IMG/VR virus record: IMGVR_UViG_3300028534_000013 | Span: 1 to 57,867 of that record | Length of the DNA stretch: 57,867 bases | Strand: one strand, 5' to 3' | Source: a virus | Shown here: piece after piece, positions 1 through 57,867 of the stretch | Layout: each line of letters starts with the position of its first letter | How positions within the stretch are numbered: position 1 is the first letter of the stretch | Program-made: the position numbers and the translations under genes | Notes under the pieces: generated by a model | Told to the model about the DNA's origin: nothing | Databases searched by the model: none | Seen by the model: only the letters and a program-made list of their open reading frames with translations

Positions 1-928
1 CATCATATATTGATGTAATTTTTTTTATTGCGTCGTCGTATTTTTTGTTGACTTTATCAGGGCTGAACCATTCTTTTTCAAAACGGAAATAATCACAAGT
101 GTTGAACATTCTTTTGTACAGGTCTTTAATTCCTTCAACCCTATCAGTGATAATTCCCATTAAATAGCCTCCCATATTTACGACTCTTTTAGCGTTTTCT
201 AATACTTCGTACACATTTATATGTGCCTTGTTACGGAATTTTTCAGAATTAATGCCTGCGAATTTTTTCTCGTTATCTACTTTGTTTGAAAACTCCTTAA
301 TTGCACTTATAGCATCTTCACAGATACAATATATTAATCCTCTCTCAGTTCCACACACTCCCCTTACTCCGTTAATTGCAAATCTGTTTGCTCCATCTAA
401 ATCCTCTCTGAAAGCTTTGGCCAGTCTATATAGCCTCTCCTCAATATAGCTAACATAATCATCCGCCTCCATTGTTAAAATGTTTATATATTTTTGCACT
501 GTTGATTTTGACAAAACTTTATTTTTAATAAGAACATCTTTATATAAAAGCAGCTCTTCTTTTAGTTCTTTTGCGTCTTTATGCAAGTCCTCAGTTTCTA
601 TTCTCCAGTAATCATTAAATTTATACAGCTCATTAAATCTTGCAAGCACCCTTTTCATTTTTTCAGTCAGATATTTTCTTTTATATTCATCGGGTATTAG
701 AAAAAACAATTTTTCTTCTTCAGGTATTTTATGAAAACCCAATCTTTTGGTTTCTTCAATCCTTTCTTTTATAAGCTCTCTTGCTTCAGCCCCTTTTTTT
801 ATTTTTCCGCTTTTTAGTTTAGCTATTGTTGTCTTATGAACTCCAAACTGCTTTGCTAATTCTTCGTTAGTTTTACCACTATCAGCCAATATTAATATTT
901 CAGCTACTTGTTGTACTGTTAATTTCAT
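1..928 (-). CDS. HTH-domain protein, runs off left edge
   Basis: Not in ORF track; read by hand from ATG 928 (RBS AAGGAG): MKLTVQQVAEILILADSGKTNEELAKQFGVHKTTIAKLKSG, open to the window edge. Confidence 0.75.
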   Translation of the reverse strand, partial: MKLTVQQVAEILILADSGKTNEELAKQFGVHKTTIAKLKSGKIKKGAEARELIKERIEETKRLGFHKIPEEEKLFFLIPDEYKRKYLTEKMKRVLARFNELYKFNDYWRIETEDLHKDAKELKEELLLYKDVLIKNKVLSKSTVQKYINILTMEADDYVSYIEERLYRLAKAFREDLDGANRFAINGVRGVCGTERGLIYCICEDAISAIKEFSNKVDNEKKFAGINSEKFRNKAHINVYEVLENAKRVVNMGGYLMGIITDRVEGIKDLYKRMFNTCDYFRFEKEWFSPDKVNKKYDDAIKKITSIYD

Positions 929-942
929 GTTTTCTCCTTGAT

Positions 943-1218
943 TTAAAAATACGGCAGTCTCTTGTTTATTTCAGCTTCCAATCTGTCTTCAATTTCATCA
1001 CACAACAACTCAAACCCCTCTTCATCATCCTCGTCAAGATACACTTTAAAATCAAAGTTTCTGTATTCGCCTTCACCGGTTACATCACACACTACATCCA
1101 CTTCAACATAGGTATCTTCCAACACATTCTGCTTCATACCTCTTATTTCATCGGCCACATCTCTGGCGAAATCTTTCACATCGTGTTCACCGTACGTAAA
1201 CGTACAATCAAAATACAT
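943..1218 (-). CDS. Small acidic hypothetical protein
   Basis: AAGGAG RBS, D/E-rich. Confidence 0.75.
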   Translation of the reverse strand: MYFDCTFTYGEHDVKDFARDVADEIRGMKQNVLEDTYVEVDVVCDVTGEGEYRNFDFKVYLDEDDEEGFELLCDEIEDRLEAEINKRLPYF

Positions 1219-1235
1219 ACAATCTCCTTAATTAA

Positions 1236-1261
1236 AATGTAATTTACATTAATATATAACA
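1236..1261 (-). promoter_or_regulatory. Putative promoter (TGTTATAT) with palindromic operator AATGTAA-T-TTACATT (1236-1250)
   Basis: Perfect 7-bp inverted repeat between a -10-like box and the RBS. Confidence 0.45.
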
Positions 1262-1308
1262 CAAAAATAAAAACTATTATGATTAAAAAAAAGAGAAGCA
1301 GAGGGCAA

Positions 1309-2124
1309 TCATGAAAGTACGTGAGAAATGTAAATTTCAATATTGTCCTCGTAAAGTTTCAAAATTCCGTCGTCAATATAATATTTCCAATTTGAACCAA
1401 GTAAATCCACAACCTTTTTAAGATATTCACTTCTAAACTCCTCGCCATCAATAACGCACAGTTCGTTGGATGTATCGATTTTAATAAGATTAATATCTTT
1501 TCCTTTGCTTACATTCAACGAAAGTTTATTTCTGGTATCGATAGGTTTATTCACGATTTTATCAGGAATTAAACATCCATTTTCACTTTTAACGGCATAT
1601 GCGCCCTCACAAAGCAAAATATTCTTCCTGTCAAATTCAAACGCCGCCGCCCCTACAAGAGAAAAATTTATTTCATCTGGAAGCTCTGTTTCTACGTTTA
1701 CTCTAACAAGAATAGCTAAATCGCTTGCCTCGGCATAATCCTTAAATATCCTTACACCCTTGAATTCGTCTCCATAATTACTGTCGTATCTGTGTGCAAA
1801 CGGCATTAACAATTCAACAAGCTCCATCTGCTCCTCTGTAGGAGTGACCGCTCCTTTTAAAATTGAGCTGTCGCATTCTACCACTCTGCTTCCGTATTTA
1901 ATAAACCAGTCTCTTGCGGTCATGTTTTTAACCTTAGCTTCGATGCTGCGCAACTCGTCTATGTTGTAATTCACCTCTTCAACCGTTTCATCCTCATAAT
2001 CCGGGTCAAGTTCATTTAATATGTACTCTTTAACATCTCCGTCATAATCGTTAATGATGGCTATCGCATCTTCTTCGGTCAGTTCATATTCCTCAACTAC
2101 CGTTTTTACTATTTCTACTTTCAT
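1309..2124 (-). CDS. Hypothetical protein, acidic N-terminus
   Basis: RBS, operon tiling. Confidence 0.75.
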   Translation of the reverse strand: MKVEIVKTVVEEYELTEEDAIAIINDYDGDVKEYILNELDPDYEDETVEEVNYNIDELRSIEAKVKNMTARDWFIKYGSRVVECDSSILKGAVTPTEEQMELVELLMPFAHRYDSNYGDEFKGVRIFKDYAEASDLAILVRVNVETELPDEINFSLVGAAAFEFDRKNILLCEGAYAVKSENGCLIPDKIVNKPIDTRNKLSLNVSKGKDINLIKIDTSNELCVIDGEEFRSEYLKKVVDLLGSNWKYYIDDGILKLYEDNIEIYISHVLS

Positions 2125-2458
2125 TTCTCTTCTCCTTTAGTTTCTGCAAATATTCAACCCCGTAAACTCTTTTTTTTCTTTTACCCAAATATCTGTTTAT
2201 AGCTTTGCTTACCGCCCATTCCGTTGTTTCCGCTTCAAAAGCTATCTCTTTTAGAGTGTATGTATCGGGAGGATATTTTTTAAACAGTTCCAGCCAATAT
2301 TGTTTTTTTGTTTTAATGCCGAGTCTGTTTTTGGCTTTTCTTACGGTGGTAGGATGAACACCTATTTTATCAGCAATCTCTTTGCTTGTGTATTTAAACG
2401 GAGAATATTTTTTAAACACCTCCCACCAGTCTATCTGTTTAGTGTATTGGTTGGCCAT
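2093..2458 (-). CDS. Tandem HTH DNA-binding protein
   Basis: Two repeats W.E.FKKY.P..YT.KEIA......T..V.KA.NR; basic. Confidence 0.7.
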   Translation of the reverse strand: MANQYTKQIDWWEVFKKYSPFKYTSKEIADKIGVHPTTVRKAKNRLGIKTKKQYWLELFKKYPPDTYTLKEIAFEAETTEWAVSKAINRYLGKRKKRVYGVEYLQKLKEKRNESRNSKNGS

Positions 2459-2487
2459 TGTTAACCTTTTCCTAATGTTATTGTTTT

Positions 2488-2745
2488 TTATTTTGTAAGC
2501 TTGCCGTATGCTTTTGCATCCAACACCTCAATATGTCTTCCGTCTTTAAGTCTAGCGTAATAATGTTCTTTTATAACTTCATATACATCTCCGCTGTCTG
2601 AAAATTCTTTTACTGTTTTAACCCATTCCTTTACAGCCGATTCCTTTGAAAAATAAATACCTTTAATTTCAACCTTTTCGCAACAGCTGACAACCACGCT
2701 GTATGTAGGTATTCCGTCTCTTACTCCATCTATTTCTACAGCCAT
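2488..2745 (-). CDS. Hypothetical protein
   Basis: RBS, overlaps neighbour. Confidence 0.7.
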   Translation of the reverse strand: MAVEIDGVRDGIPTYSVVVSCCEKVEIKGIYFSKESAVKEWVKTVKEFSDSGDVYEVIKEHYYARLKDGRHIEVLDAKAYGKLTK

Positions 2746-2942
2746 TCTTTGCCTCCTTTTTCGTTTATTTCCCTTGCCCTTTCTTCAGCCTCTTCCATTG
2801 TTTCTTTATATTCAAACTCTACAAACTCGACATACCCTCCGTCTTCATCGGCCAGATATATTTCAACACAGTAAGGCGCTAGAGCTTTTGGTTCTGTTAA
2901 ATCTTCATTAACATACGCCCTGATAATTTGTTTTTCACTCAT
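2736..2942 (-). CDS. Hypothetical protein
   Basis: Operon tiling. Confidence 0.7.
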   Translation of the reverse strand: MSEKQIIRAYVNEDLTEPKALAPYCVEIYLADEDGGYVEFVEFEYKETMEEAEERAREINEKGGKEWL

Positions 2943-3435
2943 TTTCTTCCTTTTTGGCTTTAAGGTTTTTTAGAATAAGTTCCAGCGTCTCTATAGTATA
3001 ATCAATATCATCTTTGCCGCTGTCTTTATCATACCTGGTTTCAATAACCAAATGGTGCTCATCTCTTACAGTGATGTCTGCGATAGACCACGGGTCTACT
3101 TCCACTCTTGTAATCAGTTTATCCCACGGTCCTAAAACCACTCCGAAACTGTCTTCAGGATGTCTTATAGCTAGTTCTACTTTAACTTTACCGTAATAGT
3201 AAAACAGAGGTTTATGCAGATTTTTGTAATACCATGCTTTAACCAGATACATCAAATCATCATTTAGTGTGCTCACCTTATTGAACGTGGAATATTTTAC
3301 CCATTTACCCGTTTTGGGATTTAGGTATTTACTCTTCACCTCTCTATCTTCGTAAACGATTCTTTTTTCGGTTGCGAAATGATAACCTTTATAGCACAGC
3401 TCGATAATTGTTTCGTTTTTTATTTTATTTTTCAT
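2935..3435 (-). CDS. Hypothetical protein
   Basis: Start moved to ATG 3435 (MKNKIK) behind AAGGAG. Confidence 0.7.
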   Translation of the reverse strand: MKNKIKNETIIELCYKGYHFATEKRIVYEDREVKSKYLNPKTGKWVKYSTFNKVSTLNDDLMYLVKAWYYKNLHKPLFYYYGKVKVELAIRHPEDSFGVVLGPWDKLITRVEVDPWSIADITVRDEHHLVIETRYDKDSGKDDIDYTIETLELILKNLKAKKEENE

Positions 3436-3453
3436 ACAAATCTCCTTTAAATA

Positions 3454-3462
3454 TGCTATAAT
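3454..3462 (+). promoter_or_regulatory. Extended -10 promoter TGCTATAAT for plus-strand sRNA
   Basis: Perfect TGnTATAAT 7 nt before a structured GC-richer tract. Confidence 0.55.
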
Positions 3463-3468
3463 TCTTTT

Positions 3469-3588
3469 GCCGGTATTGGAAGCCAACCAGCGCAGAACAT
3501 TTTGGAAAGTTTCTTCTATCCAAAAAAAGGAAGAGAGTCGGCTCGCCGCTTATGCGAGGGGAGCTTATCCTACCGACTCCTTTCTTTT
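3469..3588 (+). ncRNA. Candidate structured small RNA (~120 nt)
   Basis: Promoter, three stem domains, last stem GAGTCGG/CCGACTC followed by CTTTCTTTT; intergenic. Confidence 0.55.
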
Positions 3589-3594
3589 AGATTG

Positions 3595-4236
3595 CTATAC
3601 CCAAAACTTAATATTATTCTTAACACTTTCTCTGCTGTATACACGGTCAATATCTGAAATACACGCTTTTATTATTTGTTCAGCTTCTTCAGCCCTGTAC
3701 TCAAACAGCTCGTTAGTTTCTTCAGAACAAATTAAATCCGACACCCTTTTAAGAGGAAAACTGATTCCGTTTATTTTCAGATACGCATTGTCATATTCCC
3801 ACTCAATCTCTGCGCTGTATCTGTGTTTTGCATATAAATCAAGTATATTGCTTATATACAGCACCTCTTCCTCTCTGTTCTCCAATGCAATAAGAACTTT
3901 TGCGCTTACTATGAATTTGTCTTTTCCTACCGTTTCAAACCATACGCCGAGCGTACGTTTTTCTGCGTATTCCACTTTGTCTGCGTTGGCTTCTTCCGTT
4001 GCACTTACAATTTTTTTCTCAGCGCCCAACACTTCATTTACATAGTTAACTGCATCCTTGCCTACTATCACTTCTCTCACAATCCCGTTTCCGTTTCCAA
4101 TATCATTTACAATCGCAACAAAATCTTTGTCGTTGTTATATACGATATACAACCTTTCCTCTATAACTTTAAAACTTCCGTTTTCAATATCGTTATCTCT
4201 AAAATGCATTCCGGGTGTTAACGCTTCTACTCTCAT
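3595..4236 (-). CDS. Hypothetical protein
   Basis: RBS, ATGA overlap. Confidence 0.75.
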   Translation of the reverse strand: MRVEALTPGMHFRDNDIENGSFKVIEERLYIVYNNDKDFVAIVNDIGNGNGIVREVIVGKDAVNYVNEVLGAEKKIVSATEEANADKVEYAEKRTLGVWFETVGKDKFIVSAKVLIALENREEEVLYISNILDLYAKHRYSAEIEWEYDNAYLKINGISFPLKRVSDLICSEETNELFEYRAEEAEQIIKACISDIDRVYSRESVKNNIKFWV

Positions 4237-4400
4237 TTATTCTCCTTATTGATTTCTTTTATAGCTTCGTCTATTTCTTTTTTGGTTCTTTTAACTTCAT
4301 CCTGGTCAATCCACGGCGCATATTCCTGCTCAAGCACTATCAAATCAACCTTTGCTTTCATCAGGTCAACTTTCAGCTTAATTGCTTCAATTTTATCCAT
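4233..4400 (-). CDS. Small helical hypothetical protein
   Basis: Start at 4400 (MDKIEA) behind GGAGG. Confidence 0.65.
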   Translation of the reverse strand: MDKIEAIKLKVDLMKAKVDLIVLEQEYAPWIDQDEVKRTKKEIDEAIKEINKENK

Positions 4401-4402
4401 TG

Positions 4403-4930
4403 TTATCCTCCGCACTTAACGTTGTATTTAACTGAATTGATAACGGATGCAATGAGCTCTACAATAAATACTTTACTGTAAGGCGAACACTTCTGATAGT
4501 CTTCAGCCTGATATACATACACTTCATCGCTAAGCAAGTCAACCATTATATCCATTTCAATCTTGTATCCGTCAACGCACAAAATCATAGTGCCGGTAAC
4601 GGTTCTGTCTTTTTCGTAGAACTCTTCCTCGATAAAATCGTACAGCTGAAAATACGCATCGTAACCCCTGATGTCTATTTCATCACTCAAAAACTCTTCA
4701 AGAATTACAATCGCCTTTTCTTCTCTTTCGTTTCTCACTCTGCCTTTGTTGATTTTAAGATTCAGTTGTCTTAGCTCGTCTTCCGAATAATTTTCAAGCA
4801 CGTAACCTATCGTTCCGTCTACGTTTTTAACGATTATCTCACGTTTTTCCTCATCAACTTCATAGACTGGCATAGGCATACTGTCTATAAGCTCAAGCAG
4901 TCTTTTGAAATCTTTCGTTAACAATATCAT
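4403..4930 (-). CDS. Hypothetical protein
   Basis: AAGGAG RBS. Confidence 0.75.
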   Translation of the reverse strand: MILLTKDFKRLLELIDSMPMPVYEVDEEKREIIVKNVDGTIGYVLENYSEDELRQLNLKINKGRVRNEREEKAIVILEEFLSDEIDIRGYDAYFQLYDFIEEEFYEKDRTVTGTMILCVDGYKIEMDIMVDLLSDEVYVYQAEDYQKCSPYSKVFIVELIASVINSVKYNVKCGG

Positions 4931-4940
4931 AATTCTCCTT

Positions 4941-5306
4941 TTAGTAGTATCCTATACCCATTTTCTTGGTATAGTTAATTACGGCTCTTTTTAATCCTTC
5001 CAGTGTTTTATATCTCTCTTTTTTCAACACTTTACGAACACAGTTTTTCATGTTTATAATTTCAACTCTGTCATCATAAAACACAACCTTGCAGCCGTTT
5101 ATAATCTGATGTCTGTGCTGCATATTTATATCCCTTGGATGATTAACTATTTTGCCGACTTTTTTTCTTGCGTCTTCTGTAATTTCTTTTTCATCAAAAA
5201 GTTTTTCAATCACACTTTCAACAACACTGTACGGAACCATGCGTTTGCCGTATTCGTTCTTGGTTATGTTTGTTCTTAATATTTCAAGAGCTTCATTCTT
5301 CGTCAT
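4941..5306 (-). CDS. Hypothetical protein
   Basis: Operon tiling. Confidence 0.7.
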   Translation of the reverse strand: MTKNEALEILRTNITKNEYGKRMVPYSVVESVIEKLFDEKEITEDARKKVGKIVNHPRDINMQHRHQIINGCKVVFYDDRVEIINMKNCVRKVLKKERYKTLEGLKRAVINYTKKMGIGYY

Positions 5307-5496
5307 CTTCTACTTCCTCATCGTCCGCATACATTTCGTCATACAGTTCCGCTCTGTAATCCACTTCGGCCGTGGTGACCTGGACATCTTCCGTGTCATC
5401 ATAACCGTTTACCTGCACATATACACTTCCGTCGTCTTCGTAAGCACTGATACCTCTTATTTTGAACCATTTGATTGCTTTTTCAATGTTGGTCAT
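5293..5496 (-). CDS. Small acidic hypothetical protein
   Basis: AAGGAG RBS, acidic tail. Confidence 0.7.
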   Translation of the reverse strand: MTNIEKAIKWFKIRGISAYEDDGSVYVQVNGYDDTEDVQVTTAEVDYRAELYDEMYADDEEVEDDEE

Positions 5497-5510
5497 TTCA
5501 ACTCCTTTAA

Positions 5511-5798
5511 TTATTTGTCTTCCCAGAAAATAAAATACTCCGCTTCTTCAGGTTTGCCTGCTATTTCAAAATGCTCTTTCAGTACTTCCAATACTCCGTT
5601 TAGATTTTCAATCCTTATCTCTCTGGAATCTTTATTTTCCATTTCAATATAGTAAATATCATTCCTGTCCAGCAGTTCAATCAGAAACTGCATCGGATTT
5701 TTTTCATCCGGGTTTTTAATCGTGTATATAGGGTCTATAAACATTACCTTTGTTAACCCTGTAAAACCGCCGCCGTTATTTTCTTTGCTCACAATCAT
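5511..5798 (-). CDS. Hypothetical protein
   Basis: AAGGAGG RBS. Confidence 0.7.
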   Translation of the reverse strand: MIVSKENNGGGFTGLTKVMFIDPIYTIKNPDEKNPMQFLIELLDRNDIYYIEMENKDSREIRIENLNGVLEVLKEHFEIAGKPEEAEYFIFWEDK

Positions 5799-6121
5799 CT
5801 CCTCCTTGTTGCATATTCAATAGCATCCTCGATAATATCTTCATTAATAATAGATACATCCGGATGTTCGTCTTCAAAATACAGATGTTCGGCCAGATAC
5901 TTCTCAATCGTTTCAATCTGTTTTTCATCAGTTATCCTGTCAGCCCATACATACAGCTCCTTAACTTTAACTGTTACATCGAAATCTGTCTGCAAATCGT
6001 GTAAATCAACATCATAAGTGTAAGTCAGTTTTCCGCTTACAAGAATTATGGCTTTTATTGCCGGAGCATCCAGTTCAAACTCTTCATCTCGCATTGTTAT
6101 TACGCATACTCTCTCCATCAT
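5795..6121 (-). CDS. Hypothetical protein (possible paralog family)
   Basis: IILVSGKLTY motif shared with 7743 and 23336 ORFs. Confidence 0.7.
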   Translation of the reverse strand: MMERVCVITMRDEEFELDAPAIKAIILVSGKLTYTYDVDLHDLQTDFDVTVKVKELYVWADRITDEKQIETIEKYLAEHLYFEDEHPDVSIINEDIIEDAIEYATRRR

Positions 6122-6483
6122 TTGTTATCCTTTTTACATATACTGTCTCTGACCGAATATTGCAGATTATTATCCTCTATATATTTAATCACCTTTTTAA
6201 CCGTGTCGCCCCTAATGCCCATTCGATTTGCTTTTTCGATGAACTCTTTTTCATTACAGTAAGTTATACACCAATTGTTGTTTTTCAAATCCAACATTCC
6301 CCATTCTCTTACCATCCCAGCTTCTTTAAGTTCCGCATCGTTAAACTCTTCGGCCAACATATCAGCTTCTTCAAACGATTCAAAATATTTAGCTCCGTAA
6401 ATTGTTACTCCACGGTCTTTAACTTCTTCCACTTCCCATTTTGCACCAGGGACATACCTGTCATCTCTTACCAATATGTACAT
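6118..6483 (-). CDS. Hypothetical protein
   Basis: Start at 6483 (MYILV) behind AAGGA. Confidence 0.7.
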   Translation of the reverse strand: MYILVRDDRYVPGAKWEVEEVKDRGVTIYGAKYFESFEEADMLAEEFNDAELKEAGMVREWGMLDLKNNNWCITYCNEKEFIEKANRMGIRGDTVKKVIKYIEDNNLQYSVRDSICKKDNK

Positions 6484-6494
6484 CTTTAGTCCTT

Positions 6495-6749
6495 TTAGCA
6501 TACTTGATTGTTGGCCAGGAAGATAATTACATCGCAAAATACTGTAAATGTATCTATAAACTCCGTATCGTCAAATACTTCCCATCTGAACTCAATTTCT
6601 TTGTCGTCTTCATTCTGCGTCTGAACAACGTAATACTCTCCCGTAAACCATACGTCAACTTTATCGTTTATCTCTTCAAAACTTTCTCTCAACTCATACA
6701 TTCTGTTTAGGATGTCGTCGCTTAATTCTTTATGCAGATACATTTTCAC
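6495..6749 (-). CDS. Small acidic hypothetical protein
   Basis: Operon tiling. Confidence 0.7.
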   Translation of the reverse strand: MKMYLHKELSDDILNRMYELRESFEEINDKVDVWFTGEYYVVQTQNEDDKEIEFRWEVFDDTEFIDTFTVFCDVIIFLANNQVC

Positions 6750-6990
6750 CCCCTATACATTCTACTTCTACAAAAGTTACAGCTCTTTGCGCTCCGTATT
6801 CGTCAAACCAGTCAACATACAACTCACCTTCTTCCTCAATGCCGATGATATATTCCTGTACCCATTCATCTTCAAGGTTATCTCTTGCAACTTCTTTTAA
6901 CGCTTCTATTGCACCTTTTTTATTGTTTCCATAATTAGCTACGTTAACTACTATTCCGTTTTCAGTTTCAATTAATAATACGTTTTTCAT
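6730..6990 (-). CDS. Small acidic hypothetical protein
   Basis: AAGGAG RBS. Confidence 0.7.
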   Translation of the reverse strand: MKNVLLIETENGIVVNVANYGNNKKGAIEALKEVARDNLEDEWVQEYIIGIEEEGELYVDWFDEYGAQRAVTFVEVECIGGENVSA

Positions 6991-7022
6991 ATCTTTCTCC
7001 TTTTCTTTAAAAAATAATGATT

Positions 7023-7102
7023 TTAAGAATTGTTTAAGAAAAGTGGCTAAAAAGGTGTATCTCTATATACCCAAAACCGCACTTTTCTTAAGAGTTGCTT
7101 AA
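7023..7102. repeat. Long imperfect inverted repeat / hairpin
   Basis: Perfect 12-bp arms TTAAGAAAAGTG / CACTTTTCTTAA, inner GGTGTAT/ATATACC stem, outer TTAAG/CTTAA. Confidence 0.7.
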
Positions 7103-7140
7103 GGATTTTTGCAATTTACCCATTTTCGCTTAAGCTTTGT

Positions 7141-7530
7141 TTAAGAAATATTATTCCAACTGAGAGGGTTTTGACCAGTTACATCACTAAAATCATAAGT
7201 ATTCTTAAACGGTATTGTATAATGACAGATATACCCATTGGTTTTTTTACCGTCTTTCTCTTTAGGTCTGCACCTAAATTCAACGCTTATAAGTCTCACC
7301 TTTTCTATCAGAGATATAGAATGCACCGGTATCATAAACCTTTCTCCGGTTATTAAGTCTTCAGCGCTTATCAGCCCTGTAAAACTGTTCCCGTGACTAA
7401 TGTAGTTTATAATGGCCGTAACAGTCTGCGATTGGTCTTCTTTGTGCGTAATCAGCCAACATTCTTTATCCGCCGTTACTTTCTGATTTACAAAATTTCT
7501 ACACGGTGTTTTCAATACACTATTCCCCAT
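7141..7530 (-). CDS. Hypothetical protein
   Basis: AAGGAG RBS. Confidence 0.65.
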   Translation of the reverse strand: MGNSVLKTPCRNFVNQKVTADKECWLITHKEDQSQTVTAIINYISHGNSFTGLISAEDLITGERFMIPVHSISLIEKVRLISVEFRCRPKEKDGKKTNGYICHYTIPFKNTYDFSDVTGQNPLSWNNIS

Positions 7531-7732
7531 TTAATTCTCCTTTGCATTCAAATGTGATTTTATTTATTGTTGTTTTCAATTTAGACGAAGGTACCGCTAC
7601 ATTAGCGAGTTCCTCTTCATTTTTAGAGCTCACTATTTCCCCCGCTTTATAACAGTCTTCAGCTTTTACGTGCAAATCGTAACTATATTCAACCGTTTTT
7701 GTTACTTTAACATTTACAACATATACTCCCAT
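7520..7732 (-). CDS. Hypothetical protein, DpnD/PcfM-like pattern
   Basis: YVVNVKVT...LHVKAEDCYKAGEIV. Confidence 0.6.
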   Translation of the reverse strand: MGVYVVNVKVTKTVEYSYDLHVKAEDCYKAGEIVSSKNEEELANVAVPSSKLKTTINKITFECKGELNGE

Positions 7733-7742
7733 AATTATCCTT

Positions 7743-8084
7743 TCATAATATACCTAGGTCGTTTAACGCCTCATACGCAGCTTCCAGCAATCCGTCCGTA
7801 TCCAGCTTAATAGATTCGTCAGTGCATACCGTTACGATGTATACCAGGTTTTTTCTTATATATTCCGCTATCTCTTTATATACATAATCACCGAGCTTTT
7901 CACCATTGTATTCCGCTATTCTCACTTCAACGTATTTGATTTGAACATCGGTTTCCCAGTCGCTTCTAATGTATCTAAGCGGCCCTGAGAACACTATACT
8001 CATATTAAACGGTTTTCCGTCATAGAAGTCTTCATCATATACCGGTTGGGCTATAAATATATCCCTTAACTCAATGTTTATCAT
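7743..8084 (-). CDS. Hypothetical protein (possible paralog family)
   Basis: AAGGAG RBS; SIVFSGPLRY motif. Confidence 0.7.
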   Translation of the reverse strand: MINIELRDIFIAQPVYDEDFYDGKPFNMSIVFSGPLRYIRSDWETDVQIKYVEVRIAEYNGEKLGDYVYKEIAEYIRKNLVYIVTVCTDESIKLDTDGLLEAAYEALNDLGIL

Positions 8085-8845
8085 TTATTCTCCTTTATCT
8101 CATATGTTGATTGTATGGCTTTATGGTGCTTTTTAACAATCTCCATACTCTTGATATAGCTTCCGTATTCAGTGATGTTTTCATACATTTCTATTACCCT
8201 GTCATGCGTTACTTTAGTGAGTTCGATGTCTTTAACGGTGTATACTCCGCTTCTATATACGCCTCTTACTTTATTGCCGTTTTCTTCTTCTTCATCATCA
8301 AACGGTCCGAACGCAATATCGATTTCCCAATCAATAATTTTGAGCTGTTTCTTGCGTAACGGAGTTACAGACATATTTAGCTTTTTAGCGTATTCTTCGA
8401 GTCCATGAGTATCGATTTTGAATTTGAAATCATATGTTCCGTCGTAGATTTCGTCAGGTTCGATATTCCTTTTAACTTCCTGGAGTTCTTCTACTATGGT
8501 TAACGGATATTTTCTGATAATGGACGGATTAGTAACAGTATTCAAATGTTTAAACATGCCTTTATCGTTAACCGCTATAAAACACCCGCTTATTCCGCAT
8601 ACCTGGACTTCATACTCATCACCGTAAATATCCATAATCCTTTGACCTTCCTCAATGTAATGGTCTTTATCGTCAGTGATATTTGACACTCTTACCAGCA
8701 ATGCGTCATCGGGCATGGCATCGGGAGAATATTCTCTTCCCAAAGCCCTGAATTTCATGGTTTCAGAATCCAGTGTCCATTCTCTTATATCACCTTCATA
8801 CGTTACCTGATATGCTTTATACTTAAAATCTGATAAAAACCTCAT
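8081..8845 (-). CDS. YopX-like domain protein
   Basis: FKYKAY ... SNITDDKDHYIEEGQRI resembles YopX TGlkDknGkeIYEGDi. Confidence 0.5.
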   Translation of the reverse strand: MRFLSDFKYKAYQVTYEGDIREWTLDSETMKFRALGREYSPDAMPDDALLVRVSNITDDKDHYIEEGQRIMDIYGDEYEVQVCGISGCFIAVNDKGMFKHLNTVTNPSIIRKYPLTIVEELQEVKRNIEPDEIYDGTYDFKFKIDTHGLEEYAKKLNMSVTPLRKKQLKIIDWEIDIAFGPFDDEEEENGNKVRGVYRSGVYTVKDIELTKVTHDRVIEMYENITEYGSYIKSMEIVKKHHKAIQSTYEIKENK

Positions 8846-9389
8846 CTCTTACCCCTTTGATTTTTTGCACAGCTTTTACAATAAAAGCCTCGTTTTCTTC
8901 GTAGTTCTCAAGACTTAACCAGCATTTTGGAGATATTTCAACATCCGGTAAAAAGGGCCTGTCCGTGAACACAGGGGAGCTTAAGTATTCTTTATAGTGT
9001 TCATGCGCATACACAAACACATTATCAACTGTTTTTTGATACAATGATTTTCTGTCTGGACTTTTGGTGAATCCCAGTTTTTCGTAGTATTCTATGTCAA
9101 TAGTGGAATATGTGTGCAGGTCTACTTTCTTAAGCTCAATCATTACATCGCTCATTACTTTAACAATAGGCTTAATCTGGTTTACGTCTTTAGGTCTTTC
9201 ATCAAGCTCAACCTTTATTTCAAAATCAAACATAGGCGCATTCATTGTGTGAAGTTCCCATCCGTATAATTCTTCATCTCCTATGTTTTGTTGAGCGTTT
9301 AAATAGATAAATTTATCCAATATCTGATAATGATTAATAAACTTGTTGCTTTTTTGTTTAAAATAATATTTTCCGTCAAAAATTTTCAT
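8823..9389 (-). CDS. Hypothetical protein
   Basis: AAGGA RBS. Confidence 0.7.
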   Translation of the reverse strand: MKIFDGKYYFKQKSNKFINHYQILDKFIYLNAQQNIGDEELYGWELHTMNAPMFDFEIKVELDERPKDVNQIKPIVKVMSDVMIELKKVDLHTYSTIDIEYYEKLGFTKSPDRKSLYQKTVDNVFVYAHEHYKEYLSSPVFTDRPFLPDVEISPKCWLSLENYEENEAFIVKAVQKIKGVRDEVFIRF

Positions 9390-9430
9390 TTTTTATCCTT
9401 TTTCCTTATCTGTTTTTTTAAGTCAAATTA

Positions 9431-9514
9431 TTAAAGAAGCCTGTCGGCTATAATCCAACCGGTTACGAATCCGGCAAGAACCAAAAGTAAATCTACGGTT
9501 ACAGAGCAGTCCAT
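9431..9514 (-). CDS. 27-aa membrane peptide
   Basis: Below track cutoff; MDCSVTVDLLLVLAGFVTGWIIADRLL, TAATG-coupled, AAGGA RBS. Confidence 0.55.
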   Translation of the reverse strand: MDCSVTVDLLLVLAGFVTGWIIADRLL

Positions 9515-10176
9515 TATTTTTCCTTTTTGAGATTTATGCATTCAATTGCCTCAGGAAGGTCTATATATTTGTTACCGTCACAGCCCCACCATGCACCTTC
9601 TTCTATAATATACTCTTTAACGGCTTCATCTTCGGTTCTTGATTCATAGTCATCCCTTAATTGTTCATATGCCCAGTCAGCCAGCTGTTGAGCTATGTTA
9701 CAAACAAACTCCGCTTCACTCTCGCACTCTTCATAGCTTTTACCGCACTCGTCTTTACATTCCCAATCTCTTACAATCATCGTTCCGGAATGATAGTAAT
9801 GTGAACTCTCTCTTCCGATTTCAACATACTCCAGACAATCGTCAACTTCTTTAACAGATTCGGCTAGTCTGTGAAGTTCTTTATCTTTAGGCGCATACGC
9901 TTTCATTTCTTCCACCGGGTCTTTGTCAGGCTTAGACCAGCTTCCGGTAAAACACGCTCCGTCTCCCTGAGAATAAAATCCGGTATAATTAAAATCATCA
10001 ACACTAAACCCGAGTATTCCGGCCACAGTTTCAAAATCACATGTAAACCAGTCTGCATCCCACCACTCTTCAAGTCTTTCACGCTCTTCATCTACTATTC
10101 TCTCGCCCAGAGGAAAATCAAAATCCTCAGGTTTTTCGAATTGAAACAATTGAGTTTTTATAGTTTCTACTTTCAT
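9514..10176 (-). CDS. Acidic conserved phage/ICE protein (GFxSQGDGA family, often labelled 'antitoxin of TA stability system')
   Basis: YTGFYSQGDGACFTG and HYYHSGTM motifs. Confidence 0.65.
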   Translation of the reverse strand: MKVETIKTQLFQFEKPEDFDFPLGERIVDEERERLEEWWDADWFTCDFETVAGILGFSVDDFNYTGFYSQGDGACFTGSWSKPDKDPVEEMKAYAPKDKELHRLAESVKEVDDCLEYVEIGRESSHYYHSGTMIVRDWECKDECGKSYEECESEAEFVCNIAQQLADWAYEQLRDDYESRTEDEAVKEYIIEEGAWWGCDGNKYIDLPEAIECINLKKEK

Positions 10177-10186
10177 GTTGCCTCCT

Positions 10187-10840
10187 TTATTCTATAATTA
10201 ATCCACCTATTTCAAATAGGCTGTATTCAGGCAGGTCTAAAACTTTTTCAATAGCTCTTTTATCTTCGTCGTCCAGATAATATGTGTAGATAATAAGCTC
10301 TTCCGCTTCACAGCTCTTATCATACTCAACATCTTCGACGACACGTTCAATCTGTTCCAAAATATCGCTTTGAGTTTCTTCCTTGAACTCTATTCTCAAA
10401 TATGTTTCTGGGATAGGTATTATTTTGTCTTTCATTTTCTTGCAAACCGGAGCGTGTGCGTGTCCGAACATGCTTTTAAGCCAGTTGATTCTGTTGGAAC
10501 ACATATAGTTACCTTTAATGGTTCCGAGTGTTTCGCCGCACAGAGTGCATTTAACCACAATGTTGTCCATTTTGTAATAATTTAACACCTTTTGTTCAAG
10601 CGGGTCGTCGCACTGCTCAAGTTGACTTATTTCTCCTATTTTATCAACCATATAAACACATTTTTTTGTAATAAAAAATCTTAAGTCTGCAGGACCGTAA
10701 TCTTCTCCAAACCAGGCGTCAACGAAACTGTTATCGTCCAGCTGTTTTTGAATTTCATCAATATATTCATTAAACTCTCCAACTTCTATATCTATTTTAA
10801 CATTTGCATCACCGATTACTTTATATCTGTCTAATACCAT
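10187..10840 (-). CDS. Hypothetical protein with possible Zn site
   Basis: CTLC...HAPVC; AAGGAG RBS. Confidence 0.7.
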   Translation of the reverse strand: MVLDRYKVIGDANVKIDIEVGEFNEYIDEIQKQLDDNSFVDAWFGEDYGPADLRFFITKKCVYMVDKIGEISQLEQCDDPLEQKVLNYYKMDNIVVKCTLCGETLGTIKGNYMCSNRINWLKSMFGHAHAPVCKKMKDKIIPIPETYLRIEFKEETQSDILEQIERVVEDVEYDKSCEAEELIIYTYYLDDEDKRAIEKVLDLPEYSLFEIGGLIIE

Positions 10841-10894
10841 TTTTTCTCCTTATATAATAATGTATATACAAAATCCTTTTAAATATAAGAGGGA

Positions 10895-11824
10895 TTACCC
10901 CTCTCCGTTAAAGTAAAGTTGAGCCACACAGTCAGGACAGATATCAACTCCATCGTTTGCTAGTTCGGCGACATATTCTCTTAATTCATCAATTTCGAAT
11001 TCTTCACATTCCTTAAACGCTCTTCTTTCATGAATTTTTTCTTTGCCGCATAAAGATGTTAAATTGCTTAAATCGAAAATATGCTTACGCCCGTTTACAG
11101 TATCTATAATGTATTTTTTATATTCAACTTCGAACGGGTTATCTTTCTTTATTCCGTTAATTATCTCAGCCAGTTCAGAGTAAAAAATCTTAGGTCTGCT
11201 GTAAAATCCGTATCTGGATAAATATTTAGCTAATTCTCCTGGCATATTGGGTTCAATTTTTGCAACATCTTTTTCCGTAAGGTTATTTATCTGGACAATT
11301 CCACTCACCCCTGTTACAATGTTTTCACGCATTTTTTTAACCCATTCAAGCCCCATAAGTTTAGTTAACCACTCTAATACCGCAAGAACAGCATTTCTGT
11401 CGTCTTCATATTCTTTTCTGAAAAAGAACAATGCGGAATGGGTAGGCTCCATAACAGCTTTTGCAAGCACCGCTTTTTCTGATAATCCGTAAATCAAACT
11501 ATCCAACATAATAAACCCGTCAGGAAGTTTTTCGTGAGCCAACGCAAATCCATAATTTGACGGACTGAATATCACCTCGAAATCTTCTTCAAGTTCAGCT
11601 GCATTCTCACCGGCAATGGACACATACAGTTTCATGTATACTTTATCTCCGGTGTATATTTCTTCGCCGTTTTTATCTACGTCAACTTTTACCCCTACAC
11701 TTCCGGGCTCAACAGGTATAACCTCGCTGTTTTCGGTAACTATTACATCTTTGCCTTCAAATTTGGCATAATGCCCGTAAACTTTTTCTTTAGTTGCTTC
11801 GTTTATTCCTCTGTATTTAAACAT
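10895..11824 (-). CDS. YopX-domain protein with C-terminal extension
   Basis: KYRG..VYG..VEPGSVG..DKNGEEIYTGDKV; C-terminal H..C..CPDC. Confidence 0.7.
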   Translation of the reverse strand: MFKYRGINEATKEKVYGHYAKFEGKDVIVTENSEVIPVEPGSVGVKVDVDKNGEEIYTGDKVYMKLYVSIAGENAAELEEDFEVIFSPSNYGFALAHEKLPDGFIMLDSLIYGLSEKAVLAKAVMEPTHSALFFFRKEYEDDRNAVLAVLEWLTKLMGLEWVKKMRENIVTGVSGIVQINNLTEKDVAKIEPNMPGELAKYLSRYGFYSRPKIFYSELAEIINGIKKDNPFEVEYKKYIIDTVNGRKHIFDLSNLTSLCGKEKIHERRAFKECEEFEIDELREYVAELANDGVDICPDCVAQLYFNGEG

Positions 11825-11826
11825 TT

Positions 11827-12120
11827 TTACTCCTTTGCTTGTTTTGTTTCAGTGTTTTTCCATCTCATATTCTCAATTATTCTAATATGAACAAACCCGT
11901 GAATATCTGTACCAAAATACACAGCATCGTCAGTTACCATAACTGCACCATTTGGAACTTTTTTACACACATAACAAATATCATAATCATAAGACATTGA
12001 AGCAACATCTTTAACAAACTCGGCAAGTATAGCCAAATGTTCTGAGTTATATACTTTATCGCTATACACCACCGTATACCATTCTTTGTCTTTAGGATGC
12101 TGCACTCTTATTCTGTTCAT
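11827..12120 (-). CDS. Hypothetical protein
   Basis: RBS, tiling. Confidence 0.7.
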   Translation of the reverse strand: MNRIRVQHPKDKEWYTVVYSDKVYNSEHLAILAEFVKDVASMSYDYDICYVCKKVPNGAVMVTDDAVYFGTDIHGFVHIRIIENMRWKNTETKQAKE

Positions 12121-12662
12121 ACAATTCCTTTCTCTTTGTAATATTCTTTTACTTTTTCAACATATTCATCAAACTCAAGAAAACAGTTTTCTCTCCTCAT
12201 GCTTTCGTATGCGGATTCGACAATATTTCTGATTTTTGGGTCGTGTTTTAAAAGTTCAAACGCTTTTTTCAAATCCCTAATAGAAGCATTTTTAACAACT
12301 TCTTCATCTACCTCTTCATAATCAGCATCTTCAACAACAGCAAAAAACGCTTTAAGTATGGTTTCAGGGGTAGGGTTTTTGCAGTCGTTTTTCTTACAAA
12401 ACTCTTCAAGATTATCATAGACTTCGAATTCTGTTATATCTCCGTCATACATCTCCGATGAGTCAACATCTCTGATATATTCATCAACTTCAGATATTTT
12501 GCATTTATCCAACAAATCACCGCCTCCGTTTACAAATATATCGTATCTTCCGTTAATTATCTCTTCTTTTAATCTTTCAGTATCTACACCATCTGGAACT
12601 TCAACCTCAAACACTACTGTTTTATACACTGCTATCGGAGTTTCAACCTTTAATTTCTTCAT
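12117..12662 (-). CDS. Acidic hypothetical protein
   Basis: AAGGAG RBS. Confidence 0.7.
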   Translation of the reverse strand: MKKLKVETPIAVYKTVVFEVEVPDGVDTERLKEEIINGRYDIFVNGGGDLLDKCKISEVDEYIRDVDSSEMYDGDITEFEVYDNLEEFCKKNDCKNPTPETILKAFFAVVEDADYEEVDEEVVKNASIRDLKKAFELLKHDPKIRNIVESAYESMRRENCFLEFDEYVEKVKEYYKEKGIV

Positions 12663-12879
12663 CGTTTCTCCTTATTCTTTTTTTCTTTATTGTTTCCCAA
12701 CTGTAATAAAAACCGCCTATCATATCGGCCATTTCTTTAAACTCCTGGGTGCACAGATATTTTTCCAACCATATCACATGTCCGTCGTCCATTACGGTAG
12801 GCAGGATGGCGAATTTTTTAACCACCCTCTGTTGACCGAGATATGTTTTTTGCTTTGGTCTTACTTTGAAAAGCAGCAT
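12643..12879 (-). CDS. Hypothetical phage protein
   Basis: KFAILP...IWLEKY pattern. Confidence 0.65.
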   Translation of the reverse strand: MLLFKVRPKQKTYLGQQRVVKKFAILPTVMDDGHVIWLEKYLCTQEFKEMADMIGGFYYSWETIKKKRIRRNDEEIKG

Positions 12880-12880
12880 T

Positions 12881-13249
12881 TTATTTCCTGATTTTTTTGT
12901 CTACAACCTCTTTAGGCATACAGTAATATCTTAAAAATCTGTCACTGTTTTTCAATTTGAACATCATTACAATATTTCCGGAAGAAAGCTCTTTTGCGAT
13001 GATTATGTTTCCTTTTTCGCTTTTATAATAGCCAAGGCCGCTCTGTTCATCGTACTTTTGGAATACTTCCTCAGAATCATAAAAAGTATCCCCGTCTTTA
13101 CCGATAATATCTATTTCCATTTCTTTTTTCGTAAACGTCTTAATAGTTTTTAACGTTACCGCATCAACTATAGCTGTAGTAGCACAATAATATCTTTGCG
13201 CCATTAATCCGCTTACTAAAACAAACATTGCAATTACTAATTTTTTCAT
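12881..13249 (-). CDS. Secreted/periplasmic protein
   Basis: Signal peptide MKKLVIAMFVLVSGLMA; two Cys. Confidence 0.7.
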   Translation of the reverse strand: MKKLVIAMFVLVSGLMAQRYYCATTAIVDAVTLKTIKTFTKKEMEIDIIGKDGDTFYDSEEVFQKYDEQSGLGYYKSEKGNIIIAKELSSGNIVMMFKLKNSDRFLRYYCMPKEVVDKKIRK

Positions 13250-13461
13250 TTCTCGTCCTTTTTAATTTTTTTGTTTATAGCATCTAAGTCAATCTCAACA
13301 TGTTTTAGAACCATATCTTCACCGTAATCATCGATAGGAGTCCCGTTTTCTGCAACCCATTGAGGGGTTACATACGCATCCTCGTCTGCATTCTCACTGG
13401 TAAAAACCAGTTTTACCTCTTCCCCGTTGCTCACATATTTAGACATTTCGCTTCCTTTCAA
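13246..13461 (-). CDS. Hypothetical protein
   Basis: NGTPIDDYGEDM motif; tiling. Confidence 0.65.
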   Translation of the reverse strand: MKGSEMSKYVSNGEEVKLVFTSENADEDAYVTPQWVAENGTPIDDYGEDMVLKHVEIDLDAINKKIKKDEK

Positions 13462-14345
13462 AACTCACGATTTAAGTACTGTTCCGCATCATCAAGCAAA
13501 TCCACATATTCGCTTCCGAAATTTTCTTCGATACAGCCCATATCGATAATTATTTTATTTTGTTCTACAACCTTGAATATGGCATACACATCATGCTCTA
13601 CACCCTTTTCGTTATCAATTATTTTACCTGTTACGTTCCAATCCTGGGTCACTTCACCGTCGTCATCGGTATTGGAACACAACAATTCAACGTTTTCTCC
13701 GATAAACCTGATTTTAGGTCTAACCCAAAGGCTAAACTCTACACACCAAGGACCCATTGCCTCTATCTTGAACACAAACTCTTCGGTTTCGTCGACTTTT
13801 TCTTCAGCTATTTCTGCCGGTGATTTGTTTTTACAGTAGTCATACCACCCGGAGCTGCTTTCTTCCACTTTCACAAAACCATATTCTTCAAGGTCCAGCC
13901 AATCAGACGCCGCATTTTCAGGATTGTTTAGAAGTACGTCATTAATATAGTCTTCTTCGTTTCCTCTTATAGAATACACAGCCCCGCCTTTTATATAATA
14001 TGACGGAGTCCATCCATAATTATCGGCAACACACCTGAAAGCCAACCCCTCTTCGCTTTGCAGCCATTCGTCGCTCCATTCAATTTCATATCCGTCATCC
14101 ATTATTTTGTCTTGAATATCAATATCAACATAGTTCCAATTTGCAAACAATATTTCTTTTTTAGGGTCTTCGTATCCAGGCTCTCCGTAATTCTCACACC
14201 ACCATTCAATAAGTCCTATTTCTTTTAGAACGTACACTATATCATCAACCGACAGTTTTTTTACGTCATCTTCTGTAATTGTTTCATTTTGGTCATATTT
14301 TTCCTGTAATTTTTCCACCAACTGTTCAAATTGTTTTTCATCCAT
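13458..14345 (-). CDS. Acidic, Trp-rich phage protein
   Basis: YGEPGY..ANWN..EWSDEW..DNYGW pattern. Confidence 0.7.
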   Translation of the reverse strand: MDEKQFEQLVEKLQEKYDQNETITEDDVKKLSVDDIVYVLKEIGLIEWWCENYGEPGYEDPKKEILFANWNYVDIDIQDKIMDDGYEIEWSDEWLQSEEGLAFRCVADNYGWTPSYYIKGGAVYSIRGNEEDYINDVLLNNPENAASDWLDLEEYGFVKVEESSSGWYDYCKNKSPAEIAEEKVDETEEFVFKIEAMGPWCVEFSLWVRPKIRFIGENVELLCSNTDDDGEVTQDWNVTGKIIDNEKGVEHDVYAIFKVVEQNKIIIDMGCIEENFGSEYVDLLDDAEQYLNREF

Positions 14346-14357
14346 ATTGTTTCCTTT

Positions 14358-14615
14358 TTAAAAAAATTCAAGATAATCCGGCATAGATACTGTTGTTTCA
14401 TATGCCTCATTGTCTGTAATAATAGAATGTTTATTTAAAAAACTCACAACTTCAAAATCATTGTCAACGCAGCTCAAATCAACCATTATAGATTCTTCCT
14501 CTTGCGCTCCTTTGTGTTCAATACACAAATCGGGAAACTCTTTTTTTAAAAGATTCTCCACTTCTCTAACCGAATTTTCTCCGACGCTGAATGCGCACAC
14601 TGTATACCTATGCAT
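14358..14615 (-). CDS. Hypothetical protein
   Basis: GGAG RBS, tiling. Confidence 0.65.
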   Translation of the reverse strand: MHRYTVCAFSVGENSVREVENLLKKEFPDLCIEHKGAQEEESIMVDLSCVDNDFEVVSFLNKHSIITDNEAYETTVSMPDYLEFF

Positions 14616-15201
14616 TTAGCTCCCTCCATTTCTCTTCTATCTGAGTAATGCTCACATTACCCTGTTCTTTTACTTTTTCACGGCAAAACAACGTAAGCTC
14701 TTTAAGTTTATCGCTCATATAATAAATGTTAGAAGCCGTAAACGGACTTACCCCGTCAAATACGTAATATGCAAGCTCTAGGCTCTCAGAAAAATCCATA
14801 CCGCAACCAGTTAAGGACAACACACATGTTTCAAGGTCTAAAACATTATTAACCGTAACTGACGGAATTTCCAATTCAAGAAACAGAGGCATCTCGTATG
14901 TACAATCTTTATTTTGAAGCACATGGTGCACATTGTACATAGGGTAGCGTCTGGAGTCCATGTAATCTCCCCAGTAATCGCTTTCCATGAAACTGTCAAG
15001 CACATCTGATAAATCGCCGTTTTCCTCTGCTTCAACTATAAAAGCGTCTACATCATCTACATCATAGAAAAACTTCACATACTCTTTAAACTCTAGCAGC
15101 TCAACGAGCCTTTCATTTTCGTTTTCAAGAAACTCAATCTCAACATTTGTGTTGCTAAGATTGTCCAACATTTCGTGGTCTAAGTATATACTGTAACTCA
15201 T
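14608..15201 (-). CDS. Acidic phage protein
   Basis: LSLTGCGMDFS..LAY motif. Confidence 0.7.
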   Translation of the reverse strand: MSYSIYLDHEMLDNLSNTNVEIEFLENENERLVELLEFKEYVKFFYDVDDVDAFIVEAEENGDLSDVLDSFMESDYWGDYMDSRRYPMYNVHHVLQNKDCTYEMPLFLELEIPSVTVNNVLDLETCVLSLTGCGMDFSESLELAYYVFDGVSPFTASNIYYMSDKLKELTLFCREKVKEQGNVSITQIEEKWRELNA

Positions 15202-15581
15202 TTCGCCTCTCCTTCCATATGCTCAAGCATTTCGGATAAAACCGTCATTATTCCAGTTATCACCGTCACCGGCGCCAACAGGTTTGAGTTAAGTATCGCA
15301 AAAAGCTCTCCATCGTTGGATAACACAATCAGCATTCTTGAAATAGGGTCTTCTCCTGATATATCGCCCGCTCCCATTTCAGCTACAATTGTTTTAGTGT
15401 CAACAGCCTCTTTTTTAAATGTCTCAAAATCAAACAAATCTTTATCAAGATACCAAACTTCAGAATCTACTATGTCTACATCGTTAAGTTTAATAACCAC
15501 CAGGTCGTCACCCGGTTTCCAATTGTTGAAACACTCATCAAAACAAACTGATTTCATATTTTTTACTTTTTCTAATTCCAT
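15198..15581 (-). CDS. Hypothetical protein
   Basis: AAGGAG RBS. Confidence 0.7.
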   Translation of the reverse strand: MELEKVKNMKSVCFDECFNNWKPGDDLVVIKLNDVDIVDSEVWYLDKDLFDFETFKKEAVDTKTIVAEMGAGDISGEDPISRMLIVLSNDGELFAILNSNLLAPVTVITGIMTVLSEMLEHMEGEAK

Positions 15582-15596
15582 TACATCTCCTTTTAT

Positions 15597-15633
15597 TTTT
15601 AATGTAAAAAGGGTTTCCCCTTTTATATATAAC
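15597..15633 (-). promoter_or_regulatory. GTTATATAT box followed by hairpin AAAAGGG-AAA-CCCTTTT
   Basis: Intergenic hairpin, terminator or operator. Confidence 0.4.
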
Positions 15634-15651
15634 TTTATTTTTTTGTAATTC

Positions 15652-16152
15652 CTACAGTCTGGACAAATCTACATTATGTACAGCTTTGTCAAATATTAAT
15701 TCCGGAAGCGTTGATGTGTTATATGTTCCTTTTGTAACCGCATCTACAACAGATGTGTCTTCTTCATATATCTCATCAAGCACGTCACCTCCCTCTTTAT
15801 TTGAAATAAGCCATTGTGTTGTGGTTTTTTCAACTTCAACCTTTTCAAACACAACCCCTTCTTTTTCCAACCTGTTCATTTTTCCAACCAACGCCATCGT
15901 TCTGGCCTCAACCACCAACTCAATAAACTTATCTACACTTATTGCCCTGTAAAGAAAAAACTCTTTTAGTGCCTGGTACATCACATCCTGTGCGGTATCA
16001 TACCAGCCTGTAAGCTCTCCAGCTAAATCCCAATATCCGTTAGCTCCTTTTTCATCGGAATCGTTTGTTAGTTCTTTGTTCTTATAACGCTTATTTATAC
16101 CAAGAATTGTTTCATATAAATTTGCGAAATTAGACATATCGTATACGTTCAC
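15652..16152 (-). CDS. Hypothetical protein
   Basis: AAGGAG RBS, GTG start. Confidence 0.7.
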   Translation of the reverse strand: MNVYDMSNFANLYETILGINKRYKNKELTNDSDEKGANGYWDLAGELTGWYDTAQDVMYQALKEFFLYRAISVDKFIELVVEARTMALVGKMNRLEKEGVVFEKVEVEKTTTQWLISNKEGGDVLDEIYEEDTSVVDAVTKGTYNTSTLPELIFDKAVHNVDLSRL

Positions 16153-16421
16153 ATTGTCTCCTTTAAATAATTTAATTTCTTTGTTAAATCAGCCTTATCT
16201 CTATTTCCGTTTTCCATGCAATTAATATTTTCTTCAATAACGCTCATTAACACAGACAACTCATATTCACACATATCTACAGTTTCTGCCGCAAACTCAT
16301 CAAATGAAAGATAAATTACGCTATCTGCAGCAACATGCCTAGCTAAATCTTCATCCCAATACTCTTCATTGTCGTATCTCTCCAAAATATCTTCCCTTAA
16401 GGCTTCCCTTATGATAGACAT
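16149..16421 (-). CDS. Small acidic hypothetical protein
   Basis: AAGGAG RBS. Confidence 0.7.
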   Translation of the reverse strand: MSIIREALREDILERYDNEEYWDEDLARHVAADSVIYLSFDEFAAETVDMCEYELSVLMSVIEENINCMENGNRDKADLTKKLNYLKETM

Positions 16422-16430
16422 TCGTTCTCC

Positions 16431-16733
16431 TTATGCTGTTTTATTTTTTGACCACTCGGGCCATAATCTCTCTCTGAAGTTTACAGGTAATTTGTATCTT
16501 ACAATCACCTCATCATATCCGTATCTTTCTTTTATATGCTCTTTTGCCTTTTCTATTTCTGCGATAGTTGCCTTTTTTGTATGTTTTGTATAATATTCTA
16601 AACTCATCTCATCAAGAGGACCGTTTATAGTTACATACGGTAAATACCCTACATTTGATTCAGAATCCAATAACACAATCAGCGTATCTTTGGAAATCTT
16701 GTCAGTTCTAATTATTATTTCCGTCAAGTTCAT
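16431..16733 (-). CDS. Hypothetical protein
   Basis: Tiling. Confidence 0.7.
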   Translation of the reverse strand: MNLTEIIIRTDKISKDTLIVLLDSESNVGYLPYVTINGPLDEMSLEYYTKHTKKATIAEIEKAKEHIKERYGYDEVIVRYKLPVNFRERLWPEWSKNKTA

Positions 16734-18108
16734 CTTCAGCCTTTCTTCTAGAAATTGCCGCTTTTATTGCGTTTAGAACATATCTTTTTTCATTTGGATG
16801 CGCCATTTCATACAGCTCTTTACCGTTTATACATTTTACTTTTTGAATGTTTATTCCGTGTCTTTCAATAAAAGTCATAGTTCCAGGTTTACAGTTACCG
16901 CCTTTTAACGAGTCTTCAAACGTTACGCAAACGTTTTCAGCTTCACGCAATATTTCCTCAATCTCCAGCCTATTCAAATACCTGGAATACAATCTGTTGT
17001 GTATTGCTTTAAGTCTTTCCAAGGCAGCTCTCTTAATACTTACATCAAAAGACATAAAATGTTCTTCGTATACATCCAGTAAAAACATAAGCCAACTGAC
17101 GTGATATTCTTCTCCGTACTTCACAAACGCTTCAGTTTCAACAGAAGTTCCTGGAATTGGAGTTTTCTTAATTTCCATTCCAAATTTTTTAATCATTTTT
17201 TCAAAACCAGGGAGTTCTTTTTTTCCGCCAAATCCTTCTACAAAGAAATCATCACCCTCCCTTTTTACAACCTTATATTTAACCAGCTCTTTTATTTCGG
17301 AAAGTGGTAAGTCATATATCTTTCCATCTTCTGTAAGATTATAAGACACCTCATTAATCATTTCCCATTCAATACCCAGCTCTTCAATGGCCTCAGGTGA
17401 ATAATCATCTTTAATCTCATTCCATATGAAATCAGGAATCGAAGCAACCTCTAAACTTTTTTTCCAGTTTGCGATTATTTCTACAATTTTTTCACTCTCA
17501 CCTTCCGGAACCTGATATATTCCGTATCCTTCATACGCTTCCCACTCTAAATCCCCGTCATCATCGTAGAACACATACTCAAAAAACACGTCATCGTATT
17601 TTGGAACCGTATACCATCTTTTACCTTTATACGTATAACAGTCCGTATGTTCTGCGACACCATTTATCTCTTCACACATCATATCAAAACCGCCTGCATT
17701 CCAAAAATAATCCAATTGAGATTCTGAAATATCCCATGCATATGTTTCTATGCTGCCTATCTCCCAATCGGTATCAAGAACACTGTTAGAATCTGTCGCT
17801 ATAATATAGCCTTCTGGTCTGTGGTTTTCTATAAAATTGATGTTGTCCTCGTATTCATCAGCCAATTGCTCATATCCGTACATTCTTTCATAAAGGTCTT
17901 TTTGAATTGAAAACATTTCTTCTCTGTCTTCCGGGTCAAGTCCTTTAATGTTGATGTCATATTTTTTATAACTGTATCCGAACGTTATCCTTTTAGCTTC
18001 ATCAGACACAGCAAACGCTCTACTGTTAATCCATTCAACATGCCAGTAACTGCTTTCATTCTCCGCAAATTTTTCTATTAATTTATATATTTTTTCGATT
18101 TTGCTCAT
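16708..18108 (-). CDS. Large acidic hypothetical protein
   Basis: 466 aa; C-terminal DSLKGGNCKPG motif. Confidence 0.75.
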   Translation of the reverse strand: MSKIEKIYKLIEKFAENESSYWHVEWINSRAFAVSDEAKRITFGYSYKKYDINIKGLDPEDREEMFSIQKDLYERMYGYEQLADEYEDNINFIENHRPEGYIIATDSNSVLDTDWEIGSIETYAWDISESQLDYFWNAGGFDMMCEEINGVAEHTDCYTYKGKRWYTVPKYDDVFFEYVFYDDDGDLEWEAYEGYGIYQVPEGESEKIVEIIANWKKSLEVASIPDFIWNEIKDDYSPEAIEELGIEWEMINEVSYNLTEDGKIYDLPLSEIKELVKYKVVKREGDDFFVEGFGGKKELPGFEKMIKKFGMEIKKTPIPGTSVETEAFVKYGEEYHVSWLMFLLDVYEEHFMSFDVSIKRAALERLKAIHNRLYSRYLNRLEIEEILREAENVCVTFEDSLKGGNCKPGTMTFIERHGINIQKVKCINGKELYEMAHPNEKRYVLNAIKAAISRRKAEDELDGNNN

Positions 18109-18559
18109 ACTGTCTCCTTAATTTATTGATTACCTCTTCAGCTTTTTCTTTAATTAAACCTTCTTTGAAACTTGTCTGCACAAATCTTTCTTCAGGTATA
18201 ACAGAACACGCTTCACCGCATATATCAAAGTCTTCATCATCTATTACTACAAACGCAATATTGTTTATATCTGCGTTCTCTTCAATCCATTGCATAATCT
18301 GTTCCCCTCTCCATCTCTTTTGTCTTGGAGTTACACCTACAACTTTGCCAATATGTTTAAAGTCAACCGTCTTGAGCAGCTCTATAGCTTCTTCACACCA
18401 GGATGAAGATATAACTATATCTGCATCGGTTTTATCTATAATATATTCAAGATTTTTAGTGAGGTCTTCTTCGATGTATTTCCAATTAGCGAGAGATGAA
18501 GAGGGGGTTCCGTAAGTATTCAGGACGCCGTCAACGTCCAGAAATATTACCCTCCTCAT
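18083..18559 (-). CDS. HAD-family phosphatase (HAD_SAK_2-like)
   Basis: IFLDVDGVLN, IVISSSW, RGEQI..W, FVVIDD; start at 18559. Confidence 0.85.
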   Translation of the reverse strand: MRRVIFLDVDGVLNTYGTPSSSLANWKYIEEDLTKNLEYIIDKTDADIVISSSWCEEAIELLKTVDFKHIGKVVGVTPRQKRWRGEQIMQWIEENADINNIAFVVIDDEDFDICGEACSVIPEERFVQTSFKEGLIKEKAEEVINKLRRQYEQNRKNI

Positions 18560-18776
18560 TGTAGTTCCTTTCTTTTTTAAGAAGTTTTTTTCTTTCGTCT
18601 TCAATCAAAAAATCAAGATACGTTCGGGCTTTCAACAGGTCTTCAAGCCCGTTTTTACTTTTCCATCTACAAACATACTTAATTACGTTACCTTCGCAAA
18701 ACGGTATATTGTTTGCTAGTATAAATTCCACCGGTGTTATTTTCATATCATAATGCTTGGGAGTTACTTTATCCAT
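18531..18776 (-). CDS. DUF3310 protein (T7 gp1.7-like nucleotide kinase family)
   Basis: VTPKHY..FCEGNVIKYVCRWKSKNGLEDLLKARTYL. Confidence 0.85.
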   Translation of the reverse strand: MDKVTPKHYDMKITPVEFILANNIPFCEGNVIKYVCRWKSKNGLEDLLKARTYLDFLIEDERKKLLKKERNYNEEGNISGR

Positions 18777-19077
18777 TAAAGCCTCCTTGCAACACCTGAA
18801 TATGAATGTTGTTACCGGCAAGAGAGCCTTTATCTCTTGGCTTAAAAGTAAAAGGCTCATCAAACCCCATAAACAACTCATTGTAATAACTTGCTACTGT
18901 GACATTGATTCCTTTTTTCTCAATATGTCCCGCTGTTAAATCGCATATGCCACGAACAATTTCATCGCCAGTTTTTTCGTCATCGCAAAACACTTTGATA
19001 AATAATTCAAATTTCTTTGTTTCAGGATTTATAAAGCTGACAGGAATTTGATATTCTTGATACGCTTTAATTATCAT
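18769..19077 (-). CDS. Hypothetical protein
   Basis: GGAGG RBS, start 19077. Confidence 0.65.
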   Translation of the reverse strand: MIIKAYQEYQIPVSFINPETKKFELFIKVFCDDEKTGDEIVRGICDLTAGHIEKKGINVTVASYYNELFMGFDEPFTFKPRDKGSLAGNNIHIQVLQGGFNG

Positions 19078-20195
19078 AGCTTCTCCTCCATATACCACTC
19101 AAGCAGCTCCCTCATCATTTTAGACACCTGAGCCGTTTGAGCTTGGGTTTTGTCCTTTATTAGTTCAGGATATGCTTTTCGTTGCAGTAAGAAATGCATA
19201 ATGCTTTTATCGTCATCTATATACCCGCTCAACGTCCATTCTTTGAACTTCATATGGTTTGGCCATCTCTGATATATTTCAAGAGGATAGCCGGCTTCTT
19301 TGAGAATTTCCTGAGCTCTTAACGGAGGTAAACTTAATAGGTATTTTAATATCCCTTCTCTATCGGCGTGCAGAATACCTTTTTCTTTAAACCTATCCTC
19401 AATGTCAGCAGGCAGCCAATATTCATTCTCTTTACTCCATCTGTCTGACTGAGCTATCTGAGTCAACTGCCCATGAGTTCTTATTTGAGCAAACACGAAA
19501 TACGGCGCTCTGATTCTAAATGATACAAACTGAGGTATATCACTGTCATATGGAATATCTTTCTCATCTATACCAAACTGAAGTAAATTCCTCATGTTCG
19601 TATGCACAACATAGAAATTGTCGCTCATAGGCGATGAGTAAGCGTGTCTCATTAAGTCAAGTATCCTATCTGTTGATGTTGTAAGTATCGGCTCTTCATC
19701 CAAATGATGTGCAAATATTTTCCAAATGCCGCCCTCAAGTTCCTCCAAATAAATCTTCACAGGTATATTTTCAAGAGGTCTGCTAGGTCCGCATCTTACT
19801 TCGCAATCCTGAGTATATTCTTTTGCAACGAATATGTTAAACCAGCCTTTGTCCACTACTTTGTGTGGTGAAAATCTTTTTTCCTCATTTCCGCATTTAA
19901 TGCACGTAAGCTTATAAACGTATTCATCGGCAGTATTCTCGTACCCTGTAAATTTCAGCACATCTCCGCACTTACTGCATTTAGCTTCTGCATAAAACTC
20001 TCCTACAGCTTCATGGAAAAATTCATTCCATCTTTTTTCTGGATTCTTTGAGCCTTTTCTACCAAAAGACACAGAGGCCATATCGGCCGCAAATTTCATC
20101 CTGTTTTCTTTTGATGCGTTTGCATATCTTGATTCAACTCCGTCGACTGGATTAATTGTTACTTCCATTCCACAATCTGTTTTTAAGGTTTTCAT
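19074..20195 (-). CDS. thyX: Divergent flavin-dependent thymidylate synthase (ThyX-like) with Zn-ribbon insert
   Basis: FRIRAPYFVFAQIRTHG-X7-SDR, GYPLE, HFLLQR..TQAQT; CSKC/CIKC insert. Confidence 0.6.
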   Translation of the reverse strand: MKTLKTDCGMEVTINPVDGVESRYANASKENRMKFAADMASVSFGRKGSKNPEKRWNEFFHEAVGEFYAEAKCSKCGDVLKFTGYENTADEYVYKLTCIKCGNEEKRFSPHKVVDKGWFNIFVAKEYTQDCEVRCGPSRPLENIPVKIYLEELEGGIWKIFAHHLDEEPILTTSTDRILDLMRHAYSSPMSDNFYVVHTNMRNLLQFGIDEKDIPYDSDIPQFVSFRIRAPYFVFAQIRTHGQLTQIAQSDRWSKENEYWLPADIEDRFKEKGILHADREGILKYLLSLPPLRAQEILKEAGYPLEIYQRWPNHMKFKEWTLSGYIDDDKSIMHFLLQRKAYPELIKDKTQAQTAQVSKMMRELLEWYMEEKL

Positions 20196-20782
20196 TCTAC
20201 TCCTTTATCTGTAAATGTTGGCCCGGCCATAGTAGCCGGCCCTGTTTTCGCTTCAGTATCCACGTCATCTGAAATAGATTTTCTCTCTTCTTTTAGACGG
20301 TTTTTGAAGTATTCAATTATATCGTCTTTTGTTAAAATTTCATCGTAGTCAATTTCAATTTCTCCACAATCTTGCTCGATTGGTTCATCTATTCTATCAT
20401 TCCAACCGACAGGTTTATATAAGTTAACTACCCATCCTAGTTTTCCGCTTTCAACAAGTTTATCGATAAGTTCTTCATTTGAGTATTCGTCAACTATTTT
20501 ATTGTACGCCTCGTCTGGGTCGCAAGTAGACAGTGAAATGTGATGTGCGAACCTGCTTGGAACACCTTTTGGCCCGAACTCAATCTGAACAAGCTCAAGC
20601 CATTCAATACTATCCCAATCCTCCGTTAAATCTTCCATTGAAACAACAATGTCTACATCAGGTAAAATAACCTTTGCATATTTTTGGTCGTTTACCAACA
20701 TTTGTTTAATTAGAGCATCCACCTCATCTGAGTTCTCAATAAAATCTTCATAACTTTTTTCTTTTGTGTAAAACTCAATCAT
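20192..20782 (-). CDS. Acidic hypothetical protein
   Basis: RBS, tiling. Confidence 0.7.
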   Translation of the reverse strand: MIEFYTKEKSYEDFIENSDEVDALIKQMLVNDQKYAKVILPDVDIVVSMEDLTEDWDSIEWLELVQIEFGPKGVPSRFAHHISLSTCDPDEAYNKIVDEYSNEELIDKLVESGKLGWVVNLYKPVGWNDRIDEPIEQDCGEIEIDYDEILTKDDIIEYFKNRLKEERKSISDDVDTEAKTGPATMAGPTFTDKGVE

Positions 20783-20785
20783 TTA

Positions 20786-21091
20786 TCATCCTTCATACCC
20801 TGTTTTTTCAATTTCATCAATTACCTCAATAAGAAAACTTTTATAAGATACTGCAAAACCGGCAACATTTCTAATAAATTCGTTCCACTTTTCATTCAAA
20901 TACCCATCGTCCAGCTTTCTGTTTAGCCCACGCTCCATAAATTCTTTAAACTTGTCATAATCCACTCTATTGAATAAAAATTTATAGATTATCTCAAAAT
21001 CTTTCGCCTTGCTTAATGTTTTTTCATTCATACTATCTCCTTTAATCCATGTAAATATCAAATCCATCTTTAATTTCATCAGCTCTTCCAA
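20786..21091 (-). CDS. Hypothetical protein
   Basis: Tiling; start uncertain. Confidence 0.6.
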   Translation of the reverse strand: MEELMKLKMDLIFTWIKGDSMNEKTLSKAKDFEIIYKFLFNRVDYDKFKEFMERGLNRKLDDGYLNEKWNEFIRNVAGFAVSYKSFLIEVIDEIEKTGYEG

Positions 21092-21320
21092 GCTCTACAC
21101 TAACCTTATACAAATCATCGTCTTTGTAAATATAGAATCCGTCTTCGCTTTCGTTATACATATCACCCTCTTCTTCGTTTATTTCTATTCCCACTCCGAG
21201 ATGATAGTCTTTAAGCTCTTCTATGTATTCAAGAGCGTCTTTTTTGTCTTTGAAAAATCTTACTTTGGCGTATGCCTCGCTTGGAGCTCCGTTTGCCATA
21301 ATTTCACTCACATACCACAT
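21042..21320 (-). CDS. Small acidic hypothetical protein
   Basis: AAGGAG RBS. Confidence 0.7.
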   Translation of the reverse strand: MWYVSEIMANGAPSEAYAKVRFFKDKKDALEYIEELKDYHLGVGIEINEEEGDMYNESEDGFYIYKDDDLYKVSVELGRADEIKDGFDIYMD

Positions 21321-21507
21321 TAAACTCTCCTTTTGCCTGATGTTTTCTCATGTTTCTTTCCGTTTTTTGCAACAGGTCATAATCGGCAATATCAAAATTT
21401 TCATCCGTATATACTTTCTCTCCACGTTTGTTTTCCCATACTCCAAGCCCCCATCTATGTTCAACCTCTTCAAAACCGTGTTTTTCTAACCATTTTTTCA
21501 ATCCCAT
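21304..21507 (-). CDS. Hypothetical protein
   Basis: GGAG RBS. Confidence 0.65.
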   Translation of the reverse strand: MGLKKWLEKHGFEEVEHRWGLGVWENKRGEKVYTDENFDIADYDLLQKTERNMRKHQAKGEFNVVCE

Positions 21508-21815
21508 TGTTTTTCTCCGAACTTATTTATAATTTCTTCAGACAGGCGAGTAGCGTCTTTTCCTTTTAACTTCTCGGCTTTTGATTTGATAAGATTTACA
21601 ATAAACTCTTCGTTAGCTTTGGTGCATTTCTTACCGATTAGAGTAAACAAAGCCGAAGCTATCACTTCAGTATCAATCTGTCTTTCACGCAACTCATACA
21701 AGCTGTCCTGCATTCCGTCCACCATTGCGTTTAATGCGTCACGAAACCATTCAGGATTTTCTTTTATAGCGTTCCTAACATCATTAATAAATTCAAACTT
21801 ATCATCCCATTTCAT
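21498..21815 (-). CDS. Hypothetical protein
   Basis: Start 21815 (MKWDDK) behind AAGGAG. Confidence 0.7.
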   Translation of the reverse strand: MKWDDKFEFINDVRNAIKENPEWFRDALNAMVDGMQDSLYELRERQIDTEVIASALFTLIGKKCTKANEEFIVNLIKSKAEKLKGKDATRLSEEIINKFGEKQWD

Positions 21816-22116
21816 CGTCTTCTCCTTCAAACAGGTCAATCAGATATGCTTCCATTCTCTCAATGATTTGTCTTTTGACAACATTCCTCTCTTCTTCGTC
21901 ACTATATAACCATTCCCTTACTGCAAACACCTCAGATTCTATGTCCCCCAAATTAGCCCCCTGTCTGTCCCTAAGCCAGTAAACGTTTCTTCCGTTTCCA
22001 AGTTCCTCAGTAACTACATCAAACTCAACCATGTCAAGCAGCTCTTTCATTGTCTCCCAAGTGATTTCATCAGGGTTACCCCATGATTTCCACCACTTTG
22101 TTAAATCTACAGCCAT
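21802..22116 (-). CDS. Acidic phage protein
   Basis: LRDRQGANLGDIE motif. Confidence 0.7.
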   Translation of the reverse strand: MAVDLTKWWKSWGNPDEITWETMKELLDMVEFDVVTEELGNGRNVYWLRDRQGANLGDIESEVFAVREWLYSDEEERNVVKRQIIERMEAYLIDLFEGEDDEMG

Positions 22117-22125
22117 TTCAAATCC

Positions 22126-22452
22126 TTAAAACGCAGTAGCGAATACACCGTTGTCAGTGCTTACTTCGTTCAGTCTAACCGCAATAGCATATACCCTGTT
22201 ATCATCGTATGCCACGAATTCGTTATCATTGTTCACTCTCACAATGTTTTCAAACGCTTTACCGATGTCGCTGTATTTTCCGTCTTCAACCAAATACCTT
22301 GCACCTTCTTTCATAAACTCTTCGGCCTCTTTTTTTTCAGCTTTGAATGCGCTAACCGCCTTATCATAATCAGAAAACACTCTTATTACGCAATCTGTAT
22401 CAAGAACCGCTTCTCCACTGTTTAAAACAGTCACTACATATACCTTTTTCAT
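22126..22452 (-). CDS. Hypothetical protein
   Basis: AAGGAG RBS; VYVV..VFSDYDKA. Confidence 0.7.
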   Translation of the reverse strand: MKKVYVVTVLNSGEAVLDTDCVIRVFSDYDKAVSAFKAEKKEAEEFMKEGARYLVEDGKYSDIGKAFENIVRVNNDNEFVAYDDNRVYAIAVRLNEVSTDNGVFATAF

Positions 22453-22462
22453 TTCTCTCTCC

Positions 22463-23119
22463 TTAGTTGTTTAATACTTCAATCCCGTATGGGATATACA
22501 ATCTGTCTCCTGCCGGAGCAACATATATGCACACAAACATCTGATGTTTCAATAAGTCTATCGCTATTACCAGCTCATCGTTTGTTACATCAAAATACGC
22601 CATATCCATAGGTATATTTAACCTATCCCTTATAGTGCTTACAATCGAATCAAACGACATCCTTTTGTTGCTCAAACAATCCAACAACTCATCACTGTCT
22701 GTTTTTGCGGTCTCGTATCTTGCTATTATTCTACACTCTTCAATACTCATATCAATCTCGTCATCAAACGCTATCCTGTCTGACGGGTCGTATTTTAACA
22801 CGGCAGGAATTTGCTGCAGCTGATACAAATACGTATATTTGTCCTCTTCTGAAATTTTCACAATTTGAAATCCAAGCTCTTCAAAAGCGTACTCAATCTC
22901 GTCAAAACCGTTTACAGATGCTTTATTGGTTGATATATGGAGCAAATCCATCATGTGTCTGATTAAATTAAACAAAGCCTGATTTAAACTGTCGGCGCAT
23001 ACACCAACCATTTGCATATTTTCATCCATTACACATACTTCACCGGTATCATCAGCCGATACGTAAAACTTACCGCCGTTCTCATACAGTTTTTTAAGAA
23101 AATCTTTATTTACTTTCAT
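22463..23119 (-). CDS. Hypothetical protein
   Basis: AAGGA RBS. Confidence 0.7.
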   Translation of the reverse strand: MKVNKDFLKKLYENGGKFYVSADDTGEVCVMDENMQMVGVCADSLNQALFNLIRHMMDLLHISTNKASVNGFDEIEYAFEELGFQIVKISEEDKYTYLYQLQQIPAVLKYDPSDRIAFDDEIDMSIEECRIIARYETAKTDSDELLDCLSNKRMSFDSIVSTIRDRLNIPMDMAYFDVTNDELVIAIDLLKHQMFVCIYVAPAGDRLYIPYGIEVLNN

Positions 23120-23339
23120 TTTTATCCTTTGCCTGTTTAACGTGTTTTACCTCTTTAACCTGAGGGCAGTTTTGTTTATTTATACTTTTAACGGCGTCCA
23201 ATCCATACATTCCGATTAGCACAATCCCGCCTATAATCCAAAAACTTACATCTCCAGCCTCTTTTACAAATTTAGCTCCGAGATAAGCAAGCGATAGAAT
23301 TACCGCTGCTATAATAATAGAAATAGCCAATACTGTCAT
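23106..23339 (-). CDS. Two-TM membrane protein
   Basis: Two hydrophobic helices, basic tail. Confidence 0.7.
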   Translation of the reverse strand: MTVLAISIIIAAVILSLAYLGAKFVKEAGDVSFWIIGGIVLIGMYGLDAVKSINKQNCPQVKEVKHVKQAKDKNESK

Positions 23340-23713
23340 AGTTCCTCCTTTAAATGGTAATATATGGCGTTAATCATATCTATAACGTCTTTGTTTTCAA
23401 CAATTTTTATTCTATTATCTTCAACTCCGTACACCGACCTCATAAAACATTCGATTAAATCGTCTTCAAAGTCTGAATATTTTTCTTTAGGAACGTTCTC
23501 ATTGTCAACCTCTACGCTTTTTATTTCGATATTGTAAGCATCGTTTTTATAAGGCAGCCCGAATTGGATTTCCCATAATGTTCCGTTGGCGTCTAATTCC
23601 TGTGTTAAATACCCGTCAAACACTATTTCCACTACAATGTCGTTAAAACATTCAGTCCCTAGTAAAACTTTCTCGTCTTCAAACTTATAAACTTCATATT
23701 TTTTATATCCCAT
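23336..23713 (-). CDS. Hypothetical protein (possible paralog family)
   Basis: EIVFDGYLT and DFEDDLIEC motifs. Confidence 0.7.
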   Translation of the reverse strand: MGYKKYEVYKFEDEKVLLGTECFNDIVVEIVFDGYLTQELDANGTLWEIQFGLPYKNDAYNIEIKSVEVDNENVPKEKYSDFEDDLIECFMRSVYGVEDNRIKIVENKDVIDMINAIYYHLKEEL

Positions 23714-23722
23714 TTTACTTCC

Positions 23723-24142
23723 TTAATCATATTCTTCTATTAAACAACCTGATGTCATTTTTTCAAACAGACTGTCGTCAAGTTTAGGGTTTCTGATAAA
23801 CGCATTACTTACAGACCAAAAGTGGCCGTCAGCAATGTCGCAATCTGGAAATTCAGAATAATGATAATCCAACTCAATTTCAAGACCTGTTAACGCTTTA
23901 ACTTCTTCTTCAACTCTTTTAACATCTTCTTCAAATTTATCCAAAACAAACTCTAAGCACGTATCTCCGAATTCACAATCCTCTACATCGTAATCGTAAA
24001 GCTCTCCCCTCTGTAGTCCTTGAGCTAATCCGTCCATACATTTTCCATACACTTGATATAGTGCATCCATCATAGGGCTCACTTTCCTCAAGTAATCCAC
24101 GCTTATAACAGTTTCGTGTCTGCAATGCATTTTCATTTTCAT
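23723..24142 (-). CDS. Acidic hypothetical protein
   Basis: GGAGG RBS. Confidence 0.7.
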   Translation of the reverse strand: MKMKMHCRHETVISVDYLRKVSPMMDALYQVYGKCMDGLAQGLQRGELYDYDVEDCEFGDTCLEFVLDKFEEDVKRVEEEVKALTGLEIELDYHYSEFPDCDIADGHFWSVSNAFIRNPKLDDSLFEKMTSGCLIEEYD

Positions 24143-24432
24143 CCCTCCAATTCAGTAATTTCATCCTCAAGCTCGTTAATTCTCTCGTTCAGCTCTTCTA
24201 TTTCTTCTAAAAGCTCATCAATCTGATTTTCTGCAGCGGTTCGCATATCTTCATTCGTTTGTCTTACTTCCTCTATATACGGGAGAATTCTTTCCATAAT
24301 CTCTTCCGTATATTCTTTGGTTTTAGATTCGTTAAAACCTAATTCATTCTCAAAAAAGTCTTCAACATCAGATTCTATGTAACGTATGTTTCTGTCAATA
24401 ATGGGGCATGTGTGATTAAAATCAAAACTCAT
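24139..24432 (-). CDS. Coiled-coil phage protein
   Basis: HTCPIID..EEVRQTNEDMR; start 24432. Confidence 0.7.
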   Translation of the reverse strand: MSFDFNHTCPIIDRNIRYIESDVEDFFENELGFNESKTKEYTEEIMERILPYIEEVRQTNEDMRTAAENQIDELLEEIEELNERINELEDEITELEG

Positions 24433-24632
24433 TCGTCCACCATTTCGATAGTGCAAGTTATTGATTTCTTAATATTCATCAGATTGAACATAGCATTATC
24501 TCTGACATCGTGCCAGTATTTACTTCTAACAAATCTTTGCCCCACTATCTTTCCGTTCTCATCGTAATACGTTATTACATACAAATTTCCGTACAATTTA
24601 CGTTTCAACCATTTCTTAAATGCATTCCACAT
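24429..24632 (-). CDS. Hypothetical protein
   Basis: Start 24632 coupled to upstream stop. Confidence 0.6.
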   Translation of the reverse strand: MWNAFKKWLKRKLYGNLYVITYYDENGKIVGQRFVRSKYWHDVRDNAMFNLMNIKKSITCTIEMVDE

Positions 24633-24718
24633 CAGAACCACCTTCCTTCTTCTTCAGCTTCGTTATACATAACCGCAAACAACACCACAATCACTGGTAA
24701 TAAAAACAATAAATCCAT
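24632..24718 (-). CDS. 28-aa membrane peptide
   Basis: Below cutoff; MDLLFLLPVIVVLFAVMYNEAEEEGRWF behind AAGGAG. Confidence 0.6.
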   Translation of the reverse strand: MDLLFLLPVIVVLFAVMYNEAEEEGRWF

Positions 24719-24728
24719 AATATCTCCT

Positions 24729-25301
24729 TTATACCGGTCTTATCACAACACCTGAACTAACAACCGCATAATCTACGCCAAGGTCACGCCCAAGGGATTT
24801 GTAATCAATATAGTATCTTATGGTCTCAGGTATATTTCCGTAAAGCCCTTCGTCAACCATAAGCCTTGCAAGCTGCTCAAGAGTTTCTTCATCATCTAAG
24901 CTTCCCGGAAAGTAATAAACTTCCATATCCTGTAAATGGTCTATACACCAATCGTATGTATAGCCATATTCCATATACGCAGCTATTTTATCTTTATCAT
25001 CATCATCCATAATATACCAGTCAGTATAATCATCAAACAGCTCTTTCAGCGTCTTATCATTGTTTGGATTATTGAATACATCATCCAACAGTTTCTCCCA
25101 TACGCTTTCTTCAACTTCATCCTCGTATTCGGCATCATCTATAGTTAACCACTCATATATCGGCAACTCTTCCCAATCATCAGGAAGTCCGTATTTTTTA
25201 AGTTTCTTAACTTTCTTTTTTACGTCTTCCCATTTTCCTGTAAAATCCAAATATTCGATATTCACATCTTCATCGTCATTCAAATACACATGTAATTCCA
25301 T
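24729..25301 (-). CDS. ardA: Antirestriction protein ArdA (DNA mimic)
   Basis: Very acidic; C-terminal LVDEG.YGNIPETIRYYIDYKSLGRDL signature. Confidence 0.8.
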   Translation of the reverse strand: MELHVYLNDDEDVNIEYLDFTGKWEDVKKKVKKLKKYGLPDDWEELPIYEWLTIDDAEYEDEVEESVWEKLLDDVFNNPNNDKTLKELFDDYTDWYIMDDDDKDKIAAYMEYGYTYDWCIDHLQDMEVYYFPGSLDDEETLEQLARLMVDEGLYGNIPETIRYYIDYKSLGRDLGVDYAVVSSGVVIRPV

Positions 25302-25302
25302 G

Positions 25303-25611
25303 TTAATCCTTTATCCAAGTTTTTAATATTTGGTCAATAGAGCCGTCAAAGAACAGTGTGTCATCAGACTCAACACCAAGGCATTCAATCAAGTCTGATT
25401 TGAAGTCGTATTCATATTTGATTTCAACTTCTTTTCCGTTTTTATAAACTGATACTTCTGTTTCATCAGGGTCAATTATATAAGTGTTATATCCGTCAGA
25501 AGGACAGTTTATTTGCCCTCTGTTTATTGTAAAAGTAAGTTCAACACCATCTTTTTCATATACAACTTCTTCGTTTGTAATTTTATAAACTTTTAATTCA
25601 AGCTCAACCAT
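25303..25611 (-). CDS. Hypothetical protein (possible paralog family)
   Basis: YDFKSDLIECLGVE. Confidence 0.7.
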   Translation of the reverse strand: MVELELKVYKITNEEVVYEKDGVELTFTINRGQINCPSDGYNTYIIDPDETEVSVYKNGKEVEIKYEYDFKSDLIECLGVESDDTLFFDGSIDQILKTWIKD

Positions 25612-25627
25612 TCAATCTCCTTTTAAA

Positions 25628-26239
25628 TTAGTATACATACCTGAAATATGCTGTTTCAACTATTTTCCAGGTAAGTTTGTCAATGTCGAATTCTTTTTTG
25701 TTTGAGACGGCCTTTTTTTTGCAACGCAATACACCGTTCTCAATAATATATAACCCGATATGTTTTCTATTCCCGGACTGCTGTATCTTTTCAAGAGCTT
25801 TGCTTTCAAGAGATGCTGGAACCACAAAATACAAGACATTACATTTGTTCAGATAGTCTTCATATTTTATGTCCCGCTTTAAATCTGATGAGCTTGTTTT
25901 GATTTCGAACCCTATGACACGATTATTTTTTGAAAACCTCTCAATTGCAAGAACATCAAATCTTTGCCTTCCAAGTGAAACTTCATCGCATAAATACGCT
26001 TTGTCCCTAAATTCTTTAAATATAGCTCTTTTAATTGTGTAGGAATCGTATTTTTCGGAAGGAGGTATCAACTTGTTTACCACTCTTAACACTCTTTTTA
26101 AGGATTTAGATATTCTGTCTACACAATTGCATTTTTCGTCAGAAGGCAAAAACGCAAGCTCATCTTTCAGCGCAGTCCTTAAGGTATATAATTCTTCAAC
26201 TCTCTTCATCGCAACATCCGTCAGGAAGTTTATAGCCAA
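25628..26239 (-). CDS. MmcB-like PD-(D/E)XK nuclease
   Basis: EVSL..RFDVLAI..GFEIKTSSSDLKRD.KY..YL..CN.LYFVVP; start uncertain. Confidence 0.75.
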   Translation of the reverse strand: MAINFLTDVAMKRVEELYTLRTALKDELAFLPSDEKCNCVDRISKSLKRVLRVVNKLIPPSEKYDSYTIKRAIFKEFRDKAYLCDEVSLGRQRFDVLAIERFSKNNRVIGFEIKTSSSDLKRDIKYEDYLNKCNVLYFVVPASLESKALEKIQQSGNRKHIGLYIIENGVLRCKKKAVSNKKEFDIDKLTWKIVETAYFRYVY

Positions 26240-26417
26240 GCTCTTTTAGTTTAGCAGCCACCTCTTTAGGCAAAGAATATACACCGTCATAATCAATAAG
26301 TTCTTTACCTTCAAACCATAAACCTCCGCCCACTTCATCTCCAAGATGTTTGTGTTCGAAACATCCTCTATCCCCATCTATTTCAATTTCAAAACTTTTT
26401 GTTTCTATTTTTAACAT
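26196..26417 (-). CDS. Small phage protein
   Basis: GGGLWFEGKELIDYDGVYSLP motif. Confidence 0.7.
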   Translation of the reverse strand: MLKIETKSFEIEIDGDRGCFEHKHLGDEVGGGLWFEGKELIDYDGVYSLPKEVAAKLKELGYKLPDGCCDEES

Positions 26418-26635
26418 TAAATCTCCTTTAAAACTAATATCACAGCTTTACTCAGATTGTTTTTATGGATTGCTTTTGCTTTTTGTGACAGTTCCATGAA
26501 TTTAAAATGTTTTTCAAAAGTGTTCATACAGTAAACCCCAAACATGTCATCAATGAAACTTTCAAACCAAATATCTTTAATCAGTTCATACTCATCAAAT
26601 ATAAAATCTTCGTACGCCAATCTGTATCCATTCAT
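26417..26635 (-). CDS. Hypothetical protein
   Basis: AAGGA RBS. Confidence 0.65.
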   Translation of the reverse strand: MNGYRLAYEDFIFDEYELIKDIWFESFIDDMFGVYCMNTFEKHFKFMELSQKAKAIHKNNLSKAVILVLKEI

Positions 26636-26821
26636 ATTATTCCTTTGGTTTAAATTTATTTACATATCTTTCAGTATCCATTTGAATAAATCCGGGCTTA
26701 AGCTGCATTAATTCCACGGCTTTTAAATACAGCTTGTTGCTCGGACCGTATTCTCTTAACTCATCATCCAATCTATTTGTTCTTTTGATAAATTCGAATA
26801 CCGAAAGATGTTTTGAAGTTG

Positions 26822-27121
26822 CTACTTTCCCCCGCAGCTCTTGATAGATATTTTAACCCCTCTTGTGCTTTTTAACTTTAACTTATCTTTTACCACGGCG
26901 GTAAGCGATTTTGTAAGTATTTCGCTTTCATCGATTTCAACAGTTTGTACCTTGCCGGTATTTACGGTAATTTTATCCTCTCCTATCTCAATATCGTCAG
27001 GATGCACGTTTTTAATTCCGTGTTCCTCAAGTATGTCTAGCACAGTGCTTGTAAGTAAATCTTCTTTCTTGTATTTGATAGTTTTCTTTTTGCCTTGCTC
27101 TACAGCTATCAATAATTTCAT
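26822..27121 (-). CDS. Hypothetical protein; possible -1 frameshift extension to 26637
   Basis: AAGGAG RBS; ends G GGA AAG TAG. Confidence 0.7.
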   Translation of the reverse strand: MKLLIAVEQGKKKTIKYKKEDLLTSTVLDILEEHGIKNVHPDDIEIGEDKITVNTGKVQTVEIDESEILTKSLTAVVKDKLKLKSTRGVKISIKSCGGK

Positions 27122-27915
27122 TTGTTCTCCTTCATTAGTATTTTGAAAGGCAACTCATCATCGAACGGCTCCCAGTAATCAAACTCAGTATCATCGTCAT
27201 CTTCATGCACGGGTTCAACATACACGGGAGAGCTATACCATGACCACTCTCTTTTGTCGAATTTCCTCAATTGAGGTGCGTCATAATCGTTATATACCCA
27301 AATATAGTCTCCTTTTTCAGGCTCTACTATTTCGTGCATTATTTTGGTGGAAATAATCTCAGCCGGTGTTATCTCACGATGCGACTTAGATATAAATCTA
27401 ACAGTATTTTTATGGTTTTTATCTTTAATTGCCTTAAATAAAACTTTATTCACGTGTCCACTAGGAGTTTCAAAATGAAGTTTAATAAACTCGGCTTCGT
27501 TTAGTTTTTTATACAGTGAATAATCCAAAATATGCGACATAACCTTTGCGTTTGATTTTTTAATCCAACTAATTAAGTTTCTTATGTTTTCCCCGGTTGC
27601 ATCGCCTTTTAGGGATACGTATTCAAAAGACAAACTATCATCTCTCCACTCAAAGTAACCTATGTTTTCATGTTTTTCTGAGCTTGAAAGAGCAGACTGC
27701 TCATCCCATTTAATCACATCACCGGCATAAACATCAACTCCTTTGTCAGTGGTAAACAGGTATGCGGATAGAGTGTCTTTATCAACCTTTTGACCTCTTA
27801 TCGAAGCACTGCTTTCATCTTTATACGACAGTACGACAAATCCTTCCTTCCATACACCGTAATCAGTTCGCCCTTTATATTTTATCTCGTTACAAAACTT
27901 TAACTCATTCATCAT
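27118..27915 (-). CDS. YopX-domain protein with C-terminal extension
   Basis: EIKYKGR..GVWKEG..VDKDTL..DKGVDVYAGDVI. Confidence 0.65.
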   Translation of the reverse strand: MMNELKFCNEIKYKGRTDYGVWKEGFVVLSYKDESSASIRGQKVDKDTLSAYLFTTDKGVDVYAGDVIKWDEQSALSSSEKHENIGYFEWRDDSLSFEYVSLKGDATGENIRNLISWIKKSNAKVMSHILDYSLYKKLNEAEFIKLHFETPSGHVNKVLFKAIKDKNHKNTVRFISKSHREITPAEIISTKIMHEIVEPEKGDYIWVYNDYDAPQLRKFDKREWSWYSSPVYVEPVHEDDDDTEFDYWEPFDDELPFKILMKENK

Positions 27916-28064
27916 TTACCCTTTTTATTGATATTACATCCGTTTATTACTCCAACAACAGTGACAACTACAGTTACAACAGCTAACCCAAGCTCAATCC
28001 ATTTGCAAACGTCATTTGTATTATCTACCTTAACATTTTCAATCTTTTTAACGTTTTTGCCCAT
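27912..28064 (-). CDS. 50-aa single-TM protein
   Basis: Below cutoff; MGKNVKK...WIELGLAVVTVVVTVVGVINGC...; fills gap exactly. Confidence 0.6.
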   Translation of the reverse strand: MGKNVKKIENVKVDNTNDVCKWIELGLAVVTVVVTVVGVINGCNINKKGK

Positions 28065-28067
28065 CGT

Positions 28068-28484
28068 TCAACCTTCTATCAATTTTGGCTGTTTACCCAA
28101 ATATCTTTCCTCTGCAACCTTGATAGCTACTTTTTCGCTTTTAGTAGCTTTTCCGTCTACGGCAAGAGTTTTAAAGCCTGTGTCAGGGCTCCAATAATCC
28201 CAATTGCCTATACTGTCGCAATATATTACCTTGTCCACCCCTATTTCAGCTGCTACTTTTTCAATGTTATTCGTAACGCTCATCCCGCCGTATTCGTTAA
28301 TCAGGTCTATAACTATACCTACCTTATGTCCGTTAATTTCAACAAAATGATAGGCGTAAGAACTTTTTCCGTGCTCACCTTCCGCTTTAACTATATTTAA
28401 TTTTGACGCACACACCGGTCCAATTTCTCTTGCAATGGAAGACGGATTAGATAACGGTTTTCCGCATATTTTACAGTTACTCAT
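28068..28484 (-). CDS. DUF6011 zinc-finger domain protein
   Basis: CKICGKPLSNPSSIAREIGPVC; start 28484 behind AAGGAG. Confidence 0.75.
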   Translation of the reverse strand: MSNCKICGKPLSNPSSIAREIGPVCASKLNIVKAEGEHGKSSYAYHFVEINGHKVGIVIDLINEYGGMSVTNNIEKVAAEIGVDKVIYCDSIGNWDYWSPDTGFKTLAVDGKATKSEKVAIKVAEERYLGKQPKLIEG

Positions 28485-28914
28485 TTTGCTCTCCTTCGAT
28501 TCGTTCGGTAACACATTTGATTAAGTTGTCGAACTGTGTCAATTTGTTTTCGCAGTCTTTTTTGCTTTCCTCAAAAAGCTCTTTTACTGCTTTAAAGAAA
28601 TACACATCCTTATCATCTGTTTCAATTTTTTCAACCACCACATCTCTTCCGGTGAGATATAAAATCCACACCGACTTATCAGAAAAAACAATAGTTGCAT
28701 CAGCCATCTCTTTTAACGGGTCGCTGACGTCTGCCGCTACAACAACTCCGTCAGGCAAAGAATTTCTATTTGAAAACACATCTTCAATATATTTAGGCAT
28801 TTCACCTTCAATATACTCTTCAGCTCCAAAATTAAGCTCCATGCAATAATTCCTCCAGATACCCGTCTGATTTTCAAAATTCCAAACCCTGTTAATCCAT
28901 AGATTCATTTCCAT
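28477..28914 (-). CDS. Hypothetical protein
   Basis: AAGGAG RBS. Confidence 0.7.
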   Translation of the reverse strand: MEMNLWINRVWNFENQTGIWRNYCMELNFGAEEYIEGEMPKYIEDVFSNRNSLPDGVVVAADVSDPLKEMADATIVFSDKSVWILYLTGRDVVVEKIETDDKDVYFFKAVKELFEESKKDCENKLTQFDNLIKCVTERIEGEQNE

Positions 28915-28923
28915 TTTTACTCC

Positions 28924-29424
28924 TTAAATAAAATCTTCTTCAAAATCAAAATCGAAATATTTTTCAGTTAGTTCATCATACACCCCAAGCACCAGTTCAG
29001 GCTCTCCATCTGAGTAAATCTCTCTGTATTTATCCAATTCTTCAAAAGCTACTTCTTCACCCCAATACTTCTCAAGTTCATCTCCCTGCTCCTGAAGAGA
29101 TTTAATTACTTTAAATCCTGTTTTACAAGCATCTCTATCTGAGCAATAACCAAACATATCAAAAAACCAGGCACAGTCTTCAGCTTTTTTAAACCCGTCA
29201 TATTCAAGATAGTACGAATAGTTGTCCAAAATAGCCAACATCATTAGAGTAGCCAAATATTTGTCTGAATATTTAACCCCGTTTATCTCTCTGATGAATT
29301 CTGCATCTCCCTCGAATTCTCCGATTGTGTATTTAAACTTAACTTTCTGAATTTCGTTTGCGCTGAATTTTTGAGTCTCACCACCTACTTCCCTTATAAC
29401 CAAAGGTACTTTTTTCATAATCAT
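28924..29424 (-). CDS. Acidic hypothetical protein
   Basis: Start near 29424/29418 behind AAGGAG. Confidence 0.7.
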   Translation of the reverse strand: MIMKKVPLVIREVGGETQKFSANEIQKVKFKYTIGEFEGDAEFIREINGVKYSDKYLATLMMLAILDNYSYYLEYDGFKKAEDCAWFFDMFGYCSDRDACKTGFKVIKSLQEQGDELEKYWGEEVAFEELDKYREIYSDGEPELVLGVYDELTEKYFDFDFEEDFI

Positions 29425-29431
29425 GCTCCTT

Positions 29432-29725
29432 TTACACTGTGATAAAGACATTGTCGGCCTCCTCTTCTGTGTACCCCTCTTCTTTAATCCAATACTCATA
29501 TTCTATTTCGCACCATTTTCTAACAGCTTCTTCACTATCATCAAAATTACCTGTATCGTAATCATCCCAGTCTTCAACATTATCTGCATCACTATCGTCA
29601 ATTAAATACTGTTTTGCTCCACAGCATTGACATTCTTCATTTTCATACCAGTTTATTGCTCTGCACTCTCTGCACACTTTATAATCACTTGGTTTTTGAA
29701 AAATCCTTATTAGTTCGTGTTGCAT
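29432..29725 (-). CDS. Zinc-ribbon protein with acidic tail
   Basis: CRECRAIN...CQCCG. Confidence 0.7.
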   Translation of the reverse strand: MQHELIRIFQKPSDYKVCRECRAINWYENEECQCCGAKQYLIDDSDADNVEDWDDYDTGNFDDSEEAVRKWCEIEYEYWIKEEGYTEEEADNVFITV

Positions 29726-29735
29726 ATTTACCTCC

Positions 29736-30104
29736 TTAATTCATATATACGAAATTGTAATTATTTCTTGAGCCGTCTAAAATAACAACTCTCCAATTTT
29801 TCTTTCTTGCAAATTTTTCACGAATTTTCCAAAACATATCTTCCGTGTTAGTTAAAAACTCAACTTCATCCACATGTTTTAAATAAGTTCTCAAGTTCCT
29901 AAGGCTGTTTAAAGTCTCTTCGTCTTCCACCGCAACAATGCCAATTTTTTTGTTGTCTTTTTTCATAACCAAATCAAAAAACGTTCTACCAATCTCTTTG
30001 AACTCTGAAACAAGCTTCCATCCGGCAAATACCAACCAAAGCTTTCTGAATTCAATTACGTCCATTATGTCAGATTGAACTTCAGTAAACATTCTCATTT
30101 TCAT
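29736..30104 (-). CDS. Restriction-endonuclease-fold-like protein
   Basis: SEFKEIG..FDLVMKKD..IGIVAVED; weak. Confidence 0.55.
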   Translation of the reverse strand: MKMRMFTEVQSDIMDVIEFRKLWLVFAGWKLVSEFKEIGRTFFDLVMKKDNKKIGIVAVEDEETLNSLRNLRTYLKHVDEVEFLTNTEDMFWKIREKFARKKNWRVVILDGSRNNYNFVYMN

Positions 30105-30113
30105 TTTACCTCC

Positions 30114-30353
30114 TTATGGTACCCAGTATAAAATATGACCGTCTCCATCTACTTCAAATCTTTTTAAAGAATTCACATATTTGAAATGCGGTTTCAACTG
30201 TTTCATTATTTCATTTTCATATTCGTGAGACAATTCTAAATCTTCAACCACATCGTTTTCAAGTTCAGAAATCAACTTCTCATCTTGAACGTCCAATTCT
30301 ATTTCTGTGTAATAAAGACATGGAATTGCAACTTTAATTTTTTTCTTACCCAT
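30114..30353 (-). CDS. Hypothetical protein
   Basis: AAGGAG RBS. Confidence 0.7.
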   Translation of the reverse strand: MGKKKIKVAIPCLYYTEIELDVQDEKLISELENDVVEDLELSHEYENEIMKQLKPHFKYVNSLKRFEVDGDGHILYWVP

Positions 30354-30704
30354 TAAGTCTCCTTTTAAATTATTGTCTACACACTTTAAAACATATGCGT
30401 TTTTAATGCCTAGCTCAAACGCTAATGAAAGAAATACTTTTCTTTAGTACCTACATAGCACACAAGCAATAAAATCTCTTATATCGCTTTATTTTAATCA
30501 TTTTATCTTCAAATACAATTTGATAAAAATAAAATAACAATTGAAAAAATTTTTAAACATTTTTAGTTATTGCCTTTTTTTAGGGGCTATAGAAGACTCA
30601 CTCGAACATAATGGTTTTTTAAGCCAACATAAATTTTCTCATTTCCCTAAAAATCATAATTTTAACACTTGCACATTTCTTTTTTTAGCTTTTTAATTTC
30701 AGCT

Positions 30705-30829
30705 TTTCTATGCACCCTTCAAAAACACGGAGAGTGAACTACATTTTCCTGTTGTAATTTAGGCGTTTTGTAAAAGCCATTTACAAAGTATCACTTAGTA
30801 TCATTTCCCTAAATTACGGGGTATAGAAA
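30705..30829 (+). other. Nested inverted-repeat structure in the largest non-coding gap
   Basis: Stems 30705-30717/30818-30829, 30754-30763/30808-30817, 30767-30774/30780-30787. Confidence 0.5.
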
Positions 30830-31023
30830 CAGCATATACGCACAAAAGGGTAAGGTAGTGAAAAAAATACTGTTTTTCTTTAAAAAACAAACTAACACAA
30901 TAGGAAATTTACACGTTTTTTGGGGATGTTTTTGGAAATTTTATACATTTTTAAACATAAAATATGCTATTACGATATAAAATGAAAACATTTTACGAAA
31001 AAGATGTTATTTTTTTGAAGATT

Positions 31024-31053
31024 AAAAGGAAAAAGGAAGGGGATTTAGTCCCC
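31024..31053 (-). terminator. Intrinsic terminator GGGGA-CTAAA-TCCCC plus pyrimidine tract
   Basis: 5-bp GC-rich stem followed by TTCCTTTTTCCTTTT on minus strand. Confidence 0.65.
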
Positions 31054-31108
31054 ATCAAGGAGAAAGAAATGAAAAAATTGTTTCTTAGCACAGCTGCGGT
31101 TGCCGGGC
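31024..31108 (-). ncRNA. Candidate anti-RBS antisense sRNA (~80 nt)
   Basis: TGATATAAT promoter (31115-31123), core UUUUUUCAUUUCUUUCUCCUUG, own terminator. Confidence 0.6.
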
Positions 31109-31114
31109 AACATT

Positions 31115-31123
31115 ATTATATCA
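31115..31123 (-). promoter_or_regulatory. Extended -10 promoter TGATATAAT
   Basis: Perfect TGnTATAAT. Confidence 0.6.
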
Positions 31124-31348
31124 TTATTTTTTCTTTGTGACAAGATAAATTAAATGATACAATACCGCAAACCAGCTTAACAATGAAGACATCAATAATA
31201 TAATTATTGCCTCTTCTTTTGTTATGGTCTCTCCGCTTTCCTCTTTTATTTCTTTGACAATATTTTCATGTTCATGATTGAATATAAACATCCCCAATAA
31301 TATCGCAACTATCACTCCAACTACATACACATTAAGCATCACCTTCAC
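31124..31348 (-). CDS. Two-TM membrane protein
   Basis: Two hydrophobic helices; GGAGG RBS. Confidence 0.7.
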   Translation of the reverse strand: MKVMLNVYVVGVIVAILLGMFIFNHEHENIVKEIKEESGETITKEEAIIILLMSSLLSWFAVLYHLIYLVTKKK

Positions 31349-31628
31349 CTCCGTTTTTTATTTTATAATACATTTTCAGCAATTTAAGCAGTCTGGGGTC
31401 GCTTTCATTCATATCAAAAACAACCATTGCATCATTCTCTAATTCTTTTTCACTGCAATATTTTTCCGCAGATTCAATATCTAAAAAAAGACCAACTAGA
31501 ATATTATCAATAACCACACCAACAAGACTATTTTCATACCCATCATAAGAATCGAGTTTCCAATTGTCGTTATCGAGATTTATATCATCTATCTCTTTAA
31601 CAAACTCTACACACGTAATTACACTCAT
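31332..31628 (-). CDS. Hypothetical protein
   Basis: AAGGAGG RBS. Confidence 0.7.
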   Translation of the reverse strand: MSVITCVEFVKEIDDINLDNDNWKLDSYDGYENSLVGVVIDNILVGLFLDIESAEKYCSEKELENDAMVVFDMNESDPRLLKLLKMYYKIKNGGEGDA

Positions 31629-31637
31629 ACATCCTCC

Positions 31638-31886
31638 TTACATATAAATTTCAATAACATCGGCTTCGTTTACCTTAGAAATATCGTCCTCAGTTAAAAT
31701 ACTGAGCAAAAAGGATTTTATTTTATCCTCTTCGTTTTCCTCTTTAACAATTCTCATAATTAAAAAATTCTCTTCCATAGGAACAAGCACTGAAAAAGAA
31801 ATATCACTTTTTTCAGCAAGCTCAATGACTTTAAATCTATTTATATTTTCAGGCAAATCAAAATCTATAGTTATATACATACACAC
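31638..31886 (-). CDS. Hypothetical protein
   Basis: AAGGAG RBS. Confidence 0.65.
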   Translation of the reverse strand: MCMYITIDFDLPENINRFKVIELAEKSDISFSVLVPMEENFLIMRIVKEENEEDKIKSFLLSILTEDDISKVNEADVIEIYM

Positions 31887-31889
31887 TCC

Positions 31890-32153
31890 TTATACGTCAA
31901 GCCATGCTTGAACTATTTCTACATCCCCCAGTTCTTTTGACGAATACCCTATGCCGTTTATAGTTTTGTCATCATCACATTCTAAATCTAACAACTCAAA
32001 TTCAACATACGGTCCGCTATCGGTTTCCCTTTCAGTATAACTACTGTATTCTGTATTGTCCTCAAGAAACTCTTTAAGGTTTTCATAATCATCTTCGTCT
32101 ATTACAAAATATGCAACCTTTGTTATAAAAGGTTTGTATTTTTTATCCTCCAT
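31890..32153 (-). CDS. Small acidic hypothetical protein
   Basis: AAGGAG RBS, TAATG coupling. Confidence 0.7.
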   Translation of the reverse strand: MEDKKYKPFITKVAYFVIDEDDYENLKEFLEDNTEYSSYTERETDSGPYVEFELLDLECDDDKTINGIGYSSKELGDVEIVQAWLDV

Positions 32154-32542
32154 TACAGCTCCTTAAATAATGGTTTTGTTATAGAAAGCTCTATAGCTCT
32201 ATCAATCATTTTCTCTGCATCGCTTAAACGAATTATTTTAAATTGAAATTCTGATTTTATTTTTTTTAATTCGTTCATAGCAATTTTCAGCTTATCGTTA
32301 TCTTCAACCTTAATTACAATGTTTCCATTGTTAAAATCTACACTTACATATTTACTGTTTTCAAACATCACAACTACATCTTCAACACTTTTTGAAACCA
32401 CATAAGAACCGTCTTTTATAAATTTTTTTAGATATTCTGCTGCGGCTGAAGAATTAAGTTTTGATAAATCTATTTTTTTATCTGATAGATGTTTGTAAAT
32501 TTCATTGAAATCAAATTCCCCCTGATACTCTATTTTTGCCAT
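32153..32542 (-). CDS. Hypothetical protein
   Basis: AGGAG RBS. Confidence 0.7.
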   Translation of the reverse strand: MAKIEYQGEFDFNEIYKHLSDKKIDLSKLNSSAAAEYLKKFIKDGSYVVSKSVEDVVVMFENSKYVSVDFNNGNIVIKVEDNDKLKIAMNELKKIKSEFQFKIIRLSDAEKMIDRAIELSITKPLFKEL

Positions 32543-32543
32543 T

Positions 32544-32945
32544 TCATCTCCTGTTTCTCAAAAATTGTTTAGCTTCGTCTAAATCAGACAAAGACACAAG
32601 CTCTCCGTTTTTAACATAAAACCAGTGCCTCTTGTCAACTTTTCTTCCAGTTTCAAGGCGTACTTCAATTACATCATTTTCAGAAATCTCCACATCCCAA
32701 TCCTCTTTATAAAACCTCTTTTTCTTGCACCATTCCTTGCCGTTTGACGGAACAAACTCCCTATCAACCTCATCACCACATAAAAACAATTTGGCCACAT
32801 ATGCGGGACCAAATTTAGGATAAAAGCAACCTTCAGTCTTAAAGTGCACCCATTTGTTTTCCCTCCTTTTTGCTAATTCTAATTTAGCTTCCTCTATTAA
32901 CTGTTCAAGCTCTTCATCTGTTAACAATTCAAGCTTTAACATCAA
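32544..32945 (-). CDS. Hypothetical protein
   Basis: Tiling. Confidence 0.7.
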   Translation of the reverse strand: MMLKLELLTDEELEQLIEEAKLELAKRRENKWVHFKTEGCFYPKFGPAYVAKLFLCGDEVDREFVPSNGKEWCKKKRFYKEDWDVEISENDVIEVRLETGRKVDKRHWFYVKNGELVSLSDLDEAKQFLRNRR

Positions 32946-33366
32946 AACTTCTTTTTTTTAGTTTGTCATTAATAAGCCTTCTGATATTTGCCTTTAGCTC
33001 TTCACGCTCTTTAATCTCTTCACATTTTTCACCTTCAATAACAGATTCTTTTTTTTCGGCCTCTTTTTTTATCCTGTTTATTTCGCAACTAAGTTCTTTA
33101 ACTGTTTTAACCTTTTTATTTTTCTGATAACCCATTTCGACAAGAGCTTCCAAAAGCGCTTTGTTTGAAGTTTTGAGCGAGTCTATCTCTCTTTGCATTT
33201 CAACTTTTTCCTTCAACAGGTCCTGAGCTCTCCAATACCAATCAATTAAATTTCTCCTATCTGCTTCTATCTCTTCGTTTTTCTTTTCAAGGCTTTTTAT
33301 AACCTTAAGAGATTTTTCAAGCAGTTCTTCAAGCCACACAATTCTAGCTCTTAATTTTTTAGACAT
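32929..33366 (-). CDS. Coiled-coil protein
   Basis: AAGGAG RBS; heptad pattern. Confidence 0.7.
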   Translation of the reverse strand: MSKKLRARIVWLEELLEKSLKVIKSLEKKNEEIEADRRNLIDWYWRAQDLLKEKVEMQREIDSLKTSNKALLEALVEMGYQKNKKVKTVKELSCEINRIKKEAEKKESVIEGEKCEEIKEREELKANIRRLINDKLKKRSFDVKA

Positions 33367-33411
33367 GACATCTCCTTTTAATTTGATTAATTTAACAACG
33401 AATTAAATAAT

Positions 33412-33446
33412 AAAAAAATGAGAAAAAGGGCGCAGTGTTATTGCCC
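33412..33446 (-). terminator. Putative terminator closing the virion operon
   Basis: GGGC...GCCC stem followed by TTTTTCTCATTTTTTT. Confidence 0.45.
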
Positions 33447-33480
33447 AATTATATATAACAGGAAATTGTTCTTTTTCCCG

Positions 33481-34149
33481 TTATGCGTAAGCGTGTTGTA
33501 GTGATAGTTTTTTTTGTAAAGAAGGTTTTTTGTTTCTACCCTGTAAAGCAGATTTTATTTCGCTTAAAGCCTGATGTTTTTCTTGAGTTTTTTTGGATGC
33601 CTCTGCCAGTTCGTTTCTCATCTTACTTAATTGTGCTTGAGAATATCCTTTGAACGGCTGTGGTTGATGGTATAATCTTGCTGCGTGTCTATATTTGTCA
33701 TACATAGTTTTACCGTTTGGGCTTAAAGACTTTAAAGCACCTGGAGCACCTTTTAGAGATTGTCTATTCATATACTCCAAAGCTTTTCCGGTTCCGCTTA
33801 ATTCGTGAAGTATGTTTTGAAGAGCTGCTGTCTTATTTAACTTTCTGCTTCTTCTTTTTAAATAAGCATACCCTTTTTGCGCACCTATAGTTCCGGCTAC
33901 ACCAAGACCAACACCAATACCAACCTTTTTAGCTGTTCCTTGAGCGGCATCTTTAAGTCTGTCTTTATATTTTGAAATTTCTTTTGAATGTTTTAGTCTT
34001 TCATTTTTAACAAGGTCCAACGCTATTTTTTTACTGTCATCATCTAAAAGCTCTATAGGGTTTTTAAGATTTTCAGGTCTTGCAGCCTTTACAGCCCTAT
34101 ATACTTTAAAAGGATTAACAGTAAAGGCCTTTTTATATAATCCGCTCAT
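33481..34149 (-). CDS. Basic putative virion protein with Gly-rich TM-like segment
   Basis: KKA and KTA sites; VGIGVGLGVAGTIG. Confidence 0.6.
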   Translation of the reverse strand: MSGLYKKAFTVNPFKVYRAVKAARPENLKNPIELLDDDSKKIALDLVKNERLKHSKEISKYKDRLKDAAQGTAKKVGIGVGLGVAGTIGAQKGYAYLKRRSRKLNKTAALQNILHELSGTGKALEYMNRQSLKGAPGALKSLSPNGKTMYDKYRHAARLYHQPQPFKGYSQAQLSKMRNELAEASKKTQEKHQALSEIKSALQGRNKKPSLQKKLSLQHAYA

Positions 34150-34177
34150 TTTTTCCCTTTATAAAACTGGAAAGGGA

Positions 34178-35194
34178 CTATTTGTCCTTGTTTCCAGCTA
34201 CTGCTCTATATGTTCCGTAACCAACTGCTCCAGCACCTGCTGCTGTTCCACCAATTGCAAGAGCTTGTCTTTTTCTGATTTGACCTAGTGATTTTTTAGC
34301 TTCTTTAGCTCTCTCTTCTTCTTGTCTAGCTTTAGAAGACCATTTTTTAGCTTGTTGCTCATGTCTGTATTGAGCTTTACTTCCTAGTTTAGATGCTTTC
34401 TTGGTGTCTACTTTTTTAGCTGAACCTACTATTTTCTCATAAGCGGCTTTGCCTTTTTCTCTTTCTTTTGATGCAAGATTTTTAGCGGCTTCACTTCTTT
34501 GTGTAGCATATCTTAGTCTTCTTGAAACATTGTCGGCACCTTTTCCTGTAATTGCTGCCTTATAACTTCCCCAAGCTTTTTTTGCCATGTTTTTAATGTC
34601 GCCTGTATATAGTTTTTTAGCTCCTTCTATTGTACTGTCCACCGCACCTTTAATGCTTGCAGCCTCTTTAGCAATTTCAAGAGCTTCTTCAGGAGTTAAT
34701 CCTGTTTCAGCGTAAATAGCTTCAGCTACTTTTTCTGCAAATTCTAGATGCTCATCAGTATAACCAAGCTCTACCGCTTCGCTAGCAACTTTTTCATCAA
34801 CGCTTCCGTCTTCGTAAATAGATGATGCAAGAATCATTGCGTCTTCAAACGGCATTCCAGCTTCTTCAACATAAGTAGCGTATTCTGCAACTTTATCCAT
34901 TAAATCAGCTGCTCCTGCTGAAATTTCTTCAGCTACCTTAATCATGTCTTCGTCAACTCCGCCAAGGAATTCTGCAACTTCAACAAGCGCTGCACTTTGC
35001 TCTGGAGTTAGTTCGCTTTCTACAACGCTTGCAACTTTTTCGTCAAGAACATTACCGTCTTCATCTGTTAGAGAAAGTGTAACAAGCCCTCCAATAGGGT
35101 CAACTCCGTTAGCCTCTAAATAATCCATTGCTTCAGCAATTTTCTCAATCGCTTCATCGTTTTGATAGCCAGCTAGTTTTAATAAATTAGCCAT
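34178..35194 (-). CDS. Putative internal virion protein, acidic duplicated N-half and basic C-half
   Basis: Repeated K[VIL]A motifs, C-terminal Gly zipper. Confidence 0.65.
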   Translation of the reverse strand: MANLLKLAGYQNDEAIEKIAEAMDYLEANGVDPIGGLVTLSLTDEDGNVLDEKVASVVESELTPEQSAALVEVAEFLGGVDEDMIKVAEEISAGAADLMDKVAEYATYVEEAGMPFEDAMILASSIYEDGSVDEKVASEAVELGYTDEHLEFAEKVAEAIYAETGLTPEEALEIAKEAASIKGAVDSTIEGAKKLYTGDIKNMAKKAWGSYKAAITGKGADNVSRRLRYATQRSEAAKNLASKEREKGKAAYEKIVGSAKKVDTKKASKLGSKAQYRHEQQAKKWSSKARQEEERAKEAKKSLGQIRKRQALAIGGTAAGAGAVGYGTYRAVAGNKDK

Positions 35195-35226
35195 TTATTC
35201 TCCTTTGGTTTAATTTTGTTTTCCTA

Positions 35227-35255
35227 ATTGTATTCTAAAAAAATATTCTTGTCAA
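35227..35255 (-). promoter_or_regulatory. Sigma70-type promoter TTGACA-N17-TACAAT
   Basis: Canonical hexamers and spacing upstream of the 338-aa gene. Confidence 0.65.
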
Positions 35256-35256
35256 A

Positions 35257-37008
35257 TTATTGTTGGGTGTTTCCGTCTTGTGACTGCGTTTTTTGTTTTT
35301 GGTCTAAAAATTCCATTCTCCATCTCACTACAGCGTACAGTACAGGATTTTCTTTTGCAAGTTCATCAAGTTTTGATTTTCTGACCCCATAATCCATACT
35401 TTGAAGCTGTTGAACATATGTGTCAGCCTCTTGAATAATCGCTGTTTGGTTTATGTTCCATGCAGAAGAATTCTCCATCATTGATTCTTGTTTTATTTTG
35501 TCTTCAAGTGATGTTGCTACATCTTGTTGGTATCTTTGAAGCTCTAATTGTCTTCTTATATCCTCTTTTTGCTCTTCCATCATTCTTTCTTGCTCTTTAT
35601 GGTAATCCAAATCAAAGAAATCAAGTGCAGTATGACCAGAAACTTTTCCGGCCTGAAGAAGATTTAACATATTTTGTTTATCAGCTATATCATCTATCAG
35701 TTTTATAGGAACTAATTTAACTTTTATTTGTTCTTTATTTATCCTGTTTGCTATTTGTCTTATAATAAAATTAGCAACCTGCTCCAAAGATTTTGTTAAT
35801 TCTATAAGTTGATTTTGTAAAACCCTTAATGATGCTCCGGCGCCTGAATAACTTAAACCTCCTTTTACAAATTCAGGAGGAACACCTATAGATGTCATAA
35901 TCATAGTTGAGTATGCGTCTATTTCCTGAGATAATTCAAGATTTTTACCCTCCCCAAACAGGTTTATAGGCTCTAAAGGAATTGGAAAAAATTTAATAGC
36001 GGTAGGGTCTTTTTTCCAGCTTTTTATCAAACCTTCCACTTTGTTTTTTAAATCACTTCCGCCCATATAGTTATATATAGGCTGCTGGTCTACACCTTGA
36101 ACTCTAGGAACTAGACCACGCAAAGGAAGTATCATATCTGAATATATCTTCTCATTCATTTTTCTTAGCAAAAGCAATGAAATCATATCAGGGATAGCAG
36201 AAGTAAGCATTGGTATTCCCCATGATGTATTGGTTGAATTAAATTTTCTGTTTCTTACATGTAAAACGCTTGTTTCATTAAACTTTATTTTACCGTCAGT
36301 AAGGGAAGCTATTATTATATCTTTTGGCAAATTAAACAATTTATCCTTGTTTCCGTTTTTTATAAGCTCTTTATCAGCCTCTGACGGATTATAATATATA
36401 GTTTTAACGCCAGTTATTTCATCTTCATATAAATCTATACTGTTTACAGGCCAAGATATAATCTTCATTCTTGATAAATCTTCTATAGGCCTGTCCGATA
36501 TTGTAAAAGCTGTTTCTTTTCCACACGAAGGACATATTCCTGTAAACACAAGTTCTTTATTGTTTACTTTCGGTTTTAATTTTACATCTTCTACATTTTT
36601 TCTTTTAAATTTTGTTTCACAACTTGAACATGTTATAGTTCTGTCTATTGGAAAATTAACAGAAATAAACTGATTTGCATATAAAAGAAAGTTAAAACCT
36701 ATTTCTTTCAATCTTTCTATAATTCCAACTTCATCTTCCAAAATACTCTTCCAGCTTAACGCATCGTCTTGAGTTAACTCTGTTAAATCATTCGACAAAT
36801 ATGATAAGCTTGTGATAGAAATAGATGCCATTTTGTCTAACGCAGATTGAACCATTGGAACATTCGCAGTAATAAAATTAACCCACTTAAAAACCTCTTT
36901 TATATCATTAGGCAACACATATTGATATATTGAAGACAGGTAATTGTATTTCTTTAAAAACGTAGTATCATAAAACTCGGTGTTTATTTTTGTAAAAGAT
37001 GGTGTCAT
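35257..37008 (-). CDS. Putative portal protein with Zn-ribbon insert
   Basis: NVPMVQSALD, LHVR..WGIPML, IGVPPEFV.GG.SYS pattern; CSSC/CPSC insert. Confidence 0.65.
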   Translation of the reverse strand: MTPSFTKINTEFYDTTFLKKYNYLSSIYQYVLPNDIKEVFKWVNFITANVPMVQSALDKMASISITSLSYLSNDLTELTQDDALSWKSILEDEVGIIERLKEIGFNFLLYANQFISVNFPIDRTITCSSCETKFKRKNVEDVKLKPKVNNKELVFTGICPSCGKETAFTISDRPIEDLSRMKIISWPVNSIDLYEDEITGVKTIYYNPSEADKELIKNGNKDKLFNLPKDIIIASLTDGKIKFNETSVLHVRNRKFNSTNTSWGIPMLTSAIPDMISLLLLRKMNEKIYSDMILPLRGLVPRVQGVDQQPIYNYMGGSDLKNKVEGLIKSWKKDPTAIKFFPIPLEPINLFGEGKNLELSQEIDAYSTMIMTSIGVPPEFVKGGLSYSGAGASLRVLQNQLIELTKSLEQVANFIIRQIANRINKEQIKVKLVPIKLIDDIADKQNMLNLLQAGKVSGHTALDFFDLDYHKEQERMMEEQKEDIRRQLELQRYQQDVATSLEDKIKQESMMENSSAWNINQTAIIQEADTYVQQLQSMDYGVRKSKLDELAKENPVLYAVVRWRMEFLDQKQKTQSQDGNTQQ

Positions 37009-37043
37009 TTCCGTCCTTTGTGTTTTCTTATTTTAGCATTATA

Positions 37044-37814
37044 TCAGTTTTCAATGTTTTTTTCATCAACTTCAGCATTTTCTATATCCACATCTATTAT
37101 ATCCAACTGCAAATTCCATTGCTCTTTTTGTATGACTTCATCATTAAGTTTAACAAGATAATTTTTAATTTCATCGAACGTATTTCCGCCTGATGTCTGA
37201 GTAGATGCTCTTTGAATATCTAATGCAGCACTTATCAATTGTTTGCCGCTTCTTATATGATTTTCAACTTCATCAGGCTTTAATGTGAAGCTTTTTTCAA
37301 CATATTTAAAATACATGTCCATAAAAGTTGTTTTCATTACATCATCTATAGCTACCATAGATGTATTTAATGCAAATTTCCATTCTATATATTTTGAACC
37401 GAAAGTATGTGCGCTTTTAAGTATCACTCCAAGCTCTCTAAATTTTTCATCCTCATGGAAAAGAAGTTGTTTAAAAAAATTAATCTTACCGAACACTCCC
37501 CTAAATTTTTTAACATTAAAAAAAAACATTTCAAACAGTTCAACTGCCCTTACAGATACTCCCATGTATTCTGATATTTTATCATGTGGAACATCTGTAA
37601 AAAGCATTGAAGCTACAAACATAAAATTTAAACTATTTTCTTCCAAATACAATATTTCATCGGCTATTTTTGATATTTTAGATGGTTTTTTTTTACTTTT
37701 TGGACATTTTATAGACGCTATCTCATTATAATACTTAAGAGCTTTTTTTTGAACAACGGTTCCGTCTTTTATACAATAGTTTTCGTCAAACGCACTAATT
37801 TCAGGTACAATCAA
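37044..37814 (-). CDS. Hypothetical protein with HTH-like segment (possible terminase small subunit)
   Basis: HDKISEYMGVSVRAVELFE; position upstream of portal. Confidence 0.55.
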   Translation of the reverse strand: MIVPEISAFDENYCIKDGTVVQKKALKYYNEIASIKCPKSKKKPSKISKIADEILYLEENSLNFMFVASMLFTDVPHDKISEYMGVSVRAVELFEMFFFNVKKFRGVFGKINFFKQLLFHEDEKFRELGVILKSAHTFGSKYIEWKFALNTSMVAIDDVMKTTFMDMYFKYVEKSFTLKPDEVENHIRSGKQLISAALDIQRASTQTSGGNTFDEIKNYLVKLNDEVIQKEQWNLQLDIIDVDIENAEVDEKNIEN

Positions 37815-37858
37815 ATAAAACGCCTTCTTTTTGGATAATTATAACAAAAAAAAAGAAA

Positions 37859-38098
37859 TCAGCGAATTTTTGAGAGGGATAAAAGTTTTTTTTCTACCTG
37901 TTTAAGTCTAGTGTGTCTTGATAGGTTTCCTGATTTTTTTAAATCGTTAGAATACATTTTGACAGCCAATAAATGTTTTCTTAAATGAGATTTTGTTTTT
38001 CCTCCCATATGAGTTATGCCGCTAAAATCTTTGTCTCCCCTATATTTCAATGCGTCCCTGACTAAAGACACATCTCTTTTGTTTAAAATGAAAGGCAT
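37859..38098 (-). CDS. Small basic protein
   Basis: Directly follows 830-aa gene. Confidence 0.6.
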   Translation of the reverse strand: MPFILNKRDVSLVRDALKYRGDKDFSGITHMGGKTKSHLRKHLLAVKMYSNDLKKSGNLSRHTRLKQVEKKLLSLSKIR

Positions 38099-38099
38099 T

Positions 38100-40592
38100 T
38101 TATATGCCTTCCAAATTGATTATAAAATCGGTCATCTTTTTAGATAACGCCTTACCTTTATTTAAAAACGATGACAACATTCCGTCACTAACACTGTCAA
38201 GCATCTTATGGTAATTGCTGTCTATAATCATAAGAACCCTAACCATTCCGTTAACCCCGTCTTTAAGCTGTTCTATATAGCTTTTTATAACAGCAACTGG
38301 GGTGTCAAGGGTAGCCAAATAGCTTATAATAGCAGATTCTAAAACTTTTTTATCTGCTATCTCTTTTAATTGTTCAAGCATTTCAGGGTCTATATTTTGA
38401 ACCATAAACCCATTATCGTCAACCGGAGGAGTCTGAGGACCGTTATCAGCCTGCATTCCTTGTTGTTGAGTACCGGCATCAGCCATCTGTTGAGCTTGTA
38501 AGTCGTCAGGCTGAGGTTGGGCATCAGGCTGTTGTTGAGGCTGTTGTCCTCCTTGTTGAGAATTTTGTACTTGAGCTACATAATTTTCAAGTTGAACCAA
38601 TAAATCATCCAACGATAAACCTTGCTGCTGAGCAGCCTGAATCAACTGATTGGGGTCTTGACCTATTTGTTGACACAATTCAGATATTTTATTCAATTTA
38701 TCCTGGTCTTCTGACTGGCTTTGTTGCGCATCTTGAGGTGTTGAGCCGTTAGAAGATGCAGGCTGAGTGTTCCCGTTTTGAAGTTCTTGAATATCTGCGG
38801 GCTCAGTCTGACCTTCTGCAGAAGGCTGTTGTCCTGCCATTGCTCCTGCAGTAGCAAACTGTTGCAATGTTGAAGTTTGAATATCTATTGATTGTTTCAT
38901 CTGCGCTATCAACATCATAACCTGTTGCATTGTAAGCTGTTGCTGTTGGGCCATTTGAATCAATTGAGACATCTGTTCATTAAGCTGGTATAGCGGAGTA
39001 ACAGTATCAGGCTGTTTTGCTGCCTCTTTAATTATTTTTGATATTTCTTCCTCTTTATATCCTTCGTTAGCGAGCTTTATAACAAAACCTTCTTTGGAGT
39101 AGTAGTCACCGTTATATTCTATTTTACCGTCTCTTCTTTGAATAACTTCCGCTGTTTTTGTTAGCATTAAATTATTAATATCTTCAGACCTGAATAATAC
39201 GCATTTATTGCTTGAATTATAAAAAGCATCGTCTTTTATAAAAAACGCATTTTTTTCAGGTATATACAGAATGTCATTATTTCTTATAATTCTGGTAATC
39301 TCTCCATTAGGAACTACAACTACCTGTTTTATAGGACCAAAATCCTGCTCTATTACTATTCTTCCGTTTTTAAGTTTAATTAAATCTCCGCTCCAATATT
39401 TTATATAAAAAATTTCATTTCCGTTGTTTGCTAATAAAACTCCTCCTTTTTCTGAAGACGGATTTTCATCAATCCATTTTTTTATGTGAAGCTTTATGAT
39501 AGAGTCTATACTCATTCCATATTCATCTTTTTTTATACCCATAATAGGATTTTTACTGTCAGAAAGATAATCGCAAACATTATCAGAAGATAACATTATT
39601 TTTTTATTGTCTCCGAGTTTTGACGCAACAACATATGTGTAAGGATTTAATTCTTTATCAAACAGAGTATACACCCCAGAATCAGTTACCTCTGATAAAT
39701 TTTTAAGAAACGATTCTTTAACTATTTCCTTAAGTGTTGGTGAGTTAATTTCAGCAACTTTAGTTAATACATCAGAATTTTTAACATAAAAACCTTGTGT
39801 CGCTATTTTTTTAAAAGCCTTCTCTTTTTCGTATTCAGGCAGACTCCTGATTTCATCTCTTGTAAAATATACTACAGGTTTTTTATTTGCGGATGCAATT
39901 TTAGAAATATCTGACAATTTTGCATATCTTTCTATTTCAGAATAATCAGAAACCATTTCAATCATTTTTTTAACAGTTTCATTTTTTGAAGCTATCTTAA
40001 CAATACTTTTTGCGAACTCTTTATCCTTAAAAGCCATATCACTCAACAGCGAAGAATCTTCGTTGGATGCTGTTTTGTTAATTCCTGGCAATCCTATTTT
40101 TTTAAACTTAAGAGTTTTAAACCCGCTTATAATTTCATCTGTACTTACTTCTTTTGTATAATTATCTGAAGCAACTTTAGGAGAATATGTCATAGGTGTT
40201 GCAAACAAGCTTCCTATTATTCCTTTATCTACAGCTATTTCACCTTCCTTGTCTTTCATGTCGTCTTTCGTTAGAACTTGTCCTATTGAATTTGAAATAG
40301 AATTAACAAGTTTGTTATATAAAAGTTTTGTAAGAGCATAATATCTTCCAGTATTGTCATACCCTATATATGACACACAATCAACATTTCCATCCCTGTA
40401 GATAATAGGAATGGTTAAATCTATTCCAGATATAAGTAATTTAAAAGAACCTAAAGCTTCGGAACCATCAGGATTTATTTCGTCCAAACTATATTTAACA
40501 ATAAATTGAGCAAAAGCAGGATAATTTGTAATCAATTGAGAATAAGCTTCATCCAGTATGTTTTGCTTCATAACATTAATTTTAACGCCCAT
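38100..40592 (-). CDS. Large putative virion structural protein, K-x-A motifs and Gln-rich region
   Basis: KVAS, KTAS, KIAS x2, KIAT, KVAE, KTAE, KLAN, KEAA; Q/P/A-rich C-terminal part. Confidence 0.65.
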   Translation of the reverse strand: MGVKINVMKQNILDEAYSQLITNYPAFAQFIVKYSLDEINPDGSEALGSFKLLISGIDLTIPIIYRDGNVDCVSYIGYDNTGRYYALTKLLYNKLVNSISNSIGQVLTKDDMKDKEGEIAVDKGIIGSLFATPMTYSPKVASDNYTKEVSTDEIISGFKTLKFKKIGLPGINKTASNEDSSLLSDMAFKDKEFAKSIVKIASKNETVKKMIEMVSDYSEIERYAKLSDISKIASANKKPVVYFTRDEIRSLPEYEKEKAFKKIATQGFYVKNSDVLTKVAEINSPTLKEIVKESFLKNLSEVTDSGVYTLFDKELNPYTYVVASKLGDNKKIMLSSDNVCDYLSDSKNPIMGIKKDEYGMSIDSIIKLHIKKWIDENPSSEKGGVLLANNGNEIFYIKYWSGDLIKLKNGRIVIEQDFGPIKQVVVVPNGEITRIIRNNDILYIPEKNAFFIKDDAFYNSSNKCVLFRSEDINNLMLTKTAEVIQRRDGKIEYNGDYYSKEGFVIKLANEGYKEEEISKIIKEAAKQPDTVTPLYQLNEQMSQLIQMAQQQQLTMQQVMMLIAQMKQSIDIQTSTLQQFATAGAMAGQQPSAEGQTEPADIQELQNGNTQPASSNGSTPQDAQQSQSEDQDKLNKISELCQQIGQDPNQLIQAAQQQGLSLDDLLVQLENYVAQVQNSQQGGQQPQQQPDAQPQPDDLQAQQMADAGTQQQGMQADNGPQTPPVDDNGFMVQNIDPEMLEQLKEIADKKVLESAIISYLATLDTPVAVIKSYIEQLKDGVNGMVRVLMIIDSNYHKMLDSVSDGMLSSFLNKGKALSKKMTDFIINLEGI

Positions 40593-40639
40593 TACATTTC
40601 CTTGTTTTTAATGAATTATAACAAACTATTGAGATTTTG

Positions 40640-40846
40640 TTAAATATTAACCTCTTTAACATCTCTTTTAAAAGACGAAACATTAAGCGATAATGCCACC
40701 TTACCGTCATATGATAACACTTTGTCCCCTATAAAAGAAAAAGAGTTAAACATCGCTCCCTTTATTTGTTCTTTAAAAAAAGCGTCAATATTATCGCTTT
40801 TAAGTAATACTTTATCAACAGGTATACCTTTTATTTGTTCAGACAT
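40640..40846 (-). CDS. Hypothetical protein
   Basis: AAGGAG RBS. Confidence 0.65.
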   Translation of the reverse strand: MSEQIKGIPVDKVLLKSDNIDAFFKEQIKGAMFNSFSFIGDKVLSYDGKVALSLNVSSFKRDVKEVNI

Positions 40847-40895
40847 TGCTTCTCCTTTTTTTCAAATAATACCATTATTACCAACAAAAGTGAAG

Positions 40896-41102
40896 TTAGG
40901 AAAGAAGTCGTCTAAAATATTCGTCATTTTGTTCTATTGTATAAAAATCTATTATTACGTTGTCTCCTATTTTGCTATATAATTCTTTTATGTATTCTTT
41001 TGCTTTTTTCTTAACTTTAAAAATACCTACAACCTCTTTTTCATTATAAACATTCTCAACATAAACTATATATATTTTTTTAAAATCTGTTTCGATTAAC
41101 AA
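40896..41102 (-). CDS. Hypothetical protein coupled to rep
   Basis: IYIVY..VVGIFK.KKKAKEYI. Confidence 0.55.
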   Translation of the reverse strand: MLIETDFKKIYIVYVENVYNEKEVVGIFKVKKKAKEYIKELYSKIGDNVIIDFYTIEQNDEYFRRLLS

Positions 41103-42157
41103 TTTTCATCCATTACTTTTATGATTTTAGAGTTTAATTCTGTAAATTTGTTTACATCGAATTTATATAAGTCAAAATAACATTTACCTTCTTTTAAGAA
41201 ATCATAATAATCTTCTATCTTTTTTGCAAACATATACACGTTATTGTATATTTCCATGCTTTCATCTGAATCTATAAAAACTTCTTCTCCGTTAGTAGTT
41301 TTGGCAAAAATTTTACCGTTAACGTCTATTCCATACCAGACAACTTTATTGTTTAACTTCCCGACGATGAAATATTTTCCAGTTCCTGAATAAGTTTCAC
41401 GTAAAAATCTTACAAAGTTTTTAATGTTTTTAACTTCTGGTTTGTCATATCTGTTGTTTTTGTTGTCTGTTACATGAAATATAACATCATACACCCTGTT
41501 TCCATCAGTTTCTGTTTCGTATGTAACAAATATATCTGTATGTTTGTTTATTTCTTCTATTGCAGGCTCCAGAAGTCTTCTTTTAATGTCATAGAAATCA
41601 TATTTATCGGAACACATAAAAAAATCTCTAAGCTCATCTATTGAATAAGATATTTCTCTTTTGTATTTTTTTTGTATTTCGTATCTATTTTTTAATTCTT
41701 CAAACAATCTCAACGAATAAGGTTTTCTTAGGTTTTTCATATTTTTTATATGATATTTAAGATAATTGTTCTTATACTCTATCAGTATAGACAACATATC
41801 TTTGTCTATATAAAACACTATATCTTGTCTTTTTTTATATATCACCTTATCTACGAAGTGTAAAAACATTTCTTCGTTATCGTTTTTAACTATTATGACT
41901 TTAGACATTAACTCTTTTATTGCTTTTTTAATTTGTTTATATATTACACTTATATCTTTATCAAAAAGATTAAACAGCTCATCTTTTTTTATAGAGTACA
42001 TATAAACATCTTCTTCTGTTTTTGTAACAACAATATTCAATAATTGAATTGCGTAAATAGACAGGTCATATTTGCTCTTCATTATGATTGAACTTTTTTT
42101 TATGCTAAACTCTTCATCAAGCTCAATTACCACTATATTTTCTTCATTTTTTTTCAT
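41096..42157 (-). CDS. repB: Plasmid replication initiator, Rep_3 (RepB) family
   Basis: SKYDLS..QLL, YKQIKKAIKELMSKVI, LRKPYSLRLFEEL, SIDELR, IKRRLLEPAIEEINKHTD. Confidence 0.9.
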   Translation of the reverse strand: MKKNEENIVVIELDEEFSIKKSSIIMKSKYDLSIYAIQLLNIVVTKTEEDVYMYSIKKDELFNLFDKDISVIYKQIKKAIKELMSKVIIVKNDNEEMFLHFVDKVIYKKRQDIVFYIDKDMLSILIEYKNNYLKYHIKNMKNLRKPYSLRLFEELKNRYEIQKKYKREISYSIDELRDFFMCSDKYDFYDIKRRLLEPAIEEINKHTDIFVTYETETDGNRVYDVIFHVTDNKNNRYDKPEVKNIKNFVRFLRETYSGTGKYFIVGKLNNKVVWYGIDVNGKIFAKTTNGEEVFIDSDESMEIYNNVYMFAKKIEDYYDFLKEGKCYFDLYKFDVNKFTELNSKIIKVMDENC

Positions 42158-42248
42158 TTCATCTCCTTCTTTAATTGTATCTTATAATGTAACTATAATA
42201 TGTATGAATTTTAAATTGCGCAACCATGGTGCTTTCAGCGATTTTTCG

Positions 42249-42359
42249 CCGACAACTTTGCCAATAAAACAGGGGGGTAAACCGACAACTTTGCCAATAA
42301 AAATCAATTTACGCCGACAACTTTGCCAAAATAAACTTTTAAACCGACAACTTTGCCAA
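42249..42359 (+). repeat. Four 16-bp iterons CCGACAACTTTGCCAA (plasmid origin)
   Basis: Exact copies at 42249, 42282, 42314, 42344; upstream of rep and next to an AT-rich tract. Confidence 0.9.
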
Positions 42360-42557
42360 TACAATTTTAACACATTTTTTTATGATTTTAGAGGTTATTT
42401 TAGAGAGGAAAAACAGCTTAAATAAAAAAACACAATAAACACCTAAAACTTGGAAGTATATATCTTTTTTTATTTTGTTTTTAAAATTTTAAAGCATTTA
42501 ATAAGTTAAGGAAAAATTTCTTAACTTTGATTGTTGATTTACATACGTATTCATATC

Positions 42558-42573
42558 TGATATAATTATACCA
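42558..42573. promoter_or_regulatory. Overlapping divergent extended -10 boxes
   Basis: TGATATAAT (+) and TGGTATAAT (-) share TATAATTATA. Confidence 0.5.
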
Positions 42574-42602
42574 AATTGACAATAAAAAACAAAGGAGCTC
42601 AT

Positions 42603-43034
42603 ATGATAGCTTTAACACTACAATCAGCTTTTGGATGGGAAAAAGAAACTGCAGACCTAATAGGTCATTTAGCATCTACTTTATCAAAAGAATCAATAGA
42701 GCTAAGCGATATAGTATCGGCAATAAAAGCCAAAGATTCTGACAACGACATAACTGTTGCAAATAACTGGATTAAGTATTTGTTTGATACAATTTTTACA
42801 GGCGTTAAAGACAAAGCCTTGTCTTTGACTACAGACACTGACGTTGCTGATATAATCAACAAAATGTCTGATAATTTTAATCCTGTGATAAACGGAAAAG
42901 ATTCAAGCTTTGGAAACATACTTGACGTATTTATTACTAAAGAATATTCGTATTTTGATTATGCAAATGCACTAATAGGTGAGATAGTTAAAGCAGATAC
43001 TTACTGGAAAAGTGTTATATGTGATAACAGTTAA
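42603..43034 (+). CDS. Hypothetical protein (plus strand)
   Basis: AAGGAG RBS, own promoter, no opposing real gene. Confidence 0.7.
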   Translation: MIALTLQSAFGWEKETADLIGHLASTLSKESIELSDIVSAIKAKDSDNDITVANNWIKYLFDTIFTGVKDKALSLTTDTDVADIINKMSDNFNPVINGKDSSFGNILDVFITKEYSYFDYANALIGEIVKADTYWKSVICDNS

Positions 43035-43039
43035 GCGGA

Positions 43040-43948
43040 TTAAACTCCGCCTATTGTTATCATTATGTTTCCGTCTTCATCTTTAATCATTTTAACTGAG
43101 CTACTAGGTATTTGGTCTTGAACCGTATCTCTTCCGTCTTTATATTTAGCAAAAGCGTCAAATACTTCCAAATAATTTTTTGGGTTAGTGTCTGTATGAC
43201 TATATCTTGCAACTTTATCATTATATCCTGCTATTTCAACAAAAGTTTCTATTCCCATTTTTATAAATTTAAACGAAACTCTGTCTATTTTTGGCTTTTT
43301 TCCTTCACGATATTTAAACTTAACTCTATTATCTGAAATTTTTTCAATAGTTTTTTCGTCTGTTATGTTTTCTATCTGCGCTCCAAAAGAAGGGTCAAAA
43401 TAAATTTCAACAGATTCTATTTCCTCGTCATCTTTTTCGCATGTTTCGTTTTTTTGTTCTTTAGATGCTGTTTTTTGTAAACCGTCATTGCTTTCATTGT
43501 TGTCTTTTTGTGTTTTTACATTATGTTCATCTTTTTGACCACCATCTACACCAACAGCTTTCATTGCAACTATCTCTTGATTTTCCATAGCTTCTTTCTG
43601 TTCGTTGGTTAAATCTATTTTAATAGAATATACAGAAGGGTCCAAAGAAAGCTCTTCATTGTCAGTTACAAATTTGCCGTTTTTATAAGATGCAATCACA
43701 TATCTTTCATACGGAAATCTAAGTATTACTAAATCATCATCGTTTAACAATTTGCCAAGTTTATCTACAGCGCTGTTAGGTTTAAGTGTAGCTTTTGGGG
43801 CAGCAGTTCCGTTTACTATAATTCTACCATCTGTATCATATAGTGCAACTTTTCCGTTAAAATCAACCATTATAAAATTTTCATCCACAGACAACACCTT
43901 ACCTGTACCTAAGAAATCACATTTTACTTCTTGTCCTTTTACAAACAT
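43040..43948 (-). CDS. Hypothetical protein with N-terminal SH3/Tudor-like beta domain
   Basis: FVKGQEVK...GTGKVLSVD...VDF; one KTAS. Confidence 0.7.
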   Translation of the reverse strand: MFVKGQEVKCDFLGTGKVLSVDENFIMVDFNGKVALYDTDGRIIVNGTAAPKATLKPNSAVDKLGKLLNDDDLVILRFPYERYVIASYKNGKFVTDNEELSLDPSVYSIKIDLTNEQKEAMENQEIVAMKAVGVDGGQKDEHNVKTQKDNNESNDGLQKTASKEQKNETCEKDDEEIESVEIYFDPSFGAQIENITDEKTIEKISDNRVKFKYREGKKPKIDRVSFKFIKMGIETFVEIAGYNDKVARYSHTDTNPKNYLEVFDAFAKYKDGRDTVQDQIPSSSVKMIKDEDGNIMITIGGV

Positions 43949-43958
43949 TAATTCTCCT

Positions 43959-44153
43959 TTATCCTATTCTTCTTGTTCTTGTTGACATTCTAAATCCTGA
44001 ATGCCCTCTGGTTCCTATTGATAATCTCATTCTTGCTTTTTCAGAAGGAGTTCTTTTTTTAGATAAAAAACCATAACCTTCTTTTTCAAGAGGATTGCAA
44101 TCGTTATCAACTTCACATTTTAACATTTTTTCGGCAGATATTTTGTATAACAT
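43959..44153 (-). CDS. Small basic protein
   Basis: AAGGAG RBS, TATAAT upstream. Confidence 0.6.
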   Translation of the reverse strand: MLYKISAEKMLKCEVDNDCNPLEKEGYGFLSKKRTPSEKARMRLSIGTRGHSGFRMSTRTRRIG

Positions 44154-44212
44154 TGTTTTTTCTCCTTTTTTTTGTTTTAATTATACAACAACTTTAAAAA
44201 AAGGTCCAAAGT

Positions 44213-44947
44213 GTGATTAATATTGTAGTTTCGAGTAACCTTAAAACAGATTTAGATTATTTATTGCTAAGGTACACCATTCGGAGTATAGAAAAAAATT
44301 TTAAAGAATCTGATTATATAATACACGTTTTCTCAAACTTTAATCCAGGATTTTTAAAAAACATAATATACCACAAGACGCATTTCGAAAAATCTCACGA
44401 TGAACTTTTCTCTGTACACAACTCTTCAATTGTAAGTGCTGCATCAAAATTTAAAGATTTTATATTTATTCAAAGCGGAAACATAATAAATGACAAAATA
44501 ACATCTATGTACACAAAGAACGCAAAAGGGTTTAAAAAAGATAAAAACTTAATTGACGAAATAAGTGATGTTTATTCTAAATACGCATATATGACATATA
44601 TTGAAATGTCGACAAACTTTGGGCACGATGAAACTATTATTACAGATTTGTTTTCACCTCAATTTATAAAATCTAAAAATTTCAATAAAATGATGGACAG
44701 TTTTAGAACAGTTCAAACAAACAATTATAATGCTTTAATGATATATAGAAATTTTTTTAAGGCGGTAAAAATTACAAAAATAAACAAAATGAACAGTTTT
44801 ATAGTTGATGAAGACACTTATTATTCTTTTATGAAAAAATTTAAAAAAGATAAAGTGTTTTTCATTGAAAAATATGGGTTAAAAAACCCTATTGTAAAAA
44901 TGTATATAGAAAAAGAATTTGGGGATAAATGCTCTTTTGAAAATTAA
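44213..44947 (+). CDS. Stealth-family (CR2-like) protein, degenerate
   Basis: LLRYTIRSIEKNF..IHVF...PGFL resembles ELRYSLRS..P.WL; NDD motif absent. Confidence 0.5.
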   Translation: MINIVVSSNLKTDLDYLLLRYTIRSIEKNFKESDYIIHVFSNFNPGFLKNIIYHKTHFEKSHDELFSVHNSSIVSAASKFKDFIFIQSGNIINDKITSMYTKNAKGFKKDKNLIDEISDVYSKYAYMTYIEMSTNFGHDETIITDLFSPQFIKSKNFNKMMDSFRTVQTNNYNALMIYRNFFKAVKITKINKMNSFIVDEDTYYSFMKKFKKDKVFFIEKYGLKNPIVKMYIEKEFGDKCSFEN

Positions 44948-45201
44948 TGCTTATCTGTAACACCTAAATACTTCTCAGCAGTTCTTAAACCTGCAAGCAC
45001 TCCTCCTGTGATTAAAATATCGTTTAATCTTGATATTACCTCAGGCGGCAATTCTATATGTATCCCAAATCCTGACAACACCACATAAGCAATAGGGTAT
45101 ATAACATATATCAATACTACAGATGTAACTATTGCTGCAGCTAATGTTGGCCTCCATGTAGGGTTTATAAAATTTACTATTTTTTCTACTATAGGGTTCA
45201 T
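44944..45201 (-). CDS. Holin, GTA_holin_3TM family
   Basis: WRP motif, hydrophobic helices, GLRTAEK C-terminal signature. Confidence 0.8.
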   Translation of the reverse strand: MNPIVEKIVNFINPTWRPTLAAAIVTSVVLIYVIYPIAYVVLSGFGIHIELPPEVISRLNDILITGGVLAGLRTAEKYLGVTDKH

Positions 45202-46244
45202 TTTGTTTCCTTTTTAGCTGGAACGGTTATTTTTATAATAGTTCCATTTTCGTCCGAACTAACTATTTCTTCGTTTCCATTTGCTGAATTTATTATTTCT
45301 TTACACAAATACATTCCAAACCCTCTTCCATCGCCTTTAGTGCTTTTGCCTAAATCCCATATATTACCAACTACGTCAGCCGGTATTCCTTCTCCGTTAT
45401 CTATTATATAAAACGTTAACATTTTGTTTTCGTAATCATACGATATGTATTTTATTTTAACTATTGAGGCGTTTGCGTCTAAACTGTTTTGTATATGGTT
45501 GTTTAAAACATTTAGCATTTCAACAGGCTTCATTGTTGTTAAATAGAAAAATTTAAGCTCTTCAGAAATATAATAATCAAAATTATATTTGTTAAACATG
45601 CTAAACATTGAAAAAACGTTGCTTGCTATATTGTATAGAGAGTCTTGGTTTTTTAGTTTGTTGTCTTTTATGCTTTTTATCATTCCTAATGTTTCAAACA
45701 TGTTGTTTATTGAGTTCTCTATAAGAGATGTGTTTGTTTGTATGTCCTGTATAAGCTTAACTTCTCCGCTACAATATCCTGTTAATGTACAGTTTTCACA
45801 ATCTTTTGTCTGTTCGCTGCATCCGTAAACTATTCTGTCTATATTTCTTTTTCCGTTTTTCTTTGCGGACGATACTAGAGTTTTTATTATTTTGTTATTT
45901 TCTTCAAACGCATTTCTTACAGCTATTAAAGGGCTCATTAATTGATGGTCTATATTTTGCATTAACGAATATGTTATCTTGTATGATAAAATATTCTTTT
46001 CTTTGTTTAAATATGTTTCAAATGCTATTTTAAAAAGGTTTGATATTTTATATAGAAAAACAAGAAAACTTGAAACAATAAACAATGATTTTATCATCCA
46101 CATCATATGCCCTTTTCCACAACAAGGACATCTGTTCAAATATTCAAACAAAAGTTCTATCAGGAATATTGACGCTATAAAAAACAGTGTTATCTTGATG
46201 GCTTCATGTATGTGTTTTTTTGATTTATTGTAACATCTAAACAT
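45198..46244 (-). CDS. Membrane sensor histidine kinase
   Basis: 2 TM; H-box DHQLMSPL; N-box NHIQNSLDA; DNGEGIP; STKGDGRGFGM. Confidence 0.9.
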   Translation of the reverse strand: MFRCYNKSKKHIHEAIKITLFFIASIFLIELLFEYLNRCPCCGKGHMMWMIKSLFIVSSFLVFLYKISNLFKIAFETYLNKEKNILSYKITYSLMQNIDHQLMSPLIAVRNAFEENNKIIKTLVSSAKKNGKRNIDRIVYGCSEQTKDCENCTLTGYCSGEVKLIQDIQTNTSLIENSINNMFETLGMIKSIKDNKLKNQDSLYNIASNVFSMFSMFNKYNFDYYISEELKFFYLTTMKPVEMLNVLNNHIQNSLDANASIVKIKYISYDYENKMLTFYIIDNGEGIPADVVGNIWDLGKSTKGDGRGFGMYLCKEIINSANGNEEIVSSDENGTIIKITVPAKKETK

Positions 46245-46245
46245 G

Positions 46246-46947
46246 TCAATCCTTAAATAGGCATTCTATAAAAAATTTTGCCCTATCATCAAAGTAAGGC
46301 GTTTTTGTTAACACATTGTTTTTTAAATAATCTTCACCCAATAGTTTTATTATTTTTTCTTTTTCTTTTGAAAAGTGATTATCAAGATAGCATCCGGTAA
46401 AAATACATGTTTTTACGTTAGGGTTTATTTTGTGTAAATAATACACAAGGTCTATTCCGTCCATTGTATATTTTCTTCCGTTTTTTATAACAGATTCTCC
46501 GAATACAATATCTACTATTGCGTAATCAAGAGAACATAATGTTTTGTCGTAATTATCACATGTTTTTTGTATTCTATATGGAGCGTAACTATCTACTATG
46601 GGCCTTATTTCAACGTCTTCATAGCTGAGTTTTACTGAGTCTATAAGTTTCAAAGTTTCAATATCTGCTGATATGTCAACATTTTTAGTTAGTATTCTTT
46701 TTAAATCTTTTAAGACTAACTCTGTTACACCCTTGTTGTCATCAGTTACTAAAATATGCTTCTTGTCATAATCTTTAAACCCGCAAAAATAACTAAGGTC
46801 TTCCCATTTTTTTAGTTTTTCAAACGTTTCTTTTTGAAGCTCTTCTTTAATTTTGGATATTTCAAATATATCTTCTTCTGTTATTTCTGATTTGTTTTTA
46901 TTTGAAAAAATATTAACCAATTTGCTTTTTATGTTTTTAAGGTTCAT
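46246..46947 (-). CDS. Response-regulator receiver protein without output domain
   Basis: ILVTDD, AIVDIVF, MDGIDL, IFTG, LTK. Confidence 0.8.
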   Translation of the reverse strand: MNLKNIKSKLVNIFSNKNKSEITEEDIFEISKIKEELQKETFEKLKKWEDLSYFCGFKDYDKKHILVTDDNKGVTELVLKDLKRILTKNVDISADIETLKLIDSVKLSYEDVEIRPIVDSYAPYRIQKTCDNYDKTLCSLDYAIVDIVFGESVIKNGRKYTMDGIDLVYYLHKINPNVKTCIFTGCYLDNHFSKEKEKIIKLLGEDYLKNNVLTKTPYFDDRAKFFIECLFKD

Positions 46948-47411
46948 TTTGTTCCTTTTACGCTTGAAGTTATGTCTTTTACGGCTTTTGTTGATTGAAT
47001 CATTGCCTTTTCATCTAAATGGTAAAAAATCATTAAACCACCAATTAAAAGTAAAGCACCCAATACTACTGAAAAAGTTATTTTAAACGGAGAATCGGTA
47101 AAAAACTGGTACCATTTTCTTTTTGTGTCTATTTTGTTTTTATCATATAAAATATAAATATATTCTTGTTGTATGTCGATAATGCACCATGTCATTTCAG
47201 AAATTGTGAGTTTTAATTTTTTCTGTTCTGTCTCTATCTTAGAGGCTAAAGTTATTATAAAATCACTAAGTTCTTCTATATTTTTAGCTTTGGTTAAATT
47301 ATAATATGTTTGCAAGTCGCTGCTTGACATAGTGTCATTGTGTAATTCTTTTAAAACATTTTTCAGTTTTTCAATATATTCTTTTAGTTTAGCATCTTTA
47401 GCTGAAGACAT
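46944..47411 (-). CDS. Coiled-coil protein with C-terminal TM helix
   Basis: First gene of TCS-holin operon; ITFSVVLGALLLIGGLMIFY. Confidence 0.7.
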   Translation of the reverse strand: MSSAKDAKLKEYIEKLKNVLKELHNDTMSSSDLQTYYNLTKAKNIEELSDFIITLASKIETEQKKLKLTISEMTWCIIDIQQEYIYILYDKNKIDTKRKWYQFFTDSPFKITFSVVLGALLLIGGLMIFYHLDEKAMIQSTKAVKDITSSVKGTK

Positions 47412-47435
47412 TGTTGGCCTTTGATTTTTTTAACA

Positions 47436-47441
47436 ATTATA
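47436..47441 (-). promoter_or_regulatory. -10 box TATAAT for TCS-holin operon
   Basis: 25 nt upstream of ATG 47411, T-rich upstream. Confidence 0.45.
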
Positions 47442-47495
47442 ATAAATATTTTGAAGGTGCCAAAAAAAATAAAAAAAAGAGCGGAAAAAAAGACG

Positions 47496-47921
47496 TTAGA
47501 AAGGAATCTTATCTTCGTCTATTTTATCGTCATATTCGTAATTATTTTGTTGGTAGCTCGAGTTTTCTTGGTAGCTTTTTTCATTGTTTACACCGTTCTT
47601 ACTCTTTTTTGACATAATTTTTACATCTGATGCAAGAACATACATTTTACTTCTGTTGTTTCCGTTTTTATCTTTCCATGTATCTATTTTTATTTTTCCA
47701 GACAACTCTATCAAATCGCCTTTATCTGCGTAATTGTTGATATAATCTGCGTTATTACCAAGAATTTTAACAGGAATAAACTCCGTTACTTCCTGATAAG
47801 TTCCTTTAACTTTTTCATTATCAGATACGGCTATATTTATTTCAAGAATGCTAAATCCGTTTGTTGTTTTTGTTAATTCTTTTTTGGAAGATATTCTTCC
47901 TGATAGACATACTTTGTTCAT
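47496..47921 (-). CDS. ssb: Single-stranded DNA-binding protein
   Basis: MNKVCLSGR, KGDLI..GKI...WKDKNG, C-terminal DKIPF. Confidence 0.95.
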   Translation of the reverse strand: MNKVCLSGRISSKKELTKTTNGFSILEINIAVSDNEKVKGTYQEVTEFIPVKILGNNADYINNYADKGDLIELSGKIKIDTWKDKNGNNRSKMYVLASDVKIMSKKSKNGVNNEKSYQENSSYQQNNYEYDDKIDEDKIPF

Positions 47922-48313
47922 TTTTGTTCCTTTATTATTTGTTTTAATGTTTTGTCTTTATCGCTTACCAATAATGACAAGCAAGACCATACGTCGCTTA
48001 TTTTAATTAGACTTTCAGCTATACTTAACTCATCTGAAATTAATGATACTAGATTTTTTATAGCCTCTGCTTCAGGATTTGAAAATGATGAGTTTTCGTT
48101 ATAAAAAACATCATATAAAAGAGCCGGGGAATGCGCTCCTTTTACTAAGGTTAATTTTATTACATTAACGAGCATCTTGATTTCATCAAAGTCATCTTCA
48201 GCCATTTTTAAAGCAGCTTCTTTTAACGCTAAAGACGCATACAATTTAAAAGATGATTGGTCAACTTTTGGTTTAATAACTTCAAAAGCGTTAATTAAAT
48301 CATTCATTTCCAA
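47918..48313 (-). CDS. Hypothetical helical protein
   Basis: Coupled between groEL-like gene and ssb. Confidence 0.65.
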   Translation of the reverse strand: MEMNDLINAFEVIKPKVDQSSFKLYASLALKEAALKMAEDDFDEIKMLVNVIKLTLVKGAHSPALLYDVFYNENSSFSNPEAEAIKNLVSLISDELSIAESLIKISDVWSCLSLLVSDKDKTLKQIIKEQK

Positions 48314-49724
48314 CCTCCACGTTTACTATATATGAAATATTATTTAAAAGAATGGCTAATTCTGATGATGATTTTAACACCTCTTCAATTGTTAAAGCCG
48401 AATCGTACACGTTTTTTGCTTTATCAACAGGAAATCCGTTTTTTTCAATCTTATTTCTTATCGCTGAAAAGATTTCAACAAACATGCTTGCGTCAGATGT
48501 TATATCATTAAGTTTTAAGTAACTTTCTCCAGCCCCTGGCATTGCTCCGTATATTTTTGATTTGTAGTAAGAATGCAATGCGTCGTCAACTCTGTCTCTT
48601 ATTTCTTTTGCTTTGTTCTCTATTGACGTTCCTATTATTATCTTTACCACTTCTCTTTCCAGTATTGCCAATATTGCCCTGTACTTAGCAGCTTCATAAT
48701 CGTCTTTTGAATCACGGAGCATTGCTTTGTATTTCTCTATAAGTTTTAAATCTTTTTCGCCTTCTATATCCTCAACAGTTAAATTGTTATCATAAAAAAA
48801 TGCTTTTTTAGGAGGAACAAAATCATCAATATTAACATCTGACAAATATGCTCCATAATCAATTCCGCTAATTGGAGCATTTAAAGATGATGATAATATT
48901 TTAACAATGTCAACATTTTTCATAGTATCATCACCTCCCACAACAACAGGCAATATATTCATTACACCTTGAAGGTGATTTATGGATAAAACGCCTATTG
49001 CGTCATCACTGAATCCATTTGAAATAATGATTAAATTTTTATATCCATATTCTCTTGCTTTCTCAAGAAGCTCAACGCACTCTCTTTCAGTTTCAACGGT
49101 CCCAGCATTGCATACTATCAATGGAGAAGACATTTTGATTTTGCTTTGATTTTCAAATACTTCAGCAGCCGTTTTACACCTTATTAATACGCCATTTATT
49201 ATTTCAACTTTTGATTTTGAGTTAAGCTTTGTTTCAACAACTATATTATCTGATGTTGATAATTTTAGGGCCGAATTAATTAAATTGGCTAAATTTTTGT
49301 CTCCTGATACGGCAGTAAGAACAATTTTATCTTTGATTTTATCAATATCTTTTATTTTGATTTTATCAATCTTATTAACCATTTCTTCTATTTTTGAAGA
49401 TAACTGTTCTTCTGTAATTTGATTGTTTTTTAACGCATTTAACATTTTTTCAGCCAATACAATCGTTGATGTGGTTCCGTCCCCAGCTCTCCTTAATACA
49501 GATTCTGAAGCTTCTTTTATAACTGTTACCACATTGTTTACATACGGGTTGTTGCTTTTTATAAGCCTTAAACATGAAACACCGTCTTTTGTTGTATGAA
49601 CATTGTGTTCATTTCCTATTACAACGTATTTCCCTGATGGCCCTAAAGTCTCAGAAACGAATCCGCTTATGTCTGACAAAATTTTTTCTATTGCAGTTGG
49701 TTTTGCAAAATTGTACATTTCCAT
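48300..49724 (-). CDS. groEL: Divergent GroEL-like chaperonin
   Basis: TLGPSG, TKDGVS, AGDGTTS, DRVDDAL, PGAG; 474 aa, no GGM tail. Confidence 0.85.
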   Translation of the reverse strand: MEMYNFAKPTAIEKILSDISGFVSETLGPSGKYVVIGNEHNVHTTKDGVSCLRLIKSNNPYVNNVVTVIKEASESVLRRAGDGTTSTIVLAEKMLNALKNNQITEEQLSSKIEEMVNKIDKIKIKDIDKIKDKIVLTAVSGDKNLANLINSALKLSTSDNIVVETKLNSKSKVEIINGVLIRCKTAAEVFENQSKIKMSSPLIVCNAGTVETERECVELLEKAREYGYKNLIIISNGFSDDAIGVLSINHLQGVMNILPVVVGGDDTMKNVDIVKILSSSLNAPISGIDYGAYLSDVNIDDFVPPKKAFFYDNNLTVEDIEGEKDLKLIEKYKAMLRDSKDDYEAAKYRAILAILEREVVKIIIGTSIENKAKEIRDRVDDALHSYYKSKIYGAMPGAGESYLKLNDITSDASMFVEIFSAIRNKIEKNGFPVDKAKNVYDSALTIEEVLKSSSELAILLNNISYIVNVEVGNE

Positions 49725-51208
49725 TAAATGCTCCTTATTTGGTTTATGAGTGTTTTTTTGTCAGAATACGAAACAGAAGATTGTTTTATCTGGTTTATTT
49801 TTTTAAGTTTTAAGCTTTCAATTACGCCTTCATACATTTCATTAAATTCTTCATCTCCTATTATGTCGCATTCTAATTTTTTAATCATTTTTTCATTTAT
49901 ATCCATACCTGTCAGCATCGAAAGTTTTTCTATTTCTTTTTGAAGCCCGTTTATAAGGCAATATTTGATTACCATACATTCTTCTATGGTAATGTTTGAT
50001 GTTTTCTTTTTTTTAAAAACAGATGTATCTCCATTTGTTTTAGCAATATATCTTTCAATTATCTCTTCTTGTATTGGGTATGGGTATTTGTCTATTGTTG
50101 CTTTTAGCTCCTCTAGGCCTTTTATTTTTTTTTCAGTGTTTCCACTAAGTAAATACTCAACTACAAACGCAGTCCCTGACATATTGTTTTTTATTCTTTT
50201 TAAGAACTCATTAATGCCGTATCTTGAGACAATATCTGCCGGGTCATTTTCTTTTAAGAATGTTACCTTTGGTATTACTCCGTTTTGCAGCATTATATTA
50301 GTTGCTTTATATGCAGCGTTATATCCGGCTCTATCTCCATCGTAGCAAATTAATATACTTTTGTCTTTTATGTGGTTTAATTGCATTTTAGTAAATGCCG
50401 TTCCTTGGCTTGCTACAGCAATATCAAAACCGTTTTGATGCAGAAGTATAACATCTATCTGACCTTCCACCAGGATTATTTTTTTTCTTTTCTTGTCTAC
50501 AAAATTTAGGCCATACAGAATATTTCCTTTTTTGAAATAATCACTTTCTGGCGAATTAACATATTTTGATTTGCTTTTCCCAGTGATGTCTCTTCCTGAA
50601 AATCCAACTATAGTTCCAAACTTATTAAAAATAGGAAACATTACTCTGTTGTAAAATTTTGGGTAATATTCGTCTTTTTCTTTATCATATCCGAGAATCT
50701 TTAATTTTAAAAACTCTTTTACATATGATGTGTTAAGCATGAAGTTCAACATTTCATTATATGAAGGAGCATAGCCTATTCCAAATTTTTCTATGCTGTG
50801 GTCGTTTATTCCTCTTGAATAAACGTATTTTTTAACCTCTTTGTTTAGGCTTTTTTTAAAAAAATGCTGAATGGAATCAATTGCATTGGAATATAGCATC
50901 ATGTCTTCGTCTGAATCTTCGTATTCTACCTCTATTCTTAATATTTCTGCACCCCTTTTAACCGCATCAGGGAAAGTTAAACTTTCATATTCCATAATAA
51001 AGCTTATAGGACCTTTTCCGCCTTTACCGCTTGAAAAATCTTTCCAAATTCCTTTACTGGGAGATACTGTAAACGAAGCTGTCTTTTCAGAGTTAAATGG
51101 AGAAAACCCAACATATAGGCTTCCTCTTTTTTTAAGGTCTACATAGCTACTTATTATCTCCACCAGATACTGGTCCACCATTTCTATCGTTGTTTGTTTT
51201 ATTCTCAT
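49724..51208 (-). CDS. dnaG: DNA primase DnaG
   Basis: RVMFPI..GFSGR, KYVNSPE, VEGQIDV, CYDGDRAG, DPAD. Confidence 0.95.
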   Translation of the reverse strand: MRIKQTTIEMVDQYLVEIISSYVDLKKRGSLYVGFSPFNSEKTASFTVSPSKGIWKDFSSGKGGKGPISFIMEYESLTFPDAVKRGAEILRIEVEYEDSDEDMMLYSNAIDSIQHFFKKSLNKEVKKYVYSRGINDHSIEKFGIGYAPSYNEMLNFMLNTSYVKEFLKLKILGYDKEKDEYYPKFYNRVMFPIFNKFGTIVGFSGRDITGKSKSKYVNSPESDYFKKGNILYGLNFVDKKRKKIILVEGQIDVILLHQNGFDIAVASQGTAFTKMQLNHIKDKSILICYDGDRAGYNAAYKATNIMLQNGVIPKVTFLKENDPADIVSRYGINEFLKRIKNNMSGTAFVVEYLLSGNTEKKIKGLEELKATIDKYPYPIQEEIIERYIAKTNGDTSVFKKKKTSNITIEECMVIKYCLINGLQKEIEKLSMLTGMDINEKMIKKLECDIIGDEEFNEMYEGVIESLKLKKINQIKQSSVSYSDKKTLINQIRSI

Positions 51209-51653
51209 CCCTTACTCCAATTGTTTTATTAGCTAAAGATATTTCAAGGTCTTTAACCATTGATTTAACTATTTCTTCAGCTTTTGTTTTATCGTCTTTT
51301 GCAGCAGCTTTTGCAACCATTGATAAAATAAATGCAACATCAGAGTTGTCAAGCTCTTTGTTTATCTTGAATTGTCCGTTTTCTTCTTTTACTATTTCAA
51401 GTCCGTCTATTTTGTTTACTTTTTCTTCGTTTGCGTCTTTTGTTTCAAGAAAATTTTTAAACGTATTTAAAAAGCTTTTATGTTCTTTGTCTATCGCCAC
51501 AATTAGAGGGTCTGAACTTTTTAGGCAATTTTCAACACCTTTTATTAAGCAGTTATTTACAAAAACGCTCATAAAAAGAACATAAGCATCGTTGATAGTT
51601 AAATCTCCGTTTAGTCTTATACCTTTTTCTTCTTTTGTCATTGTTAATTTCAT
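51147..51653 (-). CDS. Hypothetical protein
   Basis: AAGGAG RBS. Confidence 0.65.
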   Translation of the reverse strand: MKLTMTKEEKGIRLNGDLTINDAYVLFMSVFVNNCLIKGVENCLKSSDPLIVAIDKEHKSFLNTFKNFLETKDANEEKVNKIDGLEIVKEENGQFKINKELDNSDVAFILSMVAKAAAKDDKTKAEEIVKSMVKDLEISLANKTIGVRDENKTNNDRNGGPVSGGDNK

Positions 51654-51674
51654 TTGTTCTCCTTGTATTTTTAA

Positions 51675-51797
51675 TTAATTTTTGTGGCCACCATGAATAA
51701 TCCACAATATGCATCCCCAGATAAATGCAAAAACATATTCTACACCAAAAAAGATAAATCTAATTATAGCAAGAAAAATCTCAAAAATAATACCCAT
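51675..51797 (-). CDS. 40-aa hydrophobic peptide
   Basis: Below cutoff; MGIIFEIFLAIIRFIFFGVEYVFAFIWGCILWIIHGGHKN, TAATG-coupled. Confidence 0.55.
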   Translation of the reverse strand: MGIIFEIFLAIIRFIFFGVEYVFAFIWGCILWIIHGGHKN

Positions 51798-52249
51798 TAT
51801 TCGTCCTTTTTATGATATTTCTTTTTCATAGGAGGGTTTTTTTTAGTTATTTTATCTAAGAATCTTTCCATTGACTCTTCATTCATTAAAGCAGCCCATT
51901 TTTCAAACTTTTTAACATCAAGCAATAACGTCTGCTGCCCTTTTTTTATTTCATCAGCCATCACTATGATGCTGTTTTTTAGCCCTTCTATAACGTCTCC
52001 CGCCAACTCTTCGAATGTTAATATTTCATCAACATCGGATGATTTTAGCTCAGAAGCGTTTACATATTTTAAATACGAAACAGTATTTTTAGCCTTAATC
52101 AACGAAGCTAAAGCTTTAACAAGCTCTAAGTTTAATTCTTGTTTAGTCAAAAATTTAGAGGCAATTGAAATTTCTTTCTTTAAATCGTCAATTGCTTCAG
52201 AAAGGGTTTTGTTTTCATTTAATATTTGCTCCATTTCTTTTTTAAGCAT
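51797..52249 (-). CDS. Hypothetical protein
   Basis: AAGGA RBS, TGATATAAT upstream. Confidence 0.7.
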   Translation of the reverse strand: MLKKEMEQILNENKTLSEAIDDLKKEISIASKFLTKQELNLELVKALASLIKAKNTVSYLKYVNASELKSSDVDEILTFEELAGDVIEGLKNSIIVMADEIKKGQQTLLLDVKKFEKWAALMNEESMERFLDKITKKNPPMKKKYHKKDE

Positions 52250-52279
52250 TGTTTATCCTTTTTTATAATTATATCAATT

Positions 52280-52537
52280 TTACTGATTATTCAGTAGTTC
52301 TATGGTTTTATCCAAAGAACCGCTTTTAATATCAGAAACAATTCTAACCAATATTTCTTTTTTATTATTAGTAAAAGATATTGGCTCTATAACATGCCCT
52401 TTGTATTTGAACTTTATTGATGTAAACGTTTCGTATTCACATACAGACAAAGCTTCAATGTTGTCTGTTCTTGTTTGTTTCTTTATCCACTCTTCAATTT
52501 CTTTTTTCTTTTCGTCTGTTAAAATTTTTTCAGTCAT
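52280..52537 (-). CDS. Hypothetical protein
   Basis: Coupled to upstream gene. Confidence 0.65.
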   Translation of the reverse strand: MTEKILTDEKKKEIEEWIKKQTRTDNIEALSVCEYETFTSIKFKYKGHVIEPISFTNNKKEILVRIVSDIKSGSLDKTIELLNNQ

Positions 52538-53201
52538 CGATTAATTCAATTCCTCCATTTCTTATTAAAGCTGCAACGTCATTTTTGGGTAAATCCACCT
52601 TTACGAGAGAATTGTTTTCTTTAATGGCAAACAATGTGTTATCGCCAAACAAATATCCGTTCCAAACGTTTCCCTGTTTGTCTTTTACTCTTACAAGAGA
52701 AGGAGCATAATCTTCATACACTTCTTGGCTTATGAAAGTTTTTAAATGCTTCATATATGTTGTATCTCCTATATCTTCACGATACAAATCTATAATATGA
52801 ATTGCTATTTCTGGTCTTATTTTAGACAATTTTGATTTTTTCCATTTTTCAAAAGCATCCTTTTTAGACCCAGGATTGTGTTTGTTTTCGTTGTAGTGCT
52901 TCCATATCTTTTCAAAAGATTCGGGATATTTGTTTTTTAAGCTAGGGACCTCTACGCCGTCTATATTTTCAACGTTTATTTTTGTTAAATGGATTTTTCC
53001 GTTCCCCTTGACCTCTATGATGTTTGTTTCTTTTAACTCAGAAAAAACTTTTTTTTTCTTGGAATCATTCCAAAAAAACACATCAACATCGTTTATTGTG
53101 GGAAATTCTTTTTCTGACTCTATTATCTTTTGATACAAAATAGCACATTCAACCCCTATTTTTTTAGCTAAAACTCCATCAAAAACAATAGGTTTTTTCA
53201 T
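52530..53201 (-). CDS. Putative phage replication initiator / replisome organiser
   Basis: N-terminal wHTH-like segment; FEKIWKHY..GSKKDAFEKW..YMKHLKTFI; next to dnaB. Confidence 0.6.
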   Translation of the reverse strand: MKKPIVFDGVLAKKIGVECAILYQKIIESEKEFPTINDVDVFFWNDSKKKKVFSELKETNIIEVKGNGKIHLTKINVENIDGVEVPSLKNKYPESFEKIWKHYNENKHNPGSKKDAFEKWKKSKLSKIRPEIAIHIIDLYREDIGDTTYMKHLKTFISQEVYEDYAPSLVRVKDKQGNVWNGYLFGDNTLFAIKENNSLVKVDLPKNDVAALIRNGGIELIDD

Positions 53202-53211
53202 TTTTTACTCC

Positions 53212-54540
53212 TTACACTTCTGGTATAGCATCCAAATCTATACTGCTCATATCTATTGATGGTGACATTTCTATCACCTGAGCAGTTTCATCATCTCCAA
53301 CCCTTACGTATTTTCCGTTAAACCATGTTTCGCATACCCCTGTCGAACCGTCTCTTTGTTTTAAAATAATGAGCTCCATTTTTGATGGGTTAGGCTCTTC
53401 TTTTTCTTTTCCGTCTTTAACAAGGTAATATGCTTCCCTATAAAGACCGATAATGGTGTCGGCATCTTCTTCTATACTTCCTGATTCTCTTAAATCAGAT
53501 AATGTTGGCCTTCTGTTCGGTCTATTTTCTATAGACCTGTTTAATTGTGATAGCAGCCATATTTTAGCTCCGGTTGTTTTTGCTACTTTTTTTAATTTTT
53601 TTGTTATGTATCCAACTTTGTGATGTGTGCTTGAAAAATCCTCATCGACTGTTATCCAGCCTAAGTGGTCAATAAAAAAATCTTCAATTTCCGGATTAGA
53701 CATTCGTATTTTAGTAATCATATTACAAATACTGGTGATATTGTTAACACTATCAATGACATTAAACCATTTATCCAAAGATATAAGTTTTTTCTTTGCT
53801 TCAAGATATTTGTTGTAATCAGTGAGCCTTCCTTTTATTATTTCGTTTATAGGAACTTCTCCTATGTTTGATAAAGCTCTAGCAGTAATTTTTTCTTCTG
53901 GCATTTCAAGCGAAAATATAACGCTTCCTTTTTTTAATTTAGCTTTATTTAAAGCCACTGACACAATAAACCCTGTTTTACCCATTGACGGTCTAGCACC
54001 TACAACTATCAAGTCACCAGGAGAAGTAACCAATCTGTTATCAAGAGAAGGTATTCCGGTTACACTTACATTGTTTCTTATTTCTTCCATTTGTCTTTCT
54101 AAGCTTTCTATTTGTTGTTCTACCGTATTGATTGTTACATTTTCAGATGGAATCTCAACATTTGACAGCTCCGAATTTACATCTATTTTTTCTCCGTTTT
54201 TTATTTTTTCAAGCATTAAAGACAATTTAGCTGTTAATTGTCTATTGTAGTAAGCTTCCTGGATGTTTTTCAGATGTATAGGCATCGTTTTATCAGTAGC
54301 TACAACTCCGAGCAAAACATCTTGAACTTCAGTGTTGTTGTCAGGAAAGTACGACATTATAATATCGTCGCTAATATCCTCTTTCCTGAAAAACAAATCA
54401 AATACAATGTCATATATTTGCTGATGGATAGTTAAGAAAAAATGTTTCTTGTTGATGTCTGCTATATATTTTTCTCTTAATTTTTTTACTTTTATTAAAG
54501 TGGAAAGTATTATTTTTTCCGAAGGTATATTGCTTAACAT
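53212..54540 (-). CDS. dnaB: Replicative DNA helicase DnaB
   Basis: GARPSMGKT, FSLEM, IDHL, LSQLNR, RPTLSDLRESGSIEEDAD, KQRDG. Confidence 0.97.
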   Translation of the reverse strand: MLSNIPSEKIILSTLIKVKKLREKYIADINKKHFFLTIHQQIYDIVFDLFFRKEDISDDIIMSYFPDNNTEVQDVLLGVVATDKTMPIHLKNIQEAYYNRQLTAKLSLMLEKIKNGEKIDVNSELSNVEIPSENVTINTVEQQIESLERQMEEIRNNVSVTGIPSLDNRLVTSPGDLIVVGARPSMGKTGFIVSVALNKAKLKKGSVIFSLEMPEEKITARALSNIGEVPINEIIKGRLTDYNKYLEAKKKLISLDKWFNVIDSVNNITSICNMITKIRMSNPEIEDFFIDHLGWITVDEDFSSTHHKVGYITKKLKKVAKTTGAKIWLLSQLNRSIENRPNRRPTLSDLRESGSIEEDADTIIGLYREAYYLVKDGKEKEEPNPSKMELIILKQRDGSTGVCETWFNGKYVRVGDDETAQVIEMSPSIDMSSIDLDAIPEV

Positions 54541-54556
54541 TTACATCTCCTTCTGC

Positions 54557-55552
54557 TTACCCTTCAAACCCAACCTCTTCTTCAATATTATATTTATACC
54601 AATTAGGCAGAGATATAACTTGAAAAGGTGTTTTCTTTTTGTTTTCAAAATTCATTTCATATCCAAACCAATCTCCAGTCTCAGTACAATATGAATATTG
54701 TTCTAAAACTTTTTTGGCAATTTTGTCGGTGTAATATGTGATGTCTTCGGGGGATATGACCAACCCGTTAACAAGATACGGTCTTGTTTTTTCAACAGCT
54801 ACAAAGCCGAACATTTTTTTAGCGTCTCCACCCAATTCGCATATTCTTAAATATAACCAATTTTGTAAATCGTATCCAAATTTTGCACTTGTCACTGAAA
54901 AATCGTTTGCGTTAGCCGAAGTGGTTGTTTTTAAATCCAAAACTTTATCATTAGTGTCGGCATCCACTTTAACTCTTAATACGCATTTATACTCATCATC
55001 CCAAACAAACATTGCTCTTTCGTTGTGTCCACTTCTTAACAAGTGTAGAAAATTGTAATGATTTTTTAACGATTCAGCCATTCCTTCAATATCTTTAAAT
55101 ACAGTGTCTTTTATTAATTCTCTGCCTTTTGCGTCTTCGGCATATTTTTTATAAGCAGCACTGTTTTTTCTTACATCGCCTGGATACACGAAATATTCGC
55201 TGTGGAATTCGTCAGGTTCTAAAACATATTTATGGAAAGCTCTACCGAAAACAAGAGCGTCTCTGTTTTGTTTTTCAGGATAATCTTTTAAAGCTCTATA
55301 TTTTGCCGGGGTATTATGGTAGATTGATTTCATCCCTGACGAACTTAGCCCTGGAGTTAGTGGATTGTGATATAAATAATCCTCAAGCTTAATCCATTCC
55401 CCAAGAGGTATTCCAAGTGTTTCAAGTTGTTCTTTTTCGTCCATTAAATCCCATTCAATAGGGTCTATACTTAGCAATTCCAACATAGAATCCTTATCGT
55501 TGTTTTGATACACCTCGTCAAATGTTAATTCTGTAAATTTTTTAGCAGCCAT
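54557..55552 (-). CDS. recE: RecE-like exonuclease (DUF3799, PD-(D/E)XK)
   Basis: LSSSG, FGRAFH.YVLEP, KVD, DLKTT, GYDLQ..LY, AVEK..PY. Confidence 0.85.
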   Translation of the reverse strand: MAAKKFTELTFDEVYQNNDKDSMLELLSIDPIEWDLMDEKEQLETLGIPLGEWIKLEDYLYHNPLTPGLSSSGMKSIYHNTPAKYRALKDYPEKQNRDALVFGRAFHKYVLEPDEFHSEYFVYPGDVRKNSAAYKKYAEDAKGRELIKDTVFKDIEGMAESLKNHYNFLHLLRSGHNERAMFVWDDEYKCVLRVKVDADTNDKVLDLKTTTSANANDFSVTSAKFGYDLQNWLYLRICELGGDAKKMFGFVAVEKTRPYLVNGLVISPEDITYYTDKIAKKVLEQYSYCTETGDWFGYEMNFENKKKTPFQVISLPNWYKYNIEEEVGFEG

Positions 55553-55566
55553 TTCTTTCTCCTTAA

Positions 55567-56520
55567 TTATTTGTTTTCAACTGGTTCATAAACAATATCA
55601 TCATCTTCAACTATTTCATAGTCAACTATGGTTTGCGCTTTTCCTACCAAATGGTCAGGCAATTTGGCCGTTGTTGTTAATTTTAATTTTTCAACAAGCT
55701 CTTCAGGAATATCTTTTTTAGACACTTTAACATATCCTTTTTTAAGCTCATATTCAACGCCCATATCATCTAAAGCCATTTGTAGAGTAATCTTTTTTTC
55801 GACCTCTTGATTTAATTCTTCAATCGCTTCATATGTACTGTCTACTTTTTCGCTTTTTTCAATTTCTTCGATTGTAGCGTAATTTTCGTTATCTATTTCT
55901 GTTGCATATCTCAATGATTCTGGAACAGGAATCATTTTAACCAATCTTTTTAATGGAACTTTTTTTGCTACTTCATCAAACCAAGTATCCCATACGGTGT
56001 GTTTTCCTTTTGATTTTATTTTTGCAGCTTTTTTAGCTTCGTTAAGCTCGTTTAAATTGGCGGTTGAAATTACAACTTCACCGTTTGGCAAAACTCCTCT
56101 TGCATATGCCCCTATAATTTTGTTGTCAGTATTAAAAGGGTTAACTGTATGTTTTATTTCCGTTTTCCCGTTGTCTATATTTATTTGAAAGTTTTCACCT
56201 TCTCTCACAACATACGCATCTACCAATTTGAAAACCCCATATTCAATAAGTTTTTTTGGCCAAAATGTATATTTTTGTTCAATCTTGATTGTGCCGTTAT
56301 ATACTATGATATAAATATCATCTACAGCTGACAACTCTGGGTCTGCTGTAACAATTTTAAGTATAGTGTTTAAAACAGCTTCTTTGGGCGGAATCTCTTT
56401 TTGATAGATTTTATTTAAAAGCAACGAAAGTTTGTTTTTTTTTAGAGCATCGACTTTCAAATCAAGCTCTTTTACCACATCTTCTACATTTAATTTACCG
56501 TTATTGTTTCTTGCAGCCAT
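55567..56520 (-). CDS. recT: RecT-family single-strand annealing protein
   Basis: AYVVREGENF, IIGAYA, VWDTWFDEVAKK..KRLVK. Confidence 0.85.
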   Translation of the reverse strand: MAARNNNGKLNVEDVVKELDLKVDALKKNKLSLLLNKIYQKEIPPKEAVLNTILKIVTADPELSAVDDIYIIVYNGTIKIEQKYTFWPKKLIEYGVFKLVDAYVVREGENFQINIDNGKTEIKHTVNPFNTDNKIIGAYARGVLPNGEVVISTANLNELNEAKKAAKIKSKGKHTVWDTWFDEVAKKVPLKRLVKMIPVPESLRYATEIDNENYATIEEIEKSEKVDSTYEAIEELNQEVEKKITLQMALDDMGVEYELKKGYVKVSKKDIPEELVEKLKLTTTAKLPDHLVGKAQTIVDYEIVEDDDIVYEPVENK

Positions 56521-56540
56521 TTCTTTCTCCTTGTGTTATT

Positions 56541-56933
56541 TTAGTATTCTGGTAAATATTTAGGTCTTTTCCCTTTATTTGCCCACCTGTCTTTAATATT
56601 TAGCGATTGATTAACCCATTCTAAATTTTTTATTTGATAATCGCTTCTATTTCCGTTTTTATGGTTTACTATATTATAGTCAGGTTTTGGTTTTGGTAAA
56701 AATGTTTCTGCAACCGCTCTGTGTATTTTTACCTCATGTTTTTTCCCGTCCGACATAAGAGTTACCTTTGGATATCCCATCCATGTTCTTCCTTTTAGTA
56801 TCTTCTTCGTTTTAGCATTTCTTATTCCCAAGAAGGGATGAACTTCATAATTGTTAAATTTCTCAAGCTTTTTCCATTGAGCTGAAGATACCGAATGTAG
56901 AGATAGATGGGATGTTTCTACCTGTTGTCCCAT
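56541..56933 (-). CDS. HNH endonuclease (NUMOD4/HNH type)
   Basis: GY.KVTL, IHRAVAETFL, VNHKNGNR, NLEWV...N. Confidence 0.85.
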   Translation of the reverse strand: MGQQVETSHLSLHSVSSAQWKKLEKFNNYEVHPFLGIRNAKTKKILKGRTWMGYPKVTLMSDGKKHEVKIHRAVAETFLPKPKPDYNIVNHKNGNRSDYQIKNLEWVNQSLNIKDRWANKGKRPKYLPEY

Positions 56934-57280
56934 CTTGCTTTACCTTCTCTAACATCTACGTGAGTTCTGCCAATATATCTTCCTATTCCGTACTTGTCAG
57001 GATATTTGCTTTCAAGATAATCTGCAACCGCATCTTGGTTTTCCCCTAAACTCAAAACCACAAAATCGCATGCCATTCCTTTTTTATGCATCGAGTTAGG
57101 GCTTCCGCCTATTTCTTTGTTATGCTTGTCGCATCTGCATCCAGAATTTATTTTAATAGGGGAATTAAAGTGAGCCCTTACATCCTCTAAAACCTCTAAA
57201 AGTTCGCTATCCATAGCGGCAAAACCACATCCACACTTACAAGCAAATTCGCTTCTTTTAAAATGCCCTTTACTATACAT
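56918..57280 (-). CDS. Peptidase M15A endolysin
   Basis: HFK.SEFACKCG, INSGCRC..HN..IGG..NSMH..G.ACD, HVDVR. Confidence 0.9.
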   Translation of the reverse strand: MYSKGHFKRSEFACKCGCGFAAMDSELLEVLEDVRAHFNSPIKINSGCRCDKHNKEIGGSPNSMHKKGMACDFVVLSLGENQDAVADYLESKYPDKYGIGRYIGRTHVDVREGKARWDNR

Positions 57281-57297
57281 GTGTATCCTTTTTGTGT

Positions 57298-57306
57298 AAT
57301 TATAAC
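57298..57306 (-). promoter_or_regulatory. Extended -10 promoter TGTTATAAT for endolysin-HNH-recT operon
   Basis: Perfect TGnTATAAT upstream of RBS. Confidence 0.55.
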
Positions 57307-57435
57307 ACAAAAATAAAAGTCACTTTTTAATATTAAAAATATCATGTATTTTTTTAGAGGTTATAAGAATGGAGTATTTAATTGAATATATCCAAAAAAT
57401 AAATCTTGAATTTCTAACGTCAGACAGGAAAAGAA

Positions 57436-57630
57436 CTACTTTCCCTTGCGTTTCTTTTGCAACAAAAGTTTATATTTTTTAATTCTTTCATTTATAAACT
57501 TTTTATCCTCGTTAATTACACCAAAAATAGACATAAATTTTCTAAAATATGCAGTTTTAAGAAGAGATTTAAGTTCGTCTTCTGTATATCCGTTTTGTCT
57601 TGCAATAGCGTCTTTTTCTTTAAGAGTCAT
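57436..57630 (-). CDS. Small basic hypothetical protein
   Basis: AAGGA RBS, ATGA overlap. Confidence 0.6.
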   Translation of the reverse strand: MTLKEKDAIARQNGYTEDELKSLLKTAYFRKFMSIFGVINEDKKFINERIKKYKLLLQKKRKGK

Positions 57631-57867
57631 TTCTTAATCCTTTTTTTTATTTTTACAAATTCTACACTATTTTCCCATTTGTCCGCAACAAGATACCTTA
57701 TTGCTTTTATCATGTTTCTTATGTTTGCGGCATACGCTTTTGCTTGAGCGCTTTTATAATGTATGCCGGCATTGTATGATGCCCATATAGACATCCAGTT
57801 ATTCTCACCTCTTACTTTTTGCCAATATCTTATTTCAGCAACCGCTTCCGTAAAGGCAAAATCAAGG
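57627..57867 (-). CDS. Lytic transglycosylase (SLT-like), C-terminal part only
   Basis: Hand-translated: EIRYWQKVRGENNWMSIWASYNAG..AYA; YNAG motif. Confidence 0.65.
   Translation of the reverse strand, partial: LDFAFTEAVAEIRYWQKVRGENNWMSIWASYNAGIHYKSAQAKAYAANIRNMIKAIRYLVADKWENSVEFVKIKKRIKK

What the first reader, a model, noticed from the sequence alone, without database searches (positions are those of the whole stretch)
31024..31140. Stand-alone sRNA complementary to a ribosome-binding site plus signal-peptide codons
Seen: minus-strand TGATATAAT, then about 80 nt, then a terminator. Its complement reads AAGGAGAAAGAA-ATG AAA AAA TTG TTT CTT AGC ACA GCT GCG GTT GCC GGG (MKKLFLSTAAVAG), like the 5' end of an exported-protein mRNA, and the likeness ends at the promoter. 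The core also perfectly matches the start regions of recT (16 nt, 56518-56533) and recE (15 nt, 55550-55564), and pairs over 20 nt (one G-U) with that of the 22452 gene. Inference: trans-acting silencer of a host envelope protein (receptor, superinfection exclusion) or of recET. Alternative: type I TA with the 23-aa peptide 31069-31140.
Basis: partly seen in the sequence, partly recalled or inferred. Interest (0 to 1): 0.8.

Follow-up and report, generated by a model that had tools for sequence, protein, structure and literature searches.

The report
Conserved phage small RNA with anti-ribosome-site seed
An uncultured 177-kb phage appears to make an ~80-nt RNA from a conserved strong promoter, carrying a conserved stretch that can pair with ribosome-binding sites of the phage's own replication and recombination genes; there is no expression data and the target is unproven.

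Summary
The minus strand has TTGTCA-17-TGATATAAT (31143-31115), then about 55 nt, then a hairpin and T-tract (31053-31024). The complement reads AAGGAG-6 nt-ATG plus a 23-codon ORF.

Three diverged lineages from metagenomes keep the promoter (only the N of TGNTATAAT varies), the 13-nt block TTTCTTTCTCCTT, and the terminator hairpin (two compensatory pairs).

The "signal-peptide codons" are the least conserved part. They carry indels, and the ORF is frameshifted in this window relative to the other two lineages. No host gene with this start was found. The host exported-protein reading is therefore not supported.

The recT/recE matches are real, but 6-14% of genuine start regions in this genome show matches of that length.

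Best reading (about 0.4): a stand-alone sRNA that shares the upstream operon's terminator and blocks start regions of the AAGGAGRAAGAAAUG type. Candidates are the Rep3 initiator, recT, recE and the 22452 gene. The Rep3 start region co-varies with the sRNA across lineages, but this signal is weak.

Main rival (about 0.25): a type I toxin-antitoxin-like pair with the small plus-strand peptide.

No RNA data exist. This is a new member of a known kind and of moderate interest.

The parts
31115..31143 (-). Sigma-70/sigma-A-type promoter: TTGTCA (31143-31138), 17 nt, TG-extended TATAAT (31123-31115). The -35 lies in the last codons of the 74-aa gene and the -10 directly follows its stop codon.
   Evidence: Identical in three lineages except the N of TGNTATAAT.
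31024..31109 (-). Predicted sRNA of about 80-85 nt, from an inferred start near 31109-31107 to the end of the T-tract at 31024.
   Evidence: Inferred from the promoter and terminator geometry. No RNA data are available. Single copy in the genome. No Rfam family.
31056..31072 (-). Seed: CAUUUCUUUCUCCUUG, an anti-Shine-Dalgarno plus anti-start-codon stretch. The 13-nt core TTTCTTTCTCCTT (31069-31057) is invariant.
   Evidence: Second-longest invariant run in 772 non-coding columns. Predicted mostly unpaired in all three lineages.
31039..31053 (-). Terminator hairpin GGGGA-CUAAA-UCCCC, followed by the T-tract 31038-31024. It also serves as the 3' end of the upstream operon.
   Evidence: It is the only consensus structure found by RNAalifold, with 2 of 6 pairs compensatory. 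The hairpin is weak: -9.1, -6.7 and -3.9 kcal/mol in the three lineages.
31069..31140 (+). Plus-strand 23-codon ORF (MKKLFLSTAAVAGQHYYIIIFSL) behind AAGGAG at 31057-31062. It is either a by-product of the seed or a small peptide gene.
   Evidence: The relatives have 25- and 26-codon ORFs in another frame. No Pfam or PADLOC match.
31124..31348 (-). Upstream gene for a 71-74-aa protein with two hydrophobic segments. Its 3' end carries the promoter's -35 element.
   Evidence: Clear 3-periodic substitution pattern. Homologues at 83-87% identity. No family match.
42149..42168 (-). Candidate target: start region of the Rep3 initiator gene (41096-42157).
   Evidence: Rep3_N and Rep3_C domains. The duplex is -21 to -22 kcal/mol here but -30 in lineage B, where it is the top hit. 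Codon 2 co-varies with the sRNA.
56518..56533 (-). Candidate target: recT start region, 16 nt exactly complementary.
   Evidence: -30.4 kcal/mol.
55550..55564 (-). Candidate target: start region of the recE-like exonuclease, 15 nt exactly complementary.
   Evidence: -30.3 kcal/mol.
22445..22464 (-). Candidate target: start region of the 108-aa gene 22126-22452, 20 nt complementary with one G-U.
   Evidence: -32.9 kcal/mol, the top hit in this genome.
30390..30418 (-). Separate promoter-like site for the downstream operon: TTGAGC-17-TATGTT here, TTGAGA-17-TATATT in lineage B. It lies 36 nt before the start of the 79-aa gene.
   Evidence: It includes the invariant block TAGCGTTTGAG.

Best explanation
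This is a stand-alone regulatory RNA of about 80 nt on the minus strand.

Shown by sequence and comparison:
- A near-consensus extended -10 promoter overlaps the stop codon of the 74-aa gene.
- About 55 nt follow, and then the intrinsic terminator that also ends the upstream operon. This is the layout of a 3'-UTR-type sRNA with its own promoter.
- A pyrimidine-rich stretch, CAUUUCUUUCUCCUUG, lies just before the terminator hairpin and is predicted to be unpaired.

Inferred:
- This seed pairs with the Shine-Dalgarno sequence, spacer and start codon of phage mRNAs of the AAGGAG(A/G)AAGAAAUG type, and so blocks 30S binding.
- The candidate targets are the Rep3 replication initiator, recT, recE and the 22452 gene.
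- The plus-strand 'RBS + ATG + ORF' is then only the mirror image of an anti-start-region seed, not a gene.
For: Promoter:
- It is as good as the roughly 14 promoters that sit 21-37 nt before genes in this genome.
- It is the only strong intergenic promoter with no gene behind it; the next gene is 762 nt away.
- That next gene has its own conserved promoter-like site.

Conservation across three lineages (66-79% identity in the non-coding DNA):
- The promoter is kept, varying only at the N of TGNTATAAT.
- The 13-nt seed is kept.
- The hairpin plus T-tract is kept, with 2 compensatory pairs.
- The seed is predicted unpaired.

Independence from the peptide:
- The middle of the RNA, which corresponds to codons 4-13 of the plus ORF, varies and carries non-triplet indels.
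- In this window the ORF is frameshifted and the putative plus-strand promoter is at its worst, yet the sRNA signals are intact. The RNA therefore does not depend on the peptide.

Targets:
- Three start regions pair at -30 kcal/mol or better. This is seen for only 1-4% of control 'antisense of a real start region' sequences.
- Rep3: codon 2 reads AAA / GGA / AAA in lineages window / B / C, both in rep and in the sRNA complement. In a 3x3 energy matrix the cognate pairs are best or tied.
- In the 80-kb lineage B contig the 13-mer occurs only in the sRNA and, in complement, at the rep and recT starts.
Against: - There are no RNA data at all, so the transcript is inferred.
- The seed is the complement of a near-consensus start region, so complementarity to some phage genes is expected. 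15% of control sequences reach -30 kcal/mol, and 6-14% of start regions share 15-16 nt with another.
- The best target differs between lineages.
- Rep3 pairing is only rank 14 (-22 kcal/mol) in this window.
- Lineage B has an extra U inside the seed, which weakens recT/recE pairing.
- The ATG is kept at a changed spacing (6 versus 7 nt). That fits translation as well as pairing.
- The covariation rests on one event in three lineages, and lineage C's rep comes from a neighbouring contig of the same assembly, not the same contig.
- The terminator hairpins are weak.
- A related phage (L028) lacks the whole module.
Confidence: 0.4

Rival explanations
1. A cis-antisense pair of the type I toxin-antitoxin kind (Sib/Ibs- or sok/hok-like geometry). 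A plus-strand mRNA encodes a 23-26-aa hydrophobic peptide. The minus-strand RNA, made from a strong promoter inside the 3' part of the ORF, covers its ribosome-binding site and first codons and blocks translation. It could act as an addiction module for a phage that carries a plasmid-type Rep3 replicon.
For: - A canonical SD-ATG is kept in all three lineages, even though its spacing changed from 6 to 7 nt.
- 70 of the 96 AAGGAG-N5-9-ATG sites in this genome are called gene starts, and most of the other 26 also head sizeable ORFs.
- Lineages B and C keep one frame: MGKISILCLLGSIIISLFFLCDKIC and MKKILSIVRLLGSIIITLFFSCDKIY.
- A plus-strand -10 (TAWAAT, 30978-30983) is conserved. Lineage B has TACACA-18-TATAAT at 10/12.
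- The plus-strand fold sequesters the SD in all three lineages.
- A Rep3 initiator is present.
Against: - This window's ORF is frameshifted relative to B and C by +1 and +3 indels.
- The changes between B and C in the unconstrained N-terminal part are almost all non-synonymous.
- Hydrophobicity is automatic here, because the strand is T-rich.
- All three frames are open across the 3' half, so an open frame carries no information.
- The plus-strand promoter is poor in this window, and its -10 lies 86 nt before the ATG, unlike the 21-37 nt of the genome's promoters.
- No plus-strand terminator was found.
- The peptides match no Pfam or PADLOC family.
- The SD-sequestering helix shows no compensatory change.
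Confidence: 0.25
2. There is no separate RNA gene. The stretch is simply the 3' untranslated end and terminator of the upstream operon, or a leader/attenuator for the downstream operon. On this reading the promoter-like and start-region-like features are by-products of the coding sequence and of composition.
For: - The terminator is where the 74-aa gene's operon must end in any case.
- The -35 and the spacer lie in conserved codons.
- The terminator hairpins are weak, so read-through is likely.
- The 770-nt gap contains many other conserved blocks of unknown role.
- Runs of 13 invariant columns are not individually significant: about 0.4 are expected and 3 are seen.
Against: - The -10, which lies outside the coding sequence, is invariant apart from its free position.
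- The promoter equals the best genuine promoters of the genome.
- This is the only antisense AAGGAG in an intergenic region of a minus-strand operon.
- The downstream operon has its own promoter-like site.
- Neighbouring start regions are not complementary to the seed; they rank above 100.
- No alternative antiterminator structure was found.
Confidence: 0.2
3. One reading: the sRNA is an antisense copy of the 5' end of a host exported-protein mRNA and silences it, for example a receptor, giving superinfection exclusion.
For: - MKKLFLSTAAVAG looks like the n- and h-regions of a signal peptide.
- The host is unknown and may not be among the genomes searched.
Against: - The region complementary to codons 4-13 is the least conserved part and carries indels.
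- No gene in the GTDB species genomes starts with these 13 residues.
- The 16 looser matches come from unrelated phyla and show no extra DNA identity.
- Only the stretch from the SD to about +10 is conserved.
Confidence: 0.07

Closest known systems
Phage P1/P7 c4 RNA (acts on the icd-ant mRNA) and phage P22 sar RNA (acts on ant)
   Same: These are short phage-encoded RNAs whose function is to pair with the ribosome-binding region of a phage mRNA and block translation (review PMC12197685; details from my own knowledge).
   Different: sar is encoded directly opposite its target gene. c4 is processed from the same operon as its target. Here no long gene lies opposite, the candidate targets are 9-25 kb away, and the RNA has its own promoter. 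There is no sequence or Rfam relationship.
Type I toxin-antitoxin pairs with full 5' overlap (Sib/Ibs, sok/hok-mok)
   Same: A small hydrophobic ORF with a strong ribosome-binding site. A short antisense RNA from a strong promoter covers that site. The plus strand shows a predicted SD-sequestering fold.
   Different: The reading frame and peptide sequence are not conserved. There is no convincing toxin promoter or terminator. There is no homology to known toxin families.
3'-UTR-type sRNAs with an internal promoter (DapZ, MicL in enterobacteria; from my own knowledge)
   Same: The promoter lies inside or at the end of the upstream coding sequence. The sRNA shares the mRNA's terminator. A single-stranded seed lies just before the terminator.
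   Different: Those are host-encoded, Hfq-dependent RNAs of Gram-negative bacteria. This one is encoded by a phage, has a CU-rich anti-SD seed, and is not homologous to them.
Plasmid countertranscript (ctRNA) copy-control RNAs, e.g. pMV158 RNAII (from my own knowledge)
   Same: An antisense RNA complementary to the translation start region of a replication initiator gene.
   Different: ctRNAs are encoded within the rep leader itself. Here the RNA lies about 10 kb from the Rep3 gene, and pairing in this window is interrupted (7 bp, a loop, then 12 bp). No Rfam ctRNA model matches.

Membership tests
Trans-acting base-pairing sRNA (generic kind) | Own promoter and intrinsic terminator bounding a short non-coding transcript | tested here: met
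   This holds at the level of sequence pattern and conservation only.
Trans-acting base-pairing sRNA (generic kind) | Conserved, accessible seed | tested here: met
   A 13-nt invariant block. Its unpaired probability is 0.61-0.84.
Trans-acting base-pairing sRNA (generic kind) | Target complementarity that is specific and maintained in evolution | tested here: inconclusive
   The Rep3 start region co-varies in one lineage, but recT/recE do not. The control sequences show that generic start-region likeness explains much of the complementarity.
Trans-acting base-pairing sRNA (generic kind) | The RNA is actually made | not testable with these tools
   No RNA run is listed for this phage.
Type I toxin-antitoxin | Small hydrophobic ORF with a ribosome-binding site, overlapped by an antisense RNA | tested here: met
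Type I toxin-antitoxin | Toxin mRNA with its own promoter and 3' end | tested here: inconclusive
   The -10 is conserved. The -35 is acceptable in B and C but poor in the window. No plus-strand terminator was found.
Type I toxin-antitoxin | Peptide maintained by selection (frame and sequence) | tested here: not met
   The window is frameshifted relative to B and C. The changes between B and C are non-synonymous.
Type I toxin-antitoxin | Homology to a described toxin family | tested here: not met
   No Pfam or PADLOC hit at E-values up to 10 and 1 respectively.
Type I toxin-antitoxin | Toxicity of the peptide | not testable with these tools
   This needs an expression experiment.
Any Rfam family (including C4 antisense RNA, ctRNAs and known type I antitoxins) | Match to the family's covariance model | tested here: not met
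   No match at E-values up to 1 in the window (29500-32500) or in loci L018 and L021.
Plasmid ctRNA copy control | Encoded antisense within the rep leader | tested here: not met
   The sRNA is at 31.1 kb and rep is at 41.1-42.2 kb.

The most novel reading that the evidence does not exclude
A trans-encoded copy-control or timing RNA. On this reading the phage, which carries a plasmid-type Rep3/iteron replicon, makes an sRNA 10 kb away from rep. The sRNA pairs with the start region of the rep mRNA, co-evolving with it, and with those of recT/recE. One RNA would thereby jointly throttle replication initiation and recombination.
Probability: 0.15. Interest if true: 0.65.

Novelty: new member of a known kind. 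Interest (0 to 1): 0.42.

Why it matters
Few regulatory RNAs are known from large, uncultured phages. Almost all phage RNAs known to block ribosome-binding sites come from temperate enterobacterial phages. This is a conserved, promoter-equipped anti-start-region RNA with candidate targets in replication and recombination. It would be a simple, testable example of phage self-regulation by RNA, and possibly of antisense control of an initiator that is not encoded opposite the RNA. The case also shows that an apparent 'RBS + signal peptide' on the opposite strand can be only the mirror image of an sRNA seed.

Tried and rejected
- RNA evidence: no RNA holder was listed. The contigs laid from four DNA runs show only that two near-identical strains have no change in the sRNA.
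- Phage GenBank collection: no DNA or protein match.
- IMG/VR and JGI metagenome pattern scans: these found only lineage B again plus two unrelated chance hits, L025 and L026. A scan with the 98-aa neighbour found nothing. The Rep3 scan returned only the lineage B contig.
- Host gene search: nothing at 13 residues; 16 unrelated hits at 10 residues.
- Rfam: nothing.
- Pfam, PHROGs and PADLOC: nothing for the peptides or the neighbouring genes.
- Paralogues of the sRNA in the genome: none by nhmmer.
- Similarity between the large intergenic gaps of the genome: none.
- A hidden coding gene in the 770-nt gap: rejected, because the substitutions show no 3-periodicity.
- Cis pairing of the seed with start regions of neighbouring genes: rejected; they rank above 100.
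- A shared special promoter motif (TAGTTA...TACAAT) for the candidate targets: found only at rep.
- A lambda 6S/PR'-type leader read through by antitermination: considered unlikely, because the downstream operon has its own promoter-like site and a relative lacks the module altogether.
- The record of the lineage that lacks the module (L028) is not held, so its rep gene could not be read.

Full report
**Context.** The window is the first 57.9 kb of a 176,653-bp IMG/VR virus record. The record has about 33% G+C, and almost all its genes are on the minus strand. It has no DNA or protein match in the GenBank phage collection. Pfam confirms RecT and a PDDEXK RecE-like exonuclease, DnaB, primase and a Rep3 initiator.

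**Observation.**
- The minus strand has TTGTCA (31143-31138), 17 nt, then TGATATAAT (31123-31115). The -35 lies in the last codons of a 74-aa two-helix protein gene (31124-31348), and the -10 directly follows its stop codon.
- About 55 nt further on lies GGGGACTAAATCCCC (31053-31039), followed by TTCCTTTTTCCTTTT.
- The complement reads AAGGAG, 6 nt, ATG (31069), and then a 23-codon ORF that stops at TGA 31138-40.
- The 16-nt recT match, the 15-nt recE match and the 20-nt 22452 match (one G-U) are all present.

**Is it more than chance?**
- TGNTATAAT combined with a 5/6 -35 occurs about 5 times on both strands of the genome, against about 1 expected.
- A wider scan shows about 14 strong sigma-70-type promoters placed 21-37 nt before start codons. 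The 31115 promoter is the only strong intergenic one with no gene behind it; the next gene is 762 nt away.
- 70 of the 96 AAGGAG-N5-9-ATG sites are called gene starts, and most of the other 26 also head sizeable ORFs. The site at 31057 is the only intergenic AAGGAG antisense to a minus-strand operon.
- By contrast, the recT/recE matches are what a near-consensus start region gives. 14% of genuine start regions share at least 15 nt with another, and 6% share at least 16 nt.

**Relatives.** The 74-aa protein has homologues at 83-87% identity. Their contigs show the same order: the 71-76-aa gene, a gap of about 760 nt, then the 79-aa gene. There are three lineages: the window, B (L018/L019/L022 and the 80-kb IMG/VR contig G001) and C (L021). 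They share 66-79% identity in the non-coding DNA and 84-86% in the gene.
- A fourth relative (L028, a 161-kb contig) has the downstream operon but lacks the 74-aa gene, the RNA and the gap. The module is therefore accessory.
- Two near-identical strains in DNA runs carry no change in the RNA.
- The gap is non-coding: its substitutions show no 3-periodicity, unlike those in the flanking gene.

**What is conserved.**
- The promoter is identical in all lineages except the free N of TGNTATAAT.
- The 13-mer TTTCTTTCTCCTT (31069-31057) is the second-longest invariant run in 772 non-coding columns. It equals the run at the real Shine-Dalgarno sequence of the 79-aa gene.
- The only consensus structure is the terminator hairpin, with compensatory changes in 2 of 6 pairs. 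The hairpins are weak, at -9.1, -6.7 and -3.9 kcal/mol.
- The seed is predicted to be mostly unpaired.
- The middle of the RNA is the least conserved part and carries indels. This is the complement of codons 4-13, the supposed signal peptide.
- No Rfam family matches, and there is no second copy in the genome.

**The plus-strand ORF.** All three lineages keep an SD-ATG, but lineage B has a 7-nt spacer instead of 6.
- B and C keep one frame: MGKISILCLLGSIIISLFFLCDKIC and MKKILSIVRLLGSIIITLFFSCDKIY.
- The window is shifted by +1 and +3 indels and reads MKKLFLSTAAVAGQHYYIIIFSL.
- The changes between B and C in the unconstrained part are nearly all non-synonymous.
- All three frames are open over the 3' half, and the strand is T-rich. 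Neither openness nor hydrophobicity is therefore informative.
- A plus-strand -10 (TAWAAT, 30978-30983) is conserved. Its -35 is acceptable in B (10/12) and C (9/12) but poor in the window. The -10 lies 86 nt before the ATG, unlike the genome's other promoters.
- No plus-strand terminator was found.
- A plus-strand SD-sequestering helix is possible in all three lineages, but without compensatory change.
- The peptides match no Pfam or PADLOC family.
- In the window lineage the ORF and its putative promoter are at their worst while the sRNA signals are at their best. This argues that the RNA is selected for something other than holding down this peptide.

**Targets.** RNAduplex was run against all start regions.
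- In this genome the ranking is the 22452 gene (-32.9 kcal/mol), recT (-30.4) and recE (-30.3). Rep3 is rank 14 (-22).
- In lineage B, Rep3 is the top hit (-30.2), and recT and recE rank third and fourth.
- Controls made from the antisense of real start regions reach -30 in 15% of cases. They have three targets at -30.3 or better in 1-4% of cases.
- Rep3 co-varies with the sRNA. The start reads ATGAAAAAA in the window, ATGGGAAAAA in B and ATGAAAAAAA in C, both in rep and in the sRNA complement. For C, rep comes from L036, a neighbouring contig of the same assembly as L021. In a 3x3 matrix the cognate pairs are best or tied.
- In the 80-kb lineage B contig the 13-mer occurs only in the sRNA and, in complement, at the rep and recT starts.
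- recT and recE do not co-vary.
- This evidence is suggestive, roughly p of 0.04-0.1. It rests on one event.

**Host target.** No gene in 185,579 species genomes starts with the 13 residues. The 16 genes matching a looser 10-residue pattern come from unrelated phyla and show no extra DNA identity. The non-conservation of the signal-peptide part points the same way. The host envelope-protein reading is therefore not supported.

**Leader or attenuator reading.** The downstream operon has its own conserved promoter-like site, with the -35 starting at 30418 and the -10 ending at 30390. It lies 36 nt before the start codon, as is usual in this genome. Neighbouring start regions are not complementary to the seed. 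This makes a pure leader function less likely, although read-through of the weak terminator is probable.

**Verdict.** The most likely reading (0.4) is a stand-alone sRNA of 3'-UTR type that blocks phage start regions of one class. The main rival (0.25) is a type I toxin-antitoxin-like cis-antisense pair. A plain operon end or leader (0.2) and a host target (0.07) follow. The closest known systems are P1/P7 c4 and P22 sar (and my own knowledge), Sib/Ibs-type pairs, internal-promoter 3'-UTR sRNAs and plasmid ctRNAs. The RNA is a member of none of these by sequence. No expression data exist, so the transcript itself remains inferred.

Noticed in passing
window 30354-31023: The 670 nt between the terminator and the 79-aa gene are non-coding but contain many invariant blocks across three lineages, for example GCTATGTAGGTACT at 30459-30446 and AACGCCTAAATT.CAACAGGAAAAT at 30767-30743. 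There is no Rfam match, and the whole stretch is absent from relative L028. Its function is unknown.
   Followed up: partly
window 31135-31163 (+): A plus-strand promoter-like site: TTGTGA-17-TGATACAAT here, TGATATAAT in lineage B, degenerate in C. Its -35 overlaps the -35 of the sRNA promoter in the palindromic TTGTGACAA. It would drive an RNA antisense to the 74-aa membrane-protein gene.
   Followed up: partly
window 31177-31204 (+): A second plus-strand promoter-like site, TTAACA-16-TATAAT (11/12), lies inside the 74-aa gene on the antisense strand. It is TTAATA-16-TACAAT in lineage B and weak in lineage C.
   Followed up: partly
window 30982-31017 (+): An 11-codon mini-ORF without an SD is kept in lineages B and C. 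In this window a run of 7 T (31010-31016) fuses it in frame to the 23-codon ORF, giving the listed 58-aa ORF. The near-identical strain in run X2 has one T fewer, which restores the stop codon.
   Followed up: partly
whole genome (G000): Strong sigma-70-type promoters lie at a stereotyped 21-37 nt before start codons, implying 5' leaders of only about 15-30 nt. The rep mRNA may start practically at its Shine-Dalgarno sequence.
   Followed up: partly
window 31332-31628: The 98-aa gene upstream of the 74-aa gene is missing from lineage B. It is present, at least its start, at the end of contig L036.
   Followed up: no
G000 144606-145516 and 157041-157825 (outside the window): My simple gene caller left two gaps of 0.8-0.9 kb there. 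By eye they look coding, so they may hold genes with unusual starts or frameshifts.
   Followed up: no
window 42158-42602: Exact direct repeats of 18-22 nt (iteron-like) lie upstream of the Rep3 gene. They appeared as self-matches in the comparison of intergenic gaps.
   Followed up: no

Follow-up and report, generated by a model that had tools for sequence, protein, structure and literature searches.

A membrane two-component cassette conserved beside lysis genes in large low-GC phages: a candidate phosphorelay for the control of lysis

What does a histidine kinase control in a phage when its stop codon overlaps the start of a holin-like gene and its receiver partner lacks a DNA-binding output? 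The question is raised by four genes, here called A, B, C and D, of an uncultured phage with a genome of 177 kb, which lie in the 57,867-nucleotide stretch of DNA analysed here (the window). A preliminary description of the window proposed a sensory lysis switch, in which phosphorylation gates the triggering of the holin or a decision between lysis and plasmid-like maintenance.

ORF calling places the four genes, closely spaced, on the minus strand in the order A-B-C-D, 3' of a conserved promoter-like site (Table 1). The arrangement first described, one promoter followed by four abutting or overlapping genes, is confirmed, including the ORF coordinates and the TATAAT hexamer at 47441-47436. 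The TTGGCA element lies 16 nt upstream of this hexamer, and together they agree with 11 of 12 consensus positions, making the site the top sigma-70-like match within 43500-48500, where the total number of such sites is at chance level (33, with 28.5 +/- 5.3 expected). All 10 aligned relatives have a -10-like TAnnnT ∼25 nt 5' of gene A, in most cases of the extended-TG type. Genes A and B overlap in an ATGA, B and C are separated by a 1-nt gap, and C and D again overlap in an ATGA (4 nt). Overlaps are common throughout the genome (73 of 194 same-strand neighbour pairs, with 22 of the ATGA type), so that the kinase/D overlap reflects normal packing and no special coupling; of the translational coupling suggested earlier, the start/stop overlap stands but is generic. 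All four products are membrane-bound or membrane-tethered, and a DNA-binding domain is absent from each of them. The cassette lies in the vicinity of replication genes (SSB, GroEL and primase), coming after SSB and GroEL, and a Rep_3 initiator (41096-42157) is located 3 kb downstream.

Table 1. Positions and supporting evidence of the cassette and of the other lysis-related features of the genome
Feature	Position	Strand	Evidence or remark
Promoter-like site TTGGCA-16-TATAAT	47436..47463	-	∼25 nt 5' of gene A; putative
Gene A, 155-aa tail-anchored protein, orphan family	46944..47411	-	ORF, TM prediction
Gene B, 233-aa stand-alone receiver	46246..46947	-	Fold model and invariant residues
Gene C, 348-aa histidine kinase	45198..46244	-	HATPase_c PF02518, E 1.5e-13
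Gene D, 85-aa membrane protein, candidate holin or holin-like partner	44944..45201	-	phrog_3427, E 4e-5
Endolysin candidate, Peptidase_M15_3, 130 aa	56918-57310	-	PF08291, 3.7e-25; phrog_894 endolysin, 7e-41
Spanin pair of the window phage	63310-63886		N-terminal-TM coiled-coil gene, then overlapping lipoprotein gene with lipobox

Gene C was first described as an intact histidine kinase, which is borne out by its HATPase_c match and its invariant motifs. The protein consists of two TM helices separated by an outside loop of ∼10 aa, a DHp domain that contains His100 and an insert with four Cys, and a CA domain. Among nine relatives, H100 within the motif NIDHQLxSPL is invariant, as are the N, G1 and G2 boxes, including N249, N253, D282, G284, G308 and G310 of the ATP-binding domain, and the H-box of the distant locus L026 reads HHELNTPL. 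The kinases ThkA and HK853 in the PDB are matched with E 4e-17 to 3e-14. The Pfam HisKA profile gives no match at E <= 0.1, and the DHp domain carrying the four-Cys insert is therefore divergent. The sequence is that expected of an intact class I (HisKA-type) sensor kinase, for which autophosphorylation and phosphotransfer are predicted. The cysteine clusters of both C and B are suggestive of redox or metal sensing.

Gene B encodes N-terminal helices (residues 3-44) followed by a CheY-like domain (∼60-233) with insertions, and contains four invariant Cys. The model (pLDDT 86) has the five-stranded alpha/beta receiver fold, and a Foldseek search with it returned 147 PDB matches at E <= 1e-3, only receiver domains, with target TM-scores of 0.6-0.72 for the top ones. 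The acidic pair D69/D70, D146, T184 and K215 are invariant, and the DD pair and the D are preserved in 17 further, more distant relatives. No match to the Pfam receiver profile (Response_reg) is found at E <= 0.1, and a profile of the B family matches PDB receivers weakly (E 0.01). As judged from the fold model, B is a highly divergent CheY-type receiver with insertions. The initial designation as a receiver-only regulator holds for the receiver fold, the active-site residues and the lack of a DNA-binding output, but the 60-aa helical N-terminal extension means that B is not strictly receiver-only. A profile search with B gathers 165 clusters of relatives of 200-285 aa, while a B profile scan of bacterial genomes gave no match.

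Gene A encodes a helical cytoplasmic part (residues 1-105), a single TM segment (∼108-133) and a short outside tail. Searches of Pfam and of the PDB sequences assign it to no family, a profile comparison with the DHp of the kinase shows no relation, and modelled alone it folds poorly (pLDDT 57). Its family shares the motif [S/D]-x3-T-x-[Q/N/H]-K, in which Thr61 is retained in 16 of 19. Structure prediction of the receiver with this 155-aa protein, one of the checks proposed in the preliminary description, yields docking with an ipSAE of 0.70 (runs 0.63, 0.70 and 0.72), where the best of three controls reaches 0.02; of solved complexes, 58 of 80 pass the mark applied to this score, compared with 2 of 110 mismatched pairs. 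The runs agree in at least 84% of contacts, and the partner pLDDT is at least 63. On the side of B the predicted interface comprises residues 69-77, 147-150, 184-190 and 214-219, which form the loops around D146, T184 and K215, and on the side of A it includes the conserved S57, T61 and K64. The cytoplasmic helices of A are thus predicted to sit on the phospho-acceptor face of B, with the caveat that the score may owe something to kinase-receiver complexes already familiar to the model. Since this places A on the active face of B, the likely partner of the receiver is A and not the holin. Nothing points to binding between B and the holin, and the claim that the receiver acts on the holin is not upheld by the single complex prediction, which gives the phospho-acceptor face to A.

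Gene D was initially assigned to the 3TM holin family, an assignment that survives as remote membership. All six members of the D family match the phrog_3427 'holin' profile (best 2.8e-9, window D 4e-5) and all six also match PF11351 (GTA_holin_3TM), every score being under the cut-off (best E 0.0024; window D 14 bits, against a cut-off of 24.8). D covers only positions 73-138 of the 141 of the family profile, the C-terminal part, and hhalign aligns D with residues 60-142 of the 152 of the holin of Paracoccus phage ParMal1 (probability 92%, E 7e-7) and with residues 64-129 of the 136 of the full-length holin of L036. D therefore does not have the full-length architecture of the family (∼135-150 aa), as the N-terminal third (∼60 residues) is missing. 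A strong hydrophobic segment (16-49) is followed by a weak second one, so that one helix is clearly hydrophobic, and only ∼15 N-terminal and ∼10 C-terminal residues lie outside the membrane. The gene is present in one copy in this genome and is tandemly duplicated in some lineages; a protein-atlas search with D gave sub-threshold leads only. These comparisons remotely relate D, as an N-terminally shortened protein, to the GTA_holin_3TM/phrog_3427 holins, and because it scores under the Pfam cut-off, lacks the N-terminal third and has one clear helix, its holin activity is only a candidate one.

The other lysis genes of the genome lie elsewhere. The preliminary description placed endolysins about 12 kb away; one candidate, the Peptidase_M15_3 protein, is found about 9.5-12 kb from the cassette, and the second is unconfirmed. 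D does not adjoin this candidate, whereas in ParMal1 the family member is directly 3' of the endolysin. The genes flanking the candidate contain no TM segment, hence no holin candidate adjoins it. A profile search of the genome found no Amidase_2, Amidase_3, Phage_lysozyme or SLT domain, and the genes at 31-40 kb have no lysis-family match. The spanin pair has the two-component (Rz/Rz1-like) architecture, and the spanin profiles matched are phrog_1026, 739 and 5151 at 2e-5 and phrog_9385 at 1e-4.

Relatives of the cassette come from large low-GC phages with common synteny. Among GenBank phages, DNA and protein searches with the region and with B and C gave either no relative or generic kinase-domain matches only, and IMG/VR scans with single proteins gave one contig, 89% identical. 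A kinase match on a viral contig of 50% GC (L031) was set aside as part of an ordinary OmpR-type pair, unrelated to the cassette. The trio A-B-C is complete in every locus unbroken by a contig end, which amounts to 17 of ∼20 lineages, down to ∼25% identity, and B-C comes after an A-like gene wherever the contig end spares the locus; the incomplete loci (L017, L018 and L022) are fragments ended by a contig edge. The conserved unit is therefore A-B-C and not B-C-D.

Of the 19 informative lineages, 11 have a recognised lysis gene next to the trio, and four gene orders occur among them: A-B-C-D (window/L002, L004/L006, L009, L012/L016/L027, L017 and L018), A-B-C-i-spanin-o-spanin (L010/L011), full-length phrog_3427 holin-A-B-C (L036, 7e-29; L040, 1.4e-28) and TM protein-spanin-spanin-A-B-C (L034). 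A phrog_3427 gene occurs in three distant records and touches the trio in two of them. With ∼4 lysis genes among ∼250, ∼3% of neighbours would be lysis genes by chance; in these sequences the homologous cassettes adjoin lysis genes far above this estimate, part of the adjacency being inherited, as the relatives share synteny. Rarity of holins beside homologous pairs, which had been named as the outcome that would count against a lysis switch, is thus not what is seen. In eight lineages the trio has no recognised lysis neighbour (L008, L026/L038/L039/L042, L032, L033, L035, L037 and L041); in L026, L038, L039 and L042 a ∼90-aa secreted protein and a ∼416-aa outer-membrane-like protein are encoded 3' of the kinase. 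In lineages such as L008, L010/L011 and L026, D does not adjoin the trio, and it is found apart from it in L015, where it accompanies the Rep_3 block, and in the L033 record (∼50 kb away). The early statement that the holin travels with the signalling pair is partly borne out: D or other lysis genes often adjoin, but D is absent or apart in several lineages. L015, with D apart, and an L010-type trio may belong to one phage, the sole basis being a shared sample.

Related phages retain the trio, and holin or spanin genes often lie directly beside it; the cassette therefore probably makes host bursting depend on a sensed signal, a link to lysis read from synteny alone. In the mechanism that we propose, kinase C, whose two membrane helices are joined by a minimal outside loop and whose DHp carries a Cys-rich insert, would autophosphorylate on His100, and the phosphate would move to Asp146 of B. 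B has no DNA-binding part and would work through contact: its N-terminal helix, together with the phospho-acceptor face, is predicted to dock on the cytoplasmic helices of the tail-anchored A. A might be the output element, read by B in the manner in which DivL reads DivK, or might assist by retaining B or removing its phosphate. The trio would be co-transcribed with a lysis-type membrane gene, represented here by D and in relatives by spanins or a full-length holin, and most likely adjusts when or whether these proteins fire, possibly through contact of A with D or with spanins, the cue being the membrane or redox state of the infected cell. That a membrane phosphorelay A-B-C tunes lysis through protein contacts has, in our estimate, about an even chance of being correct. 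A broader and more tentative proposal, possible but short of probable, is that phosphorelays made of a membrane kinase, a stand-alone receiver and the tail-anchored adaptor A post-translationally gate lysis membrane proteins across large low-GC phages, with the phospho-face of the receiver docking on a helical membrane adaptor that lacks the His.

Alternatively, what the trio reads from the envelope or the redox state of the infected cell may serve an end unrelated to lysis timing: it could exclude superinfecting phages, remodel the envelope or pace phage development, and its lysis neighbours would reflect a clustering of membrane and late-acting genes. The secreted and outer-membrane-like genes that follow the kinase in L026, L038, L039 and L042 in place of lysis genes fit this explanation, as do the absence of a lysis neighbour in L008, L032, L033, L035 and L041, the position of the window cassette after SSB and GroEL, and the Cys clusters of C and B with their suggestion of redox or metal sensing. 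We nevertheless consider it rather unlikely, since holin and spanin genes lie directly against the trio in four independent orders, which is hard to obtain by chance.

Other explanations give D a different role. Intramembrane-sensing kinases have a minimal loop and depend on accessory membrane proteins such as LiaF, and the two TM helices and minimal loop of C are the architecture of such kinases. D could then be an accessory subunit on the input side, its holin likeness being one of ancestry; its truncation by the 60 N-terminal residues of full-length members and its tandem duplicates in some lineages would agree with this. However, spanins fill the D slot where D is absent, a full-length holin adjoins the trio in L036 and L040, and no other holin candidate adjoins the endolysin, so that lysis genes as a class fit better than one specific co-sensor, and we regard an input role of D as improbable. 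Direct gating of D by phosphorylated B would suit a receiver without an output domain and a D gene that comes next after the kinase, but it is made still less probable by the few residues that D exposes, by the many lineages in which no D adjoins the trio, and by the conservation of A, predicted on the active face of B, as the third partner. Least credible is a choice between lytic growth and plasmid-like maintenance, to which the nearby Rep_3 replicon and the company of D and the Rep_3 block in L015 might point: the cassette has no DNA-binding output, the trio is away from Rep_3 in L010/L011 and distant relatives, and nothing connects A or B to replication proteins.

The burst size and fitness of a phage depend on when lysis occurs, and the known lysis controls are holin self-timing and antiholin-based lysis inhibition in T4-like and N4 phages. 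CheZ, CheX and Spo0E are auxiliary receiver phosphatases, and HisKA domains carry the phosphatase motif E/DxxT/N; A would resemble them in a helix with a Thr and an amide residue (S57, T61, Q63 and K64) that is predicted to cover the phospho-aspartate pocket of B, but A has no sequence relation to these proteins and is membrane-anchored, and its phosphatase role is putative. In lysis inhibition of T4, which involves the holin T and the antiholins RI and RIII, an envelope signal delays or permits lysis (PMC11413866, PMC8385771). The proposed relay resembles it as phage-encoded sensory control of a lysis membrane protein by contact, with a small membrane-anchored partner; phosphorylation plays no part in T4, where RI is itself the periplasmic sensor, whereas here a kinase and a receiver would stand between signal and target, and no sequence relation to RI, RIII or T was found. 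In staphylococci and streptococci, the two-component system LytSR is encoded beside the holin-like genes LrgAB/CidAB and tied to membrane state and lysis (PMC2996381, PMC3507848). The direct proximity of two-component genes to holin-like membrane protein genes is common to both, but LytSR is bacterial, LytR is a DNA-binding transcription regulator and the kinase has many TM segments, while the present cassette is viral and its receiver has no DNA-binding domain. In Caulobacter, the single-domain receiver DivK docks its phospho-acceptor face on non-phosphorylatable kinase-like helices of DivL, which relay information (PMC4211667). The likeness to A-B is confined to the predicted docking mode, as DivL is a full pseudokinase with Tyr for His and A is a small tail-anchored orphan with no detectable DHp relation. 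Release of RcGTA in Rhodobacter by the holin/endolysin rcc00556/rcc00555 depends on the CckA phosphorelay (PMC3423380). The holin of that system belongs to the family (PF11351) to which D is remotely related, and a histidine-kinase relay controls release; that relay is host-encoded and works via CtrA-dependent expression, and the RcGTA holin is full length and adjoins its endolysin.

Our literature search found no paper on a phage-encoded kinase/receiver pair tied to lysis. If the proposed mechanism is correct, these phages would have a new means of reading the host or the population before bursting, through a viral two-component relay acting on holin and spanin genes; it would be a signal-controlled lysis clock whose mechanism is unlike the holin/antiholin timers known so far, and also a switch from sensor to lysis that is portable and compact. 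Docking of the receiver on a small tail-anchored protein, as predicted, also offers a testable output mechanism for the many output-less phage receivers.

The layout with D and the layout with spanins 3' of the kinase differ by a single inversion, which accounts for the difference; an inverted repeat for programmed inversion was looked for at the HK|D and RNAP|spanin junctions, and none was found. The spanin pair of L010/L011 is orthologous to that of the window phage (o-spanin 49% identity, E 3e-30), and the next gene is likewise shared (54%, 3e-66).

The IMG/VR phage record is 176,653 bp long and is rated complete by CheckV; the window is its initial 57.9 kb and has a GC content of ~28-36%. 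Four minus-strand genes encoding a tail-anchored protein (A), a receiver (B), a histidine kinase (C) and a short holin-family protein (D) form a cassette surrounded by replication-type genes, at exactly the positions claimed in the preliminary description. The A/B and C/D junctions are ATGA overlaps and 1 nt separates B from C; because 73 of the 194 same-strand neighbour pairs in this genome overlap (22 via ATGA), the two overlaps carry little information. The convergent phrog_7999 gene (unknown function) occupies the same position in four relatives (L002, L004, L012 and L027) and is missing where D is absent or has moved.

Features of the phage genome (window coordinates unless marked otherwise) and of related loci (L-numbers)
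Feature	Coordinates	Strand	Remarks
Gene A	46944-47411	minus	155 aa
Gene B	46246-46947	minus	233 aa
Gene C	45198-46244	minus	348 aa
Cys-containing insert of C	45771-45821		between DHp helices
Gene D	44944-45201	minus	85 aa
phrog_7999 gene	44213-44947	plus	244 aa; converges on D, 4-nt overlap with D stop
Rep_3 initiator	41096-42157		neighbour of cassette
SSB	47496-47921		neighbour of cassette
GroEL-like chaperonin	48300-49724		neighbour of cassette
TTGGCA-16-TATAAT	47463-47436		in 84-nt spacer upstream of A
TT[G/A]YTAYNAT words	37847, 40624, 47445; own genome 60767, 70436		23-29 nt upstream of five start codons
Endolysin candidate	56918-57310		Peptidase_M15_3
196-aa protein	own genome 57627-58217 (L014:1628-2218)		phrog_600
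GGDEF protein	own genome 62544-63098 (L029:544-1098)		184 aa; between RNA-polymerase piece and spanin pair
HNH-type nuclease tail	own genome 63099-63310 (L029:1099-1310)		211-nt gap before i-spanin
i-spanin/o-spanin pair	own genome 63310-63886 (L029:1310-1886)	plus	downstream of RNA-polymerase piece and GGDEF protein
Duplicated D	L004:6758-7258; L006:6759-7259; L017:1785-2294; L018:989-1474		161-169 aa
~90-aa and ~415-aa pair	L026:6825-8296; L038:6820-8360		after kinase; L039 and L042 likewise
Small genes with shared C-terminal motif	L026:2981-9355		185-kb contig

By sequence, C is an intact histidine kinase, which matches HATPase_c (E 1.5e-13), resembles solved kinases (e.g. ThkA and HK853) and carries His100 within NIDHQLxSPL, this and the N, G1 and G2 residues being invariant across nine relatives. 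Its two TM helices are connected by a loop of ~10 residues; the short outside loop contains CPCC. The insert in the dimerisation domain (DHp) holds four Cys, two invariant and the others nearly so. B has no Pfam match, but in its confident structure model (pLDDT 86) residues 60-233 resemble receiver domains and nothing else (147 PDB matches at E <= 1e-3), with all five active-site residues (D69, D70, D146, T184 and K215) invariant. Helices are also present at the N terminus (3-44); the protein further contains two insertions and four Cys (C55, C130, C138 and C186) that are invariant. The Cys clusters of C and B suggest a redox, metal or Fe-S input.

D matches phrog_3427 'holin' (E 4e-5) and, below cut-off, PF11351, and both matches recur in six of six D-family members. 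In profile comparison (probability 92%, E 7e-7), D pairs with residues 60-142 of the holin annotated in Paracoccus phage ParMal1 (152 aa), the gene for which lies directly 3' of that phage's endolysin; a second alignment covers residues 64-129 of a full-length family member of 136 aa. Only the C-terminal part of full-length proteins is matched, which makes D a shortened and remote member of the phrog_3427/PF11351 family. It is a candidate holin and the only PF11351-like gene in its genome. Four relatives encode a longer D in which the 85-aa unit occurs twice, head to tail, with WRP...YP...GG..LR(T)xEK motifs in both halves.

Close relatives of the cassette are few. The order A-B-C-D is retained in the window and L002, in L004/L006, in L009 and in L012/L016/L027, while contig ends leave B-C-D in L017 and C-D in L018. 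In L008, the gene after A-B-C encodes an unrelated, soluble protein. In L010/L011, an i-spanin gene overlaps the kinase stop and is followed by o-spanin and 187-aa genes, all three orthologous to a block at 63.3-64.4 kb of the window phage's own genome. L015, which shares its source metagenome with the L010-type contigs, has D directly 3' of the RNA-polymerase gene, followed by the 69-aa, 318-aa and Rep_3 block that also lies downstream of D in the window. A single inversion of the kinase-to-polymerase segment turns the D layout into the spanin layout or back. A search for an inverted repeat at its junctions found none; in both layouts the gene 3' of the kinase is a lysis gene. The start-less HNH tail (CxxC...H) before the i-spanin gene looks like a remnant at one breakpoint.

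Searching the B profile against 1.8 billion representatives gives 165 clusters, whose members are 200-285 aa long and share the active-site residues of B. Eleven IMG/VR loci collected with the B-family alignment, and L026, all encode A-like, B-like and kinase proteins in that order. A full-length phrog_3427 holin lies directly upstream of A in L036 (7e-29) and in L040 (1.4e-28; a complete genome of 161 kb), and a TM protein and spanin pair directly upstream of the trio in L034; in the L033 record, a short phrog_3427-like gene is ~50 kb away. In L026, L038, L039 and L042 the kinase is followed, instead of by lysis genes, by genes for a ~90-aa secreted and a ~416-aa outer-membrane-like protein. 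Both have signal peptides, and the larger ends in Phe like an outer-membrane barrel protein; neither belongs to a Pfam or PHROG family. Near the L026 cassette, at least seven small genes share a C-terminal motif (YPELFI, FPEYFI, PEDFI, PERLI) and constitute a paralogous family of unknown function.

Altogether, a recognised lysis gene adjoins the trio in 11 of 19 informative lineages, in four different gene orders, where random neighbours would give a few percent. The proposed association of kinase and receiver with holins therefore withstands the synteny check suggested in the preliminary description. Judged by gene order, the selected unit is A-B-C and not receiver-kinase-holin, the lysis genes being frequent but dispensable neighbours.

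A belongs to an orphan family, with helical cytoplasmic residues 1-105, a single TM helix and a short tail. Complex prediction of B with A(1-106) gives an ipSAE of 0.70 (runs 0.63, 0.70 and 0.72; best control 0.02). Among solved complexes 58 of 80 attain this mark, and among mismatched pairs 2 of 110. Between runs, at least 84% of contacts are shared, with partner pLDDT at least 63. The prediction supports, rather than shows, A-B binding, and kinase-receiver complexes of known structure may have informed the model. The predicted interface comprises the phospho-acceptor face of B (69-77, 147-150, 184-190 and 214-219) and N-terminal helix residues 22-37, and on A includes S57, T61 and K64. The A family has the motif [S/D]-x3-T-x-[Q/N/H]-K, with Thr kept in 16 of 19 lineages; it lacks a conserved His, and its profile is unrelated to that of the kinase DHp. 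Docking on the phospho-acceptor face is the mode of kinases, phosphotransferases and auxiliary phosphatases, not of typical downstream effectors. The pseudokinase DivL uses the same mode as predicted here (PMC4211667).

In the mechanism considered most probable, C would phosphorylate B, and A would read or reset the phosphorylation state of B at the membrane, with Cys clusters hinting at redox or metal input into the relay. The output would be altered behaviour of co-encoded membrane proteins: D in the window phage, spanins or a full-length holin elsewhere. The link from A to the lysis proteins, the identity of the signal and any effect on lysis are inferred. Of the sensory lysis switch put forward initially, the link to lysis finds support in synteny, but direct gating of the holin by the receiver is unsupported, A being the better partner candidate. 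In function, the nearest analogues are lysis inhibition in T4 (PMC11413866, PMC8385771), LytSR-LrgAB (PMC2996381, PMC3507848) and CckA-dependent RcGTA release through the holin family of D (PMC3423380); none of these has both a kinase/receiver pair encoded by a virus and an output through protein contact. A literature search found no description of a phage kinase/receiver system with such an output tied to lysis; a jumbo-phage survey mentions only a receiver variant, without kinase link (PMC7824862).

The TTGGCA-16-TATAAT site is the top sigma-70-like match in a 5-kb scan, in which the total of such matches is at chance level. A -10-like TAnnnT, usually with extended TG, lies ~25 nt ahead of A in 10 of 10 aligned relatives, the remaining spacer having diverged, which makes a conserved transcription start ahead of A plausible. 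The -10-like word TT[G/A]YTAYNAT, which may mark a promoter class, precedes genes for a 256-aa protein, an 830-aa protein, A, a 580-aa RNA-polymerase piece and a 212-aa protein; genome-wide it is not above shuffles (44 occurrences vs 52).

The endolysin candidate has no adjoining membrane protein. The i-spanin has an N-terminal TM helix, a coiled coil and a C-terminal TTITI, and the o-spanin is an overlapping lipoprotein; neither the endolysin nor D is near the pair, and the phage thus has its lysis genes at three separate loci. The GGDEF diguanylate-cyclase protein upstream matches PF00990 (6.7e-18) over only the initial 93 positions of a 161-position profile. The 196-aa protein carries what looks like a cleavable signal peptide, plus an AIAWKES sequence recalling lytic transglycosylases; its sole match is phrog_600 (unknown function, 3e-31), with no Pfam family, and it may be the second 'endolysin' of the preliminary description.

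Follow-up and report, generated by a model that had tools for sequence, protein, structure and literature searches.

A four-cysteine insert at the DHp hairpin tip of a phage histidine kinase is a candidate metal-binding sensory site

In a phage genome we identified a two-component histidine kinase that carries four clustered cysteines within an insert at the tip of its DHp hairpin. This four-cysteine (Cys4) cap may be a metal-binding sensory site, a reading that we regard as evenly balanced between true and false. The window analyzed here, a stretch of 57,867 nucleotides, makes up the initial 57.9 kb of a 176,653-bp IMG/VR virus record with a CheckV completeness of 100%, in which genes for an SSB, a GroEL-like chaperonin and a primase lie nearby. 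Megablast of the region against GenBank phages returned zero matches, and tblastn returned distant matches to the catalytic ATP-binding (CA) domain only. DNA of the record occurs in an epibiont metagenome, possibly its source, and in sequencing runs from one other study. The share present in a hydrothermal-vent metagenome is small and is no evidence of habitat. Features of the kinase gene and its neighbors are listed in Table 1.

Table 1. Positions of the kinase, its domains and the adjoining genes and signals in the window.
Feature	Position	Strand	Basis and remarks
Histidine kinase gene, 348 aa (P0001)	45198..46244	-	ORF; Pfam HATPase_c; Foldseek
TM helix 1, residues 15-33	46146..46202	-	Kyte-Doolittle, 19-residue window, peak 2.29
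TM helix 2, residues 47-65	46050..46106	-	Hydropathy
H-box NIDHQLMSPL	45927..45956	-	His100 at 45945-45947; coordinates checked
DHp hairpin insert, residues 127-163, AKKNGKRNIDRIVYG then Cys loop	45756..45866	-	AF2, pLDDT 52-65
Cys4 motif C142-x6-C149-x2-C152-x5-C158	45771..45821	-	Translation = CSEQTKDCENCTLTGYC
DHp helix alpha2, residues 164-196	45657..45755	-	AF2 secondary structure; aligns to alpha2 of ThkA and HK853
Catalytic ATP-binding (CA) domain; N, G1, G2 and G3 boxes	45210..45638	-	Pfam HATPase_c
Putative response regulator, receiver-only, 233 aa (P0154)	46246..46947	-	AF2, Foldseek, conserved residues, synteny
155-aa protein, operon gene 1	46944..47411	-	ORF; C-terminal half hydrophobic-looking by eye
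85-aa small protein	44944..45201	-	ORF; hydrophobic-looking by eye
Promoter-like site 5' of the four-gene row	47436..47463	-	TTGGCA-16-TATAAT, 11/12 matches; consensus scan only
Terminator-like hairpin 3' of the 85-aa gene	44876..44889	-	Consensus scan only

By its sequence, the protein is a class I histidine kinase (DHp plus HATPase_c) with intact catalytic motifs. Pfam HATPase_c matched residues 242-344 with 51.6 bits against a cut-off of 26.4, and the top Foldseek matches to the AF2 model, which has a mean pLDDT of 76, were the DHp-CA kinases ZraS, YycG/WalK and HK853. An alignment of 20 sequences showed N245, N249, N253, D282, G284, G308, G310 and T335 of the CA domain to be invariant and G286 and G334 to be nearly so, and His100 is conserved in 20/20 aligned kinases within NIDHQLxxP. 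The DHp domain is divergent, with a Gln where an acidic residue usually follows the His. Pfam HisKA (PF00512) was unmatched both with the whole protein at E<=1 and with residues 70-200 at E<=10, and NCBIfam matches to the whole kinase were confined to the CA domain and fell far under the cut-offs. With residues 70-200, the NCBIfam model of the 'two-CW' Cys-rich domain of sensor kinases (NF045718) was likewise unmatched at E<=10.

Four K/R residues in the N-terminus suggest that this end of the kinase is cytoplasmic and, by hydropathy and the positive-inside rule, everything after TM2 should be cytoplasmic as well. The external loop between TM1 and TM2 comprises ~13 residues. Neither hydropathy nor the AF2 model revealed an extracytoplasmic sensor domain in the kinase, and Pfam found no PAS, GAF or HAMP domain in it. 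Ahead of the H-box, both AF2 and hydropathy give only two TM helices and a continuous helix; in the model TM2 runs unbroken into DHp alpha1, which spans residues 46-126 and reaches 26 residues beyond His100, about twelve residues farther than its counterpart in EnvZ or HK853. The insert that follows, which is modelled with low confidence (pLDDT 52-65), is irregular apart from one short helix (residues 134-140). The cysteines had originally been placed about 40 residues after His100, between the DHp helices, and this position was confirmed: C142 lies 42 residues downstream of His100, the AF2 model puts it between the two helices, and a clade profile aligned to ThkA (3a0r) covers the H-box, then skips ~44 additional residues before picking up again at alpha2. 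With no other non-catalytic module on the cytoplasmic side, the cysteine cap is the best candidate for signal input. The core four-cysteine kinases have no external domain, while several relatives with fewer loop cysteines have one, and four-cysteine kinases mostly lack any other sensor domain.

The motif itself is real, in that its codons translate exactly to the predicted segment with cysteines at 142, 149, 152 and 158 (Table 1). Cys accounts for 1.1% of residues in the ORFs of at least 100 aa of this genome, and the exact pattern occurs once among the 588 six-frame ORFs of the 176,653-bp sequence; since the expectation by our own arithmetic is ~1e-3, the motif is not a chance match. Homologs were collected by a word-indexed search of 5.8 billion clusters and an exhaustive HMMER search of 1.84 billion representatives. 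The resulting four-cysteine clade consists of ~13 sequences (P0001-P0010, P0024, P0027 and P0159, the last of these in the P0008 cluster), all of them metagenomic and in clusters of 1-2 members, and a further search with the clade profile added zero four-cysteine members. Conservation in homologs had been proposed as the first check on the motif, and it held across the clade at identities of 26-89%. The four-cysteine group has the same place in every member, and the segment immediately before it is conserved as A-x3-G-[KN]-R-x-[IL]-D-[KR]-x-x-[YF]-G. Within the insert, G131, R133, D136 and G141 are invariant among the eight closest sequences and R133 and D136 nearly invariant in the wider clade. 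In the 20-sequence alignment C149 and C152 are invariant and C158 is nearly invariant.

Comparison of close relatives gave a sharper view of what is constrained. In three sequences with 89% overall identity, the least conserved segment is the Cys loop (residues 142-163), with 64-73% identity versus 95-98% for alpha1 and 91-96% for the CA domain. All four cysteines are nonetheless retained in these relatives, C142 through a synonymous TGC/TGT difference. Such retention of thiols in a loop whose other residues change faster than the rest of the protein is expected if only the ligands are constrained, and it speaks for a genuine ligand set.

The motif had been described as having the exact spacing of the [4Fe-4S] loop of endonuclease III (EndoIII) and MutY, including the CxL at the third cysteine. 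Identical spacing, C-x6-C-x2-C-x5-C, is found in P0001 and its three nearest relatives (P0001-P0004), and the kinase has a Leu two positions after the third Cys; these likenesses are what would recommend a true EndoIII/MutY cluster loop, inserted into the kinase and related by descent to the glycosylase module. The other homologs depart from this spacing, and a hydrophobic residue two after the third Cys is only partly kept. Across the clade the pattern ranges over C-x3-8-C-x2-3-C-x4-8-C. The first gap is x6 in P0001-P0004, x7 in P0005, P0006, P0010 and P0024, x5 in P0007, x4 in P0008, x8 in P0009 and x3 in P0027; the second is x2 throughout except in P0008 (x3); and the third is mostly x5, with x4 in P0005 and P0010, x7 in P0004 and x8 in P0027.

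Profile searches bear on the same question. Pfam EndIII_4Fe-2S (PF10576, 17 positions) matched 14/14 control genomes, 13 of them above the cut-off, but was unmatched in the whole phage genome at E<=10, and the isolated insert had no match to PF10576 or to any other Pfam family. The EndoIII/MutY loop sits C-terminal to an HhH-GPD domain, whereas the Cys4 group of the kinase is at the tip of a helical hairpin and Pfam found no HhH-GPD domain in the protein. A search of PDB sequences with the insert found no glycosylase. Homology to the EndoIII loop is effectively refuted at the sequence level, and we consider it extremely improbable. The PDB search returned a chance-level match to a ferredoxin-NADP reductase, in which the cysteines are unaligned, and the ESM Atlas gave only meaningless short structural matches to the insert, with no usable feature match; both were set aside.

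The C-x2-C-x5-C core recurs in unrelated Fe-S proteins, including SPASM/twitch domains, WhiB-like proteins and AddB/Cas4 nucleases. The kinase shares this core with SPASM/twitch, whose auxiliary Fe-S motif is C-x2-C-x5-C-x3-C, but lacks a radical SAM fold, and the Wbl and nuclease folds are likewise absent from it. A weak local NCBIfam match (E 0.0012; 17.6 bits versus a 600-bit cut-off) links residues 146-172 to the SPASM region of a radical SAM maturase; the match was obtained only with the two sequences of exact spacing and was absent in homologs with other spacings. We treat this match as a weak motif-level lead and nothing more.

Clustered cysteines in the cytoplasm usually bind metal, and stable structural disulfides are unlikely there; the predicted topology makes the Cys4 site cytoplasmic, so structural disulfides are unlikely at this site. 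As to the metal, an Fe-S cluster is slightly favored over a Zn-thiolate center. Pointing toward Fe-S, the loop contains only one CxxC pair, the turns around the cysteines are predicted to be helical with no beta-hairpins (AF2, pLDDT 52-65), and relatives have tips of the forms CxxCxxC (P0044, P0128) and Cx3Cx2C (P0027, P0032, P0090, P0149), which are typical of Fe-S ligation. Pointing toward Zn are the variable spacing of the cysteines and the lack of a cluster-specific signature. The uneven gaps are as compatible with a Zn knuckle as with Fe-S, and this counts against the reading of the cap as sensory. The two kinds of site would differ in the distances between their Cys sulfurs, ~3.7 A if Zn-like and ~6.3 A if cubane-like.

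A structural zinc knuckle would account for the same cysteines by having Zn(II) stiffen a surface module at the DHp tip with no sensory role. Such a module might be a docking platform for the receiver or another partner, or might set the handedness of the hairpin. The range of spacings (x3-8, x2-3, x4-8) resembles that of many Zn knuckles, the central CxxC is nearly invariant, the rapid evolution of non-ligand residues fits a partner-contact surface, and no cluster-assembly machinery would be needed during infection. Set against these points are the single CxxC pair, the absence of predicted beta-hairpins in the AF2 model, the relatives with three cysteines in 7-9 residues (CxxCxxC and Cx3Cx2C), an arrangement unusual for a single Zn site, and the fact that the core clade has no other input domain. 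We judge a purely structural zinc site to be somewhat unlikely.

The cysteines could also act without a metal, as a thiol switch in which reversible disulfides within or between subunits at the dimer tip report thiol or quinone redox state; ArcB, SrrB and RegB served as models for this alternative. Redox-active cysteines are known to regulate kinases (PMC8534201), the hairpin tips of the dimer should lie close together, and the receiver partner also has conserved cysteines. A switch of this kind would need only two cysteines, while here four lie within 17 residues around a CxxC core that is conserved as a set, which is more like a metal site, and a related clade with three loop cysteines retains an odd number. 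A metal-free switch seems quite improbable.

The clade next to the four-cysteine kinases (P0011, P0012, P0013, P0016, P0017, P0019, P0021 and P0025) retains the motif that precedes the loop and lacks the first Cys, and the loop reads C-x2-C-x9-10-C in most members. In 8/8 of these sequences there is an extra conserved C-terminal Cys within a P-[VI]-[KS]-x-C motif. In the three-cysteine clade this C-terminal Cys (PVKxC) might stand in for C142 as fourth ligand, but this is a hint at most: the residue is the mark of one clade, some of whose members have one or two loop cysteines, and so amounts to one evolutionary event. More distant relatives have the H-box HHELNTP and a KMKGFKHLRYSNGNK motif, and their hairpin tips vary from a few to ~60 residues with 0-5 cysteines.

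A tree built with FastTree from 112 DHp-CA cores, in which support values are local only and the insert columns were retained, recovered P0001-P0010 as a group (support 87) and placed P0024 and P0027 elsewhere. On this tree the state 'three or more loop Cys' requires at least 16 changes, a rough figure given that the insert columns were included. Nevertheless, this family seems to have repeatedly gained or lost cysteine-rich caps at the DHp tip. Many family members have Cys-free tips, so basic kinase function does not depend on the cysteine module, which might have a structural role alone.

The gene immediately upstream of the kinase encodes the other half of the pair. P0154 is, on the evidence of its predicted fold and conserved residues, a receiver-only regulator with a REC fold and the DD/D/T/K residues, and is the putative partner of the kinase. 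Its AF2 model has a pLDDT of 86, and its top Foldseek matches are all receiver domains, with a probability of 1.00 and a target TM-score of up to 0.75. Twelve aligned homologs share D69, D70, D146 and K215 without exception and T184 almost without exception. P0154 also has an N-terminal helical extension and internal insertions, and conserved Cys residues are present in it and in its homologs. Pfam Response_reg was unmatched, as was every other Pfam family, and a profile search of the PDB gave only weak matches to Spo0F/CheY (E 0.04).

The pairing of the two genes is conserved. A REC homolog lies directly upstream of the kinase in 9/9 related metagenome loci, and the REC-HK order is found in 20/22 IMG/VR contigs with the wider kinase family, some as long as 222 kb. 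We also scanned cellular genomes, one per species, from 185,579 prokaryote species. No relatives of the four-cysteine clade were present among them, and the wider family was represented by two short MAG contigs only; all other matches were to ordinary kinases of distant relationship. The REC-HK cassette thus seems to be all but confined to phages, and by the gene content of the record the phage carries its own two-component pair. A literature search for phage- or virus-encoded histidine kinases found no paper, and a jumbo-phage survey contained only a divergent REC domain unrelated to kinases, so that the phage-borne REC-HK family is apparently undescribed.

The four genes of the row are tightly packed. 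The stop codon of the 155-aa gene overlaps the start codon of the REC gene, the gap from the REC stop to the kinase start codon is 1 base, and the kinase stop codon is overlapped by the ATG of the 85-aa gene (ATGA). The flanking genes are less widely kept: the 155-aa gene is retained in the close loci L003 and L004 only, and the 85-aa gene in L003 only. GTA_holin_3TM was the sole family matched by the 85-aa protein; a holin assignment would depend on this weak Pfam match (E 0.072) and was not adopted. PADLOC gave zero matches to all four operon proteins, and Pfam scans of conserved neighbors in distant loci gave none. The membrane helices of the kinase, or the two small membrane-bound-looking operon proteins, could provide alternative routes of input.

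If the Cys4 cap is a metal-binding sensory site, the following mechanism can be envisaged. The 37-residue module stands at the membrane-distal tip of the DHp domain and consists of a conserved short helix (RxIDRIVYG) followed by the four-cysteine knuckle, which would form a compact cytoplasmic metal site, perhaps a redox-labile Fe-S cluster. Each protomer of a kinase dimer would contribute one site, with the two hairpin tips side by side at the membrane-distal end and the sites capping the end of the four-helix bundle. Since alpha1 extends 26 residues past the His, the cap would lie farther out than the surface on which regulators usually dock. If the metal were lost, oxidized or exchanged, the hairpin tip would become looser or pack differently, and this change would shift the kinase/phosphatase balance toward the REC partner, with Asp146 as the acceptor.

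A more specific form of this proposal is close to what the original prediction had suggested. An O2-, NO- or ROS-labile [4Fe-4S] cluster in the DHp core would be the input of a phage-native two-component system that reads the redox or iron status of the host cytoplasm, and the phage would tune its own programme accordingly. Candidate outputs would be the REC-only regulator and perhaps the small, membrane-bound-looking operon proteins or lysis timing. We regard this specific version as plausible but unlikely.

Sensor kinases are generally considered to receive input through dedicated domains (periplasmic, TM, HAMP, PAS or GAF), and the tip of the DHp hairpin is known mainly for its roles in partner specificity and in the cis/trans geometry of autophosphorylation. 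RegB/PrrB is said to use a single redox-active Cys near the H-box that forms an inter-subunit disulfide, and in CSK/Hik2 the cluster reportedly resides in a GAF-like sensor domain. RegB/PrrB thus resembles the phage kinase in having a redox-sensing residue in the DHp region but is not known to have an insert or a Cys4 cluster, and the cluster of CSK/Hik2 is not known to lie at the DHp tip, unlike the cysteines described here. The chloroplast sensor kinase CSK and its cyanobacterial counterpart Hik2 sense redox state and contain an Fe-S cluster (PMC6949291), and NreB (Staphylococcus/Bacillus) and AirS sense O2, redox state or sulfide (PMC13478379, PMC8774646). NreB and AirS offer a precedent for a cytoplasmic, Cys-ligated cluster as a direct input to a kinase, a property that is only proposed for the phage protein. 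The NreB cluster is held in a PAS domain (PMC13478379), at the N-terminus, and that of AirS in a separate Cys-rich domain, whereas the cysteines of the phage kinase are inside the DHp hairpin; sequence relationship to either protein is limited to the CA domain.

Other kinases show that metal or thiol chemistry in the cytoplasm can tune activity. WalK binds Zn in a cytoplasmic PAS domain (PMC6624279), and regulatory cysteines are located in a PAS domain in ArcB and in the CA domain in SrrB (PMC8534201). None of these three has a four-cysteine insert in the DHp hairpin. The published sites that we found in Fe-S, Zn and thiol sensor kinases are in PAS, GAF or CA domains (PMC13478379, PMC6949291, PMC6624279, PMC8534201), in line with the earlier statement that characterized Fe-S kinases hold their clusters elsewhere. 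A full-text literature search on iron-sulfur clusters and cysteines in relation to the histidine kinase DHp domain found no report placing a cluster there, and we found no published sensor kinase with a metal or redox site at the DHp tip. As far as we have checked, the Cys4 cap represents a new architecture, as had been predicted.

Because the protein is small and soluble after truncation, the question is directly testable. A metal or redox center at the DHp tip, if borne out, would constitute a new signal route straight into the catalytic four-helix bundle, and a [4Fe-4S] cap, if that is what the cysteines hold, would be the first example of an Fe-S sensor within a DHp hairpin. If phages do sense host physiology through two-component systems of their own, this would add a new layer to phage decision making.

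Among near-identical phages, no part of the kinase evolves faster than the four-cysteine loop in the DHp hairpin insert, whose identity falls to 64-73%, as opposed to 89% for the protein overall. This rapid change suggests that the loop forms an exposed surface, and it is possibly under diversifying pressure. A dense run of cysteines, CSCHICAPCSKCSDERMMC, is also found in a 166-aa ORF outside the window (G000:C1:169521-170021, minus strand), the only other such ORF in the genome.

In the sister clade (metagenome loci L005-L010), the kinases do not have the first loop cysteine, and a conserved cysteine occurs directly past the last beta-strand in all eight members, in the context P-[VI]-[KS]-x-C. 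Supplied by the CA domain, this residue could stand in as the fourth ligand. Since it is present as well in close relatives that have one or two loop cysteines, its appearance amounts to a single evolutionary event.

The H-box reads D-H-Q in the core 4-Cys clade, whereas nearly all remaining family members have H-H-E or N-H-E. In the core clade kinases, Gln follows the His where a catalytic acid is usual, and Asp immediately precedes the His; the catalytic acid may have shifted position, or the kinase chemistry may be altered. A further cysteine patch lies between the first and second TM helices, where the external loop of the phage kinase reads NRCPCCGKGH. The corresponding sequence is KCPCCDNGH in one 89% relative but KYSYFVAGN in another at the same identity; the three-Cys-plus-His patch on the outer face was gained or lost very recently.

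The receiver partner is Cys-rich, like the kinase. In alignment A2, C55, C130, C138 and C186 are each invariant across the five partner sequences nearest to it, and 12 of 12 homologs keep C186, which lies two residues past the conserved active-site Thr184. It is conceivable that these cysteines form a redox or metal site of their own, in addition to that of the kinase, or that the two proteins share one.

The REC-HK pair is flanked on either side by a small protein that looks hydrophobic on inspection, and the stop and start codons of neighbouring genes overlap there. Both proteins are kept in the nearest relatives only, the 155-aa protein in loci L003 and L004 and the 85-aa protein, whose holin label comes from a weak Pfam hit (E 0.072), in L003 only. 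The gene for a GroEL-like chaperonin, three genes upstream in this phage, also sits beside the cassette of L004, a distant relative (44% identity).

Positions of features in the window, and of a sister-clade example
Feature	Position	Strand	Remarks
85-aa protein gene	44944-45201	-	
Cys loop	45756-45821	-	kinase residues 142-163
H-box core	45942-45950	-	kinase residues 99-101
Short external loop, TM1-TM2	46107-46136	-	kinase residues 37-46
Receiver partner	46246-46947	-	
155-aa protein gene	46944-47411	-	
GroEL-like chaperonin gene	48300-49724	-	PHROG 5725, E 9e-45; three genes upstream
Sister-clade kinase with the C-terminal Cys (whole gene)	L007:3702-4817		

The wider relatives (IMG/VR loci L035-L056 and further loci L057-L058) constitute a large family of membrane histidine kinases with an HHELNTP H-box and the motif KMKGFKHLRYSNGNK; the same atypical receiver-only gene comes before every one of these kinases. 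The viral contigs that carry the family reach 222 kb in length, and a scan of 185,579 species genomes placed it on only two short MAG contigs. By this distribution, the wider family is apparently phage-restricted.
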